Positions 1 through 64,000 of a stretch of DNA of 64,000 bases are shown one piece after another. A program made the translations under genes and the position numbers. The notes beneath the pieces were generated by a model. The model made no database searches. It was not told the origin of the DNA and saw nothing but the letters and a program-made list of their open reading frames with translations. The stretch's first letter is position 1. Each line of letters starts with the position of its first letter. The DNA is from Minisyncoccota bacterium (GTDB lineage Bacteria; Patescibacteriota; Minisyncoccia; Phycocordibacterales; DATDSR01), in contig DATDVE010000023.1 in the NCBI GenBank assembly GCA_036517655.1, forward strand, positions 1,358-65,357, read 5' to 3'.

Positions 1-396
1 GTCTTGTTGCTTTTCTTTATAAAGCCGTTCACAAAGTAAATTGTTTCGTCTATAACAAAAAATGTAAATCTACTATTCTTTACAATCAACTCCCGTATCT
101 TGCCTCGTAAACTTTTAGTGCGAGCTAGTTCAAGGTGTCCCTCTACCATAACAGATATTGAAGCGGCAAGTTTAGCTCTCTGATCGATAGGCAATGTGTC
201 TATAAACTCCTTGGCTGGTTGCAGAAATCTTGTTTTCACTGTTCTTAGTATAGCAAAGTTGCTATATCAATGTCAAGCAGGATATTCAGGTGATCAATTG
301 ATTCGGAGGATGAGTATTAAGCTCTTGTTTCGGCCTGTATTTAAGAGCTAAAAACTGATAAAATATAAGAACCCGAAGGGGATTCGAACTATCAAA

Positions 397-897
397 ATGG
401 CAAAATTATATATCATGTGCGGCTTAGCATTTTCTGGCAAAAGCACGCTGTCTAGAAAAGTTTCAGGAAGTAAGGGATACGAGCTATTAGCCTTTGATAA
501 GCTTTGGGTAGAAACAGAAAAGGAACGATATGTGCCACAGGGGGCAGAAGGCTGGAGGCTGATCCGAGATCTGGCTCAAGAAAAAGTGCTTGCCACTCTT
601 AAATCCGGTATCTCCGTAGTCTACGATGACAACAATCCGAAAAAAGAACATAGGGAGGAATTGAGAGAAGTGGCGAGAAAAGCAGAAGTAGAATCATTTG
701 TTATATATTTAGACACGCCCTTGGATATCATTAGGGCCAGAGAAGAAGCTAACCGAACTTTGCAGAATCGGCATGATGTCGACCCCGTAAATTTTGATAA
801 AGTTTTAAAAGATTTAGAACCTCCAACCTCTGACGAAAATGTAATTGTATTCAGACCAGAAGACGATGTAGAAAAGTTCGTTGGCCGTTTGAAATAA
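397..897 (+). CDS. P-loop NTPase / small kinase-like protein (AAA_33-like)
   Basis: Walker A GLAFSGKST near N-terminus; 166 aa; size and motif typical of zeta-toxin/gluconokinase-like P-loop kinases. Confidence 0.55.
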   Translation: MAKLYIMCGLAFSGKSTLSRKVSGSKGYELLAFDKLWVETEKERYVPQGAEGWRLIRDLAQEKVLATLKSGISVVYDDNNPKKEHREELREVARKAEVESFVIYLDTPLDIIRAREEANRTLQNRHDVDPVNFDKVLKDLEPPTSDENVIVFRPEDDVEKFVGRLK

Positions 898-906
898 ATA
901 AACAAA

Positions 907-1458
907 ATGAGAGTTGTGGTTATAAGACATACGGAGACAGACTGGAACAAAGATGGTCGCTATCAGGGCCGCACTGATATTCCCATTAATGATATTGGAG
1001 AAAAACAAGCAAGAGCACTGGGTGAGGAATTAAAATTGCTAAACATTAAGAAAATTATCAGTTCGGATCTCACGAGAGCGATTCAGACAGCAAGAATTGT
1101 GAATGAAGCACTCAATTTACCACTGGTCATAGACGAAAGGTTGCGGGAATCAGGATTCGGTGAGATTGAAGGGCATACTAAGCAAGAAGTAGGAGAAAAA
1201 TTTGGCCAAGAATGGATAAAGCATCTAGACGATCACCATGTAGCGTACAATTTTAGACCACTTGGAGGAGAGCATCGTGATGATGTGTTGAATCGGTATT
1301 TAGAAGTGATTGATGGGTTGGCCGAAGAGCATACAGTCGATACTATTCTATTAGTAGCACATGGTAGGGGGTTACGAACACTCGCGGGGCACATGGGCCA
1401 GCCTCCAGATATTGAGCGAGGCGAGTATCGAGTATTTGAGTATCCTGCCGGGCAGTAG
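907..1458 (+). CDS. histidine phosphatase family protein (phosphoglycerate mutase-like / CobC-like)
   Basis: N-terminal RHTET (RHG-type catalytic His motif), 183 aa, ATG 10 nt after previous stop. Confidence 0.7.
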   Translation: MRVVVIRHTETDWNKDGRYQGRTDIPINDIGEKQARALGEELKLLNIKKIISSDLTRAIQTARIVNEALNLPLVIDERLRESGFGEIEGHTKQEVGEKFGQEWIKHLDDHHVAYNFRPLGGEHRDDVLNRYLEVIDGLAEEHTVDTILLVAHGRGLRTLAGHMGQPPDIERGEYRVFEYPAGQ

Positions 1459-1527
1459 TTTAAGCGTATCTCGGGTAAACTATCCACAGATTAGGAAAGT
1501 TTTTACTGTTGCTCTATTGGGGGTAGA

Positions 1528-3918
1528 ATGGATTATCTTACTAATAACTTTATTACGTACATGGCACACACTAAGTCCCGCGCCGCTCACAAGAATTCTG
1601 CAAAGAAATCTGCAGTTACGAAGAAAGTTACCTGGCCGAAGGAGATAACCAAGCGTGATGGGCGATTGGTGCCATTTGAACAAGAGAGAATTACTGCGGC
1701 GGTGACAAAGGCAATGGTGGCTGCGGGCGAATTCGTGATCGCGGCACCCGAACTTGTGCGTGATGCAGTTGTGGCGGAGCTCGGCAAGATGCATATGGCC
1801 AATCCCGCCTATATGCCAACGGTGGAGGCGCTCCAAGACATCGTCGAGAAGCAATTAATTTTGAATAAATTCCCGGCCACAGCTAAAGCCTACATTTTAT
1901 ACAGGCAGAAACATGCCGAGATGCGCAAGCAGGGGCGCGAGGTACCCGAGAAGGTACGCGAACTTGCGGAAGAGAGTTCCAAATTTTTCTCCAACAAACT
2001 TTCTGAACTTGTCTACTACACCACTTACTCGAAGTGGATACCGGAAGAGAATAGGCGCGAGACTTGGATCGAGACGGTGGATCGCTACATAAACTTCATG
2101 CGCGAGAACTTGGGAGATAAGTTGCGTGAGGATGAATACGCGGAAGTTCGCGATGCAATGCTACACATGCGCTCGATGGGTTCGATGCGTTTGCTTTGGT
2201 CAGCAGGACCTGCGGCACGCAAGAGCAATGTCTGCGCGTACAATTGCTCGTTCATCGCGCCGTCGTGTTGGAAGGATTTCGCCGAGATAATTTATATCTC
2301 GATGTGCGGCACAGGACTCGGCTTCTCTGTCGAGCAACAGACAGTGGGACTCTTACCTATGATCGAGCGCCAGAATGGCAAGAAGTTGGCCAATTATGTT
2401 ATTGATGATTCGAAGGAGGGTTGGGCCAATGCGCTCTGGCATGGCATGGAGACTTGGGCAGCTGGTCAGGATGTAGAATTTGATTTCTCGAAGATTCGTC
2501 CGGCCGGTGCACGGCTTGCCACTATGGGCGGTCGGGCTTCTGGCCCCGAGCCTCTGCGCAGGCTGCTTGCCTTCACGCGCGAGCGCATGCTCTCTCGTCA
2601 GGGTCGCCGCCTTACTCCGCTTGATGTGCATGACATTATCTGTATGGAGGGGGAATGTGTGGTAGCCGGTGGAGTGCGTCGCAGCGCCCTTATCTCGATC
2701 TCTGATCTTGACGATACAGATATGCGCCATGCCAAGGACGGCCAGTTCTATCTGCAGAATGCCCAGCGAGCCATGTCCAACAACTCGGCTGCTTACAACG
2801 AGAAGCCCTCTGTCGAAGTTTTCCTCGATGAGTGGAACAATTTGGTCAAATCTGGCTCAGGTGAGCGGGGAATTTGGAATCGCGGCTCGCTCAAAAAGCA
2901 ATTACCAGTGCGTAGGTGGAAGCTCTTTGAGCGTGACATGTGGCGCTCTGGCGTTAATCCTTGTGGCGAGATCGTGCTCAAGAGCAAAGAATTCTGCAAC
3001 CTAACTGAAGTTTGCGCCCGCAAAGAAGATACAGAAGATACTTTGATGGAGAAGGTCAGGATAGGTGCGATACTGGGTACGTATCAAGCAACTTTGACGA
3101 ACTTCGGTTTCTTATCACCCGAATGGAAGAAGAATTGCGAGGAAGAAGCTCTTTTGGGTGTCTCAATAACTGGCCAATGGGATTGTCCGGCCTTGCGCAA
3201 CCCTAACACGTTCAGGAAATTGAAAGAGGTTGCGATAGAAACTAACAGGGAGTACGCGACTAGATTCGGCATTAGGCCCTCTGCTGCGATTACTTGCGTC
3301 AAGCCATCCGGTAACACATCTCAACTCTTTAACTCAAGTTCTGGCATGCACCCTCGACATGCGCCTTACTATATTAGGCGAGTTCGCATAGAGGGACATA
3401 ATCCGATCTTCAAGATGCTCAAGGAAGCAGGTGTGCCGTACTTCCCTGAAGTGGGCCAGAATGTGGATACGGCTACTACCTTCGTACTCGAATTCCCAAT
3501 CAAGGCACCAGATAAATCTGTCTTCAAAGATGACATGACAGCTATCGAGCAATTGGAATACTGGAAGATGGTCAAGGAGAATTTCACCGAGCATAATCCA
3601 TCCACTACAATTTCGGTGGGTGATAGCGAGTGGTTGCAAGTAGCAAATTGGGTTTATGCGAACTGGGATATGGTAGGAGGACTCTCGTTCTTGCCACGCT
3701 CTAATCATGTCTATCGTCTGGCTCCGTACGAAGAGATAACCAAAGATCAATATGACGAATTGGTGAAGAAGTTCCCAGACCTAGACTTCGCCAAACTCGT
3801 GCTCTACGAATACGATGATGCCAATGCCAACCAAGGAGCCAAAGAGCTGGCCTGTGTCTCGGGAGTCTGCGAAGTAGATGTTTCAACGAGCGACCTGGTA
3901 AAAGAAGGCAAAGCTTAG
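1528..3918 (+). CDS. nrdJ: ribonucleotide reductase, class II (adenosylcobalamin-dependent, NrdJ-like)
   Basis: 796 aa; N-terminal ATP-cone-like segment (VTKRDGRLVPFEQERI), conserved active-site Cys context NPCGEI and CNLTE, single-polypeptide RNR length. Confidence 0.7.
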   Translation: MDYLTNNFITYMAHTKSRAAHKNSAKKSAVTKKVTWPKEITKRDGRLVPFEQERITAAVTKAMVAAGEFVIAAPELVRDAVVAELGKMHMANPAYMPTVEALQDIVEKQLILNKFPATAKAYILYRQKHAEMRKQGREVPEKVRELAEESSKFFSNKLSELVYYTTYSKWIPEENRRETWIETVDRYINFMRENLGDKLREDEYAEVRDAMLHMRSMGSMRLLWSAGPAARKSNVCAYNCSFIAPSCWKDFAEIIYISMCGTGLGFSVEQQTVGLLPMIERQNGKKLANYVIDDSKEGWANALWHGMETWAAGQDVEFDFSKIRPAGARLATMGGRASGPEPLRRLLAFTRERMLSRQGRRLTPLDVHDIICMEGECVVAGGVRRSALISISDLDDTDMRHAKDGQFYLQNAQRAMSNNSAAYNEKPSVEVFLDEWNNLVKSGSGERGIWNRGSLKKQLPVRRWKLFERDMWRSGVNPCGEIVLKSKEFCNLTEVCARKEDTEDTLMEKVRIGAILGTYQATLTNFGFLSPEWKKNCEEEALLGVSITGQWDCPALRNPNTFRKLKEVAIETNREYATRFGIRPSAAITCVKPSGNTSQLFNSSSGMHPRHAPYYIRRVRIEGHNPIFKMLKEAGVPYFPEVGQNVDTATTFVLEFPIKAPDKSVFKDDMTAIEQLEYWKMVKENFTEHNPSTTISVGDSEWLQVANWVYANWDMVGGLSFLPRSNHVYRLAPYEEITKDQYDELVKKFPDLDFAKLVLYEYDDANANQGAKELACVSGVCEVDVSTSDLVKEGKA

Positions 3919-3931
3919 TAAGCTTGTTGTA

Positions 3932-4183
3932 ATGGAAGAAAATAAAATACTTCAATCTCTGGCGGGTGTGCAAAAAAGTGTTAATGATCTTTCGAGTGAC
4001 TTACGTTCTTTCAAGAAAGAAGTAAGGGACGAGTTTACTCAAGTGCACGAAAGTCTCGCCGAACTTAAAGCCTCTGCAGGAGCCACAGACAAGATCCTTG
4101 AACAACACCCAGTAAAGAGAATAGAAAGAATAGAATCACACCTAAACCTGACAAAATTTTCACTAGAATCTTCCGACGAATAG
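3932..4183 (+). CDS. hypothetical small coiled-coil protein
   Basis: 83 aa ORF with heptad-like charged/hydrophobic pattern; no recognisable motif. Confidence 0.3.
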   Translation: MEENKILQSLAGVQKSVNDLSSDLRSFKKEVRDEFTQVHESLAELKASAGATDKILEQHPVKRIERIESHLNLTKFSLESSDE

Positions 4184-4187
4184 CCTA

Positions 4188-4216
4188 TTGCAAAATAAAC
4201 TAGAGTGTGATATAAT
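4188..4216 (+). promoter_or_regulatory. sigma70-like promoter with extended -10 (TTGCAA-N17-TGaTATAAT) followed by RBS AAGGAGG
   Basis: TTGCAA 4188-4193, 17-nt spacer, TG-n-TATAAT 4211-4216; AAGGAGG 4240-4246, 6 nt before ATG at 4253. Confidence 0.5.
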
Positions 4217-4252
4217 TGACATAGGGTGATCAAGCCCTAAAGGAGGTACTTC

Positions 4253-4531
4253 ATGAAGGCCCAAAGGCTCTCTAGGGCGGAGTTTTTCGCCAAGATCGCA
4301 AGAATCGGTAATGTGCACAAGAAGTGCCGTGACCCAAAGGTCCTAGCGGCGGCAGCCGAGCGCGATGGCATCCCAATCAAGAGCGTTGCAATGACCGGAG
4401 ACCCGATTATGGAGGCACTCGTAGTTGTGAGTTTTCCGGAGGAGTGTTCCCCAGTCCATTTTATCGTAGCATTCGAATGGGCATGGGAGCACTATCACCG
4501 GGCTTGCTCAAGGCTAAGAAATAAGCGCTAG
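4253..4531 (+). CDS. hypothetical protein
   Basis: 92 aa ORF with strong RBS and promoter upstream; no recognisable domain. Confidence 0.4.
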   Translation: MKAQRLSRAEFFAKIARIGNVHKKCRDPKVLAAAAERDGIPIKSVAMTGDPIMEALVVVSFPEECSPVHFIVAFEWAWEHYHRACSRLRNKR

Positions 4532-4543
4532 GGCGCTTACGAG

Positions 4544-5707
4544 ATGTCGGGTTACAGTCGCCGAGCCGCAAGCTCGGCGACTTTCCTTCTATGCTATACT
4601 TTTTATATGCTGGACGGACTTTTCGTACGTAAGGCAAACTATGATCGAGTAGATTCTATATTGAAACGCGAAAATTTTGCATTCACTAGTGATGACGTCA
4701 CCTCTTTTTTAAAGGGAAACCAAAAGGGCTTGCGTTATGGCAACAAGGTGTTGCTACGTAATGAGGCGGGTATTTTCCAGAAACGCTTCTTAAAAATCGT
4801 CATCGACGGCACTTATAGAACGTATAACTTATTTAAGCGCCAGGTGAAAATAACAGAAGCTCTTCAAGAAGATAAGAATTTTGATTCCCGAACGTTGGCT
4901 GTGGTGCGCTCTTCTGTGAAGCCACCAGTTCCATATGCTATTTTCGAAACTCTTGATGAAGGTGATGGGTTTGGCTTTATGCATGACAACTTGTCTTTTT
5001 ATGAAAAATTTACAGAACAGGAGATGGAAAAACTTGTTGAGACAATGTACAAATTCCACGAGGCCGGGGCAAATGTTAATCAAAAAACCATAAAGCTGGC
5101 TCGTGACATTCCACCTAGATTAAAGACTTATGTTAAAGAAGCAGATAAACTGCTTGGTACTCGTGTTGTTCACAAAAAGAAGGACGGAAGTGAGACTAAG
5201 GAGCAAGTTGGCACACTAATTGCCCAGTATATGGGTATAACGGATGTTAAATCACGCGTATCAAATGCATTTCAGCAGAATTTTGTGCGCATCAGAGCAA
5301 TGGAATCAAGTAACTATTTTTTAGTACATGCAGATATGCAGATTGATAATGTGTACAGACACAATAATGGAGATTTTGAGCTAATTGATTTTGAGTGGGT
5401 GGGAAGAACAAAGAATCATGCTGTTGCTATTATGTATGACTACGGCAACCTACGTGCTCGAGCTTGGTCATCAAAAAGGTTTCAATTAATGCTAGATGGT
5501 ACTATGATTAATGTTGGTGCCAGGTACAAGTACAGTCCAGACCTAGTTAAGGCGGGGCTTACATTAGGGAAGCTACGTTCTTCACTAATGATGGCCAGGT
5601 TTCATTTAGATTTTACTAACACAGTTAAAGAAGATAAACGCACAGAAGGGCAATATTATGATATGTACCCAAGAACAATCGCTACTCTTGCTGAAGTTTT
5701 AAAGTGA
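4544..5707 (+). CDS. protein-kinase-like fold phosphotransferase (APH/CotH-like), function unknown
   Basis: 387 aa; Brenner-type catalytic motif HADMQIDNV and DFG-like LIDFEW, as in aminoglycoside/choline kinase-like enzymes. Confidence 0.45.
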   Translation: MSGYSRRAASSATFLLCYTFYMLDGLFVRKANYDRVDSILKRENFAFTSDDVTSFLKGNQKGLRYGNKVLLRNEAGIFQKRFLKIVIDGTYRTYNLFKRQVKITEALQEDKNFDSRTLAVVRSSVKPPVPYAIFETLDEGDGFGFMHDNLSFYEKFTEQEMEKLVETMYKFHEAGANVNQKTIKLARDIPPRLKTYVKEADKLLGTRVVHKKKDGSETKEQVGTLIAQYMGITDVKSRVSNAFQQNFVRIRAMESSNYFLVHADMQIDNVYRHNNGDFELIDFEWVGRTKNHAVAIMYDYGNLRARAWSSKRFQLMLDGTMINVGARYKYSPDLVKAGLTLGKLRSSLMMARFHLDFTNTVKEDKRTEGQYYDMYPRTIATLAEVLK

Positions 5708-5710
5708 TAG

Positions 5711-5747
5711 CAAAACGGACCACTTGCGCGGTCCGTTTTGATTTTTG
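5711..5747 (+). terminator. rho-independent terminator hairpin (AAACGGACC...GGTCCGTTT followed by T-tract)
   Basis: 9-bp stem, 6-nt loop, followed by TTTTGATTTTTGTTG directly after the stop of the 4544..5707 CDS. Confidence 0.6.
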
Positions 5748-6215
5748 TTGTACGTGCCTATAAGCCGGATTCTGTCCTCCCTTGCGGGATGGATAATCAT
5801 TTGTCTTGATCCGATATTGCTATCGAGATTCTTTGCGAGCACTCTGCCAATCTTGCCCACCGCAGGTGGTTGCAATGATTGAGCACCCTTCCGTAGCCTT
5901 GGCGAAGGAGGGCGGGTAACCCTACTACGCTAAAGCTTCGCAGGGCTCTCAATTTTGCAGCTGCCAGCGGCAGGCAAAATTGGAGCACGACTCTTGCACA
6001 CAGGTAAGTATTTTGCCGTTTCATCCGAACTTAATCGGTTCGTCACTGTTCGCAACTCTTGGATTGCTCCAGATGGGCATTACCCACTACCTTCTCCCAC
6101 TTCGCACAAGGCTTCGCGGGACGTGTGTCCGGACTTTCCTCCCCACTTCGCACAAGGCTTCGCGGGGCGATTATCCGGCACGTACATGATCAATTATATC
6201 ATATCTAGGCTACAA
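5745..6215 (-). ncRNA. rnpB: RNase P RNA (bacterial type), approximate ends
   Basis: Minus strand carries the universally conserved P4 halves GGAGGAAAGUCCGGAC (revcomp of 6127-6142) and ACAGAAUCCGGCUUAUAG (revcomp of 5758-5775), about 365 nt apart, which is the right spacing and order for RNase P RNA. Confidence 0.7.
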
Positions 6216-6422
6216 AATCAACTTAATACCGCGTTTGGGCCTTTTTAGGCCTTCTTTTTCAGCGAATTTCTCGAGTTCTGAGATATTATAGACTCTGTAG
6301 CCATTCTTGTTACGCCTGGCTTTAAGCTTGCCTGTCTTGTCCCAGTTGCGCAGAGTTTCCACGGAGATCCTTAAGATCTCTGCCGCTGATCTGATAGTTA
6401 CCAAGCCGCCGTTCATTCCCAT
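6210..6422 (-). CDS. excisionase-family / MerR-like helix-turn-helix DNA-binding protein
   Basis: 70 aa; HTH_17-like segment SAAEILRISVETLRNWDKTGKL; no integrase adjacent. Confidence 0.5.
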   Translation of the reverse strand: MGMNGGLVTIRSAAEILRISVETLRNWDKTGKLKARRNKNGYRVYNISELEKFAEKEGLKRPKRGIKLIL

Positions 6423-6519
6423 TAGAAACTCACGATATAGTTTGCTAATTTTATCATAGTTGTGTGTGGTGTTGATTTGGGGTGTTTCTAACGGGACACG
6501 TGTGATAGACTGATTCTAA

Positions 6520-8508
6520 ATGGAAGAGAAGAAAATAGCCAGTGCTCTCCTCGCCCTACTTGCTTTCGTCCTGCCTATTGCCGAGCTTCCTTTCGGAGCG
6601 AGTGTCATCACGGCTGACAAGAAGTTGATATTTGCCATCGGGTCTATCCTCCTCATACTAGTATGGTCGGTAGCCCGCATTATTGACGGTAGCTTTGTTG
6701 TCCCCAGGTCATCTCTACTATATGCCGGATTTGCCGTTGGACTCGCATATCTGGCTGGGGCGATTTTTTCCTTAGATAGAGCAACCTCCTTTTCCGGAAA
6801 TCTCTTCGATAACGAAACTTTTTGGGTAATTGCTCTCCTGCTTGCCCTAATGTATATCTCGAGCTTGGCCTTCCAGAATCTTCATCGTGCGGCGCTGTTC
6901 TATCTTGCCTTACTTGCCTCCGGAGCTCTCTTATTTGTAAATGAGGTCCTGCGCGCCTCTTTCGGATGGAATCTTGGAGCTCTCGGCAAGTTATACGACG
7001 TTGGTATCTTTTTCGGCCTCATTCTTCTCCTTGCTCTAATCTTCCTTGAATTTGCCCCGAAGACTGCTTTCCTGCGACGGGCGAGTTTGGTAATGTTTGT
7101 AATTTCGCTTTTTGCTCTACTTGTTATCAATTTCACTCTTGTCTGGTGGGTGATTGGAGTTTGTTCTCTTGTCCTCATATCCCGCACTCTCTACAGCCGG
7201 AAGTGTAACAGCCTACCTCCCACGGTTCCGTATTTCCCAGTGATTGTAGTTGTTGTTTCTATATCCGCAATTATTTTTGGTTACCTAGGTGGTCCAATTG
7301 AGAGAGTCACCTCAACAATTGCTCCGCACCCCTTTGAAGTTCGGCCCTCTCCTTCTATGACTTGGGATGTTGCCCTTAGTTCGCTTGCCACGAATCTAGC
7401 TTTTGGCATCGGCCCAAATCTCTTTGTGCAGGAGTGGCACATGAGTAAGCCGGATTCTGTGAATACTGGTGACTACTTCGGGGCTGACTTTAACGTTGGT
7501 TTTAGTCATTTGCTCACTGCTCCAGTGACTGTGGGTTTATTTGGTTTCCTTGCTTCCCTTTCTCTCATTTGCGCTCTCGGTCTCTACTTGTTTAAGGCCT
7601 TGCGACAGAGTTTGACAGATAGTCCGCAGGTGGCCTATGTACTGGCGTCCTTATTCGGTGCAGTTTACATGCTAGTTTTTTCTGTCTTGTATATTCCGGA
7701 TCTGGTAATCCTTGCTACTACATTTATCCTCATCGGTATTTCTGTCGCATTGGGTGTTCTTGGTGGGGGGATACGTGAGTTGGTCGTGTCATCAAAGATT
7801 TTCCCTCACGTGCGGACATCCGTGGTGCTCGCTCTTGTTGTCCTTGCTCTCGGAAGTCTGTCGCTCTCATATTTGTATATACAGAAGTATAGAGCTTTCG
7901 CCTCCTTTGAGGCGGGCCTTTTCGAGAAGGCGGCCGCGATCGATAATTTTGACGCCTATTACAGGTCCTTGTCCCTCGACTACGTTTCCAAATTCACAGA
8001 AGTTCTCTCTAGGCCGATACCTGGCAGTGAGTCGGAAGTCGGAGCTCTGCGGGAGGAGTTTGCAAACTATTTCGATCAGGCCTCCATAAACGCAAGGGCG
8101 GCGATAGAGGTTGGACCCCATAACTATCTCAACTACGTTCTCCTCGGCAACCTGTATGAGACTGCCACAGCCCTAAATATTGACGGAGCATACGAATACG
8201 CAGGCGAAAATTATAGAAGGGCGATAGAACTTAATCCAACTAATCCGGCCTTGCTGCTTGACCAGGCTCGACTCGAAATCGTCAGAAATAATCCCGAAGG
8301 AGCGGTAGAGCCGCTTGCGGCCGCTATCAGAATGAAGCCAAACTACATTCCCGCTTACATCCTAGAGGCAGAGGTTGCCTTCCAGGCGGGGGACTATGTT
8401 GCGGCTCTAGAGAAGCTCGAACTTGTCTCAAGCTTTGCCCCGGATGATCCGAATGTGATCGCGGCTCTCTCAAATCTAAAGGCCGGTAACGCTCCGTATA
8501 GTCGCTAG
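6520..8508 (+). CDS. polytopic membrane protein with C-terminal TPR repeats (O-antigen ligase/PglL-like architecture?)
   Basis: 662 aa; more than 10 predicted TM helices over about 440 aa, then TPR-like repeats (NYLNYVLLGNLYE..., YRRAIELNPTNP..., AEVAFQAGDYVAALEKL). Confidence 0.55.
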   Translation: MEEKKIASALLALLAFVLPIAELPFGASVITADKKLIFAIGSILLILVWSVARIIDGSFVVPRSSLLYAGFAVGLAYLAGAIFSLDRATSFSGNLFDNETFWVIALLLALMYISSLAFQNLHRAALFYLALLASGALLFVNEVLRASFGWNLGALGKLYDVGIFFGLILLLALIFLEFAPKTAFLRRASLVMFVISLFALLVINFTLVWWVIGVCSLVLISRTLYSRKCNSLPPTVPYFPVIVVVVSISAIIFGYLGGPIERVTSTIAPHPFEVRPSPSMTWDVALSSLATNLAFGIGPNLFVQEWHMSKPDSVNTGDYFGADFNVGFSHLLTAPVTVGLFGFLASLSLICALGLYLFKALRQSLTDSPQVAYVLASLFGAVYMLVFSVLYIPDLVILATTFILIGISVALGVLGGGIRELVVSSKIFPHVRTSVVLALVVLALGSLSLSYLYIQKYRAFASFEAGLFEKAAAIDNFDAYYRSLSLDYVSKFTEVLSRPIPGSESEVGALREEFANYFDQASINARAAIEVGPHNYLNYVLLGNLYETATALNIDGAYEYAGENYRRAIELNPTNPALLLDQARLEIVRNNPEGAVEPLAAAIRMKPNYIPAYILEAEVAFQAGDYVAALEKLELVSSFAPDDPNVIAALSNLKAGNAPYSR

Positions 8509-8513
8509 CATCT

Positions 8514-10214
8514 GTGGTCGCGCGTCTAACAAGAGTATTTGGTGGGCCGGTAGAAAGCTTGAACAAGGCTGCTGTCGTGCTCGGCCTCTCTGCTGTAGTT
8601 TCCCAAGTCCTGGCTTTAGTTAGAGACAGAATCTTTGCCCATATTTTTGGAGCAGGGCAGACCTTGGACATATACTACGCCGCCTTCAAGATCCCTGATC
8701 TTTTGTTCGTGTCGGTGGCCTCGCTTGTTTCTATGTCAGTTCTGATCCCATATTTTACTCGAGAACTTAAGACAGGTGATAAGAGTGCTAGGAACTTCCT
8801 TGACTCTATCTTTACTGTTTTTGTGCTGTTGCTTATCGCGCTTGGTGCTCTTGCATACTTACTCATGCCTCGACTGGCTCCTCTAGTTGCACCAGGATTC
8901 CCGCCCGAAGCTTTAAGAGAGCTTATCAATTTATCGCGGATACTCCTACTCTCGCCACTTTTCCTGGGTCTATCGGGTCACGTATCGAGCATTGTGCATT
9001 CTTTCCAGCGCTTTGGTATCTATGCTCTCTCGCCGGTGCTCTATAATATCGGCATTATTCTCGGAGCTCTTTTGTTCTACCCGTATTTTGGATTATCCGG
9101 CCTTGCCTTGGGAGTAGTGTTGGGCGCCTTCCTGCACTTTGCCGTACAATGGCCAACGGTTAGATCCGTTGGTTTTGCCCCGCGCTTACGTGCGGGAATA
9201 ATCTGGCCTAAAGTGAGAGAAGTCTTCCTCATTTCAATTCCGAGAACTTTTACTTTGGGTATCCATCAGATTGTTACTATCATATTTACCGCGGTCGCTT
9301 CAGGGATCGCCGTTGGCTCGATTTCTGTTTTTAACTTCTCCTTCAATCTACAGTCAGTGCCGCTTGCGGTCGTGGGTGTGTCATATTCAATGGCGGCTTT
9401 CCCCACACTTTCGCGACTATTTGCAAGTGGAGCGAGGCGTGAGTTTGGTATGCAGATCAGTCTTGCTGCACGGAACATTATTTTCTGGTCACTGCCCATC
9501 ACTGCACTTTTCATTGTCCTGCGTGCGCAAATAGTGCGCACTGTTTTGGGCACGGGAGCTTTTGACTGGACAAGTACGCGTCTTACGGCAGCTGCCCTTG
9601 CCCTCTTTGCTCTCTCCATACTTGCTCAGAGTTTGGTCCTACTCTTTGTACGCGGCTATTACGCCTCCGGCAACACTCGCATCCCTCTTATTATTAATAT
9701 TGTCTCGGGCGTAGGAATGATTGCTCTTGCTCTTGTTTTGATTCCTCTCTATACCAAGTCCGAAAGCTTCCGTTTCTTCTTCGAGAGCCTCTTTCGGGTC
9801 GGTGGGCTAGGGCGTGATTCAGTCGTACTCATGCTACCTCTTTCGTACAGTATAGGCATGATATGTGCCGCAGGAGCCTATGTGGTTCTGTTCTACCGGA
9901 CTTATAGAGACGAGGCTCTTACGCTTCTTCGCACACTGCGACATTCCTTCTATACCGCTGTGCTCTCTGGTCTCGTTGCGTATAAAGCTCTTGCGCTATT
10001 CGATAATTTGTTTAACCTTGAGACTCTGCCCGGTATCTTCATGCAAGGCTTGCTCTCTGGCCTCTTGGCCATAATATGCGGGGCACTTGTTCTTGTCGCC
10101 TTGCGTAACGGAGAGATAAGAGATCTATACAATATCTTGCGCAGAAAGTTCTGGAGAACCGAGGGGACTTATCCGGAAAGCGTGCCTGGTCCAGAAGAAA
10201 TAAATCAAATATGA
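8514..10214 (+). CDS. murJ: lipid II flippase MurJ (MviN family)
   Basis: 566 aa multi-TM protein; N-terminal signature LALVRDRIFAHIFGAGQTLDIYYAAFKIPDLLF matches the MurJ motif; GTG start. Confidence 0.8.
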   Translation: MVARLTRVFGGPVESLNKAAVVLGLSAVVSQVLALVRDRIFAHIFGAGQTLDIYYAAFKIPDLLFVSVASLVSMSVLIPYFTRELKTGDKSARNFLDSIFTVFVLLLIALGALAYLLMPRLAPLVAPGFPPEALRELINLSRILLLSPLFLGLSGHVSSIVHSFQRFGIYALSPVLYNIGIILGALLFYPYFGLSGLALGVVLGAFLHFAVQWPTVRSVGFAPRLRAGIIWPKVREVFLISIPRTFTLGIHQIVTIIFTAVASGIAVGSISVFNFSFNLQSVPLAVVGVSYSMAAFPTLSRLFASGARREFGMQISLAARNIIFWSLPITALFIVLRAQIVRTVLGTGAFDWTSTRLTAAALALFALSILAQSLVLLFVRGYYASGNTRIPLIINIVSGVGMIALALVLIPLYTKSESFRFFFESLFRVGGLGRDSVVLMLPLSYSIGMICAAGAYVVLFYRTYRDEALTLLRTLRHSFYTAVLSGLVAYKALALFDNLFNLETLPGIFMQGLLSGLLAIICGALVLVALRNGEIRDLYNILRRKFWRTEGTYPESVPGPEEINQI

Positions 10215-12013
10215 ATTCCATACGAAATTTTTCTATTATCGCCCATATTGATCACGGCAAGTCTACTCTTGCCGACAGGATGCTTGAATTAACGGGCACT
10301 ATTGAAAAGCGCAAGATGCGCGAGCAAGTCCTTGATCGGATGGATCTTGAGCGTGAGCGTGGCATAACTATCAAAATGCAACCAGTGCGTATGGACTATG
10401 TCCTAGGTTCTATGTCCTATGTTCTAAACTTGATAGATACCCCGGGGCACATTGATTTTAGCTACGAGGTTTCGCGAGCGCTCACGGCCGTTGAAGGGGC
10501 AATTTTACTTGTTGACGCTTCGCAGGGTATACAAGCTCAAACACTTTCTGTGCTCGAACTCGCCCGTGCCCAGAACCTGAAAATTATTCCGGTAATAAAC
10601 AAGATAGATTTGCCACACGCAGATCCAGAGAGCGTGAAAGATGAAATTGTGAAGTTGCTTGATTGCGACAGAAGTGAGATCTTAGCTGTCTCTGGCAAAA
10701 CAGGTAAGGGCGTTCCGGAATTATTGAAGGCAGTTGTTGAGCGGATTCCTGCTCCCGAGTTACCTGGTAACCAACCTGGTTACCAGGTAACCAAATCCCT
10801 ACAGGCCTTAATTTTTGATTTTTCGTACGATACACATCGGGGGATTATTTTGTTTTTGCGTCTGTTTGGGGGACAGATAAATAGATTAGACAAACTTAAG
10901 TTTGCTTCATCAGGCAAGGAATTCGGGGCGATCGAGGTGGGAGTTTTCAAACCCGACGAGTTGATCACAAACAAATTAGAGTCTGGGGAAATCGGCTATG
11001 TTGTGACGGGGTTAAAAGAACCCGGTGTGGCCAGAATCGGCGACACTATCACGAGCCAGAAGTTACCCGCTCCTGCATTACCTGGGTACGGCAGGCCGGA
11101 TCCAGTCGTGTGGGCGAGTGTCTATCCCGAGGATCAAGGGGACTTTGTCACTTTGCGCCAGGCTCTTGAACGTCTCTCCCTTTCCGATTCGTCACTCTCA
11201 TTTGAAGAGGAGAGTTCGGGAACATTGGGTAGGGGATTTAGGTGTGGCTTCTTGGGAATGCTGCACATGGAGATAATTACAGAGCGACTTAAACGCGAAT
11301 TCAACCTATCGCTCATTGTTGCCTCTCCCACTATCACATATGAGATAGAGGATCTTAAGGGGTTGCGAAGTAAAGTTTATTCAGCAATCTACTTTCCTGA
11401 TGAGGGTGCGTACAAATCTGTCTACGAACCCTGGGTAAACATTAGGATCATTGCGCCCAGTCAGTACGCAGGCGCTCTCCAAGTTCTATTCCACGAGCAC
11501 GAAGTTATCCAGACTAATATCGAGAACTGGTCCGGGGAGCGTGTGAGTGTGGAGGGCGAGATGCCTCTGCGCGAACTTATGCGCGGCTTCTTCGATGAGC
11601 TCAAGAGTATCTCAAGCGGCTATGCCTCACTCTCGTACAAAATAGGAGATATGAGGGCAGCTGATATTGCGCGTTTAGACTTACTTGTGAATGATGAAAG
11701 GATTGCCGCTTTCTCGCGAGTTGTCTCGCGTCGCAGAATCGAAACAGAAGCTAACTCTGCCGCCGACAAACTCGAAGAGTCTATCCCCAAGCAAATGATC
11801 GAAGTCAAGATTCAAGCCAAAGCGCTCGGCAGAATTATAGCTGCCCGTCGCAAATCTGCCTTACGCAAAGATGTAACAGATTATCTATACGGCGGAGACA
11901 TAACGCGCAAAATGAAGTTGCGAGAAAAGCAAAAGAAAGGCAAGAAAAAGATGCAAGCCCGCGGATCTGTCTCAATTCCCCACGAGGTGTATTTGAAAAT
12001 GACGAAATCGTGA
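10211..12013 (+). CDS. lepA: translation elongation factor 4 (LepA)
   Basis: 600 aa; MNSIRNFSIIAHIDHGKSTLADR, G-domain motifs and LepA-specific C-terminus; contains an in-frame palindromic DNA insert at 10760-10795. Confidence 0.9.
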   Translation: MNSIRNFSIIAHIDHGKSTLADRMLELTGTIEKRKMREQVLDRMDLERERGITIKMQPVRMDYVLGSMSYVLNLIDTPGHIDFSYEVSRALTAVEGAILLVDASQGIQAQTLSVLELARAQNLKIIPVINKIDLPHADPESVKDEIVKLLDCDRSEILAVSGKTGKGVPELLKAVVERIPAPELPGNQPGYQVTKSLQALIFDFSYDTHRGIILFLRLFGGQINRLDKLKFASSGKEFGAIEVGVFKPDELITNKLESGEIGYVVTGLKEPGVARIGDTITSQKLPAPALPGYGRPDPVVWASVYPEDQGDFVTLRQALERLSLSDSSLSFEEESSGTLGRGFRCGFLGMLHMEIITERLKREFNLSLIVASPTITYEIEDLKGLRSKVYSAIYFPDEGAYKSVYEPWVNIRIIAPSQYAGALQVLFHEHEVIQTNIENWSGERVSVEGEMPLRELMRGFFDELKSISSGYASLSYKIGDMRAADIARLDLLVNDERIAAFSRVVSRRRIETEANSAADKLEESIPKQMIEVKIQAKALGRIIAARRKSALRKDVTDYLYGGDITRKMKLREKQKKGKKKMQARGSVSIPHEVYLKMTKS

Positions 12014-12155
12014 GCGGGATGATTCTATTGGAATAGGCTGGGGATATAGAGCAGGACCATTGAGATGGCAAGTACTACTGCGGCTATTGCCCAGAATGTT
12101 TTGAGGCGCTTCTGATTCCTCTTCTCGAATAGCATGACGAGAGTATAATGTATGA

Positions 12156-12479
12156 ATGCGGAAAGCACAACCGATTTATCATGGCTGGCGACGGGTTGCT
12201 TACTCTTGGCCAGTGCTGGCTATCATGACTCTCTTTGTAATCTTTATAGGGAGAGCAACATGGCGAGTATATGAACGTTGGGATCGAGCAAGAGGGGAGA
12301 GAAAAGAAGCCGAGAATCGCTACGAAGGAGAGATCAGTAGGCAGGCAAAATTGGAGTCGGACATTGCCCGCCTGAAGACCGAAAGAGGTTGGGAAGAATT
12401 AATCCGAAAAAATTTCCAGCTTGCCAAACCTGGAGAGGGTGTGATTATAATAATCGACGAAGCGACCAGCACGAGGTAG
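12156..12479 (+). CDS. septum formation initiator family protein (FtsB/DivIC-like)
   Basis: 107 aa; one N-terminal TM helix, coiled coil, C-terminal ...LAKPGEGVIII motif typical of FtsB/DivIC. Confidence 0.55.
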   Translation: MRKAQPIYHGWRRVAYSWPVLAIMTLFVIFIGRATWRVYERWDRARGERKEAENRYEGEISRQAKLESDIARLKTERGWEELIRKNFQLAKPGEGVIIIIDEATSTR

Positions 12480-12512
12480 ATGGCGGGCTTGCCTCGCCGA
12501 AATGAAGTGAAG

Positions 12513-12583
12513 GCGGGTATCGTTCAGTGGCAGGATGAGTGCTTCCCAAGCATTAGACGCGAGTTCGATTCTCGCTACCCGCA
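12513..12583 (+). tRNA. tRNA-Gly (anticodon CCC)
   Basis: Cloverleaf by eye: acceptor GCGGGTA/TACCCGC, anticodon stem AGTGC/GCATT, loop TTCCCAA, T-arm GCGAG-TTCGATT-CTCGC. Confidence 0.7.
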
Positions 12584-12681
12584 CTTGCAGAGAGACGACG
12601 ATGTGCTATCCTTTTTGCTAGGTTAGGATAATATGTCGCTAGATTATCAAGAAGACATTATTAATATTTAGTCAATAAAGT

Positions 12682-13809
12682 ATGAAAGCTATTGTATGGC
12701 TCATAGTGATCGTTGTGGTCATTTGGGCAGGATGGGCACTCTTGGATAAAGCTCCAGAAGCAGAAGCAGGTCCGATCATGATCGGCTTCATCGGCCCGCT
12801 CACGGGCGATGCAGCGGCCTACGGCGAGCCCGAGCGTGATGTTGTTGCCCTTGCTGTTGAAGAGATCAATGCTGCAGGTGGTATAAACGGACGACAGATA
12901 AGTGTTATCTACGAAGACGGTAAGTGTGACGGGACAGCATCGGCGAGCGCCGCACAGAAGCTTGTTAATGTTGATAAGGTTCAGGCAATCATTGGCGGAT
13001 TCTGTTCGAGTGAGTCTCTGGCTGCCGTGCCTATTGCGGCCGCTGGCAAGGTATTCCTGTTTTCTCCTGGTTCCTCGAGCCCAGACCTGACCGGTATCAA
13101 TCAATTTTTCGCCCGCAACTACCCGAGCGATGCGTCGCAGGGTAGGGTGATGGCCGATGTCCTATATGCTAAGGGAATGCGCAATGTTGCCTTCATTCAA
13201 GAGTCTAAGGATTACCCTCTGGGAATCTTTAAGGCTTTCCAGGCCCGCTTTGCCGAGCTCGGTGGAGAAGTGGTGAAAGAAGAATTCCCGACAGATTCTA
13301 CTGATTTCCGCACAAGCTTGACTAAACTTAAGGCCGGTAAGCCAGATGCTCTCTTTGTAGATGCACAGACACCGGCTGCGGCTGACAGAATCTTGCAGCA
13401 AGTGCAGGAACTTGGTTGGAAGACGCAGATCTTGCTCAATGATGCGGCTAGTGACCCAGCTCTTATAACCAAGTACGCCAAACTGTTAGAGGGAGCTATG
13501 TTTGCTGAATTCGGGTATGACGCGACGAATTCGAAGTTCGCCGCGCTTGCTACGGCCTACAAGGCCAAGTATGCGACTGATTTACCGTGGCAGAGCTATT
13601 CCCAGACTTACTACGATTCAGTCTACATTCTAGCCGAGGGTATCAAGGCCGTCGGTTATGAAGGCGAGAAACTTGCCACATGGGTGAGGACCGTCAAGGA
13701 TTGGCCAGGTGCTTCAGGTAATGTGAGCATTGGTTCAGATGGTGATGTAGTAGGGGGTCACTCTGCTCGCGTCATCATGGATGGAAAGGCTACCCCCCTC
13801 GGTCAGTAA
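12682..13809 (+). CDS. branched-chain amino acid ABC transporter substrate-binding protein (LivJ/LivK-like)
   Basis: 375 aa; signal/TM anchor then FIGPLTGDAAAYG...INAAGGINGR, typical Peripla_BP_6 / Leu-Ile-Val-binding. Confidence 0.8.
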   Translation: MKAIVWLIVIVVVIWAGWALLDKAPEAEAGPIMIGFIGPLTGDAAAYGEPERDVVALAVEEINAAGGINGRQISVIYEDGKCDGTASASAAQKLVNVDKVQAIIGGFCSSESLAAVPIAAAGKVFLFSPGSSSPDLTGINQFFARNYPSDASQGRVMADVLYAKGMRNVAFIQESKDYPLGIFKAFQARFAELGGEVVKEEFPTDSTDFRTSLTKLKAGKPDALFVDAQTPAAADRILQQVQELGWKTQILLNDAASDPALITKYAKLLEGAMFAEFGYDATNSKFAALATAYKAKYATDLPWQSYSQTYYDSVYILAEGIKAVGYEGEKLATWVRTVKDWPGASGNVSIGSDGDVVGGHSARVIMDGKATPLGQ

Positions 13810-13881
13810 TATAGAGTTAAGGCCTAAACACAGAGCCTTCCCAGACAATCCATGGGGAGGCTTTTGTGTTAATATCTAGCC

Positions 13882-14748
13882 ATGGAAATCTTTGTCCAGC
13901 TCCTGTTAAACGGTCTCATCGCGGGATCCCTCTACTCTCTCTTGGCGATCGGATTCAACTTATTCTACGGGACTGTCAAATTTTTTGACCTTGCTTTCGG
14001 CACTATCGCTCTAGTGGGCTCATACGCAACGCTCTCATTCCTAAAGAATCTGGATTTGCCTCTACTGATATCGGTGATGGGGGGGATTCTGGTTGGTGCT
14101 GTACTCAATGTGATCATCTACAAGCTAGTATATGTACCGATAAGAGCCAGAAAAGGGAGCAATATGGTTCTTCTGGTTACCTCTTTGGGTGTGTTTACTA
14201 TCTTGCAGTCACTTCTTGCTATTCTTTTCTCAAGTCAATTCCAGACACTTAGGTCTGCCGGATACGTTCCTCACATCTTCCACATATACGGCGCCTCTGT
14301 GACTTCTGTGCAAGTTCTGATGATTGCTCTTGCAGTATTAGTTCCAATAGTTATGCACTTTATCTTGAAAAGGACTAAATTCGGCAGAGCAGTGCGAGCC
14401 ATTGGGGACAACGAAGAAGTAGCCAGTATTGTGGGCATTAACACGAGCAAAGTTATTGGAGGGGTATTTTTTATTTCCGCAGCACTCTCCGGACTTGCTG
14501 GTATCATGAATGGCTTGGACAGAGGTATCGAGCCGTATATGGGGCTGGCGCTCTTACTCAAGGGCATTATTGCCGCTATCGTAGGTGGTATAGGTTATCT
14601 TTGGGGCGGAGTACTGGGCGGTTTTGTTTTGGGCTTGATCGAGAACTTCGGGACATGGTATTTACCCAGTGAGTGGAAGGATGCAATCGCATTTGTTGTT
14701 CTTATTATCTTCTTAATCTTCCGACCGCGCGGAATACTGTCAAAATAA
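13882..14748 (+). CDS. branched-chain amino acid ABC transporter permease (LivH-like)
   Basis: 288 aa multi-TM BPD_transp_2-type permease; operon position after the SBP gene. Confidence 0.8.
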   Translation: MEIFVQLLLNGLIAGSLYSLLAIGFNLFYGTVKFFDLAFGTIALVGSYATLSFLKNLDLPLLISVMGGILVGAVLNVIIYKLVYVPIRARKGSNMVLLVTSLGVFTILQSLLAILFSSQFQTLRSAGYVPHIFHIYGASVTSVQVLMIALAVLVPIVMHFILKRTKFGRAVRAIGDNEEVASIVGINTSKVIGGVFFISAALSGLAGIMNGLDRGIEPYMGLALLLKGIIAAIVGGIGYLWGGVLGGFVLGLIENFGTWYLPSEWKDAIAFVVLIIFLIFRPRGILSK

Positions 14749-15615
14749 ATGGGTTATATCATTCACTTAATTATTCTCTGCTTGCTCTTTGCTATTAATG
14801 CAATGAGTCTCAACTTACTTATTGGCTATACGGGACTACTATTCGCTGCCTCAGCGGCATTTGCGGGTATTGGCGCCTATACTACGGTCTTTCTACTCAA
14901 GTCTACCGAGCTCGGATTCTTCCCTGCGGTGATCATTAGTATGCTCGTGGCTTCTGTCATGGCAACTCTTTTGGGTCTAGTACTGAATAAGTTTAGAGAT
15001 GACTACTTCGCGCTTGTCAGTGTTGGATTCCAGGTTATTGTGAGCACAGTCTTTATGTATTGGGTGGGCTTTACTCGCGGGCCATTAGGAATCCCGGGTA
15101 TAGCCCGGCCTACTCTTCTAGGCCTAGATTTCAGCAGCAATATTATGTTTCTCATTCTCGTGGCCATCATAGCATCTGTTGTCTACTTGTTCATTAAATT
15201 CTTGATAGGCTCACCCTTTGGTCGCGTGCTCAAAGCGATCAGGGATAATGAGGAAGCAATTAAGGTCTTCGGCTACAATACTTATTTTTTTAAGCTAACA
15301 ATTTTGAGCTTAGCCGCAATGTTATGTGCACTCGCGGGTGCATTATATGCTTCCTATATTACCTACATTAGCCCTCCAGTCTTCTATCTCTTTGAGTCGA
15401 TACTACTGATCTCTATTGTCACTTTTGGCGGACTAGGAAGTCTAAAGGGGCCCGTAATTGGGGCAGTGATTATGGTTTTGCTCCCCGAGGCGCTCCGGTT
15501 TGTGGGGTTTCCTCCGGAGGTGGCGGCCCAGATGAGGCAGGCAGTTTTCGGCTTGGCCCTCATATTACTTATGCTCTATCGCCCGCAAGGCTTGGTAGGA
15601 GAATATAAATTATGA
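14749..15615 (+). CDS. branched-chain amino acid ABC transporter permease (LivM-like)
   Basis: 288 aa multi-TM permease; start codon abuts previous stop. Confidence 0.8.
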   Translation: MGYIIHLIILCLLFAINAMSLNLLIGYTGLLFAASAAFAGIGAYTTVFLLKSTELGFFPAVIISMLVASVMATLLGLVLNKFRDDYFALVSVGFQVIVSTVFMYWVGFTRGPLGIPGIARPTLLGLDFSSNIMFLILVAIIASVVYLFIKFLIGSPFGRVLKAIRDNEEAIKVFGYNTYFFKLTILSLAAMLCALAGALYASYITYISPPVFYLFESILLISIVTFGGLGSLKGPVIGAVIMVLLPEALRFVGFPPEVAAQMRQAVFGLALILLMLYRPQGLVGEYKL

Positions 15616-16343
15616 ATGCCCTAACGATCAAAAATTTATCTAAGCACTTCGACGGAGTTAGGGCCGTTGACGATCTCTCGCTTTCGTTTGAGAAGGGGAG
15701 AGTGACGGCTCTCGTTGGGCCCAATGGTTCGGGCAAGACAACCCTCATGCATCTTCTCTCTGGAGTTACCCCATTTGATAGTGGCGAAGTGGTGGTGGGA
15801 ACGACGGCCTTCTCTCATATCGCGCCTTACGATATTTCATCACTTGGCATAACCCGCACCTTCCAGAGCGTACAACTCTTCGAGCAGATTTCTGTGCTCG
15901 ACAATATTTTGGTAGTACTTACAGAACGCAGCGTATGGGCCTCTCTCTTCGAGCGACATAGCAAGTTCCACACAGAGAAAGCAAAAGGGGTTCTTGAGTT
16001 TGTAGGTTTGTGGGAGAAGCGTAGCGAGAAAGTTGAGGGTTTATCGTACGGCCAGCGCAAGCTCCTGGAGATTGCCAGAGTGCTTGCCATGAATTGCGAA
16101 ATTATACTGTTCGACGAACCTTTCGCTGGGTTATTTCCCGAAATGGTGAAGCGTGTGCGTGACGCTATCTCGCATATGCGTGAAGCGGGTAAAACGATAG
16201 TTTTCATAGAACACAGCATGCAACTTATCAGAGAGCTTTCTGATTATGTGTATGTTTTGGACGCCGGTAAGCTTCTAGCCGAAGGCGCTCCAGCGCACGT
16301 TCTCGGCGAGCGTAAAGTTATCGCGGCGTATCTCGGCGAATAA
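15612..16343 (+). CDS. ABC transporter ATP-binding protein (LivG-like)
   Basis: 243 aa; Walker A GPNGSGKTT, ABC signature LSYGQRK, Walker B ILFDEP; 4-nt overlap with upstream gene. Confidence 0.85.
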   Translation: MNALTIKNLSKHFDGVRAVDDLSLSFEKGRVTALVGPNGSGKTTLMHLLSGVTPFDSGEVVVGTTAFSHIAPYDISSLGITRTFQSVQLFEQISVLDNILVVLTERSVWASLFERHSKFHTEKAKGVLEFVGLWEKRSEKVEGLSYGQRKLLEIARVLAMNCEIILFDEPFAGLFPEMVKRVRDAISHMREAGKTIVFIEHSMQLIRELSDYVYVLDAGKLLAEGAPAHVLGERKVIAAYLGE

Positions 16344-16344
16344 T

Positions 16345-17067
16345 ATGAAAGAAGTCCTGCTAAAACTTGAAGATATTAAAGTCACATACGGCGGTATCCA
16401 TGCGCTTGATGGTGTGGATGTTGCGATTGACGAAGGGGAAGTGGTAGCTCTAATGGGTCCCAATGGTGCAGGCAAGAGCACGGTGCTCAAGGCTTTATTT
16501 GGGATTACCCCCATATCGCATGGGCAAGTCCTCTGGCAGGAACAGAAAGTGTCACCCAAGCCACACGAAATGGTGAAGAGGGGGATATCTTTCGTGCCAC
16601 AAGGTCGCCAGATTTTCGGCAGCTTATCTGTATATGAGAATTTGCAAATGGGCGGCTTCTCTCTATCTGACACAAGCGATCTTGGAAGTCGGATTGATGA
16701 AGTGCTCAGGTTCTTCCCAATGCTCAAAGAGAAACGTAAAGCAAGGGCCAACACTCTCTCTGGTGGTCAGCAACAGATGCTGGCCATTGCCAGAGGCCTG
16801 GTGACAGATCCCAAACTCTTGCTCCTTGACGAACCCACACTTGGACTTGCCCCCAAAATAGTTAAAGAAGTCTTCGAGAAAATTAAGGAAATAAATCGAG
16901 AGCGCAAGATCGCGATACTGGTAGTAGAGCACAATATCGTCTCGTTGCTTGAAGTGGTTCACAGAGGATACGTACTAGATCATGGCAAAATAATCAAGCA
17001 CGGATCGAGCCAAGAGCTGAAGAGTAGCGGCATATTAGATAAAATATTTGTGGGAGCTCATACATAA
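16345..17067 (+). CDS. ABC transporter ATP-binding protein (LivF-like)
   Basis: 240 aa; Walker A GPNGAGKST, signature LSGGQQQM, Walker B LLLDEP. Confidence 0.85.
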   Translation: MKEVLLKLEDIKVTYGGIHALDGVDVAIDEGEVVALMGPNGAGKSTVLKALFGITPISHGQVLWQEQKVSPKPHEMVKRGISFVPQGRQIFGSLSVYENLQMGGFSLSDTSDLGSRIDEVLRFFPMLKEKRKARANTLSGGQQQMLAIARGLVTDPKLLLLDEPTLGLAPKIVKEVFEKIKEINRERKIAILVVEHNIVSLLEVVHRGYVLDHGKIIKHGSSQELKSSGILDKIFVGAHT

Positions 17068-17072
17068 CATAT

Positions 17073-17363
17073 ATGTCTAGCTCATTCAAAAGAGTAATCG
17101 AAGATTTTGTATGTGAACATTGTGGCGAGAACGTAGAAGGAGATGGCTACACTAACCATTGCCCTAAGTGCCTCTGGAGCTTGCATGTAGACAATGATCC
17201 GGGGGACCGGGCCAATAATTGCAATGGCCTAATGCAGCCATTTGGCGTACTCTATACCACCGATGAGACTAAGTTACAGCACAAATGCGTTAAGTGCGGT
17301 ATGATTAAGCGTAACCGGCTAAGCAAGCAAGACAACCAAGATGCAATTTCGAAAATATATTAA
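17073..17363 (+). CDS. RNHCP-domain zinc-binding protein
   Basis: 96 aa; CEHCG...YTNHCPKC...CVKCG pattern containing the literal RNHCP-like NHCPKC motif. Confidence 0.5.
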   Translation: MSSSFKRVIEDFVCEHCGENVEGDGYTNHCPKCLWSLHVDNDPGDRANNCNGLMQPFGVLYTTDETKLQHKCVKCGMIKRNRLSKQDNQDAISKIY

Positions 17364-17847
17364 AGATATCGTATATGGTGCCAACGATGGCATGGTCACA
17401 ACTTTTGCTGTTGTGGCGGGTGTCGTGGGAGCAAGCCTCGAGCCCACAATTATCCTGATAGTGGGCTTCGCTAACTTACTAGCCGACGGCTTCTCTATGG
17501 CGGTGTCAGATTATCTGGGCACCAAGAGTGAGTGCGAGGCCAAAGAGGGGAATGTAATAGAGTGTGATCCCAAGCACTTATTGCGTAGTGCCTCGTACAC
17601 ATTCTTCTCGTTTGTCATTGCCGGCCTCGTGCCACTTATCCCTTTTCTTTTTTCACTGCCAAGTGGTTTGGCACTCACGGCGGCTGCTATAGCAACGGGT
17701 GTGGGCTTATTTGTGATAGGCGCATTGCGCAGTCACTATACCAAGCGCCACTTTATAATCTCCGGCGTAGAGGTGCTCGTAGTCGGAGGAGTGGCAGCAA
17801 CGATTGCGTATCTAGTAGGCTTGTTTCTTAAGACTATCGTAGGATGA
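17341..17847 (+). CDS. VIT1/CCC1 family metal (Fe/Mn) transporter
   Basis: 168 aa; YGANDGMVTTFAVVAGVVGA signature of the VIT family; multiple TM helices. Confidence 0.65.
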   Translation: MQFRKYIKDIVYGANDGMVTTFAVVAGVVGASLEPTIILIVGFANLLADGFSMAVSDYLGTKSECEAKEGNVIECDPKHLLRSASYTFFSFVIAGLVPLIPFLFSLPSGLALTAAAIATGVGLFVIGALRSHYTKRHFIISGVEVLVVGGVAATIAYLVGLFLKTIVG

Positions 17848-17859
17848 ATACTTGTCGAA

Positions 17860-17931
17860 TGCCCCCGGGGGGAATTGAACCCTCATCGCTCCCTTAGGAC
17901 GGGACCGTTCTATCCGTTGAACTACAGGGGC
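17860..17931 (-). tRNA. tRNA-Arg (anticodon CCT)
   Basis: Revcomp folds as acceptor GCCCCTG/CGGGGGC, D-arm GTTC-AACGGATA-GAAC, anticodon loop GTCCTAA, T-loop TTCAATT. Confidence 0.7.
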
Positions 17932-17957
17932 TGTGGGTGCTATGATATCATAAATAT

Positions 17958-18203
17958 ATGGTAATCGATCAGAATGAGAAGTTAGAAGAGGTGCTAAAGC
18001 TCGAGCGCGAGAATCACGAGATGCTCAAGGGCATGCGGGCTCGTCAGAGATGGCACACAGTTTTTCTGATCCTCTACTGGGCCCTGCTTGGTGGTATTGC
18101 TGTAGCCACTTACCACTTCCTAGAACCGTATCTCAAAACACTTCTTGAGACATACAACTCTATCCAAGACGGCATAGGCAAAATTAGCTCATTTGGTGGT
18201 TAA
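17958..18203 (+). CDS. hypothetical small membrane protein
   Basis: 81 aa; coiled-coil N-terminus then one TM helix; no known motif. Confidence 0.3.
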   Translation: MVIDQNEKLEEVLKLERENHEMLKGMRARQRWHTVFLILYWALLGGIAVATYHFLEPYLKTLLETYNSIQDGIGKISSFGG

Positions 18204-18214
18204 GCTTTCGTAGT

Positions 18215-18290
18215 TGGTGCCGAGGGCCGGGATCGAACCGGCGACCCTTCGCTCTTCAGGCGAATGCTCTACCAACTGAGCTACCTCGGC
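18215..18290 (-). tRNA. tRNA-Phe (anticodon GAA), CCA encoded
   Basis: Revcomp GCCGAGGTAGCTCAGTTGGTAGAGC...CTGAAGA...GGTTCGATCC...CACCA; canonical cloverleaf. Confidence 0.9.
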
Positions 18291-18359
18291 CCTGCTTCGC
18301 CCAGGCTACGCAGGGCAAGCTTGTGGACATGATTCTACCAGTTTGATAGCATGTAGGCA

Positions 18360-18632
18360 ATGAAAGAGAAACGTAGAAATAACACAAAGAAGCGAGATCA
18401 ATATACGGTAGTACTCGAGGGGTTACGTTCGGATTTCAAACTTTTTGGCGAGGGTCTCGGTGGCCTACATGGTAAGGTTGATAAAATAGATACACGAATA
18501 GGCGTTGTGGAGACCGAACTTCAAATTATAAAAGGAGAAGTTGCTCTGATTCGCCACAATCAGATTACTCGAGACGAGTTCAAACTACTCGAATCTCGTG
18601 TGTTGCGCCTAGAGAAACTAGCCAATAGCTAG
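18360..18632 (+). CDS. hypothetical small coiled-coil protein
   Basis: 90 aa, basic N-terminus, heptad-like repeat; no known motif. Confidence 0.3.
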   Translation: MKEKRRNNTKKRDQYTVVLEGLRSDFKLFGEGLGGLHGKVDKIDTRIGVVETELQIIKGEVALIRHNQITRDEFKLLESRVLRLEKLANS

Positions 18633-19108
18633 CTCTGTTGGGTGGATTTGACTCGGACTTTGTGGGTCTTGTTCTTGTCTGATTTGGGTAGGATGATGGT
18701 CAGAAGCCCAGCTTTCTCGCGGGCGTCAGCTCGGTCTGGTTCAACCTCTTGAGGGAGGAGAATCGTGCGGGAAAACGTGCCCCAGAAGAGCTCCCGGAAG
18801 AAAAATTGATCGTCTTCCACTGTCCTATGGCGCTCTCTGGTGCCCTTGATAGTGACCATCTCGCGGGTGATTGAAATGTCCAGATCCTCTGGTTTGACCG
18901 CGGGGATCATGGCCTCGATGATGATTTCGTCAGGTGTTTGATACACGTCCACCGTAAGTGAGGCTTCACTTTCCTCCTCTTCTGCCATGGCCTCTACTGC
19001 AGTCTTATCCCGCGCTCCTTCTCGTCGAGGAACAATCTTCACCTCCTCTTCTTCCTCATAATAATTACTGCCTGTCAGTCTTTCGAAAAATGATGGTTTC
19101 CTTGGCAT
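18629..19108 (-). CDS. Hsp20/alpha-crystallin family small heat-shock protein
   Basis: 159 aa; alpha-crystallin domain pattern (VDVYQTPDEIIIEAMIPAVKPEDLDISI...TIKG...LLTIILPK). Confidence 0.8.
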   Translation of the reverse strand: MPRKPSFFERLTGSNYYEEEEEVKIVPRREGARDKTAVEAMAEEEESEASLTVDVYQTPDEIIIEAMIPAVKPEDLDISITREMVTIKGTRERHRTVEDDQFFFRELFWGTFSRTILLPQEVEPDRADAREKAGLLTIILPKSDKNKTHKVRVKSTQQS

Positions 19109-19115
19109 TTATATT

Positions 19116-19955
19116 TTAAGCTATTTTGCGAGTAATGTTCTTGACCTTTTCAAAAAATAGGAGCAAGAGGAGCACCCCCACCCACAACATCGCGAATACA
19201 GCAAGAACGTTACCGGACCCTTCTGCGATGACCTCGTTCATTATAAAGAAGTTGAACAAGGTGTGCAACGCCGCCGCCGCCAGTAAGCCAACAATGAGGT
19301 GTACCAGTTTGTCTCTTCTCGTCTTGTAGAAGGATGTGGCGATGATGCCTCCCATGATGGCCGATGAGAAAACGTGCAAAAGAGATGCCCCTAGGAAGCG
19401 CATAGAAGCTGTGACGATACTAAGCTCGAGGCCGCCCTGGGAGATGCTTTTGAGCAGAAAGAGTACGTTCTCGAAAGCTGCGAAGCCTAGAGCGGCTGTG
19501 ATCAGATATATCATAGCATCGAGAGGCTCGTCGTACGTTCTCCGGCGAAAGTCTGCGAAGAATGCAACGGCGTACTTTCCGATTTCTTCTATTGTTGCCC
19601 AAACGAGCAAGAGTACCAGGCTAGGGACGAAGAATTTGCTCGCGAGTGCCTGGAAGGGGAGAACCAATAGAACTACAAAGGCCCCACCGAAGAAAGTTAG
19701 GAGGAGCAGACTTCTTGGTTCTGGTCGCCGCTTGTCCTCCTTGAGCCAGAACCATAGCCAAACGAGTGGCGGGACAATGCCAGCCAGCAGAATTAAGAAT
19801 AGTTCCGTTGAACTTATGGAGTCGGCCACGTCTCTATCATAAGCAATTTCCCGTCTTTGTGGTAGCCAAGTAGTCCCCAGATCTCTTCGGTCACGAAGGG
19901 CATGAAAGGATGAAGTAATTTGAGAATATCGCAAAGCGCAAAACGCAAAGCGCAA
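19116..19955 (-). CDS. PrsW-family intramembrane metalloprotease (start uncertain, probably downstream of 19955)
   Basis: Multi-TM protein with PrsW motifs EEIGKY (EExxK), FAAFENVLF and HVFSSAIMG; the ORF's 5' end overlaps the valS 3' end by about 140 nt, so the real start is likely internal. Confidence 0.55.
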   Translation of the reverse strand: MRFAFCALRYSQITSSFHALRDRRDLGTTWLPQRREIAYDRDVADSISSTELFLILLAGIVPPLVWLWFWLKEDKRRPEPRSLLLLTFFGGAFVVLLVLPFQALASKFFVPSLVLLLVWATIEEIGKYAVAFFADFRRRTYDEPLDAMIYLITAALGFAAFENVLFLLKSISQGGLELSIVTASMRFLGASLLHVFSSAIMGGIIATSFYKTRRDKLVHLIVGLLAAAALHTLFNFFIMNEVIAEGSGNVLAVFAMLWVGVLLLLLFFEKVKNITRKIA

Positions 19956-21922
19956 AACTTTTCTGGATCCTTCTCCTTTTTAGCCTCCTCGATATACTTA
20001 TCGGCAAATTCATGCCAGGTGAAGTGATAGAGCTTTTCTGCGGCAAGGTAGAATCGATAGTTATCCATATCGCTCGTTACATCTTTTGTCAGCGCCTCAA
20101 GTTCTGCAAGCAGTTTTGAGTTTTGCGCTTCCGGTTTTGAGTCCCCAGATTCGTTCTCCATAACGAATCTGGCGATGTTCCAGAGTTTGTTAGCAAAGTT
20201 CTTGTAGGCTCTAATCTTATCTTCAGAGAGCGCCAGTGACGTGCCGGGGGTGTTGCCTATAACCAGGCCCATGCGAAATGCGTCAGTGCCGTATTTAGCT
20301 GTGTAATCTAGTGGATTGATTACGTTGCCTTTTGACTTACTCATTTTCTGACCCTTCCCGTCGAGCACCAAGCCGTGAAGGTAGACAGTTTGGAAGGGGA
20401 CCTTGCCTGTAGTGTATAGGCTAAGCATGATCATGCGTGCAACCCAAAAGAAGATAATCTCGCCCGCCGTTTCCATCACATCAGTGGGGTAGAAAGTCTT
20501 GGCATCGCCATCAGGATAGCCGAGCGCAGCAAATGGCCACTGACCAGACGAGAACCATGTGTCGAATGTGTCTGTATCCTGATGCACTGTGCCCCCGCAC
20601 TTTGGGCAAGTAGAGATTTTATTTTCCAGGTCTACGTAACCTTCCCCGCACGAGTCACAGATTTTAGCCGGAATGGGGATGCCCCACACAATCTGGCGCG
20701 AAATATTCCAGTCAAGAATATTTTCTAGCCAATGAGTAGTTATTTTTTCGTAATGGTCAGGTATGTAAGTTATTTCTTTTGCTCGGATTTTCTCAAGTGC
20801 CAGTTTTGCAAGCGGCCGCATTTTCACAAACCATTGCGGCATGACCTGCGGCTCGATAAGTGTGTTGCATTTATAGCAGGTATGTACAGTGTGCTTGTAC
20901 CCTTCGTCAATCTTTTCCACCAAGCCCTTACTCGCGAGCTTAGCCACTATGGCCTCGCGCGCTTTCGATATGTGTTGTCCAGCAAATTCGCCGGCAATAG
21001 GCAGTAGCTTGCCTCGTAGGTCAATTACTTGCTCCATATCTAGATCATGCCGCTTGGCAATTTCAAAATCGGCTGTATCGTGCCAAGGAGTGATAGTCAT
21101 AACGCCCGTGCCAAACTCTTGATCAACTGCTGTATCTTTGATCACTGTCGCCTCAATCTCGCCGTTTATCCACTCTAGTTTAAGTTTTTGCCCATGTTCG
21201 TATTGCTTGTAGCGTTGATCATCTGGATGCATGACTACATACTTATCGCCAAACTTTGTTTCCGGCCTCGATGTGCTGATTGTGAATGGCCCATATTTAA
21301 GATAGTAATATTTTTCTGTGCGTTCCTCGTCTTTGATCTCAAGATCAGAGAAAGATGTTTGATGTTTGGGGCACCAGCTCACAATGCGCTTGCCTCTGTA
21401 AACCAAACCATCGTCATATAGCTTTTTGAAGGTTTTATAAACAGTTTGGACAATGTCTGGATCAAGAGTGAACTTCTCTCGCGACCAATCACAAGATGCG
21501 CCCATGCTCCTAATCTGGGACTTGATATTCTTCGAGTTCTCGAGAGTGAAGTCGAGAATTTCTTTGTAGAGATCTTCGCGGGGGATATCAAATCTGGATC
21601 GACCCTCTTTCTCCAACTTCTTCTCATAAACCACTTGAGTTTCAAATCCGGCGTGATCAAGACCAGGAAGCCAAAGTGTCTTAAATCCGCGCATGCGCTT
21701 ATAACGCGTCATGATATCTTCAATAGTCATAACCAAACCATGCCCAGCATGCAAAGAGCCGTTAGCATTAGTAGGCGGCATCAGAATAGTAAACGCCTCA
21801 CCCGAGCCATAAGGAGCAAATTTGCCAGACTTCTCCCAAAGCGAATATATCCGCCCTTCAGTCTCACTAGGGCTATAAGGCTTGGTTAATTTTTCTGGGC
21901 AATTGTTTTCCTGTGCAGCCAT
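19814..21922 (-). CDS. valS: valyl-tRNA synthetase (compact form)
   Basis: 702 aa; class I HIGH region PPTNANGSLHAGHGL (the TGSLH variant typical of ValRS), KMSKS (QKMSKSKGN), zinc-knuckle Cys pairs; lacks the long C-terminal coiled coil. Confidence 0.75.
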   Translation of the reverse strand: MAAQENNCPEKLTKPYSPSETEGRIYSLWEKSGKFAPYGSGEAFTILMPPTNANGSLHAGHGLVMTIEDIMTRYKRMRGFKTLWLPGLDHAGFETQVVYEKKLEKEGRSRFDIPREDLYKEILDFTLENSKNIKSQIRSMGASCDWSREKFTLDPDIVQTVYKTFKKLYDDGLVYRGKRIVSWCPKHQTSFSDLEIKDEERTEKYYYLKYGPFTISTSRPETKFGDKYVVMHPDDQRYKQYEHGQKLKLEWINGEIEATVIKDTAVDQEFGTGVMTITPWHDTADFEIAKRHDLDMEQVIDLRGKLLPIAGEFAGQHISKAREAIVAKLASKGLVEKIDEGYKHTVHTCYKCNTLIEPQVMPQWFVKMRPLAKLALEKIRAKEITYIPDHYEKITTHWLENILDWNISRQIVWGIPIPAKICDSCGEGYVDLENKISTCPKCGGTVHQDTDTFDTWFSSGQWPFAALGYPDGDAKTFYPTDVMETAGEIIFFWVARMIMLSLYTTGKVPFQTVYLHGLVLDGKGQKMSKSKGNVINPLDYTAKYGTDAFRMGLVIGNTPGTSLALSEDKIRAYKNFANKLWNIARFVMENESGDSKPEAQNSKLLAELEALTKDVTSDMDNYRFYLAAEKLYHFTWHEFADKYIEEAKKEKDPEKFCALRFALCDILKLLHPFMPFVTEEIWGLLGYHKDGKLLMIETWPTP

Positions 21923-21978
21923 GTCACCAATCCTAGCAAAATAAGGTCTGTTGTGGTAGCTTTTGGTCGGAGGTTCTC

Positions 21979-22176
21979 ATGGACGAGTCAGTGGCAATCG
22001 AGGTCGCTTGTCCGTTCTGCAAGTCGAAGCACAAGTACGCGCCGGGGGAAATACTCATTTCTGGCGAGTACAAGGATCGCGAGTCACGCGGTGACGAGTT
22101 CCACGATCTTACCAAGATCGCGAAGTGGCGGTACATTCTCTGCCGGGGAGCACTTCGGCACGTAATCGTCATCTGA
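21979..22176 (+). CDS. hypothetical small Cys-containing protein (high-GC islet)
   Basis: 65 aa; CPFC...C motif; GC content locally higher than flanks. Confidence 0.3.
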   Translation: MDESVAIEVACPFCKSKHKYAPGEILISGEYKDRESRGDEFHDLTKIAKWRYILCRGALRHVIVI

Positions 22177-22194
22177 CGAAGGGGGGACTGACCC

Positions 22195-22497
22195 ATGCCT
22201 TTTGAGTTTGACGGCCAGCGAAACGCACCGGCCGGTATGTACAGGTCCGAAGTCACTTCGACTGCACCAGGCCACGCTCACAAGTGGGAAGCGACTAAAC
22301 AGTCGGGTCACTACGGTGGACTCTACCGGTGCACGAACAAGGACTGCCGTGCGCTCGGGGAGGACGAACAGACGCGCTTCGGCATCATTGCCCGCGAGTG
22401 CATTGATTGCCGTCGAGTAGCGACGCAGTACAATGGCCAAGACTTCGCGTGTCGCTGGCATGTGAAGAAGGTCTACATAAAGGGGAAGATGAAGTAA
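22195..22497 (+). CDS. hypothetical Cys-rich protein (high-GC islet)
   Basis: 100 aa; CTNKDC...CIDC...C pattern suggests Zn-binding; followed by a GC hairpin. Confidence 0.4.
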   Translation: MPFEFDGQRNAPAGMYRSEVTSTAPGHAHKWEATKQSGHYGGLYRCTNKDCRALGEDEQTRFGIIARECIDCRRVATQYNGQDFACRWHVKKVYIKGKMK

Positions 22498-22515
22498 GGG
22501 GCCCTTCGGGGCCCC
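22498..22515. terminator. GC-rich hairpin GGGGCCC-TTCG-GGGCCCC between convergent genes (bidirectional terminator candidate)
   Basis: Perfect 7-bp GC stem with UUCG loop, 1 nt after the + ORF stop and 5 nt before the tsaD stop. Confidence 0.5.
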
Positions 22516-22519
22516 GGCG

Positions 22520-23644
22520 TCATTTATACAGTGACAGATTGCCGCTTGCTTTGAGTTCTGCGAAGGCGGAAGTATCAGAATGAAGTAGAAACTCGGGGTG
22601 CAGATATGCTTGTCCTGCGAAGCCTAGGCGAAGTAGGGCTGCGATGCCGATCATGGTGGCATTGTCGCCCGTGAACTTCAGGTCGGGTAAGTGCAGAGCA
22701 ACCTCCCGTGGCTGACTGTCAGCCACGGGGCCGACAGTCAGCCTAAGATGATCACGAATTGTTTTATTAGCTATTACCCCACCGCCGACCAGCAAGCTTT
22801 TGGCTCCGTATTTAGTAATAGCATCAGTTGTTTTCTTGATCAGCACTTCTGTCACAGCCTGCTCGAATTCATGCGCGATTGCTATTTTTTGCTCATCTGT
22901 GAGTTCACCTTTATTTTCTTCTTTAAGTTTTTTTGCTAGATAGAGAACAGCAGTTTTTAAACCAGAAAACGAGTAATCCAAATCGCCCGAATGTAGCATT
23001 GGCCTCGGGAGCGATATTTTGATATTTGGATATTTAGATGTTTCGAAATGAGATGCTAGTCTGGAGATTTCTGGACCTCCTGGATAGGGCAAGCCGAGTA
23101 TGCGCGCAACTTTATCAAACGCTTCGCCTACAGCATCGTCTCGAGTGTTGCCAACCACTTCGTAACTACCCATCTCACGCATTAACACAAGTTGTGTATG
23201 CCCACCTGATATAAGTAATGCAATTGCCGGGAGTTCTAGTTTGCAAATTTCAAATTGCTCATTGCTCATTCGTTTCAGCAAAGCTGAAACGATATGTCCT
23301 TCCAGATGATCCGTGGCAACCAAAGGCACATTCCACTTCATGGATAATCCGCGAGCAAAGTTAATCCCTTCCCAAAGCGCCGGCTCGAGGCCGGGACCAT
23401 ATGTTACGGCAATCAAGTCAACCTTAATTCCTAATTCATTATTCATAATTCGCGCAAGAATCTCCGGCAGATTCTTGGCATGCTCGCGCTTGGCAAGCAT
23501 CGGTACCACCCCGCCCCACTCTTTGTGAACATTTATCTGACTCGAGACTTCGTGTGCAAGCACATCGAAAAGTTTGCCATCGCTAGTCTCAAGTAAAGAG
23601 ATAGCAGTCTCATCGCACGAAGTTTCTATCGCCAGAATTCTCAT
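22520..23644 (-). CDS. tsaD: tRNA N6-adenosine threonylcarbamoyltransferase TsaD (Kae1/Gcp family)
   Basis: MRILAIETSCDETAISLLE N-terminus, His-pair metal site (HLEGH), 375 aa from the ATG at 23644; the longer ORF would run into tRNA-Ser. Confidence 0.85.
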   Translation of the reverse strand: MRILAIETSCDETAISLLETSDGKLFDVLAHEVSSQINVHKEWGGVVPMLAKREHAKNLPEILARIMNNELGIKVDLIAVTYGPGLEPALWEGINFARGLSMKWNVPLVATDHLEGHIVSALLKRMSNEQFEICKLELPAIALLISGGHTQLVLMREMGSYEVVGNTRDDAVGEAFDKVARILGLPYPGGPEISRLASHFETSKYPNIKISLPRPMLHSGDLDYSFSGLKTAVLYLAKKLKEENKGELTDEQKIAIAHEFEQAVTEVLIKKTTDAITKYGAKSLLVGGGVIANKTIRDHLRLTVGPVADSQPREVALHLPDLKFTGDNATMIGIAALLRLGFAGQAYLHPEFLLHSDTSAFAELKASGNLSLYK

Positions 23645-23646
23645 AA

Positions 23647-23733
23647 CGGAGGCGGGAGGATTCGAACCTCCGATAGAGTTTCCCCTATGCCAGTTTTCGA
23701 AACTGGTGCCTTCAACCACTCAGCCACGCCTCC
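23647..23733 (-). tRNA. tRNA-Ser (anticodon CGA)
   Basis: Revcomp GGAGGCGTGGCTGAGTGGTTGAAGGC...CCAGT-TTCGAAA-ACTGG, long variable arm, T-arm GGAGG-TTCGAAT-CCTCC. Confidence 0.85.
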
Positions 23734-23800
23734 GCAATTCGTGGCAATTCTACCAGAAAATGTTATATTTGGCTTGCCCCGCGGAGCTTTGGCGGAATGA

Positions 23801-23872
23801 GGCCCTATCGTCTAGCGGTTAGGACACCACCCTTTCACGGTGGGAACCCGGGTTCGATTCCCGGTAGGGTCG
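23801..23872 (+). tRNA. tRNA-Glu (anticodon TTC)
   Basis: Acceptor GGCCCTA/TAGGGTC, anticodon stem CCACC/GGTGG with loop CTTTCAC, T-arm CCGGG-TTCGATT-CCCGG. Confidence 0.8.
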
Positions 23873-23878
23873 TTGGTT

Positions 23879-24976
23879 ATGAATCTTAATTTTCAATTCA
23901 CGGCTCATGATGTTTGGCTCTCGCAGCTTGATGATTGCAGGGCCGCTACTTCCAGCATTGATCTTGAAAATTGGATTTTTGCAGACTCGGGGATTGGGCG
24001 GGAGTTCCTGGATGTTTTTTTAAAAAAGGCGAAAGAAGGGATACGGGTGCGTATATTACTTGATATGTATGGGAGTCTGTCAATGTACAAGAATGCTAGT
24101 TTACTTTTTGAATTTAGGAAGTCTGGGATTGAAATTGAATTTTTTAACCCCATTGCTTTCTGGCGATTATACAAATTATTTAGTTGGTTCTCGCGCCGCG
24201 ATCACCGCAAGCTTATTCTGGTAGACGGACGGATTGCTCACATTGGCAGCGCTTGCATAGACGAGAAGATGCGCTCCTGGCAAGAAGCTTCTGTGCGTGT
24301 TCTGGCAAGTGAACCTAGTGAACTTGTGCCTATCGCGGACGCATTTAATTACCTGTGGCACTCGGTTAAACGCAAGACACTTTCGCGCAAGGCGTTCGAC
24401 GTGCCACTTACGCCACGATTAAACTACATCTCAAGCACGCCGCATATTGGCAAGCGCATGATTCACCAAGCGCTAACACGCGCAATACGCAAAGCGCGCG
24501 AAAGTGTGCATCTAGTTACGCCCTATTTTGTACCCACAGAACGTTTGCAGTTTGCGCTCTTCCGGGCGCTCAAGAGAGGGGTAAAAGTCACACTGCTAAT
24601 TCCCGAGAATTCTGATCCCAGAATAGTGAATCTCGCCGCGTATGAATACGCGCGTTCACTTGTGCGCCGCGGAGCGCAAGTTTTGCTCTATCCCACCATG
24701 ATGCATTCTAAATACGCCATCATAGACGGGAAGATAGATAGCGATGGCAGTAGTGGGTGGGGGATGTTGGGCAGTGCGAATCTGGATAACTTGAGTTTAC
24801 TAAGTGATTATGAGCATGTAGTGTCCGGCACTGACCAAGATCTAATTGGGCCACTAATAAACAACTTCAATCTTTTAGCAAAGAATTCCAAACCATTCGG
24901 CGATAAGCAGATGCACCCACCTATCCACGACAAATTACTAGGCCTCCTGGCCCGCCCCATTCACCGGTTCTTATAA
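23879..24976 (+). CDS. phospholipase D family protein (cardiolipin synthase-like, two HKD motifs)
   Basis: HRKLILVDGRIAHIGSACID and HSKYAIIDGK...GSANLD (two HxKx4D motifs); start taken at the ATG at 23879 just after tRNA-Glu. Confidence 0.7.
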   Translation: MNLNFQFTAHDVWLSQLDDCRAATSSIDLENWIFADSGIGREFLDVFLKKAKEGIRVRILLDMYGSLSMYKNASLLFEFRKSGIEIEFFNPIAFWRLYKLFSWFSRRDHRKLILVDGRIAHIGSACIDEKMRSWQEASVRVLASEPSELVPIADAFNYLWHSVKRKTLSRKAFDVPLTPRLNYISSTPHIGKRMIHQALTRAIRKARESVHLVTPYFVPTERLQFALFRALKRGVKVTLLIPENSDPRIVNLAAYEYARSLVRRGAQVLLYPTMMHSKYAIIDGKIDSDGSSGWGMLGSANLDNLSLLSDYEHVVSGTDQDLIGPLINNFNLLAKNSKPFGDKQMHPPIHDKLLGLLARPIHRFL

Positions 24977-24979
24977 TTT

Positions 24980-25055
24980 TGGTGGGCGCGCCCAGACTTG
25001 AACTGGGAACCCTCGTCACGTCAAGACGATGCTCTACCAATTGAGCTACGCGCCC
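24980..25055 (-). tRNA. tRNA-Val (anticodon GAC), CCA encoded
   Basis: Revcomp GGGCGCGTAGCTCAATTGGTAGAGC...TTGACGT...GGTTCCCAGTTCAAGTCTGGG...CCA. Confidence 0.9.
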
Positions 25056-25122
25056 AAGCAATGCGCTTATGCTAGCAAAAAATAGTTGCTTGTGCTAGTT
25101 TGACCAAAGCACGGATCTCTTA

Positions 25123-25494
25123 GTGCAAGAGCGGGAGGACGCGATGGCAGGAGGAGGGTGTGGAGAAGCGGGTGGATTGCCCGCTTCTATCACGCGACCG
25201 ACAGGAATGAAGGATGCGCACTGGTTGAACATCGTGACGCTGGCCGCGGACCCGAAGGTATTCGAAGGCTTATTGCTTGACGTCAAGAAGCTCCGGGAGC
25301 AGGCTGACCGCGTGGCTGAACTCGAAGTGGCTTGCGCCAAGGACCACATCGCCAAGTCGGGGATCGAGGGACTGGCACGCGAGTGGGAGACGAGGTCGAT
25401 GGAGGCGCATGGGAGTATCCACGAACACTTGAAGGCCACTGGACGGGCCTTTGCTACCGCCGCGCGTGAGCTTCGTGCGCTCATCGGCAAATGA
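25123..25494 (+). CDS. hypothetical protein (high-GC; paralogous to the fragment at 27866..28074)
   Basis: 123 aa; C-terminal 45 aa (IEGLAREWETRS...AARELRALIGK) align with the translation of 27940-28074 (IEALIREWGTRC...AVRELREIIGE). Confidence 0.4.
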   Translation: MQEREDAMAGGGCGEAGGLPASITRPTGMKDAHWLNIVTLAADPKVFEGLLLDVKKLREQADRVAELEVACAKDHIAKSGIEGLAREWETRSMEAHGSIHEHLKATGRAFATAARELRALIGK

Positions 25495-25585
25495 GCGCGA
25501 TCGCTGGACACAGCAGCCGGGGACCCAAGAGGGTACCCGGCTGCGATTCGTTTACAATTTACTTTATCCACACACTCGACTTGCT

Positions 25586-25607
25586 ATGGTGTACGATCGT
25601 ACACCAT
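25586..25607. promoter_or_regulatory. perfect 22-bp palindrome ATGGTGTACGATCGTACACCAT, candidate LexA operator (SOS box)
   Basis: Perfect dyad 12 nt upstream of the lexA-like start; GTAC-N4-GTAC core resembles non-E. coli LexA boxes. Confidence 0.5.
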
Positions 25608-25618
25608 AATTCTTATAT

Positions 25619-26209
25619 ATGGCGATGAAGGAAGGAAAGAGGAGTTTGGGGGAGGTGGTGGGGAAACTGCGCGGCTTTTATCTTGCTCACAGACGTTTGC
25701 CTAGTTATTCTGAATTTGCCAAGGAAATTGGTGTGCGCTCTAAAAACGCGGTGCTCAAGTGGATGCATAAGTTAGAAGATGCGGGGTTCGTTAAGCAAGA
25801 CTCTCGCGGCAGAATATCTCTGGGCGAGAACTTCGCTGGTGTGCCACTTTTGGGTGTGATTGAAGCGGGTTTCCCCACGGGTGCGGAAGAAGAGGTGCTC
25901 GGTACACTTAGTCTTGACTCATACTTGATCAAAAACCGCGAGGCAACTTATGTGCTCACAGTGAAGGGCGACTCGATGATAGACGCTGGTATCCGCGAGG
26001 GCGACATGGTTATTGTTGAGCGCGGAGTAGAGGCAAAAAGTGACGATATTGTGATTGCAGAAATAGACGGCGCGTTTACGATGAAATACTACCGGAAACG
26101 CGGCAGAGAAGTGTCGTTAGAGGCAGCGAATAAGAAGTATAAAACTATCTTCCCAAAAAATGATTTAAAAATTACTGCCGTAGTACGAGCAGTTATCAGA
26201 AAATATTAG
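25619..26209 (+). CDS. lexA: LexA-like transcriptional repressor (winged HTH + S24 peptidase)
   Basis: 196 aa; N-terminal DNA-binding region, C-terminal S24 fold with Ser in VKGDSM and downstream Lys (MKYYRKRG). Confidence 0.75.
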   Translation: MAMKEGKRSLGEVVGKLRGFYLAHRRLPSYSEFAKEIGVRSKNAVLKWMHKLEDAGFVKQDSRGRISLGENFAGVPLLGVIEAGFPTGAEEEVLGTLSLDSYLIKNREATYVLTVKGDSMIDAGIREGDMVIVERGVEAKSDDIVIAEIDGAFTMKYYRKRGREVSLEAANKKYKTIFPKNDLKITAVVRAVIRKY

Positions 26210-26304
26210 AGATAATGACGAAATGAGCAATTTGCAATTTGCAAACAATTTTGGAATGGCAGAATGTTTAAAACGAATTAAATCATTATTTCATTGTTTA
26301 CACA

Positions 26305-27549
26305 TTGCAAATTAAACCATTGAATCATTTAGTTCTTCATGTAGACGGCGATGCGTTCTTCGTGGGTTGCGAGCTTACGCGCCGGCCGGACTTGCGGGGC
26401 TTGCCTGTTGTTACCGGCGCGGAGCGGGGGATTGCCTCGGCCATGAGTTATGAGGCAAAAAGACTGGGTGTAACTCGCGGCTACCCAATATTTAAGTTAC
26501 GCAAAGACTTTCCTCAAGTTATTGTGCTGCCAGGCGATTATGAATTATATGAGCAGATGGCTATGCGCATGTACTCAATAATGAGCAGGTTTAGCGACAA
26601 AGTCGAAGAGTACAGCATAGATGAATGCTTCGCCCTGCTTCGTCAAGACTACGCAGGGCAAGCTCGTGAAATTAAAAATACTTTGCAGCGCGAGCTGGGT
26701 ATGACATTCTCTTTCGGCCTTGCGCCTACTAAAGTTCTGGCCAAACTGGCGAGCAAGCGCGATAAGCCAGACGGTTTAGTTTGTGTGTCGCGAGAAAATA
26801 TTGAGCGAGAGTTATATGGCATGAGTATAGAGAAAGTGTGGGGCATTGGCCCGCGCAGTCTGCCGCTATTACATGCTCTGGGTGTGCACACTGTAGGTGA
26901 CTTTGCTGCGCAAAACGAGCAGTGGGTGCGCACACATTGGAATGTGAACTTTCTAGATTTATGGCACGAGATTAGGGGCGAGCAAGTTTACAAAGTAGGG
27001 GAAGGTGATCTTGCTAAACATAAGTCAATTCAAAAGACGCGCACATTCTCGCCCTCTACCAACGATCCCGCAGTGCTTATGGGCCAATTAGCTAAAAATA
27101 TAGAAAACGCATTCGGTTATGCGAGGTCACTTAATCTTGCCGCGAGCGGGGCAAGCGTGTTCATTAAAACAGATAAATTCGGCTACCGGGTAGCCGAATT
27201 TAAGTTCTCTTCACTTACTCAAACCCCGGAACTACTGCTTGCAAAAGTTCGCGAGCGATTACCCAAATTAATCAAAAAGAGCGAGAAATACAGAGCCACA
27301 GGCGTCACTTTGTTGAATTTACTGGAGGTGAGTCCTCCACTTGGAGGTCTCACCTCCAAACCAGATCTCTTCGGCGACTTCGCAAAAAAAGAGAGTCAGT
27401 TAGCTGTGCACCAAGTTGCTGATAAATTATATGAGAAATATGGTGGCAGAGTGCTAACCGTGGGAAGCGCGCTAGCCTCGAGGCACCTAGGCAAAGTGCA
27501 ATCCGCAAGATCAAACCTAGGCCTTCCGTATCTAGGCATTGTGTGCTAG
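26305..27549 (+). CDS. Y-family DNA polymerase (DinB/Pol IV or UmuC-like)
   Basis: 414 aa; catalytic start LHVDGDAFFVGCE, SIDECF acidic motif, little-finger region; directly downstream of lexA. Confidence 0.8.
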   Translation: MQIKPLNHLVLHVDGDAFFVGCELTRRPDLRGLPVVTGAERGIASAMSYEAKRLGVTRGYPIFKLRKDFPQVIVLPGDYELYEQMAMRMYSIMSRFSDKVEEYSIDECFALLRQDYAGQAREIKNTLQRELGMTFSFGLAPTKVLAKLASKRDKPDGLVCVSRENIERELYGMSIEKVWGIGPRSLPLLHALGVHTVGDFAAQNEQWVRTHWNVNFLDLWHEIRGEQVYKVGEGDLAKHKSIQKTRTFSPSTNDPAVLMGQLAKNIENAFGYARSLNLAASGASVFIKTDKFGYRVAEFKFSSLTQTPELLLAKVRERLPKLIKKSEKYRATGVTLLNLLEVSPPLGGLTSKPDLFGDFAKKESQLAVHQVADKLYEKYGGRVLTVGSALASRHLGKVQSARSNLGLPYLGIVC

Positions 27550-27575
27550 TTTGAAACCGGAAGGAGGTCTCAAGA

Positions 27576-27863
27576 ATGCGTATTCTAGAGAACCTTGCGG
27601 GGCTAGCAGCGCTCGTTACGATCATCGCAGCCTTCATGCGGCTGTGGTCTCTTGTAGTCGCCAGTGCCACTACCATGGTGGCTCTCGAAGTCCTCGACAT
27701 CGCCTTGAGCAGCCACTGGGCATGTTCGAAATGGCCCAAACTCCGGCGCTATCAATTGCCGCAACCGCCAGATGACGAAGCGGGAGTAGCAGTTGTCGGT
27801 CTCGGTCCGCGACCTACAAAGAGGGTTGGAGCAGAAGCCGCAATAAAACCAGAAGACGATTAA
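27576..27863 (+). CDS. hypothetical small membrane protein (high-GC)
   Basis: 95 aa; two hydrophobic helices; strong RBS GGAGGT upstream. Confidence 0.3.
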   Translation: MRILENLAGLAALVTIIAAFMRLWSLVVASATTMVALEVLDIALSSHWACSKWPKLRRYQLPQPPDDEAGVAVVGLGPRPTKRVGAEAAIKPEDD

Positions 27864-27865
27864 CT

Positions 27866-28074
27866 CAAACGCGGCCAGTGAGGCCAAGGAGCTACTCGAT
27901 CGGACCGATGTCGGCAGGGGTTTTGTGTCCACAGAGAAGATTGAGGCACTGATAAGGGAATGGGGGACTCGCTGCAAGGAGACCTTGGACGGAGTGGTGC
28001 ATGATCGCCTCAAGGGTATGGGAGCCGGGTTCGGCATCGCGGTGCGGGAGCTTCGAGAAATCATCGGCGAGTGA
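27866..28074 (+). pseudogene. start-less fragment paralogous to the C-terminus of the 25123..25494 product
   Basis: Open frame 27847-28074 translates to ...ELLDRTDVGRGFVSTEKIEALIREWGTRCKETLDGVVHDRLKGMGAGFGIAVRELREIIGE* with no ATG/GTG/TTG start; clear similarity to 25123..25494. Confidence 0.35.
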
Positions 28075-28134
28075 ATACGTACAATAACGGTCGGAACTCC
28101 AAGTGGAGGACCGACCGCCTTTCTTTTAAGAGAG

Positions 28135-29343
28135 TTACTTCTTTCTTCGCAGAAATGCGGGCATGGCCCAAGAATCGTCTTCTTCCTCTTCCTTCTTTTC
28201 TTCTTTCTTTTCTGTTTTGCCGGCGCGGCTCTGGACCATGCCCATGTCAGAATTTGGAGTCTGGATGCTAGAGACTGGAGTCTGGATGCTAGAGACTGGA
28301 CGCTGGACGCTGGAACTTCTAGCTTCCGATTTACTAGCTTCTATATCTCCAGAGCTGAAGAGGCCCTTCTTCTTGGGTGCTGCTTGTGCACCCCCGAAGC
28401 CCGAAGCTATAACAGTAATCTTGACTGTGCCCTTCTTGAGTCTGTCGTCGTAGAAGGCGCCGAATATGACTCTTGCCTCCGGATCAGCAGACTCGGTGAT
28501 CACTTGCGCCGCTTCTTGGATCTCCATCATTGACAAGTCCTCGCCTCCTGCGATTGCAAAGAGCAGTCCTCGAGCTCCCTCGATCGAGACATCGAGCAAA
28601 GGCGAATTGATAGCGGCGCGCGCCGCGTCCGTGGCCCGATTCTCGCCAGAGCCAATGCCGATACCCATGAGAGCAGAACCAGCATCCTCGAGTACAGCTC
28701 TGATGTCGGCAAAGTCTACGTTGACCAATCCCTTCGAAGTAATTAAATCAGAGATTCCTTCAACTGCTTGCAGCAGTATTTCATCGCAGAGAGCAAAAGC
28801 GGCCGAGACTGTTGTGTTCTTGTCGATAATTTGGAGCAGGCGATCATTAGGAATAACTATAATCGCATCCACTTCACGTGAGAGTTCTTCGAGGCCTTGG
28901 TCTGCAATGCGACTGCGTTGCGCTCCTTCGAATGCAAATGGTTTGGTCACAACGCCGATGGTCAGAATGCCTTGCTCGCGCGCCGCGCGGGCCACAACTG
29001 CAGAAGCACCTGTGCCCGTGCCTCCGCCCATGCCACAGGCGACGAAGACCATGTCCGCGCCCTTGATCACGCCCTGCACGTCCTCGAGTGTTTCTTCTGC
29101 AGCCTTGCGACCTAATTCTGGATTCATGCCCGTGCCCAAACCCCTAGTCAGATTTTTGCCGATGTGTATTTTTTTAGGAGCAAGTGAGTGATGCAAGTCT
29201 TGAGCGTCAGTGTTAATGGCAATAAATTCCACTCCCTTGACTTTGGAGCGAACCATGTGGTTTACCGCATTAGTGCCTGAACCACCCACTCCAATTACCT
29301 TGATGCGCGCGAAGGCCTCAATTTCTGGACTAACTTTTGCCAT
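28135..29343 (-). CDS. ftsZ: cell division protein FtsZ
   Basis: GGGTGTG tubulin signature, NTDAQ, 402 aa; C-terminal linker encoded by a 21-bp tandem DNA repeat. Confidence 0.95.
   Translation of the reverse strand: MAKVSPEIEAFARIKVIGVGGSGTNAVNHMVRSKVKGVEFIAINTDAQDLHHSLAPKKIHIGKNLTRGLGTGMNPELGRKAAEETLEDVQGVIKGADMVFVACGMGGGTGTGASAVVARAAREQGILTIGVVTKPFAFEGAQRSRIADQGLEELSREVDAIIVIPNDRLLQIIDKNTTVSAAFALCDEILLQAVEGISDLITSKGLVNVDFADIRAVLEDAGSALMGIGIGSGENRATDAARAAINSPLLDVSIEGARGLLFAIAGGEDLSMMEIQEAAQVITESADPEARVIFGAFYDDRLKKGTVKITVIASGFGGAQAAPKKKGLFSSGDIEASKSEARSSSVQRPVSSIQTPVSSIQTPNSDMGMVQSRAGKTEKKEEKKEEEEDDSWAMPAFLRRKK
28256..28312. repeat. tandem 21-bp repeat (GGAGTCTGGATGCTAGAGACT x2 plus degenerate copies) inside the ftsZ 3' region
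   Basis: Two exact adjacent copies, then GGACGCTGGACGCTGG; encodes the repeated SSIQTPV peptide in the FtsZ C-terminal linker. Confidence 0.8.
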
Positions 29344-29358
29344 ATGGGGAATGATAGC

Positions 29359-30582
29359 CTATGGCAGGAATTGTTTCAAGAAGCCCATAAGACTGTTTTT
29401 CGTCTTCCTGGCCATGCGTATACCGAGCGATTCCTCCGGTGCGGCAGACATCCCGAGCACACATAGACCTAAGGCCGTTGACCACTCTGGTCCACGCGCC
29501 TTCTCCAATCGTTCTCTCATGCGCGCGATGTTTTTGCCTGAGGCTCCTTCGTCTGTGCCGACAGCTGTGAGTTCGTCAGGTATGCTGTTGCGCGCGATCT
29601 TCACCGGTAAGCCAAGTTGTCTCCTCCCAAGATTCTCGAGTCCCTTCGTGTGAGCACCTTCACCGGTGAAGACTACCCCGGCCGGCAGCAAGCCTGATCT
29701 TCCGATCTTCTTGAGGTGGGTGTCGATAAGTTCGAAAATATCACTTAACCTTGCTTCAGTGATCTCGCTCACGCGCTTCAGATTTTTCTTTTCTTGCTCA
29801 CCGTTTATTTTGATGCTCTCTGCCGCTTCGAGCGGGATGCGCAGTCCAAGGGCAATATCGTGGGTTATGTCTGTTGACCCCAGAGGGAAAACCTTGAGTG
29901 AAGTTGGCAGTCCGTCCTCTATAGTGAGCATTGATACTGTTTGCGCGCCGATATTGGCCACGAGTGTGCCGGCGTTCCTTGCGGTTGCTGTAGTTGTGAC
30001 CATACTCTCGGCAATAGGCGCGGCGTAGACTTCTTGGACTTCGACTCCGCTGTCCTCGACAGATTTTACAAGAGCGTCAAGATGTGGCGCTGCAGCTGTT
30101 ATGAAAGTCGTTTTCTGCTCCAGTTTGTTGCCGCTGTAGCCACCTGGTTTGCCCAGAATTTTCCGTCCGTCGACTTTGTATTCCGATGGTATAGCGTGAA
30201 GAATTCTTGTGTTGGGGCGCTCTCCTATACGGGCCTCCGCCTCCTGCAATAGTCTGTCTATGTCGAAGTCGCTCACTAGTGAATCTGCTCTTGAGATGGC
30301 CACTGTCCCAACATCAATCACAGTGCCCAAACCTACGCCACCTACAGAAACTATGGCACGCTTGATTCGCTCGCCTACGGTGCGCTCGGCCTCACGCAAG
30401 GCATTGCCAATACTTGCGGTTACCGCATCGGGATTCACAATGTACCCATTCTTGAGGCCATCTGATGGCACTTTAGCAAGAGCGCGCACGCTGAAGGTTC
30501 CGTCCTTCCTCGAGTATTCGCAAACAGCAACCCGAACATTAGAGCTCCCGACATCTATGCTCGCAATGATCTGTCCTCTCAT
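29359..30582 (-). CDS. ftsA: cell division protein FtsA
   Basis: 407 aa actin-like ATPase; N-terminal IASIDVGSSNVRVAV; immediately upstream of ftsZ. Confidence 0.9.
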   Translation of the reverse strand: MRGQIIASIDVGSSNVRVAVCEYSRKDGTFSVRALAKVPSDGLKNGYIVNPDAVTASIGNALREAERTVGERIKRAIVSVGGVGLGTVIDVGTVAISRADSLVSDFDIDRLLQEAEARIGERPNTRILHAIPSEYKVDGRKILGKPGGYSGNKLEQKTTFITAAAPHLDALVKSVEDSGVEVQEVYAAPIAESMVTTTATARNAGTLVANIGAQTVSMLTIEDGLPTSLKVFPLGSTDITHDIALGLRIPLEAAESIKINGEQEKKNLKRVSEITEARLSDIFELIDTHLKKIGRSGLLPAGVVFTGEGAHTKGLENLGRRQLGLPVKIARNSIPDELTAVGTDEGASGKNIARMRERLEKARGPEWSTALGLCVLGMSAAPEESLGIRMARKTKNSLMGFLKQFLP

Positions 30583-30594
30583 GCAGTAATTGTA

Positions 30595-30930
30595 TCAGAG
30601 ATCTGTCCCGAGTCCCCTGTGGATTTGTCTGGCAAGTTTCAGTTCCAGACTGTCCATTTTTTTGCCATGGTCTAAGCCGGAGAGATGGAGACACGAGTGG
30701 AGGAAAAGATAGGGTAGTGAGTACTTGCCTTTTCGTGAAGGGTTCAACAGAATCTCGCCGTCACTCTCTCCGAGTGGGTATGCGAGAGTGTTGTGTTTGC
30801 TTGTCTTGTCTGTGCAGATGACCAGTGACAATTCGTAGTCCTTGCCGAGCACTCTCTCTGCAATCTCCCCAAACAAAACAAGCTCTTGCTTTGAGAGTTT
30901 GCGCCGTGTCTTATTGGTTATCTCGAGCAT
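30595..30930 (-). CDS. ybeY: rRNA maturation endoribonuclease YbeY
   Basis: 111 aa; metal-binding motif HSCLHLSGLDHG (HxxxHxxGxxH). Confidence 0.7.
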   Translation of the reverse strand: MLEITNKTRRKLSKQELVLFGEIAERVLGKDYELSLVICTDKTSKHNTLAYPLGESDGEILLNPSRKGKYSLPYLFLHSCLHLSGLDHGKKMDSLELKLARQIHRGLGTDL

Positions 30931-30933
30931 CTC

Positions 30934-31182
30934 TTAAAACCTGCGCTTCTTGGGTACAGGGGCTTTGCCAAGTTTGATCAATTTCTGCATGACCTTGCGC
31001 TTCTCAATGCGCTTGAGTGCTGAACGTTTGCGTGAGAGTGAAGATTGAGAACGCACATGATAACGGCCACTACGGGCAAGGCGCAGGATGCCCGAGCCAG
31101 AAACGCGTTTGGAGAACTGGCGCAGAACCACGGATGGTCCCTGGCTCTTCTCGTTTGTTACTTGTATAACAGCTTTGCGCAT
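30934..31182 (-). CDS. rpsU: 30S ribosomal protein bS21
   Basis: 82 aa very basic; VIQVTNE...LRQFSKR...RKRSALKR resembles bS21 (V.V.ENE..ALRRFKR...RKR). Confidence 0.6.
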   Translation of the reverse strand: MRKAVIQVTNEKSQGPSVVLRQFSKRVSGSGILRLARSGRYHVRSQSSLSRKRSALKRIEKRKVMQKLIKLGKAPVPKKRRF

Positions 31183-31206
31183 GTGGGGAACATCCTGTCA
31201 CAGTCT

Positions 31207-32550
31207 CTACTTTTTTGCAACTGTCTTGATCTCCTTTATATATGTAGGCAAGTCCTTGAGCAAGACCGATTTCTGCGAGCGGGTCTCCATGTCACGCACT
31301 ATGACAGTGTTATCCAGGACCTCTCGCTGGCCCAATATCAGACAATAGGGGATGCCCAGTTTCTCGGCGGCCGATAGTTGCGAAGCCAGGCTATCCTTAG
31401 ATATAGAATGAGCGATCGGGATGCGAGCTTCACGCAAGATCTCTATAATTAGTACGCTCTTTAGTTTGGCATCGTAACCTAGCTGGATAAAGAATACCTT
31501 GGGCTTTTTGACGATTCTGGGCGCAAGTTTCTCCTTGGCCGCAAGAATTATGCGATCTACTCCGGGGGCGCAACCGACAGCGGGAATAGGCTTGTTGCTT
31601 CCCAATAATTTACCAAGATAGTCGTACCTGCCACCACCACCAAGAGCGAGTCCTGCCATTGGATCAGTTTCACCCTCCTTCTGCTTTTGGAAAATCTCAA
31701 AAACTGTGCGAGTGTAGTAATCTAACCCGCGAACAAGAGTGTGATCGATGGTGTACTCGATATTCATACCCTCGAGATATTCTAGGACCTCCTTGAAGTG
31801 GCGTTTGCAGGGCTCACATAGATAGGAGACAGAATCCGGCGCTCCCGATTTGATCTCGCGACACTGCTCTTCCTTGCAATCAAGCAAGCGCATCGGATTA
31901 GTTTTGAAACGCTCTACGCAGTCTACACAAACCTTGCCTAAATTCTTGCGATAGTAGTTAACTAGCTCGCGGCGATAATTTGGCCGGCAATCTTTATCAC
32001 CGATCGAGTTTAATTTAAGCTCGATTTCGTTTATGCCCGCCTCACCTAAGATAGAAATAAATACTTTTATTATAAGCGCATCATTGATAGCCTTTTCTGA
32101 ACCAAGAATTTCTAAATTAAACTGCCGCAATTCGCGATACCTGCCTCGCTGTGGCTTGTCGTGTCTGTACAAGTTGCCGAATGAATAGAGCATGACCGGT
32201 TGTGGCAGTGACTGCATGCCGTGTTCTAGGTATGCGCGCATTACTCCGGCGGTGAACTCTGGCCGCAAAGCTAGTCTATCGCCCCCTTTGGTGCGCAGTG
32301 TATAAAGTTCTTTGTCTACAATATCAGTGCCCTCGCCCACGCCCCTTATGAAGACTTCTTCTTGCTCAAGTATTGGAGTTTCGATGGGTGTGAAGCCGTA
32401 ATAGATCGCCACTTCGGCTGCTTTTTCGAAGAGTCCATGATAAGCATAAAACTCTTTGCCCAAAAGGTCGCGCATGCCCTTGGGCGACTGATACGGTCCT
32501 TCTAGGGACTTGCGTTCTGTTTTCTCTTTCTTTGTCTTCTTGGCCTGCAT
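31207..32550 (-). CDS. hisS: histidyl-tRNA synthetase
   Basis: 447 aa class II aaRS; LRPEFTAGVMRAY motif 2 region; GGGGRYDYL His-specific motif. Confidence 0.9.
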   Translation of the reverse strand: MQAKKTKKEKTERKSLEGPYQSPKGMRDLLGKEFYAYHGLFEKAAEVAIYYGFTPIETPILEQEEVFIRGVGEGTDIVDKELYTLRTKGGDRLALRPEFTAGVMRAYLEHGMQSLPQPVMLYSFGNLYRHDKPQRGRYRELRQFNLEILGSEKAINDALIIKVFISILGEAGINEIELKLNSIGDKDCRPNYRRELVNYYRKNLGKVCVDCVERFKTNPMRLLDCKEEQCREIKSGAPDSVSYLCEPCKRHFKEVLEYLEGMNIEYTIDHTLVRGLDYYTRTVFEIFQKQKEGETDPMAGLALGGGGRYDYLGKLLGSNKPIPAVGCAPGVDRIILAAKEKLAPRIVKKPKVFFIQLGYDAKLKSVLIIEILREARIPIAHSISKDSLASQLSAAEKLGIPYCLILGQREVLDNTVIVRDMETRSQKSVLLKDLPTYIKEIKTVAKK

Positions 32551-32562
32551 ATTGCTTATTTG

Positions 32563-33042
32563 TTACTCACTTAGGTAAGCATCTTTTTCTGCGAGACCTG
32601 GCAAGAAAGATAGTTCGCCAATCGGTAGGAGGCGAACTATGGGTCGGCCAATTACCAGATCCCGTTCAACCGGTCCCCAAACACGTGAGTCGGAACTTGC
32701 GTCGCGATTGTCGCCTTCGACAAAGTATTCGGTGGTTCCCAAAGTCTCGCCGTCCACTGTATCGCCGGGTAATCCTATAACGCGCTTAATGAAATATTTG
32801 GAAGGGTCCTTGGGATACTTGAAGATGATCACTTCGCCGCGTTTAGGATCGCGAAAATGGAATGTAAGTTCGTCTACGATCAAGTAGTCACCACTTTCAA
32901 AGGTAGGGGACATCGATGCGCCATTGACTATAAACGGTTGAGCTACGAAGAGTCTGATCGGCAGAACAATCAAGAGTGTAACAGCAATGAAAGGCAAAAA
33001 ATCACTTTTCGGTTTCCTTTCGATGTTCACTTCTTCCTCCAT
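32563..33042 (-). CDS. lepB: signal peptidase I (S26)
   Basis: N-terminal TM; catalytic Ser in NGASMSPTF, Lys box IKRVIGLPGDTV. Confidence 0.85.
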   Translation of the reverse strand: MEEEVNIERKPKSDFLPFIAVTLLIVLPIRLFVAQPFIVNGASMSPTFESGDYLIVDELTFHFRDPKRGEVIIFKYPKDPSKYFIKRVIGLPGDTVDGETLGTTEYFVEGDNRDASSDSRVWGPVERDLVIGRPIVRLLPIGELSFLPGLAEKDAYLSE

Positions 33043-33077
33043 GGCGACCCATTATAGCACATGTTACAATCTGGTCC

Positions 33078-33581
33078 ATGGCATATATTATCGTTGGGTT
33101 AGGTAATCCAGGAGTTGAGTACGAAAATACGCGTCACAATACAGGCAGAATCATTGCCGAGAAGTTGGGCTATCGCGTGCTCGATGACTACATGAACAAT
33201 TCCGGCAAATTAGTTGCTAAGTTAATTAAATCAAAAAAAGATATTGCAAAGCTTGTTGTGATACATGATGATTTAGATATCCCCATAGGCAAGTTCAAGA
33301 TCTCATTTAATAAGAGTGCCGGGGGTCATAGGGGAGTAAGCTCTGTTGTTCGGGCTATCAAGTCACAAGAATTCACACGAATCAGAGTTGGTATTTCGCC
33401 CAGCACTCCATCGGGGAAATTAAAGAAGCCAATGGGGGAGAAAAAAGTGCTTGAGTTTATTTTGGGCAAGTTCAAACCCAAAGAGCTTGAAGTTCTGAAA
33501 AAATTGACAAAAAAAATTGGCGAAGCAGTCTCGCTAATAGAATCGGGCGATATAGCAATCGCCCAAAACAAATTTAACTAG
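33078..33581 (+). CDS. pth: peptidyl-tRNA hydrolase
   Basis: MAYIIVGLGNPGVEYENTRHNTGR N-terminal signature; 167 aa. Confidence 0.9.
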   Translation: MAYIIVGLGNPGVEYENTRHNTGRIIAEKLGYRVLDDYMNNSGKLVAKLIKSKKDIAKLVVIHDDLDIPIGKFKISFNKSAGGHRGVSSVVRAIKSQEFTRIRVGISPSTPSGKLKKPMGEKKVLEFILGKFKPKELEVLKKLTKKIGEAVSLIESGDIAIAQNKFN

Positions 33582-34686
33582 TCTTCTTCTTGAACGAGAG
33601 CGTCATGCGAGCAGTGGTAGGCTCGAAGAGAGTGATTTCGAAAGGATATTTCTTGCCTAGTTCAAGCGTAGCTCGCAGATGTTCCTCACTGTCGAACTCG
33701 CTGATATGCACGAGCCCTGCTACGCCTTCCTCTATCGAGACTAACGCGCCGTGCTTGTTGTACTTGATAACCACACCATCCACGATGTCGCCTTTCTTGA
33801 ATCGTGAGGCAGCCTCTACCCAGGGGTTGGGTTTGAGAGCCTTGATAGATAGCGAAATCTTGCCGTCCTTGATCTCGATCACTTTGACTTTGAGTTTCGT
33901 TCCTGGTTTGTAAATCGCGCGGGGATTCTCGACTAGCGCCCAGTCAATTTCCGATATATGCACAAGTCCTTCAAGTCCTTCTTCGATCTTGATGAAAATG
34001 CCAAAGTCTACGGCACCAGTCACCTCACCATCAATAACATCTCCAACTTGATAACGGTCGAGGATTTCTTTCTTGTCCGGATCGCTTGATCCCTTCTCGG
34101 AGAAAATGAGTTTACCTTCCTTTGGGTCAGCTGTGATTATGCAAACGCCAATTTTGTTGCCAACCAATTTCTTAAGTTCTTTGTAAATAAGCTCTTTATC
34201 GCCATCAGCAACACGAGGATAATGATCTGGCTTGAGTTGCGAGGCGGGCAAGAATCCAGCAATGCCTTGCCACTCGAGGATAAGGCCTCCCTTGTTGGCA
34301 TCTTTGACTAGCACCTCGAACATCGTTTGCTTGGCTATAGCCTCTTCGGCCTCGGTCCAGAGAAGTGCTTGTCTTGCTTCCTTGAGCGAGAGTTCTACGT
34401 AGCCGTCTTCGTTGTCAGTCTCGACTACTTTGGCCGTGATGAGGTCGCCAATATTTGTCTTTTTTAATACATCTCGCGCGTTCAAATATTCGCGACCATA
34501 AATTATGCCAGTTCCAAAAGGCGGCAAGTCTATATAAACAGCCATTTTGTCCTTGCCGATAACCCGTCCCTCTACAAGACTCTCTACAACCGGTAGGGTA
34601 GGGCTACCCTTCAATATTAACGACATTAGAGAGTTACTCTCGTCTGCAATTTGGGCCTCCGTATCCTTATCCATCAACATATCCAT
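33574..34686 (-). CDS. rpsA: ribosomal protein S1-like (four S1 domains, compact)
   Basis: 370 aa with repeated S1 OB-fold motifs (G.V.G.V..I..FG.F...G..GL.HISE). Confidence 0.75.
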   Translation of the reverse strand: MDMLMDKDTEAQIADESNSLMSLILKGSPTLPVVESLVEGRVIGKDKMAVYIDLPPFGTGIIYGREYLNARDVLKKTNIGDLITAKVVETDNEDGYVELSLKEARQALLWTEAEEAIAKQTMFEVLVKDANKGGLILEWQGIAGFLPASQLKPDHYPRVADGDKELIYKELKKLVGNKIGVCIITADPKEGKLIFSEKGSSDPDKKEILDRYQVGDVIDGEVTGAVDFGIFIKIEEGLEGLVHISEIDWALVENPRAIYKPGTKLKVKVIEIKDGKISLSIKALKPNPWVEAASRFKKGDIVDGVVIKYNKHGALVSIEEGVAGLVHISEFDSEEHLRATLELGKKYPFEITLFEPTTARMTLSFKKKTS

Positions 34687-34736
34687 AAGTCAGGGAATCT
34701 TACCAGACCCTCTTCCGTCTTGCAATCCCGCAGCTT

Positions 34737-34765
34737 AGAACTTAGGACCCGGAGTCCTAAGTTCT
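34737..34765. repeat. REP-like hairpin AGAACTTAGGAC-CCGGA-GTCCTAAGTTCT at the 3' end of the RAYT gene
   Basis: 12-bp inverted repeat overlapping the stop codon of the 34765..35412 CDS. Confidence 0.8.
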
Positions 34766-35412
34766 TACTCTTCATTAAATAATTCTTGAAGTTCTTTGTA
34801 CGATGCCCTTTTTTCGATCATGAATGGAAGATTGTCTAAGCAAAAATTTTCAAACTCTCTATTTTTCGTGAATTGTTCGAGCAAAATATCCTTCTTACAC
34901 AACCCTCGTGCATTTTGCGTATATTCATTCCAACTTGAACGGACAAGCTTGTTACTCTCTTCATTAAGTTGGTGAACACGGTTGTTCAGATTTACATATG
35001 CAGCTGAATGGAGAAAGTAATCGTTATCAGAAATGTGTTTTGACTTGAATCTCCCTGGGAAAAGAGTCCCAGAACGTTTGTGCCGATTATTGAAATATTT
35101 AACGTATCCACCTATTTGTTTGTTCATGAACAAACTGATGCCGCCCTCAACTATTTCCTCTAAAATAAAGTGGAAGTGGTTAGGGTTAAGGCAATAACAA
35201 ATAATGTTAACTAATGGAGAGACATCGTCCCTTTTATTGCCCGCAAAAGAGTTCGAGTAAATGCTCTCGATAGGTTCTATCGTATTGAATTCTGCCAATC
35301 CTTGCACGAACCTGTCAGAGTCTTTACTATCAATTACAATATTCCGTTTATCTACACCACGATTATAAATGTGATAGAACTCTCCAACAGCAAAAGCTTC
35401 TTTCCTAACCAT
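34765..35412 (-). mobile_element. HUH-Y1 transposase gene, REP-associated tyrosine transposase (RAYT)/IS200-like, copy 1
   Basis: 215 aa; HUH motif NPNHFHFIL and catalytic Tyr region SAAYVNLN; flanked on both sides by CTTAGGAC-N5-GTCCTAAG hairpins; paralog at 39208..39855. Confidence 0.75.
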
Positions 35413-35424
35413 ATTCGTATTATA

Positions 35425-35447
35425 ACTTAGGACTCCGGGTCCTAAGT
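35425..35447. repeat. REP-like hairpin ACTTAGGAC-TCCGG-GTCCTAAGT upstream of RAYT copy 1
   Basis: 9-bp inverted repeat 13 nt upstream of the RAYT start. Confidence 0.8.
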
Positions 35448-35532
35448 AAGGAGTTGTGGATAAAAGAAAGGCCGGGACGCTCTCGCACTCCCAGCCTTGA
35501 CTTTCGCTTTCCCCGGCCGTGATGTGGCCGCT

Positions 35533-35733
35533 TCACTTTTTGTTGCCGTTGATCTTGTCGAGCTCGTCTGCGATCCATCGGAGCTCCCCGGCGGTGAGGT
35601 AGGTCATACCTATATTGAACTTGCCTTTGTACACGCCTGCCACGTCGATGGTTCCGGCGGTGATTGTGGGGCCGCTGCGCTCGTAGTAGTAAACGATTTT
35701 CCAGCCCGATTTCCTGCCTTGGATCTCAATCAT
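35533..35733 (-). CDS. hypothetical small protein
   Basis: 66 aa ORF with beta-rich composition; the overlapping + ORF 35497..35760 looks spurious. Confidence 0.3.
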   Translation of the reverse strand: MIEIQGRKSGWKIVYYYERSGPTITAGTIDVAGVYKGKFNIGMTYLTAGELRWIADELDKINGNKK

Positions 35734-35800
35734 GATGTGTGCCCTCCGGAATTAAGCTAGCATAATGCTCCGCAAAATGCTATAATATACTCATACAATC

Positions 35801-36277
35801 ATGGTTATACAGTATTTTGGGCAGGGGGAGGTTAAGGTGAGTCAAGGGGATTGGAACCTTAGCTTTTCGGCTGGCAAGTTGCGGATTGGTGGGCGAGATG
35901 GTTTTGAGATTGTTGGCCCGGGCGAGTACGAAGTAAATGGCACTTTCGTCCGCGCTGTGCCAACTGATGGCCCTGATAACAAAATTAACACTGCTTATTC
36001 TGTTTTATTTGATGATATTAGGTTAGTGCACTTGGGAGAGTCTCTCGGTGCGATTAAAGCCGAGGCTAAAGAAGTTTTGTCAGATGCAGATATTTTATTT
36101 AGCCCCAGTTCTGACTATGCCACTACGCTTGATCCCAAGATTATAATTCCAATGTATGAAGCCAAAGGCAAAGATTTGCCTAAGCCGGTTGATAAATTAG
36201 TTGTGAAGCGTAAAGATCTTGAGGGCAAGGAAGGAGAAGTAGTTCCGATAATTTCCCTGCCTGCGGCAGGCAGGTAA
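35801..36277 (+). CDS. hypothetical protein
   Basis: 158 aa, soluble, no recognisable motif. Confidence 0.35.
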   Translation: MVIQYFGQGEVKVSQGDWNLSFSAGKLRIGGRDGFEIVGPGEYEVNGTFVRAVPTDGPDNKINTAYSVLFDDIRLVHLGESLGAIKAEAKEVLSDADILFSPSSDYATTLDPKIIIPMYEAKGKDLPKPVDKLVVKRKDLEGKEGEVVPIISLPAAGR

Positions 36278-36308
36278 TTGACCTAATTACTAATTTCTAA
36301 AACTTATC

Positions 36309-36506
36309 ATGGACTTTTTAGAAAAATTACGATCTAAGCCGGAGCCAGTAAGGAGGGCGATTGCCTTTTGGGCGGCAGCCATCTTTAGCTTTATCATCTT
36401 CACAATTTGGGTTGTGAATTTGGGCACGAATCTTGCAGGCAAAAATAGTCAGATCGCCTCGCCCTTCGAGACAATAAAGAACGATCTAAGTAACTTGGGC
36501 GAGTAA
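36309..36506 (+). CDS. hypothetical small membrane protein
   Basis: 65 aa with one TM helix; stop abuts gyrA start. Confidence 0.3.
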
Positions 36507-36508
36507 TT

Positions 36509-38977
36509 ATGGCATCGAAGAAATCAGAAGAGAAAGGTTTGCCTGCTGCCCACGCTAACGTCGTGGCTACTCCCATTGTGGGCGAGATGCGCACTTCATA
36601 TTTGACCTACGCTATGAGCGTGATTGTTTCGCGCGCATTACCAGATGTGCGCGACGGTCTCAAGCCTGTGCACAGGCGCATTCTGTACGCCATGCACGAA
36701 GACGGGCGCGTACACAGTGCACGGTTTACGAAATCTGCCGGAGTGGTGGGCGATGTACTCAAGAAGTATCATCCACACGGCGACATGGCCGTCTACGACT
36801 CGATCGTGAAGATGACTCAAGATTTTTCTAGTCGTTATCCACTCATTCAGGGCCAGGGAAATTTCGGTTCGATTGATGGCGATAGCGCGGCCGCCTACAG
36901 ATATACAGAAGTGCGCATGTCGGCTCTTGCATCAGAAGTTTTGCGCGACATTGATAAAGAGACTGTTGACTTTACCCCCAGTTATGACGCCACACGCAAA
37001 GAACCCCTTGTTCTGCCATCGCGCGTGCCCATGCTCTTATTAAATGGAACATTGGGTATTGCCGTCGGCATGGCTACCAAAGTGCCGCCGCACAACTTAC
37101 GCGAAGTGATGCAGGCTCTCATACACTTAGCAGACAATCCAGAGGCAACGAATGAAGATTTACTTGAATTTGTGCAGGGGCCGGACTTCCCAACGGGCGG
37201 TATTATTTTCAACAAAAAAGATATTGCTCACGCTTACTCATCTGGCCGCGGGGGCGTGCTTGTTCGTGGTGAAGCAGAAATAATAGAAGACAAAAACTCC
37301 CAAATAGTAATTACCTCCATCCCATATCAAGTCAACAAGGCGGAGCTAATAATCAAGATGGCTGACCTTGTGCATGAGAAAAAGATTGAGGGAGTGAAAG
37401 ATATTCGTGATGAGTCGACAACACTCGATGATCTTAGAATTGCAATTGATCTCAAACATGGCAGTTTCCCACAGAAAGTGCTCAATGCGCTCTACAAACA
37501 CACAGACCTGGAAACAATGTTTCATTTTAACACGCTGGCATTGGTAGATGGCGTGCCAGAGACTTTGTCACTGAAAAGAATTTTGGAGGAATTTCTGGGT
37601 CATAGAAAGGTTGTAGTCAAACGTCGCACGCAATTTGATCTCACCAAGGCCAAAGATCGCGCGCATATATTGGAAGGCCTCAAGAAAGCGCTTGATCACA
37701 TAGATGAAATTATCAAGCTAATTAAGAAGTCAGCCGATGTGCCAACTGCCCGCGAGGGGCTAGTGAAGCAATTCAAGTTTAGCGAGCTTCAGGCAAACGC
37801 GATACTTGAAATGAAGCTCTCTAAACTCGCCGGTCTCGAACGCAAGAAGATAGAAGATGAGCTTAAAGAAATGCTGGCCCTGATTGCAGAACTTGAAAGC
37901 ATACTTAAGAGCGCGGCCAAAATGCTTACTCTGATCAAGAAGGAGTCGCAGGAAATAATAGATAAATTTGGCGATGACAGGCGCACGAAAGTTGTGAAGG
38001 GTGGGGCCAAAGAGATTAGCACGGAAGATATGATCCCCGACGAAGATAGCATGCTCGTGCTCACGCGCGGCGGTTATATTAAGCGCACGCGCCCAGAAGA
38101 GTACAAACGTCAGAAGAGAGGCGGCGTGGGCGTGGTGGATCTTGATACTAAAGAAGAGGACTTTATCACGGTCTTGCTTAGCGCCCGCACTCATTCTGAT
38201 CTCTTGTTCTTCACAGATCGGGGCAAAGTGTATCAACTCAAAATGTATGATATTCCCGAAGGCAAACGGGCAACCAAAGGTAAGAGCATAATGAACTTCT
38301 TATCTCTAAGTGAGGGAGAGAAAGTGACTAGCGTTTTGCCACTACCTAAAGAAGCGAAAGCGCGCGAAAAGTTTGAACTGATGATGATCACTAAACGTGC
38401 CGTGGGCAAGAAAGTTGAAGCAGACAGATTCTTCGACGTGCGCAGATCCGGCATTATTGCGATCACTCTAGATAAAGGAGACGAACTCCTAGGCGTGTTC
38501 CCGGTTGAGAAGGGGGATAGTGTCGTGCTCGCGTCCAGAGGCGGCCAAGCAATTAGGTTTAAAGAGAGTGATATAAGAGCGATGGGTCGAGCCGCAGGCG
38601 GCGTGCGAGCCATGAAGCTAAAGTCCGGCGATGAGATCGTGGGCGCAGACTTGGTGGAGAAAGAAAAAGAGAGTGAGCTCACGCTCTTTGTGATGAGCGA
38701 TAACGGCCTGGGCAAGAAAACTAAAATCAAGGAGTACAAGATTCAGAAGCGCGGCGGTTCTGGCGTCAAGACTGCCAAAGTGACTGCCAAAACTGGCAAG
38801 CTAATAGTGGCTAAAGTCTTATTTGGCGCTGAAGAAGAACTTGTGGCCATGTCTAAGATGGGCCAAGTAATCAGAGTGGAAGGCAAAGAAGTGCCAACCT
38901 TAGGCCGTCAGACTCAAGGCGTAAGAATCATGAAGCTCCGCCCTGGGGACAATATCGCTTCGGTAGAACGCCTATGA
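36509..38977 (+). CDS. gyrA: DNA gyrase subunit A
   Basis: 822 aa; active-site Tyr region [15 protein letters not shown]-like segment, C-terminal beta-pinwheel repeats. Confidence 0.95.
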
Positions 38978-39177
38978 TGACTCCTTACACACCCAAAAGA
39001 CTAGTACGCTGGTTAAGAGATTTTCTCAATTGGATTGATAGTACTAGAGAAAAAGCGGAAAGAAAAGGAGTTATTACAGATCTATTAGCAAATACACTCC
39101 TATTACTAAGCGAGTTGTTTGTTATTTTCGTTTTCCTTGTCGGGGCGGTATTCTTATTTCTTAATTTCTTTGACTGA
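38974..39177 (+). CDS. hypothetical small membrane protein
   Basis: 67 aa, C-terminal TM helix; overlaps the gyrA stop by 4 nt. Confidence 0.3.
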
Positions 39178-39180
39178 TTT

Positions 39181-39205
39181 CACTTAGCGCCCAGGGCGCT
39201 AAGTG
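39181..39205. repeat. REP-like hairpin CACTTAGCGCC-CAG-GGCGCTAAGTG at the 3' end of RAYT copy 2
   Basis: 11-bp inverted repeat; identical copy at 39869-39893 and a degenerate copy at 39385-39417 inside the CDS. Confidence 0.8.
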
Positions 39206-39207
39206 TT

Positions 39208-39855
39208 TTATTCATTCATCAAAATTTCCTTCAATTCAGCGTAGTCATCTCTTTTACGTATCATCTCGGTAAGTGCATCAAGTGCGAAGATCCTATAGTC
39301 ATCTTTTGAATCAAACTGTTCAAGCACTATTTCCTTTGCGCAAATACCTTGAATATTTGTCGTATATTCTAACCAACTCGATCTCACCAACTCAGCGCCC
39401 TGGGCGCTAAGTTGGTGGACTCGGTCGTTTAGGTTTACATAGGCGCTTCCATGAACCAAATGTTCATTCGTTGTTATGTGCTTGGCCCTGAACGGCCCCT
39501 GGAAAAGTGGCCCGCTACGTTTATTTTTCTTGTTAAAGTACCAGGAATATCCTCCCATCACTTTCATCATAAATTTACTGATACCGTGATCCGCGATTTG
39601 CTTTAAAATAAGATGAAAATGGTTTGGGTTGATGCAATAAGCAATTATCTCAACAAGAGGGTCACTCTTCTTAATTTTGTTCTGATTAGAAAAATTTAAT
39701 TCGTAAAGACCACCTTCTGGCTCGACCTGGTTGAATATATCGATGCACGTTACCAATCTTTCCGAATTTTCGGGTGTCATAACGATTTGCCTTTTGTCTA
39801 CACCTCTATTAAAGACATGATAAATTTCACCAGGAGCCAAGTTTTGTTTTCTCAT
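39208..39855 (-). mobile_element. HUH-Y1 transposase gene, RAYT/IS200-like, copy 2 (start trimmed to align with copy 1)
   Basis: HUH motif NPNHFHLIL, Tyr region SAYVNLN; about 50% identical to copy 1; the annotated longer ORF would translate through the upstream hairpin. Confidence 0.75.
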
Positions 39856-39868
39856 GTGCGAATGATAA

Positions 39869-39893
39869 CACTTAGCGCCCAGGGCGCTAAGTG
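39869..39893. repeat. REP-like hairpin CACTTAGCGCC-CAG-GGCGCTAAGTG upstream of RAYT copy 2
   Basis: Identical to 39181-39205. Confidence 0.8.
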
Positions 39894-39947
39894 GGACGTG
39901 GGGATAGAGAGGGCGGTGTTTTCTAGTGATCTGATACAATATAGGGG

Positions 39948-40451
39948 ATGACAAACTTCGCTTCACCGGCTTTAAATATTAGCCACTTGCACTTGCGGCC
40001 GGGGAACATTGTTGCTGATCTCGGGGCAGGCTCTGGACACTACGCTATTGCCCTGGCCGATAAGCTCCAAGAATTGGGCAAGGGGCATGTGTACGCGGTA
40101 GACGTGCAGAAGCATTATCTGGAAAAGATTAAACAAGAAGCGGACAAAAAAGGATTAGGTAATTTAAGCGTAATTTGGGGCGATGTTGATGTATCTGGGG
40201 GAACGAAGCTTGCCAATCATGTTGCCGACGCAGTTGTGATCTCGAATGTGCTTTTTCAAACGCAGACGAGAAAAGAATTTTTGAAAGAGGCAAGTAGAAT
40301 CTTGAAGCCTGGTGGCGAAATGCTTATCATAGACTGGCAAGATAAGCTTAAACCTCACGAAGTGCTAGATATTTTGCCAGCCGGGATTAGCAAAGTGAGC
40401 GAATTTGACGCCGGCTCGCATCATTTCGGACTCTTACTTCGTAAATCATGA
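39948..40451 (+). CDS. class I SAM-dependent methyltransferase
   Basis: 167 aa; motif I VADLGAGSGHYA; acidic post-I residue; motif II-like region. Confidence 0.7.
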   Translation: MTNFASPALNISHLHLRPGNIVADLGAGSGHYAIALADKLQELGKGHVYAVDVQKHYLEKIKQEADKKGLGNLSVIWGDVDVSGGTKLANHVADAVVISNVLFQTQTRKEFLKEASRILKPGGEMLIIDWQDKLKPHEVLDILPAGISKVSEFDAGSHHFGLLLRKS

Positions 40452-40468
40452 ATCATAAATCATAAATC

Positions 40469-41770
40469 GTGAAGTCATTCCAAACAATTCTTTTGATAGT
40501 TTTTGCCTTCTTTATTGTGGGGGCTGTGCTTATATTTTCGGGCGTTTTGGGTGGGGGTAGCGGCTCACAGGACAAGCTTATTGCGCAGCCAGTAATAATG
40601 TGGGGCACGGTCTCTAAGTCTACGATGGAAGATATCTTGCAGAAGGCTATAGATGCCGGGGACAAGTTCGAGATTACCTATGTGGAGAAACGAGCCGACA
40701 GCTTCGAAGCGGAACTTATTGATGCTCTGGCCTCGAACAAAGGGCCAGATCTAATCCTTGCGCCGCATACTCTTGTTTTGAAGCAACGGGACAAGCTTCT
40801 GCCACTGCCCGAGACGGCTTTCTCAAGGCGCCTCTTCATGGACAGTTTCGTTGAGGCCGGCGAGACGTTGCTTGGGACAGACCAGGAAGGTGGTGAGAGC
40901 ATTGTGCTTGGATTGCCCCTTTTCCTAGATCCAATAGTTATGTACTGGAATCGTGACATGTTCACTAAGGCGGGCTTATCCGCTCCGCCTTCCACTTGGC
41001 TCGAGGTTCAACTTCTGCCAGAGCGCCTGACCAAGCTCGACGAGCGGGGCAATATCGTAGAGGGCGCTGTCGGTCTCGGGGGTGTCAATAATGTGAGTCA
41101 CTTCAAGGAGATCCTCTCCGCCCAGATTATGCAGACTGGTAACAAGATCGTCACGTTTGCCCTAGGGCGGGCTTCTGTCGTACTGGCAGAGGGTACCAAT
41201 GCGGAATCAGCTCTGCGCTTCTACTCCGAATTCGGCAACCCAAGTCTACCCAAGTATTCCTGGAACTCTGCCAAGCGCAGCTCGCTTGACGAATTCATAG
41301 CAGGCAAGCTTGCGATCTACTTCGGCTTTGGTAGTGAACTGGGGATAATCGAGGCTCGCAACCCACACCTTAACTTCGATACGGCCAATTTCCCACAGAT
41401 CTCAAGCGGTGAGCGCCGTCTCACATATGCAGATGTATACACACTCGCTGTTATCAAGAATTCGTCCGTGCAGAATGCGGCCTATGCCGTGGCCTATCGC
41501 ATGTCACTTGGTGTTGCGGCTGATATAGCGGGGAGTGAGTTGCGCTTGCCTCCCGCCCGTCGTGACCTCCTCTCTGTGGCCGATGAGGATCCGAATGTGG
41601 CTCTCTTCGAGTCCGCGGCCGTAATCAGCAAGACCTGGTTTGATCCCAACTGGGTAGTGACGAGGAATATCTTCGCCGATATGATAGAATCTGTATTAAT
41701 AGGCAAGTTAAGTCCGAGCAGCGCAGTGTCGGCGGCAAGCGCCCGCATCCAAGACTTGTTAAATATATAA
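40469..41770 (+). CDS. membrane-anchored extracellular solute-binding-like protein
   Basis: 433 aa; N-terminal TM helix then SBP_bac_1-like fold hints (IVMYWNRDMFTKAGL); GTG start. Confidence 0.45.
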   Translation: MKSFQTILLIVFAFFIVGAVLIFSGVLGGGSGSQDKLIAQPVIMWGTVSKSTMEDILQKAIDAGDKFEITYVEKRADSFEAELIDALASNKGPDLILAPHTLVLKQRDKLLPLPETAFSRRLFMDSFVEAGETLLGTDQEGGESIVLGLPLFLDPIVMYWNRDMFTKAGLSAPPSTWLEVQLLPERLTKLDERGNIVEGAVGLGGVNNVSHFKEILSAQIMQTGNKIVTFALGRASVVLAEGTNAESALRFYSEFGNPSLPKYSWNSAKRSSLDEFIAGKLAIYFGFGSELGIIEARNPHLNFDTANFPQISSGERRLTYADVYTLAVIKNSSVQNAAYAVAYRMSLGVAADIAGSELRLPPARRDLLSVADEDPNVALFESAAVISKTWFDPNWVVTRNIFADMIESVLIGKLSPSSAVSAASARIQDLLNI

Positions 41771-41772
41771 AA

Positions 41773-42114
41773 ATGGCATTAGTTGATTGCAACGGAAAAG
41801 TTGTTGGAGAAGGGGCAGACGCAAAATTCCTTGATGGCTGTACACTTCAAGATTTGGGTGTACTGATTGTGAAGATTTTTGACTACATGATCGACATTGT
41901 GTTCTTGCTTGCAGTGCTGGGCATTGCCGTGGGCGGTTTGTACATAATTTTCGGTGGGGCAAGCGAAGGCAATCGCATCCAGGGCAAGAGCATTATTGGC
42001 TCCTCTATCTTGGGCCTATTTGTAGCGGCCGCAGCCTGGGTGATTGTGAACACAATTCTGGTTGGCTTGGGAGCAGAAGGCTTCCGGAATCCGCTTAAAG
42101 TAGGAATATTTTAA
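41773..42114 (+). CDS. two-TM pilin-like protein (TrbC/VirB2 / T4SS-pilin-like family), paralog 1
   Basis: 113 aa; hairpin of two long hydrophobic helices; first of 8 tandem paralogs. Confidence 0.45.
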   Translation: MALVDCNGKVVGEGADAKFLDGCTLQDLGVLIVKIFDYMIDIVFLLAVLGIAVGGLYIIFGGASEGNRIQGKSIIGSSILGLFVAAAAWVIVNTILVGLGAEGFRNPLKVGIF

Positions 42115-42123
42115 ACAAGAAAT

Positions 42124-42459
42124 ATGCAAAGAATATTAGAATTTTTCACCCAGACCACCTATGCACAGATCACGAGCAAGGGCGGTTCGTCAGTTTTCAA
42201 AAATCCTCTTGGGGGAACCACGAACTTTACCGAACTTCTCAACAAAGTCCTCGAGGTGATAATTGCCATCGGCGTGCCAATACTAGTAGTCTTCATTGTC
42301 TACGCAGGGTTCCTCTTCGTGACGGCTCAAGGCAATGAGACTAAACTCGAGAAGGCTAAGGCGTCTCTCTTCTGGGCGATCATTGGCGGCGCGGTCTTGA
42401 TTGGGGCCAAAGTTATAGCCACGGCGATCCAAGATACTGTGGGAGTAATCGGCCCTTGA
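42124..42459 (+). CDS. two-TM pilin-like protein, paralog 2
   Basis: 111 aa; TM1 - short polar loop (TAQGNETKLEKAKASLFWAIIGG) - TM2. Confidence 0.5.
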   Translation: MQRILEFFTQTTYAQITSKGGSSVFKNPLGGTTNFTELLNKVLEVIIAIGVPILVVFIVYAGFLFVTAQGNETKLEKAKASLFWAIIGGAVLIGAKVIATAIQDTVGVIGP

Positions 42460-42490
42460 TCAAGCTTCTTATTTAACATGTATAGAATAT

Positions 42491-42787
42491 ATGAATGAAG
42501 CGGCAGCATTCAAAATAATAGTGGGCAAGGTCCTGATACAGTTACAGTTTATCCCCCCTTTCCTTGTGGGTCTGGCTCTAGTCTATTTCATATATTCTGT
42601 TGTGCTCGTGATCAAGAATTCTGGCGACGAAGCTAAACTAACAGAGAGCAAGAAGAGCATGACATTCGGTATCGTGGCTCTCTTTATTATGATCTCATTG
42701 TGGGGTTTGGCTACTGCCCTGCGGAGTACCTTCCAGCTCGACGATGGTTCGGTTAATCAGGGCAAGATAGATAGCCTGTGGAAATAG
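42491..42787 (+). CDS. two-TM pilin-like protein, paralog 3
   Basis: 98 aa; loop NSGDEAKLTESKKSMTFGIVALFIMISLWGL matches the family pattern. Confidence 0.5.
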   Translation: MNEAAAFKIIVGKVLIQLQFIPPFLVGLALVYFIYSVVLVIKNSGDEAKLTESKKSMTFGIVALFIMISLWGLATALRSTFQLDDGSVNQGKIDSLWK

Positions 42788-42887
42788 TGCTATCCAGAAA
42801 TATATGGGGGTGTATAATTGCCCTAGCCTCAAAGTAGGCATGAATTAGTGGTTAAAAATTAATAGCGTATTAATAATAAGTAATAAA

Positions 42888-43244
42888 ATGACTAAAGCTA
42901 AGATAACCGCAGCCGCTCTCTCCTTTGCCATGCTTGCGCCTATGTCGGCACTTGCAGTGGGGGAGAACCTGGAGAACTTGTTGTCGTTGATTAAGCGTCT
43001 CGTATCCGGCGCGATCCCAGTTCTGGTGGGTCTTGCCCTCATCTTCTTTATAGTTGGCTTGATTCGCTTCGTAATCGCGGGCGACGCCGAGAAGCGTGAG
43101 GACGGCAAGAAGATGATGTGGTGGGGTATTGTGGCCCTCTTCGTGATTGTCTCGATCTGGGGCATCGTCGAATTCATCGCCAGCACTCTTGGTATAACTA
43201 AGGAAGGACCTATCACTCCTCCTGGAGTAGTGGGTGTCCAGTAG
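42888..43244 (+). CDS. two-TM pilin-like protein, paralog 4 (signal peptide-like N-terminus)
   Basis: 118 aa; AGDAEKREDGKKMMWWGIVALFVIVSIWGIV family signature. Confidence 0.55.
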   Translation: MTKAKITAAALSFAMLAPMSALAVGENLENLLSLIKRLVSGAIPVLVGLALIFFIVGLIRFVIAGDAEKREDGKKMMWWGIVALFVIVSIWGIVEFIASTLGITKEGPITPPGVVGVQ

Positions 43245-43253
43245 ACATAAGTT

Positions 43254-43526
43254 GTGAACGAGTACTTAGCCGCAGTTCCCGCGGCAGTGGGCAAGATCAA
43301 GACAGAGATCGTCAACCCTATACTGAAGCTCTTGATTGCGCTTGCTGTAATATACTTCCTCTTCGGGGTGGTTAAGTACTTTATTGGTGCGCGCGAGAGG
43401 GCTGATTCGCAAGGCGCGGCCGAAGGCAAGAATCACATGCTCTGGGGTATCATAGGTGTAGCTATTACTATCTCGGCCTTCGGCATAGTTAATCTGATCG
43501 CAAGTTTCGTCGGGGAGGTAAGTTAA
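43254..43526 (+). CDS. two-TM pilin-like protein, paralog 5
   Basis: 90 aa; GARERADSQGAAEGKNHMLWGIIGVAITISAFGIV. Confidence 0.55.
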   Translation: MNEYLAAVPAAVGKIKTEIVNPILKLLIALAVIYFLFGVVKYFIGARERADSQGAAEGKNHMLWGIIGVAITISAFGIVNLIASFVGEVS

Positions 43527-43699
43527 CCCTGTTTCGCCCCACTTCGCTAAAGCTTCGCGGGGTCATTTTGCCAGCAAAATGAAAAACAGCCTTCGCGCCG
43601 TTCCCCTCCCAGCTTATGGCGGGGAAGTGACGGAGCGAAGGCCGTGACTTGAGACAAATGGTCCAGGAGAACGTGAGCGGGGGCGTGCTCGTGGCCGGG

Positions 43700-44713
43700 T
43701 CATGGGTAGAGCCGCATCTGGCCGTGACTGGGGCTCTCCGAGACCCAACAAGGGGTACCCTCGCAGATGCCGTCGTGACAGCAGTTCTCGTCCCAGCGCA
43801 TTGTGATAGCTTCACCCCTGTCTCGTGTCCCGTCGCGGTTCACGATCCAGCCCGTTCCCTTGCCGGCACCCTCCTTCCAAACCACGTGGCCGGTGTCGCC
43901 TTCCACGGTGGTGAGAGTGTAATGTTGCCAGCCTGGGCTATCCGCGACCTTGGTGAGGTCGAAGCGCCCATCCTGGTTCTCGAGGAACTGCGCGACGATA
44001 TGTCTCGTCGGCTTCGGGAGTTCGAACCCGAGCGCTGTTGGTGGAGCCGGTAGCGGCTGCTCGTCGGGGATGTGCGGAAGAACGTTTGCCCATCGCGCCA
44101 GTCGCCGGCCTTCCTTCTCCTCATTCACGGCCTGTGCCTGCTTGACGAGGTCGCGAACGGCTTGATGCCGAGTCGCCGTATCCTTGCCGCGGGCGACAGT
44201 CTCGACTCCGCGGACGACCTTCTTTCCCGTCTCGTGCACAGTGTCCGCGCTCGGCCAGGCCACCATCCTCGCCAGGTTCGCGAGTGCGACGACCGCTATG
44301 ATGAGGCCGGCGTACTGACGCAGCTTCCCCGGAGGAAAGACAACGCCGAGACCGATGTAGGCGACGAACAGAACGCCGCAGAGCAGGAAGCCGTAGCGGT
44401 TCTGCTCCGTCTTGAAGACGAGCACGAAGGTGCCGTAGGTGACCCCCAAGAAATAGGGGAACCACAGCAAGCGAACGAGCATCGCCACCGCCCGAATGTA
44501 GGGGATCTGCGAGGCGAGGGCGACGCCGGTGAAGAAGAGGGCCACGATCGTCGGGGAGATGAACACCACGACGAGCGGAAGAAAGATGTAGACGAGCGTC
44601 AGGACGAGTGCGGGTGTGTCCCAGCCCCACAACCCGCAGGCCGTGATGGCCGCGAGCATGGCGCCGAAGCCGATGATCGTCCACTGTCCGATTGAATCGA
44701 GATACGTTCTCAT
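43700..44713 (-). CDS. hypothetical polytopic membrane protein with Cys-rich C-terminal domain (high-GC island)
   Basis: 337 aa; about 6 TM helices then a soluble domain ending in ...CCHDGICEGTPCWVSE; GC content far above flanks. Confidence 0.45.
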   Translation of the reverse strand: MRTYLDSIGQWTIIGFGAMLAAITACGLWGWDTPALVLTLVYIFLPLVVVFISPTIVALFFTGVALASQIPYIRAVAMLVRLLWFPYFLGVTYGTFVLVFKTEQNRYGFLLCGVLFVAYIGLGVVFPPGKLRQYAGLIIAVVALANLARMVAWPSADTVHETGKKVVRGVETVARGKDTATRHQAVRDLVKQAQAVNEEKEGRRLARWANVLPHIPDEQPLPAPPTALGFELPKPTRHIVAQFLENQDGRFDLTKVADSPGWQHYTLTTVEGDTGHVVWKEGAGKGTGWIVNRDGTRDRGEAITMRWDENCCHDGICEGTPCWVSESPSHGQMRLYP

Positions 44714-45121
44714 TTAGTACCTCCTTCTCCTGATGGGTGGTAGGGGTGGGACTGGCTGGCCGACCGGTCGTGACCGGAAGTACGGCAGCTTGTTGACCAG
44801 CCCCATGAACAACCTGACAGGGCTGATCCGTCGGCCGATCTCGGCCATCTCGCGATCGAAATCCGCGATGGGCTCGGCGACCTTGTCGAAGATCTCGCGA
44901 CCCTGCGCCTTGGCCGTGTCCCAGTCTGGGACACTCTCCCCAACGATGGCCACGAAGCCGTCGTCAGAGCGGCGATCGAGCGCTCTCTTGAGCGCCTCCG
45001 GATCAGAACAGATCCGATCCCAACGCTCCGCCCAGACTTTGAAGCGCTTCAGGAACTTCTCCTGATACGCACCCTCGTCGGTCTTGGCGATCTGGGTGAG
45101 ACTCTTGTCTTTCGTTGGCAT
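44714..45121 (-). CDS. hypothetical protein (high-GC island), start trimmed to the internal ATG
   Basis: 136 aa from MPTKDKSL; charged, helical; the longer ORF overlaps the upstream gene. Confidence 0.35.
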   Translation of the reverse strand: MPTKDKSLTQIAKTDEGAYQEKFLKRFKVWAERWDRICSDPEALKRALDRRSDDGFVAIVGESVPDWDTAKAQGREIFDKVAEPIADFDREMAEIGRRISPVRLFMGLVNKLPYFRSRPVGQPVPPLPPIRRRRY

Positions 45122-45134
45122 GTCTCTCCTCCTT

Positions 45135-45473
45135 CTAGAGAATTCCGTCGCGAAGTGCTTCCCGGGCGTCCTCTCCCGGCTTCTTGGGCTTGTCACCCGC
45201 CTTGCCGAAGAGGTGAACGTACGCATCGGCGTAGATGATACGCTGAATGCGTTCGCGCTGGAAGCGGTTCGGATGGTCGAGCGCGGCGCAAAGGGCGGGG
45301 TAATCCCGCTGTCCGTCCTCGCTCTCGATGAGCGGGGAGACCAGACTGCGGACCGCGTCCGCGTCTTCCTTCTGTTGCTCTCTGCCCTTCTTGTCTCCCA
45401 AGAAGAGCTTTTCGATCACGTACCAGATCCCCTCGTCGAATGGGATCAAGTCTAGCAGCTTGGGCATCTTCAC
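45135..45473 (-). CDS. hypothetical protein (high-GC island)
   Basis: 112 aa; the three island genes are co-oriented with short spacers. Confidence 0.35.
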   Translation of the reverse strand: MKMPKLLDLIPFDEGIWYVIEKLFLGDKKGREQQKEDADAVRSLVSPLIESEDGQRDYPALCAALDHPNRFQRERIQRIIYADAYVHLFGKAGDKPKKPGEDAREALRDGIL

Positions 45474-45722
45474 TTTTCCTTTCTAGATTTAGGACCATTT
45501 GTCAGCGTCCTTGATCTACCCTCAATTATATCACATATTAATACGAAATGCAAGCCCACTTCGCCGATAGGCTTCGCGGGCCACAGGGTTGGGGATAAAC
45601 TGCTTTCTGTGGCTTATTTATGGGGTAAAATTGTGTATACTTGTCCCGTTAGAAGTTACGGTGATTATCTAACGAGATTTTATAAAACCACATAATATTA
45701 CTATGCATAAACTTCTAATGGG

Positions 45723-46070
45723 ATGAGAAACAAAATTCTAGTGCCAGTTTTACTTCTAATTTTGCCGAGTTTCGCTAGTGCTAAGACTATCGGTGATCTC
45801 TTGAAGGACGTAGGTGGCTGGCTTGGCACTTTGTTACCCATCTTAACGGCTCTTGCCCTCGTTGTTTTCATCTGGGGACTTGTTATTTTCATCGGCAAGG
45901 CTGGCGATGAGACGGCTCGCACAGAAGGCAAGCAGCGGATGATCTGGGGCGTGATAGCCCTCTTCGTGATCATCTCGATCTGGGGCTTGGTCACCTTCTT
46001 GCAAGAGACAACTGGCACAGGTGGCTCAAGCGCATTGCCCGCACCCGGTTTACCAGCAGCACCAAAGTGA
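45723..46070 (+). CDS. two-TM pilin-like protein, paralog 6 (signal peptide-like N-terminus)
   Basis: 115 aa; GKAGDETARTEGKQRMIWGVIALFVIISIWGLV. Confidence 0.55.
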   Translation: MRNKILVPVLLLILPSFASAKTIGDLLKDVGGWLGTLLPILTALALVVFIWGLVIFIGKAGDETARTEGKQRMIWGVIALFVIISIWGLVTFLQETTGTGGSSALPAPGLPAAPK

Positions 46071-46363
46071 TGGAAGCAGCAGCAACAGTAGGTTCGATCA
46101 TCGGGGTGGGCATGAGTATTTTGGGTTTGCTCATCCCGCTCATAATCGGGCTTGGCCTTGTGTATTTCATTTGGGGTCTGGTGCAATTTATCGGTAAGGC
46201 TGGTGATGAGGCAGGCAGGACTGAAGGTAAGGCTAAGATGCTCTGGGGCATCATTGCTATCTTCGTGATCGTTTCCGTCTGGGGCCTGGTGGGAATTCTG
46301 CGGGAATCCTTCTTCGGAGGTGGTGCCGACAAGACACCGCCGCCCCCGCAGTTCCAAAGTTAA
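46067..46363 (+). CDS. two-TM pilin-like protein, paralog 7
   Basis: 98 aa; GKAGDEAGRTEGKAKMLWGIIAIFVIVSVWGLV; overlaps the previous stop by 4 nt. Confidence 0.55.
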   Translation: MMEAAATVGSIIGVGMSILGLLIPLIIGLGLVYFIWGLVQFIGKAGDEAGRTEGKAKMLWGIIAIFVIVSVWGLVGILRESFFGGGADKTPPPPQFQS

Positions 46364-46369
46364 TTTCTT

Positions 46370-47146
46370 ATGACCGCGCAAGTTTACGCACAAGAGACTG
46401 GCAAGTACCAGCTACTCGAACAGCTTCCTAGTGGCCCGGAAGTTAATACTAAGAGCACAGAATATTTTGGCACGGCATATAACATTGCCCTAACAGTCAC
46501 GGTGGCTCTTGCCCTCGTCATGATTGTGGTGGGTGGTATTCAGTACACTATCTCTTGGGCCTCGCCCTCGGCAAAGGGAGATGCGAAAAATAGAATCTTG
46601 GGTGCCATCGGGGGACTCATTCTGGCTTTGGTCTCGTATATACTTTTGCATACGATTAATCCCAAACTTGTCACAGAGCAGAATATCAATTTGCCAAGCG
46701 GTGGCAGTTCTGGCGGAGGTGGTTCCTCGGGCGGCGGATCTGGGGGAGGAGCTTTATGCAGCACATGCTTGAGTCAAGCTGATGCGCTCAAGCAGTTAAC
46801 AGTCGCTGGCATTAGCGTTAAAACTGGAGTTGTCCTTGAGGGTATACGCCAAGATACTTTGAATGCTGTTTTCTATGTTAGAAGTAAGTGTAATGCTTGT
46901 ACGATAATAGTTACCTCGGCCCTGGAGGGTACTCATGAAAGTGGTGGACATGATTCGGGATACAAACTTGATGTGCGATTGAATCGTGATCTTGATAATT
47001 TTATCGAGACTAATTTCACTCGTGTTTCCGATAGCAAGACAATGAAGTACAAAAGATACCAGGAAAGCGTAACCGGAGCAGTCTGGATGAAAGAGATGTG
47101 CGCTGCCCCATGTACGCCACACTGGGACGTAGACGGAAAGGGATAA
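46370..47146 (+). CDS. pilin-like N-terminal domain fused via Gly/Ser linker to a putative Zn-peptidase (M15/VanY-like) domain
   Basis: 258 aa; two-TM segment with SPSAKGDAKNRILGAIGGLILALV, linker GGSSGGGGSSGGGSGGG, C-terminal SGGHDSGYKLD (H-x3-G-x3-D) plus later His, as in VanY/M15 DD-peptidases. Confidence 0.4.
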   Translation: MTAQVYAQETGKYQLLEQLPSGPEVNTKSTEYFGTAYNIALTVTVALALVMIVVGGIQYTISWASPSAKGDAKNRILGAIGGLILALVSYILLHTINPKLVTEQNINLPSGGSSGGGGSSGGGSGGGALCSTCLSQADALKQLTVAGISVKTGVVLEGIRQDTLNAVFYVRSKCNACTIIVTSALEGTHESGGHDSGYKLDVRLNRDLDNFIETNFTRVSDSKTMKYKRYQESVTGAVWMKEMCAAPCTPHWDVDGKG

Positions 47147-47152
47147 AAGTAG

Positions 47153-47236
47153 TGCCGAGGGAGAGATTTGAACTCTCAATCCCTTGCGGGAGCTAGCTTC
47201 TAAGGCTAGTGCGTATACCAATTCCGCCACCTCGGC
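47153..47236 (-). tRNA. tRNA-Leu (anticodon TAG)
   Basis: Revcomp GCCGAGGTGGCGGAATTGGTATACGC...CTAGC-CTTAGAA-GCTAG, long variable arm, T-arm GAGAG-TTCAAAT-CTCTC. Confidence 0.85.
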
Positions 47237-47258
47237 AAAAGTCCATGATACTTTGTAA

Positions 47259-48425
47259 TCAGATCGTGTTCAAGAGCGTGCGAGTTTTCGGACCTACCAT
47301 GCCAACTTGCTCAAGATAATTTTTGGCTTGGAAGCTTTTGACTGCTTGCTCGGTGCAAGGACCGAAGTTGCCTGTCATAGGGCAATCTCGCAATGTCTTA
47401 CCCAACGGCGGATACAAACCCAGCTCATTTAGTCTAATTTGCAAAGCTAGGATATCCGGTAAGCCCCTCATCCCCCTAAACAACAATTTAGAAAAATAAA
47501 AGCTCGAGCTTTCTGATTTGGTTACCAGGCCTGCCTGCGCAGGCAGGTATCCAAAAAAGTTCTCGAGAGCTTGGGCTGTCTGTCTGGCAAGGTAATCAAG
47601 ATAAAGTGCGCGAACTTCTGGACTGGCAAACTGTGACTCGTAGATGTAGCTGTACTCTATCAAGAGTGAGGCGTTATCTCGAGTGCCATGTGAGCCGATA
47701 GCAATTAGCTCGCGATCGGGTGTTACACCCAAGTCTTCACCCGGCAATGTGCTTATGGGCATAACTTGAGAGAGTTCGTCGCGTAAGTAGATTGCCAGGG
47801 CTTGGCTCGTGGCGCCATTCGCAAAGCTTGAGTCTGGCACATAGATAGTGAAGCCAATGTGCTCGCCCGGCACGCGCATGTTTGATCTGGGGTAGTCGTT
47901 GATGTGGATGTGCAGGGCAATGTCTATCCGATTGTCGTTGGCAAATTTATTGAGGGCGTAGAGTTCGAAAGCTGTTTGAGCTGGAGCCGTGTTGTGGTAA
48001 ACAGATTGAGTTGTCGCGACTGTCGCAGATTTTGCGGAATTATAATATTTGATCGAAGCATCCCTGAAGGCCGTGATCTCTGCGTGCCCCTCGTCCATGA
48101 AAGCTTGGAACCAAGATGCATATTGCCCAGTTTCGTCACGTGCTACATAAATTTTAAAGTTCTTATCGCTCTCGAGTAGCTTCAAAATTTTGTGGGCGAT
48201 CAACACATTGAGATCTCGTTCGTAGTAATCAGCAAATTGCGTGCCGCCGTCATTCTTGCCGTGCCCGGGCACTATCAATACACGCAAATCGCCCTCACTG
48301 TAGTGCTGCTTGATGTGCTCTATCGAGGACTGCTTGCCATAGAATGGATCGTAAGATGTACCGGCCACATGAGCCTGCGCTGCCGCCGGAATGAGTATAA
48401 GAAATATGAGCGAGTACTTAAACAT
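47259..48425 (-). CDS. N-acetylmuramoyl-L-alanine amidase (Amidase_3) with C-terminal peptidoglycan-binding domain
   Basis: 388 aa; signal peptide; LIVPGHGKNDGG...ALHIHINDYP Amidase_3 pattern; C-terminal PG_binding_1-like LALQIRLNELGLY...AVKSFQAKNYL; carries an in-frame palindromic insert at 47518-47556. Confidence 0.7.
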   Translation of the reverse strand: MFKYSLIFLILIPAAAQAHVAGTSYDPFYGKQSSIEHIKQHYSEGDLRVLIVPGHGKNDGGTQFADYYERDLNVLIAHKILKLLESDKNFKIYVARDETGQYASWFQAFMDEGHAEITAFRDASIKYYNSAKSATVATTQSVYHNTAPAQTAFELYALNKFANDNRIDIALHIHINDYPRSNMRVPGEHIGFTIYVPDSSFANGATSQALAIYLRDELSQVMPISTLPGEDLGVTPDRELIAIGSHGTRDNASLLIEYSYIYESQFASPEVRALYLDYLARQTAQALENFFGYLPAQAGLVTKSESSSFYFSKLLFRGMRGLPDILALQIRLNELGLYPPLGKTLRDCPMTGNFGPCTEQAVKSFQAKNYLEQVGMVGPKTRTLLNTI

Positions 48426-48429
48426 CGAG

Positions 48430-48502
48430 TCCCCCCAGTAGGGCTCGAACCTACGACCTTATCCTTAAGAGGGATCTGCTCTACCAACTGAGCTATGGGG
48501 GG
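48430..48502 (-). tRNA. tRNA-Lys (anticodon CTT)
   Basis: Revcomp CCCCCCATAGCTCAGTTGGTAGAGC...GATCC-CTCTTAA-GGATA..GTAGG-TTCGAGC-CCTAC-TGGGGGG. Confidence 0.8.
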
Positions 48503-48528
48503 GTAACAAAGACTATCTTAACAAATTA

Positions 48529-48612
48529 TGCTCGGGGTGGGAATCGAACCCACATGACCTTTCGATCACAACATTTTAAGTGTTGCGCGTATACCAATTC
48601 CGCCACCCGAGC
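48529..48612 (-). tRNA. tRNA-Leu (anticodon TAA)
   Basis: Revcomp GCTCGGGTGGCGGAATTGGTATACGCG-CAACA-CTTAAAA-TGTTG, long variable arm, T-arm GTGGG-TTCGATT-CCCAC. Confidence 0.85.
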
Positions 48613-48767
48613 AACGGGAGGCCACGGCGGGAAACGGTCACAACTCTCGGCTCGTCGTCACTTGCCTCGGTCGCGACCCCGCCTCACGAATTCGCAAGCT
48701 TGCGAATTAACGCTCCGGCTTGCGATTCCCGACACACGCAAAATTGTTTGCGTGTTCCTTGGCCTTG

Positions 48768-48839
48768 AGGCCACGGCGGGAATCGCACCCGCGTATAAGG
48801 GATTTGCAGTCCCTTGCCTTACTACTTGGCTACGTGGCC
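48768..48839 (-). tRNA. tRNA-Cys (anticodon GCA)
   Basis: Revcomp GGCCACGTAGCCAAGTAGTAAGGCA-AGGGA-CTGCAAA-TCCCT..GCGGG-TGCGATT-CCCGC-CGTGGCC. Confidence 0.8.
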
Positions 48840-48853
48840 GTATGACTAGCTTA

Positions 48854-49177
48854 CTATTTTCGCAGGAGCTCGTCTATTCTCTGGCGGTTTTTCTCTCCTT
48901 GGTCAAGTACAAATTGAATTTTGGGGACATGGCGCATTTTTGTTTTCTGCGAGATGTACTCTCTTACGACTCCGGCATGTCTCTCGGCGAAGCCCAAGGC
49001 CGCCTTCTCACTCACAACGGGGAACACAGACATATAACATCTGGCCAGTTTGCCTTCGCCCAGAAGCTCTACTCGCGTAATTGTTATCAGGGCTTTGCGA
49101 TCTGACTCCTTCTCCAGGCACTCTGAAACCAGATCTCGGAATTCATCTGTTAATCTATTTTGTCGCCGCTCTCGCAT
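48854..49177 (-). CDS. rbfA: ribosome-binding factor A
   Basis: 107 aa; KH-like RbfA pattern (ITITRVELLGEGKLARCYMSVF); immediately downstream of infB. Confidence 0.75.
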   Translation of the reverse strand: MRERRQNRLTDEFRDLVSECLEKESDRKALITITRVELLGEGKLARCYMSVFPVVSEKAALGFAERHAGVVREYISQKTKMRHVPKIQFVLDQGEKNRQRIDELLRK

Positions 49178-49181
49178 CTAT

Positions 49182-50672
49182 TTAGGATTTAGTTGTGATC
49201 TCAAGTATATCGCCTTCAGCTATTGCAAGCTTAGATTCTATCACTGCGCCAAACTGCTCTCCCTCCGATACAGAGTCTGCATCGTTGCGCATTTTCTGGA
49301 GGTTAGCAATCTTGCCGTCGCCCACGATCTCATCGGCCCTCTTGATTCTTACCTTCTTGCTCTTTTCAAGCTTGCCCTCTATCACAATGCCGCCAATAAC
49401 CTGCTTGTCGCGAGTTTTACTGAAGGTTTTGAGAACTTTGGCCAGAGCAGTCACAGTTACGCTTTCCTCCTTCGGGCTTACACTCTGGACGTATTCGTCA
49501 AGCCACTCGGTAAGTTTGTAGATAATATCGAAGAGTCCAATCGCAATCCCGTTCTTGAGTGCAAGGTCAGTTGCATGCCTGTCGGCACTGACTCCGAAGC
49601 CGAGCACAACGGGTTTATCAGAGCCGAGAATAAATTTGATATCCGTCTCCGAAATTTCGCCCACCCCACTACTTACAAGTTTGATGGCTACCTTCTCTGT
49701 TGCATGCTTAGACAACTCTGCCATGAGAGCCTCAAGTGTCCCGGCGCTGTCGGCCTTGATTACGATCGGCACTATGATCTCTTTGCTTTCTTCAAGATTC
49801 GTAGCTTTGGCCGAGCTTCCCCTGCTACTTCTCGCAATCTCTGCCGCGTCCTCGGCACTGCGCTTATCGGCGAATACTGCCAAGTGCGCGCCCACCGCTG
49901 GTAACTCTGTGAACCCGCTTAAGATAACTGGTGTCGAAGCAATGGCGCTCTCGATCGCCTTACCTTCCCAATTATGCAGAGTTCTCGCCACAGACACATC
50001 TGTATCTACAAGCACCACATCACCCTTTTTCAGCACGCCATTCTTTATAACGAGCGTGGCCAGCGACCCCTTCTTAGGATCACGGTGAGATTCGACTACG
50101 ACACCTTCTCCTGCCGCGCTATTATCTGTAGTGAGCTCCGTGAGACTCGCGAGAAGAAGTATGAGTGACAGTAGTGTTGGGATGCCCTCTCCGGTCTTGC
50201 CAGAAACCGCTGCGAACGAAACCGTGCCGCCGTAACCTTCGAGGTAGACTTCCGCTTCAGCCAAACTTTGCTTGGCTCTTTCTATGTTGGCGCCAGATTT
50301 GTCGATCTTGGTTATGGCAACTACAAATGGCACATTTGCTTTCTTGATTGCATCAAGGACCTCGAGCGTCTGCGGCTTGACGCCATCGTCTGCGGCAACT
50401 ACCAGAATGGCGATATCTGCGACCGCCGCGCCTCGCTCGCGCATCTTGCCGAATGCCGCATGTCCCGGTGTGTCTATGAATGTGATGCGCTTGCTCTCGC
50501 CTTCGTATTCGTGCGTTACTTCGTAGGCAGCTGTGTGTTGGGTGATACCTCCCGCCTCACTTTCTACAACGTTTGTTTTCCTGATGTAATCAAGCAGGGT
50601 AGACTTGCCGTGGTCAACATGGCCAAGGACAACAACAACAGGCGGTCTTTCGGTTTTAGAATTATTTTCCAT
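49182..50672 (-). CDS. infB: translation initiation factor IF-2 (N-terminally minimal form)
   Basis: 496 aa; G-domain [26 protein letters not shown]; beta-barrel domains; no long N-terminal extension. Confidence 0.9.
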
Positions 50673-50699
50673 GGTTGTGTTGTTGTACTCTTCACGATA

Positions 50700-51143
50700 T
50701 CAATTAGATGTGATACGCGCTATCAATTCTCGTTCCTCGTCCGACAATTCGTGATCACTTGACCTACCCTTGATAGGTTTGGCATAGACACTCGATTTGT
50801 CTCTGCTCCAAAGTCCAGTAAAGACAACTCCGTCGCCCCTCTCATCCGCAAGCAATGTGCTCCAGCTCTGATTGCCACCCTGGTCGCGGAAGGGGTTGAA
50901 GCGTACGGTCTCTACCCATTGCACGCTCTTTTTTACTCTCCCATCAATCTCGCTTATTCTCTCATCGGTGGTCTGCTTGTGGACAAACAATTTCGTAAGT
51001 TCGTCCCGCAAGCGCACTATTGTGTCCTCGAGTGTCTTGGCATTCTTGCCCGCGAGCAAGCGCGAGATCCTAAATTCAAGCCGGATGACCCATGCCAGAA
51101 GCACAACTAAAGCGGCTATAAGAATATAAGAAAGAGTGCTCAT
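50700..51143 (-). CDS. hypothetical membrane-anchored protein
   Basis: 147 aa; N-terminal TM helix, coiled coil, conserved-looking C-terminal region. Confidence 0.4.
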   Translation of the reverse strand: MSTLSYILIAALVVLLAWVIRLEFRISRLLAGKNAKTLEDTIVRLRDELTKLFVHKQTTDERISEIDGRVKKSVQWVETVRFNPFRDQGGNQSWSTLLADERGDGVVFTGLWSRDKSSVYAKPIKGRSSDHELSDEERELIARITSN

Positions 51144-51222
51144 GCTACAGGATGCATACTAACGCTTCCAAGGGATCTTTGCAATAAGAATAAATATATG
51201 TAGTATCACGGCAGGAGGTCAC

Positions 51223-51903
51223 ATGCAGATCCACGGTCGCAATATCGCCGGGGTCGGATTCGACCTCGACGGCACTCTCATTCATTCGGAAGAGATCAAC
51301 ATTCGGGCAGTAGTAGCCACATGCCGACAGTTCCAAATCCCATACGAGCTCAAGGACAAGCGAGAACTCTTGGGCAGAACCAATACCCAGATCTTTACCG
51401 AGATCACAAACAGACTGGGTTTGGGCACGGCGATAGATGTGCGGGAACTCTCACGGCACAAGAGGGAGTACTTCGTCGGACATCTCTCTGAAGCCCAAGA
51501 AGTGGCGGGAGCGGTGAAATTCGTTCGGGCCGTGCGACGGCTTGGACTTGCCACTGCGATCGCCACCGCAGCCTCGAACATTTCGCTCGACGCGGCACTT
51601 GGGGCACTCCTGCTCTCGCGGGAGGAGTTCTCGGTGCTCATGCCAGCTGATTCGTTGCCGCGAGATCGTGCTAAGCCGCATCCGCATCACTGGGCAGAGA
51701 CTGCCAGACTGGCTGGTGTCGGCGCACTGGAGTTCCTGGTCATCGAGGATACGCCACGCAGTGCGATGTCTGCTGTCGAAGCAGGGTGCTTCACCTGCGG
51801 GATCCTGACCACTCACAGCAGGGAGGAGCTACTTGAGGCCGGGACGGACTTTGTTGTGGAGTCCTTCGCAGAGCTTGCCCGACTTGCGGGTCTTGATTTA
51901 TGA
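51223..51903 (+). CDS. HAD-IA family hydrolase (beta-phosphoglucomutase/phosphatase-like)
   Basis: 226 aa; motif I FDLDGTLIHSE, motif IV-like EDT. Confidence 0.7.
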   Translation: MQIHGRNIAGVGFDLDGTLIHSEEINIRAVVATCRQFQIPYELKDKRELLGRTNTQIFTEITNRLGLGTAIDVRELSRHKREYFVGHLSEAQEVAGAVKFVRAVRRLGLATAIATAASNISLDAALGALLLSREEFSVLMPADSLPRDRAKPHPHHWAETARLAGVGALEFLVIEDTPRSAMSAVEAGCFTCGILTTHSREELLEAGTDFVVESFAELARLAGLDL

Positions 51904-51943
51904 CGGCCACTACCACAGGTGGCCGTCAAGCATTTCTGCTATT

Positions 51944-53080
51944 ATGTTTCATATTATGAAGGAGCGCATATTTTTAGATAACGCTGCGGGGCGCAATAAT
52001 CCCAACGCAATTTATCACGAGGGTCGCGAAGCGCGCGCGCGACTTGAGAGTGCACGGGCAAGAATTGCAAAAGTGCTAAGCGTTGCCACCGACGAAATAA
52101 TTTTCACCCCCTGGGGCACAGAGGCAAATATCCTAGTTACCGCTTCACTCCAAAGCGGTTTAACCGCTGAGAAATCGCATGTCATAACCACACAGATAGA
52201 GCACAAGAGCATGCTCGATGCGCTCAAGCATTTCCCGAAAGTAACTTATTTAAAGCCTGATCACGAAGGCCTGATTTCAGTCAAGCAAGTTGAGCAAGCA
52301 TTGCGACCAGAGACAAAACTCGTGAGCATCATGTATGCAAATAACGAAATAGGCACAATCCAGCCGATCAAGGAAATCGCAAGAATGTTAAGGCGAAAGG
52401 GAACTCGCTCTGCTGAAGTCCTCGGAAAAAATCCCCAGACTGTCAGCATAACGAGTTCCCATTCGCCCCAGCCACTTTTTCATAGTGACTGTGTGCAAGC
52501 TCCAGGGCTTTTGCCGATTAATATGCAGAGTTTGGGTGTGGACCTGGCAAGTTTCAGCGCGGCTAAGTTTGGCGGACCAGATGGTATTGGCTTTCTGTTC
52601 AGGCGCAGGGGAGTCGAATTGCCGGGGGTGCGAGATGCCGGAGCAGTTGATCTAGTTGAGCAAATGGCGGTGTCTCTCGAGAAAGCTAGCAAGCTAACAG
52701 GCCAACAAGCTAAAAAGCTAGAAACTCTGCGAGATTACTTTATAGCTGAAGTTCTCAAGAACACCGGGGCTCTACTAAATGGTTCACACGAAGTGAGGCT
52801 GGCGAATAATGCTAATTTTGTTTTCCCGATTGACTCTGAATTGCTTGTGCTAGAACTTGATAGATACGGCATCGCCGCATCAGCTGGTGCCGCATGTAGC
52901 TCGGGAGAATGTGACGAAGGCTCGCATGTTATACTTGCTCTCGGTAAAAGTAAGAAAGAGTCTAACCAGTCCGTCAGATTCTCACTGGGTTACGATACAA
53001 AAAAGAGTGATCTAGATTATGTAGTAAAAATTTTAAGAAAAGTTATAAATAAACACACAAATTTATGGCAGAAGAACTAA
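51944..53080 (+). CDS. class V aminotransferase / cysteine desulfurase-like PLP enzyme
   Basis: About 378 aa from MFHIMKERIF; PLP-Lys region SFSAAKFGGPDGIGFL; start chosen to avoid overlap with the upstream gene. Confidence 0.65.
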   Translation: MFHIMKERIFLDNAAGRNNPNAIYHEGREARARLESARARIAKVLSVATDEIIFTPWGTEANILVTASLQSGLTAEKSHVITTQIEHKSMLDALKHFPKVTYLKPDHEGLISVKQVEQALRPETKLVSIMYANNEIGTIQPIKEIARMLRRKGTRSAEVLGKNPQTVSITSSHSPQPLFHSDCVQAPGLLPINMQSLGVDLASFSAAKFGGPDGIGFLFRRRGVELPGVRDAGAVDLVEQMAVSLEKASKLTGQQAKKLETLRDYFIAEVLKNTGALLNGSHEVRLANNANFVFPIDSELLVLELDRYGIAASAGAACSSGECDEGSHVILALGKSKKESNQSVRFSLGYDTKKSDLDYVVKILRKVINKHTNLWQKN

Positions 53081-53658
53081 AGATTAGCGATAAAACAAAA
53101 CAGATTCACAAAGATAAACTTTATGCAGGTTATGTAGCGAAAGAAAAGGAAGTCGGGGATAAGTTAGTAGAATTAAGAGACAAAATAATCGCGGGCACTG
53201 CACCGGGTGGCAACGCGACATACAGTGAGTTGCGTGCGCTAAAAGACGCTGAGAACTTCGCTACCAATGCAGTTTACTTGCATGAGTGGTACTTTGGTGT
53301 TCAGGAGGGAGATGCAGATTATGCCAAAGCACCAGAATTAGCTAAGGCACTAACAGAGAAATGGGGAAGTATGGAAAATGCGATCAAATATGTGAGCGAA
53401 TGCGGCATGGCGGCCCGTGGTTGGGCAGTGGTAGCTTGGGATACAAAAGATGGCAACTTGCGGCAATATAATGCAGATGCGCACAACCAAGGGGGAGTGT
53501 GGGGTTGCCTTCCCATCATTGTGCTGGACGTCTACGAACATGCGTACTTCATCGATTTTGGCGCAGACAGAAAGAGTTATATAGAAGCATATTGGAAGAA
53601 CTTTAATTGGGCGGCTGCGGAGCAGATGTATCTAAAAGTTCGCGGCTTGACTTTATAG
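53065..53658 (+). CDS. Fe/Mn superoxide dismutase family protein (divergent N-terminus)
   Basis: 197 aa; C-terminal SOD motifs DVYEHAYFIDF and GWAVVAWD; the N-terminal HxxxHH region is not evident. Confidence 0.55.
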   Translation: MAEELKISDKTKQIHKDKLYAGYVAKEKEVGDKLVELRDKIIAGTAPGGNATYSELRALKDAENFATNAVYLHEWYFGVQEGDADYAKAPELAKALTEKWGSMENAIKYVSECGMAARGWAVVAWDTKDGNLRQYNADAHNQGGVWGCLPIIVLDVYEHAYFIDFGADRKSYIEAYWKNFNWAAAEQMYLKVRGLTL

Positions 53659-54012
53659 AGGGGGGGGGGTAGAATCAAGTCGGTTCGAACCATGGTTCGG
53701 TGAGGAATGAAGCGTGTAGACTTTCCGTATTCGCGCAGGGACGGGCGTTACCTTGGAGAAGGTGCGTTAAACCACATACTCGCCACGACGGGTTATGCCG
53801 GGAGTTACCAGACAACTGGCCTCTCGCCTGGGAAACAACGTGGGCCAAGCCCCCTGCTACCTTACGTAGAAACTGTACCCGCTTCTCACCCTGCTCGGGC
53901 TGGATACCCGAGGCAGGTTACCAAGCCGAACTGCTTTACGCCGGGTGGACGCAAGTCCACCCGGCTTTCCCGTTGTCTGTAAGTAATATACCTGCGTAAC
54001 GGGGGTGACTCT

Positions 54013-54876
54013 ATGGCGTCTTTTGCTATAATGGAAGCAATGAATCTGGAACAACTTAGTAAAACTCAAATTGTGCTTTTGACACTTTTCGTTTCTTTTG
54101 TTACTTCTATTGCTACTGGCATCGTCACAGTCACTTTAGTCGAGCAGGCACCTTCGGACGTTACGCGTACCATCAACACAGTTGTGGAGAGAACGGTGGA
54201 GAAGGTTGTACCGGGCGAGACGCGCATCGTGGAGCGGATCAAAGAGATCAGTAACCCCACAGAGAGTGACTTGGCTATCGGTGCGATTGATAAGACGCAG
54301 AACGTTCTGGTCATTGCTCGCACCTCACTCGGCACGCGGGTGAAAGGTTTCTTCGTGAGCAATAAAGGTGAGGCGCTGGTCATGGCCCCGGCCGGAGTAG
54401 ATGTTGGTAACGAACTTGGCCTCACTTGGATAGGCAGTGGTACCACCACAATGATATCGGTGAAGGTCAAAAAGATAGATCAGGAACTCGGGGTTATGAT
54501 CGTTGCTCCATCAGAGAGTCAAAAAATTCTCTATCCGTATGTAAATCTCTCTGCTGTGCCGGTGCCAGCGCTCGGCCAGCGCGTGATCTCGATCGGTTAC
54601 TCGGATGACTTGGGCGTCAAGATCGAATTTGGCAATGTGATCGGGATACTTGATGCCAAGGAAGATGAAGGTGCCCGCCGATTCCTGACCTCGCTATCCG
54701 GCAGTAACTCCAATATTGGCGCGCCTGTTGTAGATGTAAGTGCGAGAGTGATGGGCATTGAGGTGGGCCGCGGCGCCAGTCAGTCAGAAGGTTCGGTCGT
54801 GATCCCACTCTCGAGGCTATCGGCCTTGATTGGCTCTATAGCCGGCGCCTCTACTACAACCCCATTGACAAACTAG
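54013..54876 (+). CDS. membrane-anchored trypsin-like (S1 family) peptidase-domain protein, possibly inactive
   Basis: 287 aa; N-terminal TM helix; chymotrypsin-fold pattern (LAIGAID...GFFVS..G..V..A..V; GSNSNIGAPVVD where GDSGGP is expected). Confidence 0.4.
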   Translation: MASFAIMEAMNLEQLSKTQIVLLTLFVSFVTSIATGIVTVTLVEQAPSDVTRTINTVVERTVEKVVPGETRIVERIKEISNPTESDLAIGAIDKTQNVLVIARTSLGTRVKGFFVSNKGEALVMAPAGVDVGNELGLTWIGSGTTTMISVKVKKIDQELGVMIVAPSESQKILYPYVNLSAVPVPALGQRVISIGYSDDLGVKIEFGNVIGILDAKEDEGARRFLTSLSGSNSNIGAPVVDVSARVMGIEVGRGASQSEGSVVIPLSRLSALIGSIAGASTTTPLTN

Positions 54877-54926
54877 GTTCTATGTCTTAATCTAATATCT
54901 AATACCTAACATCTAGTACCTAACCT

Positions 54927-57638
54927 ATGATTCCCTTCAATAACTTCACATCCAAGGCACGAGAAGCAGTTCGCAAGGCTCATGAGCTGGTAATTGAGCG
55001 TGGCCAGAATTCTGTCCGGCCTATTCATCTACTGGCGGCTCTGATAATTCAGGAAGAGAGCGTGATCATGTCTGTGCTCGATAAGCTTGGCGTGGATACA
55101 GTGCTACTCACTGATCAACTACTCGAGAATATGGAGGGTTCTGGTGAGGGCGGTTCGGTGGCGGCGCCGTCGTACCAAATATATTTCACACCCGAACTAG
55201 TCAAAGTTCTGGACGAGTCCGGGAGAATGGCCGCAATCTTGCGCGACGAGTTCATCAATACAGAACATCTCTTCTTGGCTCTACTCGAGGTGCCTTCTGT
55301 GGCCCGCGATATCCTAGTTCGTTTCAGGATTAATAGAGATGAAGTGTTCAAGGTTATCGAAGAGATGAGGGCAAGCGGCTCGAGTGCCTCGCCGCAAGTG
55401 TCGAGCAAGAAGACCAAGGCTCTTGATAAATATACTCGCGATCTCACCGAACTTGCATTGCACGAGAAGCTTGATCCGGTTATCGGTCGCGACAATGAGA
55501 TCAGACGCACGATCGAGATTCTATCTAGGCGCACAAAGAATAATCCCATACTGATTGGTGAACCGGGCGTGGGTAAGACGGCTATTGCAGAGGGCCTCGC
55601 TGTGAGGATAGCTAAGCAGGATGTGCCGGAATACTTGCGCGATAAGCGTATTGTGTCACTCGATCTCGGCTCTCTTCTTGCCGGCACGAAATATAGGGGT
55701 GAGTTCGAAGACAGGCTCAAAAATATAATCAAAGAGATAGAGAAGTCTGAGGGCAAGATCGTGCTCTTCATAGATGAGATCCATACTATTGTTGGGGCTG
55801 GCTCTGCCGAAGGATCGGTGGATGCGGCCAATATGCTGAAGCCTGCCCTTGCCCGTGGCGAATTGCGAGCTATTGGCGCCACTACGCTTAAGGAGTATCA
55901 GAAGTACATTGAGAAGGATCAGGCTCTGGCCCGCCGCTTCCAGCCTGTGTATGTCGAAGAGCCGACACTTGAAGATGCAACGGCGATCTTGAGGGGTCTC
56001 AAAGAGAAATATGAATTACATCATGGGGTGCGCATCACGGATGCTGCAATCCAGGCTGCGGTCAATCTCTCTGCGCGCTATATATCTGACAGATTCTTGC
56101 CGGACAAGGCTATTGATCTTGTAGATGAGGCTGCGAGCGCCTTACGTTTGCAGCTTGAGAATAAACCAGCGGCGCTCGAGGATTCGCACCGGAAGATTAT
56201 GCGACTCGAGATCGAGCGTGAAGCTCTCAAGAAAGAGCTTGCTGATAACACCGGTGATGAGAAGACGCACAGGAACAGGTTGAAGGACATAGAAAAAGAG
56301 GTAGCGGATCTGCGTGAGGAAACAAAAGAACTTGAGCTCAAGTGGCAGAACGAGAAGGAGACTATTGCTTCTGTGCGGGGAGCTAAGAAGGAACTTGAAT
56401 TATTGCGCCAAGAGGCCGGACGTGCAGAGGCTCATGCTGATCTTGCCAAGGCAGCCGAAATTAGATACGGCAAGATACCGGCCAAGGAGAAGGATTTGAA
56501 CACGGCCGAAACCAGACTTGGTAAACTTCAGCGATCTCGCAGAATACTGCGCGAAGAGATTACCGAGCAAGACATAGCTGGAGTCGTGGCCAGATGGACC
56601 GGCATACCCGTTCTGCGTATGCTCGAGGAAGAGGCGCAGAAGCTCTTGCGCATGGAGGATGATCTGCGCAAACGCGTACTTGGTCAAGACGATGCGATTT
56701 CTAAGATTGCCAACGCTGTCCGTCGCTCGCGCGCGGGGATCGGGGACCTCGACAGGCCCATTGGTTCATTCATGTTCTTGGGGCCCACGGGTGTGGGCAA
56801 GACAGAGCTTGCGCGGGCGCTCGCCGAGTTCATGTTCAACGACGAGAAGTCACTTGTGCGCATAGACATGAGTGAATATATGGAGAGGCATAGTGTGAGC
56901 AAATTAATCGGCTCACCTCCGGGCTATGTGGGTTACGATGAAGGTGGCGGATTGACAGAGATTATACGTCATAGGCCATACTCGGTTATATTGTTTGACG
57001 AAGTGGAGAAGGCCCACCCAGAAGTGTTTAACATTCTTCTTCAGGTTCTGGACAACGGCAGGTTGACGGATAGTAAGGGCAGAATTGTGAACTTCAAGAA
57101 CTCAATCATTATCCTCACATCAAACATTGGCGCAGAGTATCTGAATAGAATGCACTCGATTGGCTTCTCGGCACCGGGCAAGGAGGAAGGCGGCATGGAT
57201 ATAGAGCGCATGAACGAGAAGATTCTCGAAAGCCTCAAAGATCACTTCAGGCCAGAATTCTTGAACCGACTTGACGACATAATAATCTTCAAGGTGCTTG
57301 ATAGAAACGTGGTCAAGAGTATTGTGGGTATCCAGGTTGGATTTGTTAAGACTAGGCTTGCCGATAAGGGCATCACCCTTGCCGTGGGAGACGAAGTACT
57401 TGGCTATCTTGCCGAGAATGGTTATGATCAGAATTACGGTGCAAGACCACTCAAGCGTCTTATCCAAGATAAGATTCTTAATCCCGTTGCCAGCCAGATT
57501 ATTGCGCGCAAGGTGGAAAGTGGAGGTGAAGTTGCTGTCGACCTGGCCGCTGATAAGAAGGGTCTGGTTGTCTCTGTGAAAAAAACTGGGAAGAAGAGAG
57601 GCCGCTCCCAGCAAGTAGAAGAATCTGTGCGAGTCTGA
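54927..57638 (+). CDS. clpB: ATP-dependent chaperone ClpB
   Basis: 903 aa; two AAA+ modules (GEPGVGKT, GPTGVGKT), long middle coiled-coil domain, Clp N-domain. Confidence 0.9.
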   Translation: MIPFNNFTSKAREAVRKAHELVIERGQNSVRPIHLLAALIIQEESVIMSVLDKLGVDTVLLTDQLLENMEGSGEGGSVAAPSYQIYFTPELVKVLDESGRMAAILRDEFINTEHLFLALLEVPSVARDILVRFRINRDEVFKVIEEMRASGSSASPQVSSKKTKALDKYTRDLTELALHEKLDPVIGRDNEIRRTIEILSRRTKNNPILIGEPGVGKTAIAEGLAVRIAKQDVPEYLRDKRIVSLDLGSLLAGTKYRGEFEDRLKNIIKEIEKSEGKIVLFIDEIHTIVGAGSAEGSVDAANMLKPALARGELRAIGATTLKEYQKYIEKDQALARRFQPVYVEEPTLEDATAILRGLKEKYELHHGVRITDAAIQAAVNLSARYISDRFLPDKAIDLVDEAASALRLQLENKPAALEDSHRKIMRLEIEREALKKELADNTGDEKTHRNRLKDIEKEVADLREETKELELKWQNEKETIASVRGAKKELELLRQEAGRAEAHADLAKAAEIRYGKIPAKEKDLNTAETRLGKLQRSRRILREEITEQDIAGVVARWTGIPVLRMLEEEAQKLLRMEDDLRKRVLGQDDAISKIANAVRRSRAGIGDLDRPIGSFMFLGPTGVGKTELARALAEFMFNDEKSLVRIDMSEYMERHSVSKLIGSPPGYVGYDEGGGLTEIIRHRPYSVILFDEVEKAHPEVFNILLQVLDNGRLTDSKGRIVNFKNSIIILTSNIGAEYLNRMHSIGFSAPGKEEGGMDIERMNEKILESLKDHFRPEFLNRLDDIIIFKVLDRNVVKSIVGIQVGFVKTRLADKGITLAVGDEVLGYLAENGYDQNYGARPLKRLIQDKILNPVASQIIARKVESGGEVAVDLAADKKGLVVSVKKTGKKRGRSQQVEESVRV

Positions 57639-57677
57639 TAAAATCGAACTTGGCCTTCGTAGTCTGCAAGAAGGAAG

Positions 57678-57760
57678 GCTGGGATACTCAAGTGGTCAAC
57701 GAGGGGAGACTGTAAATCTCCTGCCTATAGGCTTCGCAGGTTCGAATCCTGCTCCCAGCA
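57678..57760 (+). tRNA. tRNA-Tyr (anticodon GTA), class II with long variable arm
   Basis: Acceptor GCTGGGA/TCCCAGC, anticodon stem GGAGA/TCTCC with loop CTGTAAA, variable arm UGCCUAUAGGCUUC, T-arm GCAGG-TTCGAAT-CCTGC. Confidence 0.8.
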
Positions 57761-57905
57761 TCACGTAAAATCCCGCTTCGCGGGATCACGTGACGCAGTC
57801 GCCTCGTGGTCACTAGACTTTACGAGGCAGTCACTGAGACTGCGAGTGGTGATTTTACGTGCCCCGTGGGAGCTTGCAAAGCAAGCGACTTTACGGGGAG
57901 GAATC

Positions 57906-58181
57906 ATGTACTACGTTGTTTACATCCTCGAGGATCAGTCTGACAAGACCTGGTATACCGGGTATACGAGTGATCTCAATAGAAGAATGAAAGAGCATGA
58001 GGGCAAGCGCAGTCCCTATACAAGCAGGAAAGGCCAAATGAAACTTATCTACGCCGAGATGTATTTGCACAAGATGGATGCAATTGGACGAGAAACTTTT
58101 CTCAAGAGTGGGTCGGGACATAGATTTGTCAAGAAACAACTAGCCAATTACTTATCTGGACCGCTGATTGCCAAGGGATAA
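57906..58181 (+). CDS. GIY-YIG nuclease family protein (short, UPF0213/YhbQ-like)
   Basis: 91 aa from MYYVVYIL; GIY-YIG core YVVYIL...WYTGYTSDLNRRMKEHE; RBS GGGGAGG upstream. Confidence 0.65.
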   Translation: MYYVVYILEDQSDKTWYTGYTSDLNRRMKEHEGKRSPYTSRKGQMKLIYAEMYLHKMDAIGRETFLKSGSGHRFVKKQLANYLSGPLIAKG

Positions 58182-58241
58182 AGGAGGAGTAGTTTTGCAG
58201 CAGCAGTTGCATTTTTTGTCTTTCTCGTATAACCTACCCCC

Positions 58242-58409
58242 ATGCCACAACCACATTTGATCAAGCTTGCCTGTAGCAAATGCAAGCGCATTAACTATTG
58301 GTCCAGCAAGAACAAGAAGAACAAAAAGGGTATAGACCGCAAAATCGAACTCAAGAAGTATTGCCGCTGGTGCAAAGCACATACGGTACACAAGCAAGCC
58401 AAAAAGTAG
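58242..58409 (+). CDS. rpmG: 50S ribosomal protein L33
   Basis: 55 aa (below the ORF-track cutoff): MPQPHLIKLACSKCKRINYWSSKNKKNKKGIDRKIELKKYCRWCKAHTVHKQAKK; Cys4 zinc ribbon and basic composition typical of bL33. Confidence 0.75.
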   Translation: MPQPHLIKLACSKCKRINYWSSKNKKNKKGIDRKIELKKYCRWCKAHTVHKQAKK

Positions 58410-58424
58410 TAAGCTATTCCCGTA

Positions 58425-58495
58425 GGGTCCATAGTTAAATGGTATAATTCCAGTCTCCAAAACTGGAGTTCTTGGTTCGATTCCAAGTGGGCCCG
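58425..58495 (+). tRNA. tRNA-Trp (anticodon CCA)
   Basis: Acceptor GGGTCCA/TGGGCCC, D-arm GTTA-AATGGTA-TAAT, anticodon stem CCAGT/ACTGG with loop CTCCAAA, T-arm CTTGG-TTCGATT-CCAAG. Confidence 0.8.
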
Positions 58496-58498
58496 CAT

Positions 58499-59737
58499 AT
58501 GGAAGTTTCTGTTAAAAACGGTGAAATTGTTCTGTCGGTTAGTGAATACATTGAACGGCTTAACCTTGCTCTTGGGGGTGAGGCGGGATTCGTTGAGGGG
58601 GAAGTGACGGAGTTTAAAGCAAGTGCCAAGTGGGTCGGATTCACACTCAAGGATTCACAAAGTTCGGTGGAGAGACCGCCAACTGGCGGACTCACCGCCA
58701 CAAGTGCTGTGCTTAAGTGTGTGATGCATGCTCATATGTTTCGCCGGCTTGGCGTTGCCATCGAGGATGGTATGAGAGTCAAAGTTTATGGCGTGCCCCG
58801 GATCTCGAAGGGTTGGGGCAGTTTAGGATTATGGGTTGAGAGTATTGAGCCACTTGGTGAAGGCTCGCTTAAGAAGGCTTACGAGTTACTTTTTAAGAAA
58901 TTAACTCTCGAGGGACTATTCGCTCGCAAGCGCGAGTTGCCGGAGTTCATTTCGCGCATTGGCGTGATTAGCTCGCGCGACGGCGTAGTTCTTCAAGACC
59001 TACGCAAGAATCTCCGAAGGTTAAGCCTTCGGGTAAACTTTGTACACACCCAAGTTGAAGGCGCCGGAGCCGTGCCGGGCATCTTGCGAGCGCTCGACTA
59101 TTTTAATCGTAGCGGAAATGATTATGACTGTGTTGTGCTAATACGGGGTGGGGGATCGCTCGAGAGTTTGCAAGCTTTCAACAATGAGGAAGTTGTGCGA
59201 GCTATCTATGCAATGCCTGTACCGGTGATCGCGGGCATTGGCCACGACGTAGACGTGCCCCTCTCTGCGCTCGTGGCAGATGCAATGGCCAGCACGCCCA
59301 CGGGTGTGGCCCACATAATTAATGCTACCTGGGACGCACTTGCGCTTGGCCTGCCTGATCTAACTCGCAGGATTCACGATGGTATGAGTGACATTGTTTA
59401 CGCGCACAAGCAAAGAGTAGAACTTTTGCAGACGCGTATGCACACATACTTTGTTCAACTATTTCGCACATTTGACTTAGCCGCCGGGCGGCTAAGTAGG
59501 GCGCGAGAGAGGGTTGGGGAGAGAATTAGGGCATTGCAGGAGTATCTTGCGCGCACAGAGCGCTTGCTCACATTTTCTGATCCAATCAGGAATTTGAAAC
59601 TGGGGTATAGTTTGACGTATGTAGCGGGCAAGGTTCTCAAGAGCAAAAAAGATGCTAGAATAGGCGACACACTAGAAACTAGAGTGAGTGACGGGCTGAT
59701 TGATTCTAAAATTAGTAACATTCGCATGAATTCGTAA
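58499..59737 (+). CDS. xseA: exodeoxyribonuclease VII large subunit
   Basis: OB-fold N-terminus (VEGEVTEFKASAKWVGFTLKD), catalytic region RGGGSLESL...GIGHDVD; start set after tRNA-Trp. Confidence 0.8.
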   Translation: MEVSVKNGEIVLSVSEYIERLNLALGGEAGFVEGEVTEFKASAKWVGFTLKDSQSSVERPPTGGLTATSAVLKCVMHAHMFRRLGVAIEDGMRVKVYGVPRISKGWGSLGLWVESIEPLGEGSLKKAYELLFKKLTLEGLFARKRELPEFISRIGVISSRDGVVLQDLRKNLRRLSLRVNFVHTQVEGAGAVPGILRALDYFNRSGNDYDCVVLIRGGGSLESLQAFNNEEVVRAIYAMPVPVIAGIGHDVDVPLSALVADAMASTPTGVAHIINATWDALALGLPDLTRRIHDGMSDIVYAHKQRVELLQTRMHTYFVQLFRTFDLAAGRLSRARERVGERIRALQEYLARTERLLTFSDPIRNLKLGYSLTYVAGKVLKSKKDARIGDTLETRVSDGLIDSKISNIRMNS

Positions 59738-59751
59738 ATTAGCATCGCGCT

Positions 59752-59949
59752 ATGAATAAAAGGATAAATATAAAAGAAAAACTGGGCAAACTCGAAGAGA
59801 TAGCCAGCTGGTTCGACAAGCAGAAAGAGGTAGACGTCGAAGAAGGCTTAAAAAAAGTCAAAGAAGGCAATGCCTTAGTTAAAGAATTGAGAGAGCGTTT
59901 GAGCGAAGTAGAGAACGAATTCGAAGAACTAAAGAAGGATTTGGACTAA
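59752..59949 (+). CDS. xseB: exodeoxyribonuclease VII small subunit
   Basis: 65 aa helical protein directly downstream of xseA (KLEEIASWFDKQ...). Confidence 0.7.
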   Translation: MNKRINIKEKLGKLEEIASWFDKQKEVDVEEGLKKVKEGNALVKELRERLSEVENEFEELKKDLD

Positions 59950-60796
59950 CTTGGTTACCTGGTAACCAAATGATTGATTTTTCGCGTTTGAACCAGGTCA
60001 TCTGGCGTTTGGCGTAGTTTAGGTTTTCTTTTTCTATGCTCTCTAGCATTTCTTTTTTTGTAAGTTTATTTCGCAGGTAGTTTGCAACTATTCTGTATTC
60101 TAGTCCCAACGACTCAAGGCGTTTCCAAGAGAGGCCATTTTTATGTAGCTTTTTCACCTCCCCAACCATGCCTCGGCTCATACGCCGTGTGAGCCGATCG
60201 TGAATCTTGAATCGTAATTCGTGAATCGTTGGCCTAATCCCCAGCATCACCGGCGCATACCTCGGTTCTGACTTTAACTCCGGCACTCTCCCTAATGCCT
60301 TTGCAATCTCGATTGCCCTCACTAATCTTCTGGGGTTATGCCTGTCTATTTGCCTGGCCCGAGCAGGGTCGAGGGCTTTGAGCAGTTTGAGCAGTTTGTC
60401 GTTTGTTAGTTTTTCCAAACGTGCACGAAGTTTGGGGTTTGGTTTTACCTCCGGAACTATTAATCCTTGCGTTATGGCGCTGATGTATTGCCCGGTGCCC
60501 CCCACGATTGTCGGTAATTTGTTGCGAGATAAAATGTCGTCTATTATTTTGTATGCAAGTTTCTGATACTGCGAGACATTAAACACGTGTTTAGGATTTG
60601 CCACATCTAGCATATGATGCGCCACGCCCAGCATCTCACGCTTCGTCACTTTGCCGGAGCCAATGTCTAGCCCACGATAAATTTGCCGCGAGTCGGCGCT
60701 TACAATCTCACCGTTAAATTTTTTGGCAAGTTTAATTCCAAGCGCGGATTTGCCGGAGGCGTTGGGGCCGACTATGACGAGAATCTTTGGTTTCAT
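59879..60796 (-). CDS. miaA: tRNA dimethylallyltransferase MiaA (3' end uncertain, reads through a palindromic element)
   Basis: MKPKILVIVGPNASGKSALGIKLAK P-loop, SADSRQIYRGLDIGSGK; the C-terminal about 30 codons overlap xseB by 70 nt and include the TTGGTTACCTGGTAACCAA palindrome. Confidence 0.8.
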   Translation of the reverse strand: MKPKILVIVGPNASGKSALGIKLAKKFNGEIVSADSRQIYRGLDIGSGKVTKREMLGVAHHMLDVANPKHVFNVSQYQKLAYKIIDDILSRNKLPTIVGGTGQYISAITQGLIVPEVKPNPKLRARLEKLTNDKLLKLLKALDPARARQIDRHNPRRLVRAIEIAKALGRVPELKSEPRYAPVMLGIRPTIHELRFKIHDRLTRRMSRGMVGEVKKLHKNGLSWKRLESLGLEYRIVANYLRNKLTKKEMLESIEKENLNYAKRQMTWFKREKSIIWLPGNQVSPNPSLVLRIRSLLRSNALSIL

Positions 60797-60860
60797 GTTT
60801 TAACTTTAAGTGACCCCCTCGACGTTTGCGTGCATATAAACGCGTCTCGGGGGCTTGTCG

Positions 60861-61109
60861 CTAGGAGCTGATGTGGACCCAGGTTCTGAGTTTGTTGACG
60901 TAAATCTCGGCCGAGCCAGACCCCACTGCTTGCTGAAGAACTGCAAGCAATACGGAAGCCTGACTCTCGTCCTTGATGTACTCGGCGAACTCATCTGCTG
61001 CGACCTCCGGCTTCATTGTCCGGTTGATAATTGCCCCTACCAATTCCCGTACACGTGAGATTGGCATGGCGCTCGGTTCATCGCGATTCTGTTGCTGGGG
61101 CAAAGACAT
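60861..61109 (-). CDS. hypothetical protein
   Basis: 82 aa, soluble helical, acidic. Confidence 0.3.
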   Translation of the reverse strand: MSLPQQQNRDEPSAMPISRVRELVGAIINRTMKPEVAADEFAEYIKDESQASVLLAVLQQAVGSGSAEIYVNKLRTWVHISS

Positions 61110-61163
61110 GGGTCACCTCCTTTCGAGCCTTGGGACCTTGCCCAGAGCTATTATATCACAAAA

Positions 61164-61246
61164 TGCCGGAGGAGGGACTTGAACCCTCACGCCCTTGCGA
61201 GCACAGGATTTTGAGTCCTGCGTGTCTGCCATTCCACCACTCCGGC
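61164..61246 (-). tRNA. tRNA-Leu (anticodon CAA)
   Basis: Revcomp GCCGGAGTGGTGGAATGGCAGACACGC-AGGAC-TCAAAAT-CCTGT, long variable arm, T-arm GAGGG-TTCAAGT-CCCTC. Confidence 0.85.
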
Positions 61247-61296
61247 CTACTTCGCCAAGGCTTCGCACGCCAAGGCTGGCGTGCTAATATTATCAC

Positions 61297-62220
61297 ATGT
61301 CTGAAGAGTTGCCGTTTAGTAATTCTATTTTTTGGATTGAGGTGGGCAAGATTAGCCCTAACCCTTTCCAGCCACGCAAAGAATTTGATCAGAGGGCTCT
61401 CGAGAGCTTAGCCGATTCTATTAAGCAGTACGGCGTGCTTCAGCCACTGGTTGTGACGCGCAAGGAATTTGAGAAACCAGATGGTGGTATTGCTGTTGAG
61501 TATGAACTAATAGCGGGCGAACGCAGATTGCGCGCAAGCAAACTTGCGGGTCTCCTTCAAGTGCCTGCTGTAATCAGACCTGGTCAAGATAACGACAAAG
61601 TCAAACTCGAGATTGCAATAATAGAGAACTTGCAGCGTGAGGACCTAAACCCCATTGATCGGGCTGAAGCCTTCAAAAAACTTTTGGACGAATTTGGTTA
61701 CAAAGCGACCGAAGTGGCTAAGAAAATTGGCATGAGTCGCGAGTACGTCTCTAATACTGTGCGTATGCTTGGTCTACCAGCGCACATGATCGAGAGCATT
61801 AGGCAAGGTGAGATTACAGAAGGTCACTCGAGGCCACTGCTCATGCTCACCGATAAACCTGCCGAGCAGGAGACGCTTTATAAAGATATCAAAGTGAGGC
61901 GGCTTTCGGTGCGTGATACAGAAAGTGCCGCGCGGCATATCGCAGTTGATAAAGTGCGCAAGCATAGCCTCATAGACCCAGAGATTGCCGCGGCTGAATC
62001 GCAACTGACAGAAAAGTTTGGAACAAAAGTAGAAATCCAGAAAAAGCAAGATGGTGGCAGAATTATGATAGATTATTTCTCACCCGAAGATCTTAAAAAT
62101 CTACTCGAAAAGTTAATTGCGGGGCAGATTGTTCCCGAGACTGCAATAGACGATCGGAGCAAAGAAGAGAAACAGGAAGACGAAGGAGAGCTCTATTCTG
62201 TCTCAAACTTTACGGTGTAG
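61297..62220 (+). CDS. parB: ParB/Spo0J chromosome partitioning protein
   Basis: 307 aa; ParB box [19 protein letters not shown] region; N-terminal [10 protein letters not shown]. Confidence 0.85.
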
Positions 62221-63657
62221 AGCCGCTCTAATCTTCCTTCTCGCTTCCACTGTACGTGCAAATTCGAGCCATTTTCGATTTGGTCGGGCCGATTTTGAGG
62301 TCTCGATCAGAACAGTTTCGTACCCGTGCAGGGGAGTGTCGAGGGATTTGTACTTGCCATTTATCTTAGCAGCATGAGCATGGTTGCCTAGATCAGAATG
62401 TATTGCGTAAGCAAAATCGATAGGTGTAGAGCCTTCTGGCAGCTCTATCACATCGCCCGTTGGGGTGAAGACGAATATGCGGTCACGGAAGAAGTCAAGC
62501 TTCACTGCTTCAGCGAAGTCCGAAATATTTTTAGACTTCTTTGCAATCTCAAGCATCTGCTTTACCCAGACAAGACTATTAGCCCAGCGGCCACCGGTGT
62601 CCGGCTTGTCGCTCTCCTCGTACGCGACCACCGCAGCCACTCCGTACTCTGCCTCCGCGTGCATCTCTTTAGTTCTGATCTGAATCTCGGCCATGCTGCC
62701 GTCCCCCGTATAGATCGTGGTGTGGATGCTCTGGTAACCATTCGGCTTGGGGTTGGCTACGTAATCCTTCACTTTGCCAGCGACGGGCTTCCACTTAGAG
62801 TGTATTAAGCCCAGTATCTTGTAGCAGTTCTCAACTGTGTCAGTCACGATCCTAAGAGCGAGCAAATCTCGGATCTTGTCTATCTCGAAGTTGTAGCGTC
62901 CAAGTTTCTTCCACAGACTGTACATATTCTTTAGACGGTAATCTACCTCAATTATGTTGATATTCTCTTTGGAGAAATACTTGCGCAACGAGCGATAGAT
63001 TTTCTCGAGGTTCTTGGTAGCTATCGGCGCCCTTTTCTTAAGCAACTTGCTTACTTTGGCATATTCGTCGGGGTAAACGTAAGGAAAGGCGAGAGTCTCA
63101 AATTGTGCCTTCACTCTACCCATACCTAATCTGTTTGCAAGGGGAGCATAGACCTCGAGAGTCTCAAGGGCCACTTGTTTCTGGTCCTCCCTACTTCTCC
63201 TGCTAAGTACTTCCATGGTATGCAACCTATGTGCGAAGGCGATGAAGATTATGCGCAAGTCCTTGGCGAATACGACAAAAAATCTGCGCAAGTCCTCTAC
63301 ATGCTTCTCAAGGCCTTTGTAATGAATGTCAGTCAGGCTCCTGGTGCCCTTTATCAGATTGAGCACCTCTATTCCAAATTCTCTTTTGACGTCCTCTTCG
63401 CTCGCGTCTCCACTTCCTGTTGTGCTGTGGATGAGACCCGCAACTATAACTATGGTAGGCAGTTTCCAGGAGGCCAAGGTCTTGGCTGTTTCGACACAGT
63501 GGGAGATGTATGGTTCTCCGGATTTGCGCGCACGACCCTCAAGATGCACCTGCGCGAACTTGTAGGCGCGAGCTATCAGAGCTTCGTCCGCCGCACTTTG
63601 CCGGCCAGTGAGCTTAGTTATTTCTTGGAGAGCTTGTGTGGATTGTGGTTCGGGCAT
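62203..63657 (-). CDS. RelA/SpoT-family (p)ppGpp synthetase/hydrolase (compact, HD + synthetase + TGS)
   Basis: 484 aa; HD motif region (HCVETAKTLASW...), synthetase domain (RIVTDTVENCYKILGLIHS), TGS-like segment (FVFTPTGDVIELPEGSTPIDFAYAIHS). Confidence 0.8.
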   Translation of the reverse strand: MPEPQSTQALQEITKLTGRQSAADEALIARAYKFAQVHLEGRARKSGEPYISHCVETAKTLASWKLPTIVIVAGLIHSTTGSGDASEEDVKREFGIEVLNLIKGTRSLTDIHYKGLEKHVEDLRRFFVVFAKDLRIIFIAFAHRLHTMEVLSRRSREDQKQVALETLEVYAPLANRLGMGRVKAQFETLAFPYVYPDEYAKVSKLLKKRAPIATKNLEKIYRSLRKYFSKENINIIEVDYRLKNMYSLWKKLGRYNFEIDKIRDLLALRIVTDTVENCYKILGLIHSKWKPVAGKVKDYVANPKPNGYQSIHTTIYTGDGSMAEIQIRTKEMHAEAEYGVAAVVAYEESDKPDTGGRWANSLVWVKQMLEIAKKSKNISDFAEAVKLDFFRDRIFVFTPTGDVIELPEGSTPIDFAYAIHSDLGNHAHAAKINGKYKSLDTPLHGYETVLIETSKSARPNRKWLEFARTVEARRKIRAALHRKV

Positions 63658-64000
63658 TGTTTATTCGAGCAACGCTCTGGGATTGTTTTGGTCCCCTCCA
63701 TTTTTAAACTGCCGCAGAGTTCGCAAAGTTTGCCTGTAGGCTTGCTCTTTGTGATATTTTTACAGTCCGGATAATTCGAGCAGCTATAAAATAGGCCAAA
63801 CCTACCCCTCTTTTCTATCATTGTTCCGGTTTTACAGATCGGACACGTTACGCCTGTGTCGGCTCGCTTCCTAGCCTCCTCGTCAACCTTTACGTACTTG
63901 CACTTGGGGTATCGCGAGCAAGCAATGAATGTGCCATATTTGCCTGATCGCTCAACCAGCATGCCGCCTGCCTGCGCAGGCAGGCCTCCCTTCCCCTTTT
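63618..64000 (-). CDS. topA: DNA topoisomerase I, C-terminal Zn-ribbon region (partial; gene continues beyond window end)
   Basis: Repeated C4 zinc-ribbon motifs (CPICKTG...CSNYPDC; CELCGS...C..C) typical of the TopA C-terminus; the frame stays open to position 64000. Confidence 0.6.
   Translation of the reverse strand, partial: KGKGGLPAQAGGMLVERSGKYGTFIACSRYPKCKYVKVDEEARKRADTGVTCPICKTGTMIEKRGRFGLFYSCSNYPDCKNITKSKPTGKLCELCGSLKMEGTKTIPERCSNKQCPNHNPHKLSKK

Follow-up and report, generated by a model that had tools for sequence, protein, structure and literature searches.

A probable operon of VirB2-like pilin genes ending in a predicted pilin-anchored peptidoglycan peptidase in a Patescibacteria chromosome

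Overview

In the chromosome of a member of Candidatus Paceibacterota (Patescibacteria/CPR), eight co-oriented open reading frames (ORFs) on the forward strand encode seven proteins of the VirB2-like T4SS_pilin type and a modular pilin, paralog 8, whose C-terminal domain is predicted to adopt a Hedgehog/DD-peptidase-like (LAS) fold. They occupy positions 41773-47146 of the window, by which we mean the whole 64 kb stretch of DNA that was analysed. With some reserve, we consider it probable that the locus is an operon supplying VirB2-like pilins to a type IV secretion system (T4SS) encoded elsewhere, and that paralog 8 is a pilin-anchored peptidoglycan peptidase. The fusion ties a pilin module to a predicted wall peptidase of an uncatalogued family that is often encoded beside VirB4 in related bacteria; if this reading is true, it would fill the wall-lytic role of VirB1, PrgK and TraG, which is largely unaccounted for in Patescibacteria.

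The pilin gene array

The ORF list, the alignment and hydrophobicity analysis agree with a preliminary description of eight ORFs sharing a two-helix pilin architecture: in every paralog, a short charged loop lies between two strongly hydrophobic segments, and the array consensus, ...GDExxRxEGKxxMxWGIIGLFVxISxWGIV, fits the one given there. The Pfam HMM for T4SS_pilin (PF18895, curated cut-off 26.6 bits) matches all eight, seven of them at or above the cut-off. Paralog 1 (41773-42114, 113 aa, 33.2 bits) has two Cys residues in its N-terminal tail, hydrophobic segments at residues 28-64 and 72-101, and no signal peptide. It is followed by paralog 2 (42124-42459, 111 aa, 45.4 bits) and by paralog 3 (42491-42787, 98 aa), which at 20.9 bits lies under the cut-off and nevertheless aligns with the rest of the array, sharing 50% identity with paralog 6. 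Paralog 4 (42888-43244, 118 aa, 46.4 bits) precedes the shortest member, paralog 5 (43254-43526, 90 aa, 31.9 bits). Paralog 6 (45723-46070, 115 aa, 45.4 bits) is 63% identical to paralog 7 (31.9 bits), which overlaps its stop codon, starting either at GTG 46067 (98 aa) or, as in public gene calls, at ATG 46070 (97 aa), and ending at 46363. Paralog 8 (46370-47146, 258 aa) scores exactly at the cut-off, with 26.6 bits.

The intergenic gaps, from first to last, measure 9, 31, 100, 9, 2196, -4 and 6 nt, so that the proposed packing with spacers of at most 10 nt holds outside the central cassette except between paralogs 2 and 3 and between paralogs 3 and 4. An HMM built for the pilins of this lineage matches only these eight ORFs in the 64 kb, and their grouping is therefore far beyond chance.

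All eight proteins are thus members of PF18895 or similar to it, and each forms a hairpin of two helices. The assignment made earlier to the CPR T4SS_pilin family is upheld, while that to TrbC/VirB2 is not: the PF04956 cut-off of 27.9 bits is reached by none of the eight, the best score being 25.6 bits (paralog 2). Paralog 4 obtains 35.9 bits with the NCBIfam model NF045849, 'pilin-like conjugal transfer protein', under its cut-off of 40; a search of the lineage pilin profile against the PDB gave no significant match, and the fusion-family profile has its top PDB sequence match in Agrobacterium VirB2 (8cue), at a non-significant E of 0.12. The T4SS_pilin name itself goes back to a remote similarity.

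Tandem T4SS_pilin arrays are already known in Patescibacteria, where 441 PF18895 arrays of 2-11 genes each have been described, and where 1135 of 1948 assemblies have pilin genes close to virB4 (Quinonero-Coronel et al. 2025, PMC12102498). Like the present one, these arrays are tandem, co-oriented, sequence-divergent and chromosomal; their mean identity is ~25%, and they are sometimes broken by one non-pilin gene. The locus described here differs from them in having no virB4 within 64 kb, in following a solute-binding-protein (SBP) gene, in being interrupted by a three-gene foreign cassette on the opposite strand, and in ending with a pilin-peptidase fusion.

Classical Sec-type signal peptides are present in only two paralogs, 4 (…SALA/VG) and 6 (…FASA/K). 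These would suit an array of secreted effectors or toxin subunits exported by Sec and/or a T4SS, with paralog 8 as a wall-degrading effector directed against a host bacterium, and an analogy with the pertussis toxin ptx/ptl system has been proposed for the Saccharibacteria TM7x array (McLean et al. 2020, PMC7427843). We hold this explanation to be decidedly improbable: six of the eight paralogs lack a signal peptide, their two long hydrophobic helices are typical of membrane or pilin subunits and not of soluble effectors, and later literature recasts such arrays as VirB2-like pilins (PMC12102498).

Conservation of the array in a relative

The array paralogs share only ~20-63% pairwise identity and are unlike in their tails, signal peptides and Cys content. 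The preliminary description took this tandem diversification as the sign of a variable repertoire, in which interchangeable paralogs would provide antigenic or host-range variation as proposed for the VirB2 paralogs of Bartonella and Anaplasma, a possibility also raised for Patescibacteria arrays (PMC12102498). Comparison with a diverged relative (L005) speaks against it. All eight paralogs have one-to-one orthologs there, in the same order and with 38-86% identity (62, 70, 52, 62, 86, 59, 64 and 38% for paralogs 1 to 8), and no member has been gained, lost or shuffled; the seven paralogs at 52-86% compare with 61-86% for the housekeeping proteins of the relative (GyrA 80%, IF-2 61%). Furthermore, the differing tails, signal peptides and Cys content point to fixed, distinct roles, and neither a recombinase nor a silent-copy arrangement is found at the locus. 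A variable surface repertoire thus has very little probability. The array length, which had been put forward as something to check in related genomes, is fully kept in this relative, and eight orthologs in the same order imply an old, stable and positionally fixed pilin set instead of a fast-varying one. The cited literature on Patescibacteria pilin arrays reports no such one-to-one correspondence of a whole array between two species. Paralog 5, the best conserved member of the array, is by inference a candidate for the major subunit.

The pilin-peptidase fusion

As described earlier, the last member keeps its pilin module, recognised by PF18895, and then adds a GGSSGGGGSSGGGSGGG linker and a Cys/His-containing domain. 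The module (residues 1-107, helices 29-64 and 66-96) and the disordered Gly/Ser linker (residues 108-127) are encoded by positions 46370-46750; AlphaFold models the helical hairpin with a pLDDT of 82-98 and the linker with one of <50. The C-terminal domain (46751-47146, residues 128-258) is a predicted LAS-fold zinc peptidase, with H194, D201 and H251 as putative zinc ligands and E242 as putative catalytic residue; H189, K199 and D253 are likewise conserved. H194, G197, K199, D201, E242, H251 and D253 are invariant across 61-65 homologs, giving a fully conserved constellation, H-x6-D ... E-x-x-H-W-D, within a family-specific signature, C-x-C ... VTSGTxGxH-x4-5-SHxNGYKxDLR ... E-x-x-HWDV. A motif of this kind had been noted before with the spacing H-x3-G-x3-D, which has to be corrected to H-x2-G-x3-D.

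The LAS/Hedgehog-DD-peptidase superfamily comprises MEROPS M15 (VanX, VanY, LdcB, the S. albus Zn DD-peptidase and phage L-Ala-D-Glu peptidases), M74 MepA and the Hedgehog N-terminal domain. The domain of paralog 8 differs from these in having its own signature and in being matched by none of the M15, VanY, M74 and Hedgehog HMMs; profile-profile comparison (hhalign) with a VanY alignment was not significant (probability 1.3%), nor did Foldseek return anything significant. The domain is hence placed in the LAS superfamily, while the M15/VanY membership first ascribed to it is not demonstrated; judged by its sequence, it is a separate, uncatalogued family.

This family has at least 270 clusters, most of them pilin-fused, and a pilin module is present in 58 of 61 homologs; the pilin-peptidase fusion is a widespread Patescibacteria family. 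Related arrangements include P0023 (pilin, paralog 8-type domain and SLT), P0005 (pilin and VanY) and a Streptomyces homolog (GH25 muramidase, two PG_binding_1 and a C-terminal domain of the paralog 8 type). The occurrence of the domain in secreted Streptomyces proteins and DPANN giant surface proteins would also suit the improbable effector array.

Genomic neighbourhood and a probable link to type IV secretion

The array is preceded by a forward-strand gene for a membrane-anchored SBP-like protein (40469-41770; PF01547 SBP_bac_1, E 2.7e-13), whose stop lies 2 nt ahead of the paralog 1 start, so that the operon probably begins with it; neither an ABC permease gene nor an ATPase gene adjoins it. 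The same adjacency is repeated in the relative, where the SBP is 68% identical. A reverse-strand tRNA-Leu(TAG) gene (47152-47236) marks the downstream end of the locus, and beyond it, also on the reverse strand, lies a gene for a secreted Amidase_3 protein with PG_binding_1 (47259-48425). Both protein-coding flanks of the preliminary description are therefore confirmed by Pfam, but the amidase gene is only a neighbour and does not belong to what is conserved: it is absent from the relative, where LAGLIDADG and GIY-YIG genes occupy the position. Every ORF of at least 370 aa in the window is a housekeeping gene, MurJ, FtsZ and FtsA being among those around the locus, and a VirB4 HMM has no match in the 64 kb, which also lack VirD4 and a recognisable VirB6, as the earlier reading of the window had held.

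Such surroundings could indicate T4SS-independent small integral membrane proteins, with paralog 8 as a membrane-anchored peptidoglycan peptidase that serves the cell itself, in wall growth, division or recycling, together with the SBP and the adjacent amidase. The absence of T4SS genes from the window, the housekeeping context and the SBP and Amidase_3 genes on either side all favour this explanation, and PF18895 proteins are not known to form a pilus. The homologs of the fusion bear on both sides. Of 20 pilin-fused loci, 11 encode a VirB4-like ATPase (PF19044, AAA_10, TraC_F_IV or CagE_TrbE_VirB) on the same strand, 0-4.5 kb upstream of the fusion; this amounts to 11 of the 17 informative Patescibacteria loci with enough upstream sequence, and one such cluster adjoins dnaA, matching its description in the literature; six fusion loci with at least 8 kb of upstream sequence have no VirB4 within ~8-10 kb. 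In related bacteria the fusion is thus frequently encoded directly downstream of a VirB4-like ATPase. In S. epibionticum, moreover, the pilin array is essential and lies inside a T4SS cluster (Wang et al. 2023, PMC10633639). Together with the unconserved amidase, and with eight conserved paralogs that are hard to explain as a mere anchor, these observations make T4SS-independent membrane proteins an unlikely explanation.

Proposed role and comparison with known systems

If the proteins serve a T4SS, as we favour, the hairpins would span the membrane in the orientation of F and VirB2 pilins, the positively charged loop facing inward and both termini outward. From there, a T4SS whose genes lie in another part of the genome would extract them and build a pilus or pilus-like conduit, the different paralogs acting as major or minor subunits that are distinct and non-redundant. 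Paralog 8 would keep its putative zinc peptidase on the outer side of the membrane, either where the apparatus is assembled or on the filament itself, where it could cut peptidoglycan peptide stems or cross-links, letting the apparatus cross the cell's own wall and possibly that of a host; it would thereby stand in for the VirB1, PrgK or TraG lytic enzymes of other T4SSs.

Streptococcus sanguinis PilB and PilC are modular type IV pilins with adhesive C-terminal functional modules. There, too, a pilin carries an additional domain and presents it on a filament or close to one, but pilin class and assembly machine are unrelated, and the module is adhesive, whereas that of paralog 8 is predicted to be enzymatic.

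Peptidoglycan-degrading enzymes encoded with a T4SS, and presumably serving it, include VirB1, PrgK, TraG of pIP501 and SEML1_0006/0007 of S. epibionticum; SEML1_0007 is essential, adjoins VirB4 and carries a Hedgehog/DD-peptidase domain by structure-based annotation (PMC10633639 supplement). The pairing of a paralog 8-type domain with SLT in P0023 resembles the bifunctional Gram-positive VirB1 analogues. In contrast to these wall hydrolases, the fusion is predicted to be an LAS zinc peptidase, whereas lytic transglycosylase, CHAP or LytM domains are found in the others; it is small (~260-320 aa), with a pilin-type hairpin as its anchor where they use a signal peptide or a single TM helix. In the window, paralog 8 lies in a pilin array and not beside VirB4.

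The central cassette

Between paralogs 5 and 6, three reverse-strand genes form a compositionally foreign, fast-diverging cassette, with a GC3 of 0.78-0.80 against 0.45-0.64 in neighbouring genes. The gene iA (45135-45467, 110 aa, GC3 0.78) and the gene iB (44714-45121, 135 aa, GC3 0.78) have no family match and no similarity to their counterparts in the relative. The third, iC (43700-44713, 337 aa, GC3 0.80), which like iB has an AGGAGG Shine-Dalgarno sequence, encodes an N-terminal multi-pass membrane part, followed by a linker rich in Pro and a C-terminal domain that contains Cys; it has no Pfam, PHROG, NCBIfam or PADLOC match, and its sole homolog is the positional counterpart in the relative (24% identity, E 1e-11). 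The cassette is thus no private insertion, as the term 'inserted island' had implied, since a counterpart occupies the same position there.

A 12-nt inverted repeat flanks the cassette, its left arm (43653-43664) in the convergent intergenic region (43527-43699) and its right arm (45492-45503) in the divergent region ahead of paralog 6 (45468-45722), which also holds a conserved block, GATTATATCACATAT. The hairpin motif CCCACTTCGC..GCTTCGCGGG occurs at 43538-43561 and again, near paralog 6, at 45555-45580. The convergent region contains a terminator-like hairpin for the cassette operon, and a core of ~35 nt within it is conserved in the relative.

Organization and conservation of the pilin array

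Eight co-oriented genes on the plus strand, positioned at 41773-42114, 42124-42459, 42491-42787, 42888-43244, 43254-43526, 45723-46070, 46067/46070-46363 and 46370-47146 (paralogs 1 to 8), encode small two-helix proteins of pilin type, and the coordinates of all eight ORFs agree with those of the preliminary description. The common architecture reported there was also recovered: alignment of the paralogs yields ...GDExxRxEGKxxMxWGIIGLFVxISxWGIV, a consensus very near the earlier one, and hydropathy analysis reveals in each paralog two hydrophobic segments of approximately 25-35 residues with a short charged loop between them. The tight spacing holds in part, the successive gaps being 9, 31, 100, 9, 2196, -4 and 6 nt, so that two (31 and 100 nt) exceed 10 nt beside the large one, which separates the array into five plus three pilin genes by 2.2 kb carrying a three-gene cassette.

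All eight ORFs match the Pfam model of the T4SS pilins (PF18895), as had been proposed, with 33.2, 45.4, 20.9, 46.4, 31.9, 45.4, 31.9 and 26.6 bits from paralog 1 to paralog 8. Seven of the eight reach the gathering cut-off of 26.6 bits, paralog 8 lying exactly on it, and paralog 3 falls below yet can be aligned with the other paralogs. An HMM built from the pilin proteins of the lineage matched the eight array ORFs and no further ORF in the 64 kb window. Membership in the TrbC/VirB2 family (PF04956, gathering cut-off 27.9 bits) was not borne out, the best scores being 25.6 bits for paralog 2 and 13.5 for paralog 1, with no match for the other paralogs; in the PDB, VirB2 was matched by the profile of the fusion family described below only at E 0.12. 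The lineage pilin profile found nothing resembling the LAS (Hedgehog/DD-peptidase) superfamily among PDB sequences (hmmsearch), and pilin 4 gave no match in plasmid records (tblastn).

Tandem pilin arrays are a feature already known for the phylum, since surveys and individual studies of Patescibacteria describe them. Quinonero-Coronel et al. surveyed 3,035 Patescibacteria genomes with PF18895 and PF04956, employing an array definition that tolerates a single non-pilin gene inside (PMC12102498); the present array falls within this definition, slightly stretched by three intervening genes instead of one. In S. epibionticum, the pilin series within the T4SS cluster was found to be essential by Wang et al. 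(PMC10633639), and the array of TM7x had earlier been interpreted as a set of secreted proteins (McLean et al., PMC7427843). That the present array encodes secreted effectors seems improbable; Sec-type signal peptides were recognized only in paralogs 4 and 6 among the eight.

Seventeen contigs from several samples encode a protein identical in sequence to paralog 8, and the locus is the same in each. Its nearest distinct relative (P0001, 38% identity) belongs to another Paceibacterota MAG, in which the locus (L005) displays the same order as the window: GyrA, a methyltransferase, a solute-binding-protein-like (SBP) gene, five pilins, three opposite-strand genes, two pilins, the fusion, RbfA, and IF-2. 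Array length is therefore conserved, with eight paralogs in the same order, and when the two loci are compared reciprocally each of the eight has a single best partner, one to one, at 62, 70, 52, 62, 86, 59, 64 and 38% identity for paralogs 1 to 8. The same two species share 80% identity in GyrA, 86% in ClpB, 78% in RbfA, 68% in the SBP and 61% in IF-2. One-to-one orthology and housekeeping-like identities place the divergence of the paralogs before the split of the two species, with later evolution at roughly housekeeping rates.

These observations contradict the idea, evoked initially by the number of divergent tandem copies, of a rapidly diversifying repertoire of interchangeable proteins, and we hold a variable repertoire to be very unlikely. 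The old and stable array instead favors fixed, distinct roles for the paralogs; the one-to-one orthology argues for distinct structural roles within such arrays and not for interchangeable variants, a point that bears on the modelling of these pili. Paralog 5, the shortest and best conserved member, is suggested on these grounds as a candidate major subunit.

The C-terminal domain of paralog 8

Paralog 8 associates the pilin hairpin, through a Gly/Ser linker, to a C-terminal domain (residues 128-258). The AlphaFold model of the full-length protein consists of a helical hairpin (helices 29-64 and 66-96, pLDDT 82-98), a disordered linker and a compact alpha/beta domain, which, modelled alone, reaches a pLDDT of 91.4 and a pTM of 0.86. 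An exhaustive phmmer search with residues 128-258 against 1.84 billion representatives identified 270 clusters at E <= 0.001, mostly proteins of 250-320 aa with the domain at the C-terminus; an N-terminal PF18895 module is present in 58 of the 61 aligned members.

In alignments of 61-65 homologs, H194, G197, K199, D201, E242, H251 and D253 are invariant, and H189, W252, C174 and C177 nearly so, giving the family signature C-x-C ... VTSGTxGxH-x(4-5)-SHxNGYKxDLR ... E-x-x-HWDV. The metal motif, previously described as H-x3-G-x3-D, actually reads H-x2-G-x3-D, that is, H-x6-D. In VanX, VanY and Hedgehog, H-x6-D plus E-x-x-H form the zinc-binding and catalytic constellation. The domain is assigned the fold typical of the LAS, or Hedgehog/DD-peptidase, superfamily, and the combination of H-x(3-6)-D with a distal His and a catalytic Glu/His that marks this superfamily is found in the sequence as H194-x6-D201, H251 and E242, a putative site.

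The assignment of this domain to the M15/VanY peptidases found no support in closer comparison. None of the 61 members matches the M15 Pfam families (VanY PF02557 and related) at E <= 0.01, and the domain family, compared with a VanY alignment in hhalign, showed no significant similarity (probability 1.3%), though SHxNGYKxD falls on SMHExGLAVD in register. Neither Pfam, searched up to E 1, nor NCBIfam yielded a model for the domain, and searches of PDB sequences with the domain (phmmer) or the fusion-family profile (hmmsearch) yielded no LAS match. Foldseek against the PDB returned nothing significant, either for the full-length model, where the helical hairpin dominates (histidine kinases and similar), or for the C-terminal domain alone, where Sonic hedgehog appears only at rank 29. 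We read the domain as a distinct family within the LAS superfamily, one that neither Pfam nor NCBIfam catalogues; a place in M15/VanY is not demonstrated.

Distribution and domain partners

A genome scan with a 14-sequence subset of the 61-sequence alignment located the pilin-fused form in many Patescibacteria classes, including Paceibacterota, Zambryski-, Wolfe-, Kaiser-, Andersen-, Portnoy- and Saccharibacteria. Versions of the domain with no pilin module are found in Streptomyces, Kribbella, Amycolatopsis, Stackebrandtia and a Treponema MAG, as well as within proteins of 2,300-2,600 aa from DPANN archaea. The giant archaeal proteins are encoded in a Pacearchaeota MAG (L025, 3932-11803, 2,624 aa) and a Nanoarchaeota MAG (L018, 4730-11776, 2,349 aa); in the former, a PT-HINT domain directly follows the LAS-like domain, which is the Hedgehog arrangement (LAS-fold then Hint) in a DPANN archaeon. 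The actinobacterial forms (L031, 8714-10387, and further loci of Streptomyces, Kribbella and Amycolatopsis among L030-L044) are either small secreted proteins or the C-terminus of wall hydrolases with GH25 and PG_binding_1 domains, and this domain is left unnamed in them by RefSeq-type models (NCBIfam).

The domain partners point to peptidoglycan as the probable substrate. A Streptomyces protein combines a GH25 muramidase and two PG_binding_1 repeats with a domain of paralog 8 type, and P0023 carries a pilin module, the paralog 8-type domain and SLT. Co-occurrence with GH25, PG_binding_1 and SLT lends indirect support to predicted zinc binding and peptidase activity on peptidoglycan peptides. 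Other pilin modules are joined to VanY (P0005) or to a weak SLT_3 match (P0006), and the combinations with LAS, SLT and VanY domains make the pilin hairpin a recurrent anchor for wall hydrolases. Paralog 8 itself has no SLT domain detectable with Pfam, SLT being added only in some relatives such as P0023.

Genomic setting

The window is an ordinary chromosomal segment of a member of the Patescibacteria (CPR), and NCBI lists one of its proteins under 'Candidatus Paceibacterota bacterium'. All ORFs of at least 370 aa in it are housekeeping genes, encoding ribonucleotide reductase, MurJ, LepA, a class I aminoacyl-tRNA synthetase, TsaD, FtsZ, FtsA, HisRS, S1, GyrA, IF-2, ClpB, XseA and RelA/SpoT. 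Immediately upstream of the array lies a membrane-anchored SBP_bac_1 gene (40469-41770), whose stop is located 2 nt ahead of pilin 1 and which appears to be translationally coupled to it. This SBP gene is an orphan, with no adjoining ABC permease or ATPase gene, and its adjacency to pilin 1 is kept in the relative. Further upstream, between gyrA and the methyltransferase gene and approximately 1.8 kb from the array start at 41773, a minus-strand homolog of IS200-like Y1 transposases (39208-39966; PF01797, 26.4 bits) is encoded by a long ORF that overlaps the methyltransferase start and is called as 190 aa in public annotation.

Downstream, a gene with Amidase_3 and PG_binding_1 domains lies on the opposite strand, past a tRNA-Leu. 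This flank is variable: the window carries tRNA-Leu, Amidase_3, tRNA-Lys, tRNA-Leu and tRNA-Cys (47152-48839), and the corresponding region of L005 (10811-12228) carries LAGLIDADG-like and GIY-YIG homing-endonuclease-like genes instead.

Association with VirB4 and a proposed role in wall crossing

The absence of VirB4 and VirD4 from the window was confirmed among its ORFs, and a VirB4 HMM built from relatives matches nothing there. In ten Patescibacteria fusion loci, an ORF of 580-720 aa on the same strand ends 1-2 kb upstream of the fusion; all ten match P-loop_TraG (PF19044), AAA_10 and DUF87, several also matching TraC_F_IV or CagE_TrbE_VirB, which identifies them as VirB4-like ATPases. The HMM derived from these ten sequences detects VirB4 upstream of the fusion at 11 of the 20 loci with a pilin module (11 of 17 when only those with sufficient upstream sequence are counted), and also in L043, where the domain-bearing ORF has no detected pilin module. 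The same HMM finds no VirB4-like ORF in any locus of the window lineage, where the fusion gene stands at the end of the pilin array and not by VirB4. In locus L012, VirB4 is followed by three small ORFs, then by the fusion and an ORF of 404 aa, and dnaA lies approximately 2.5 kb further on, in agreement with the dnaA-proximal T4SS clusters reported in PMC12102498.

VirB1 homologues are rare in Patescibacteria and poorly linked to virB4, and in S. epibionticum "peptidase and lysozyme homologues" beside virB4 are essential (PMC12102498); SEML1_0007, which adjoins VirB4, is annotated with a Hedgehog/DD-peptidase domain (supplement of PMC10633639). A VirB1-type placement beside a T4SS cluster is seen in the homologs (11/17) and is absent from this window. 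Taken together with the VirB4 linkage, these data make the pilin-LAS fusion most readily understood as a T4SS wall-opening enzyme in compact form, anchored by a pilin module. The presence of a predicted wall peptidase and the lack of VirB4 in loci of the window lineage would also be consistent with a role in wall metabolism independent of any T4SS, which we consider rather unlikely in view of the VirB4 linkage of the homologs.

We favor, as the probable mechanism, an array of pilin paralogs assembled by a T4SS, with paralog 8 as a tethered wall peptidase. By analogy with the F and VirB2 pilins, each hairpin would insert in the membrane so that its K/R-rich loop faces the cytoplasm and the two termini lie outside. 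A pilus or conduit with specialized subunits would then be built from the paralogs by a T4SS encoded elsewhere, and the peptidase domain of paralog 8, flexibly tethered outside the membrane, would trim peptidoglycan peptides locally, allowing the structure to cross the wall; if built into the filament, paralog 8 could act on the host wall too.

Few systems have been shown to be indispensable to the epibiotic way of life of Patescibacteria, and T4SS genes with their pilin arrays are among them. The VirB1 homologues that would help the apparatus to cross a Gram-positive-type wall are mostly absent, surveys finding the VirB1 function missing in most of the phylum (PMC12102498). The widespread pilin-fused LAS family, next to VirB4 in many lineages, provides a concrete, testable candidate for this step, and suggests that T4SS pilin modules can bear enzymatic cargo. 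A bolder and distinctly doubtful extension is that the PF18895 hairpin serves Patescibacteria as a general carrier, mounting peptidoglycan cutters (LAS peptidase, VanY and SLT so far) on or at the base of the T4SS pilus, such that an enzyme-armed filament opens the cell's own wall, possibly drills that of the host, and supplies the VirB1 function. In the searchable literature there is no description of the pilin-LAS fusion, of its conservation across the family or of its linkage to VirB4.

The cassette within the array and an interspersed hairpin

The region between paralogs 5 and 6 (43527-45722) harbors three minus-strand genes, iA (45135-45467), iB (44714-45121) and iC (43700-44713). Its GC content is approximately 62%, versus approximately 47% nearby, with GC3 of 0.78-0.80 versus 0.45-0.64 in neighboring genes. 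Perfect AGGAGG Shine-Dalgarno sites precede two of its three genes, host genes being largely without them. High GC3 and AGGAGG sites, in a genome mostly lacking Shine-Dalgarno sequences, suggest a high-GC, Shine-Dalgarno-using donor.

The cassette had been described as an inserted island. Neither a recent insertion private to this genome nor a chimeric assembly is accepted as its origin, since four independent assemblies share it and the same site in the diverged species is occupied by a counterpart, namely three opposite-strand genes with GC3 of 0.67-0.70 versus 0.37-0.53. The large membrane proteins (iC and its counterpart) share 24% identity (E 1e-11), the small proteins display no similarity to their counterparts, and both intergenic flanks are partly conserved. 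The cassette is either an old acquisition that evolves very fast or one of a set of related cassettes exchanged at a fixed site.

Searches of Pfam, NCBIfam, PHROGs and PADLOC assigned iA, iB and iC to no family, phage or defence system, and iC gave no match in phage records (tblastn). The homolog search with iC returned only itself and a metagenome scan with the iC alignment only the relative's contig, leaving no relatives in 5.8 billion sequences save the positional counterpart. A scan for promoter and terminator consensus sequences did not rise above shuffled expectation. A 12-nt perfect inverted repeat (43653-43664 / 45492-45503; GACAAATGGTCC / GGACCATTTGTC) brackets the cassette and is roughly conserved in L005 (CAATTGGTCC / GGACCAAATTG). 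It has no adjoining recombinase gene and a single orientation in all assemblies; a part in inversion or cassette exchange is speculation.

Copies of CCCACTTCGC..GCTTCGCGGG beside the island were rejected as target-site duplications, since the RNase P RNA gene contains the motif three times and the flanks in the relative do not have it. This gene, a bacterial class A RNase P RNA on the minus strand (5745-6186; 95.9 bits, E 6e-30), is missed by the default Rfam scan because its score is just under the gathering score of 100. An unusual hairpin, CCCGCGAAGC-loop-GCGAAGUGGG, occurs in it three times (5921-5944, 6096-6120 and 6142-6166), once in place of P3 and twice as an insertion. Further copies of the hairpin lie in both island flanks in the same orientation (43538-43561 and 45555-45580), which would place them in the untranslated 5' and 3' portions of the minus-strand transcript of the island, and one lies on the minus strand at 22614-22637. 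Since the relative's island flanks have no copies, the motif has the appearance of a small interspersed element specific to this genome, or of an RNA module that binds protein.
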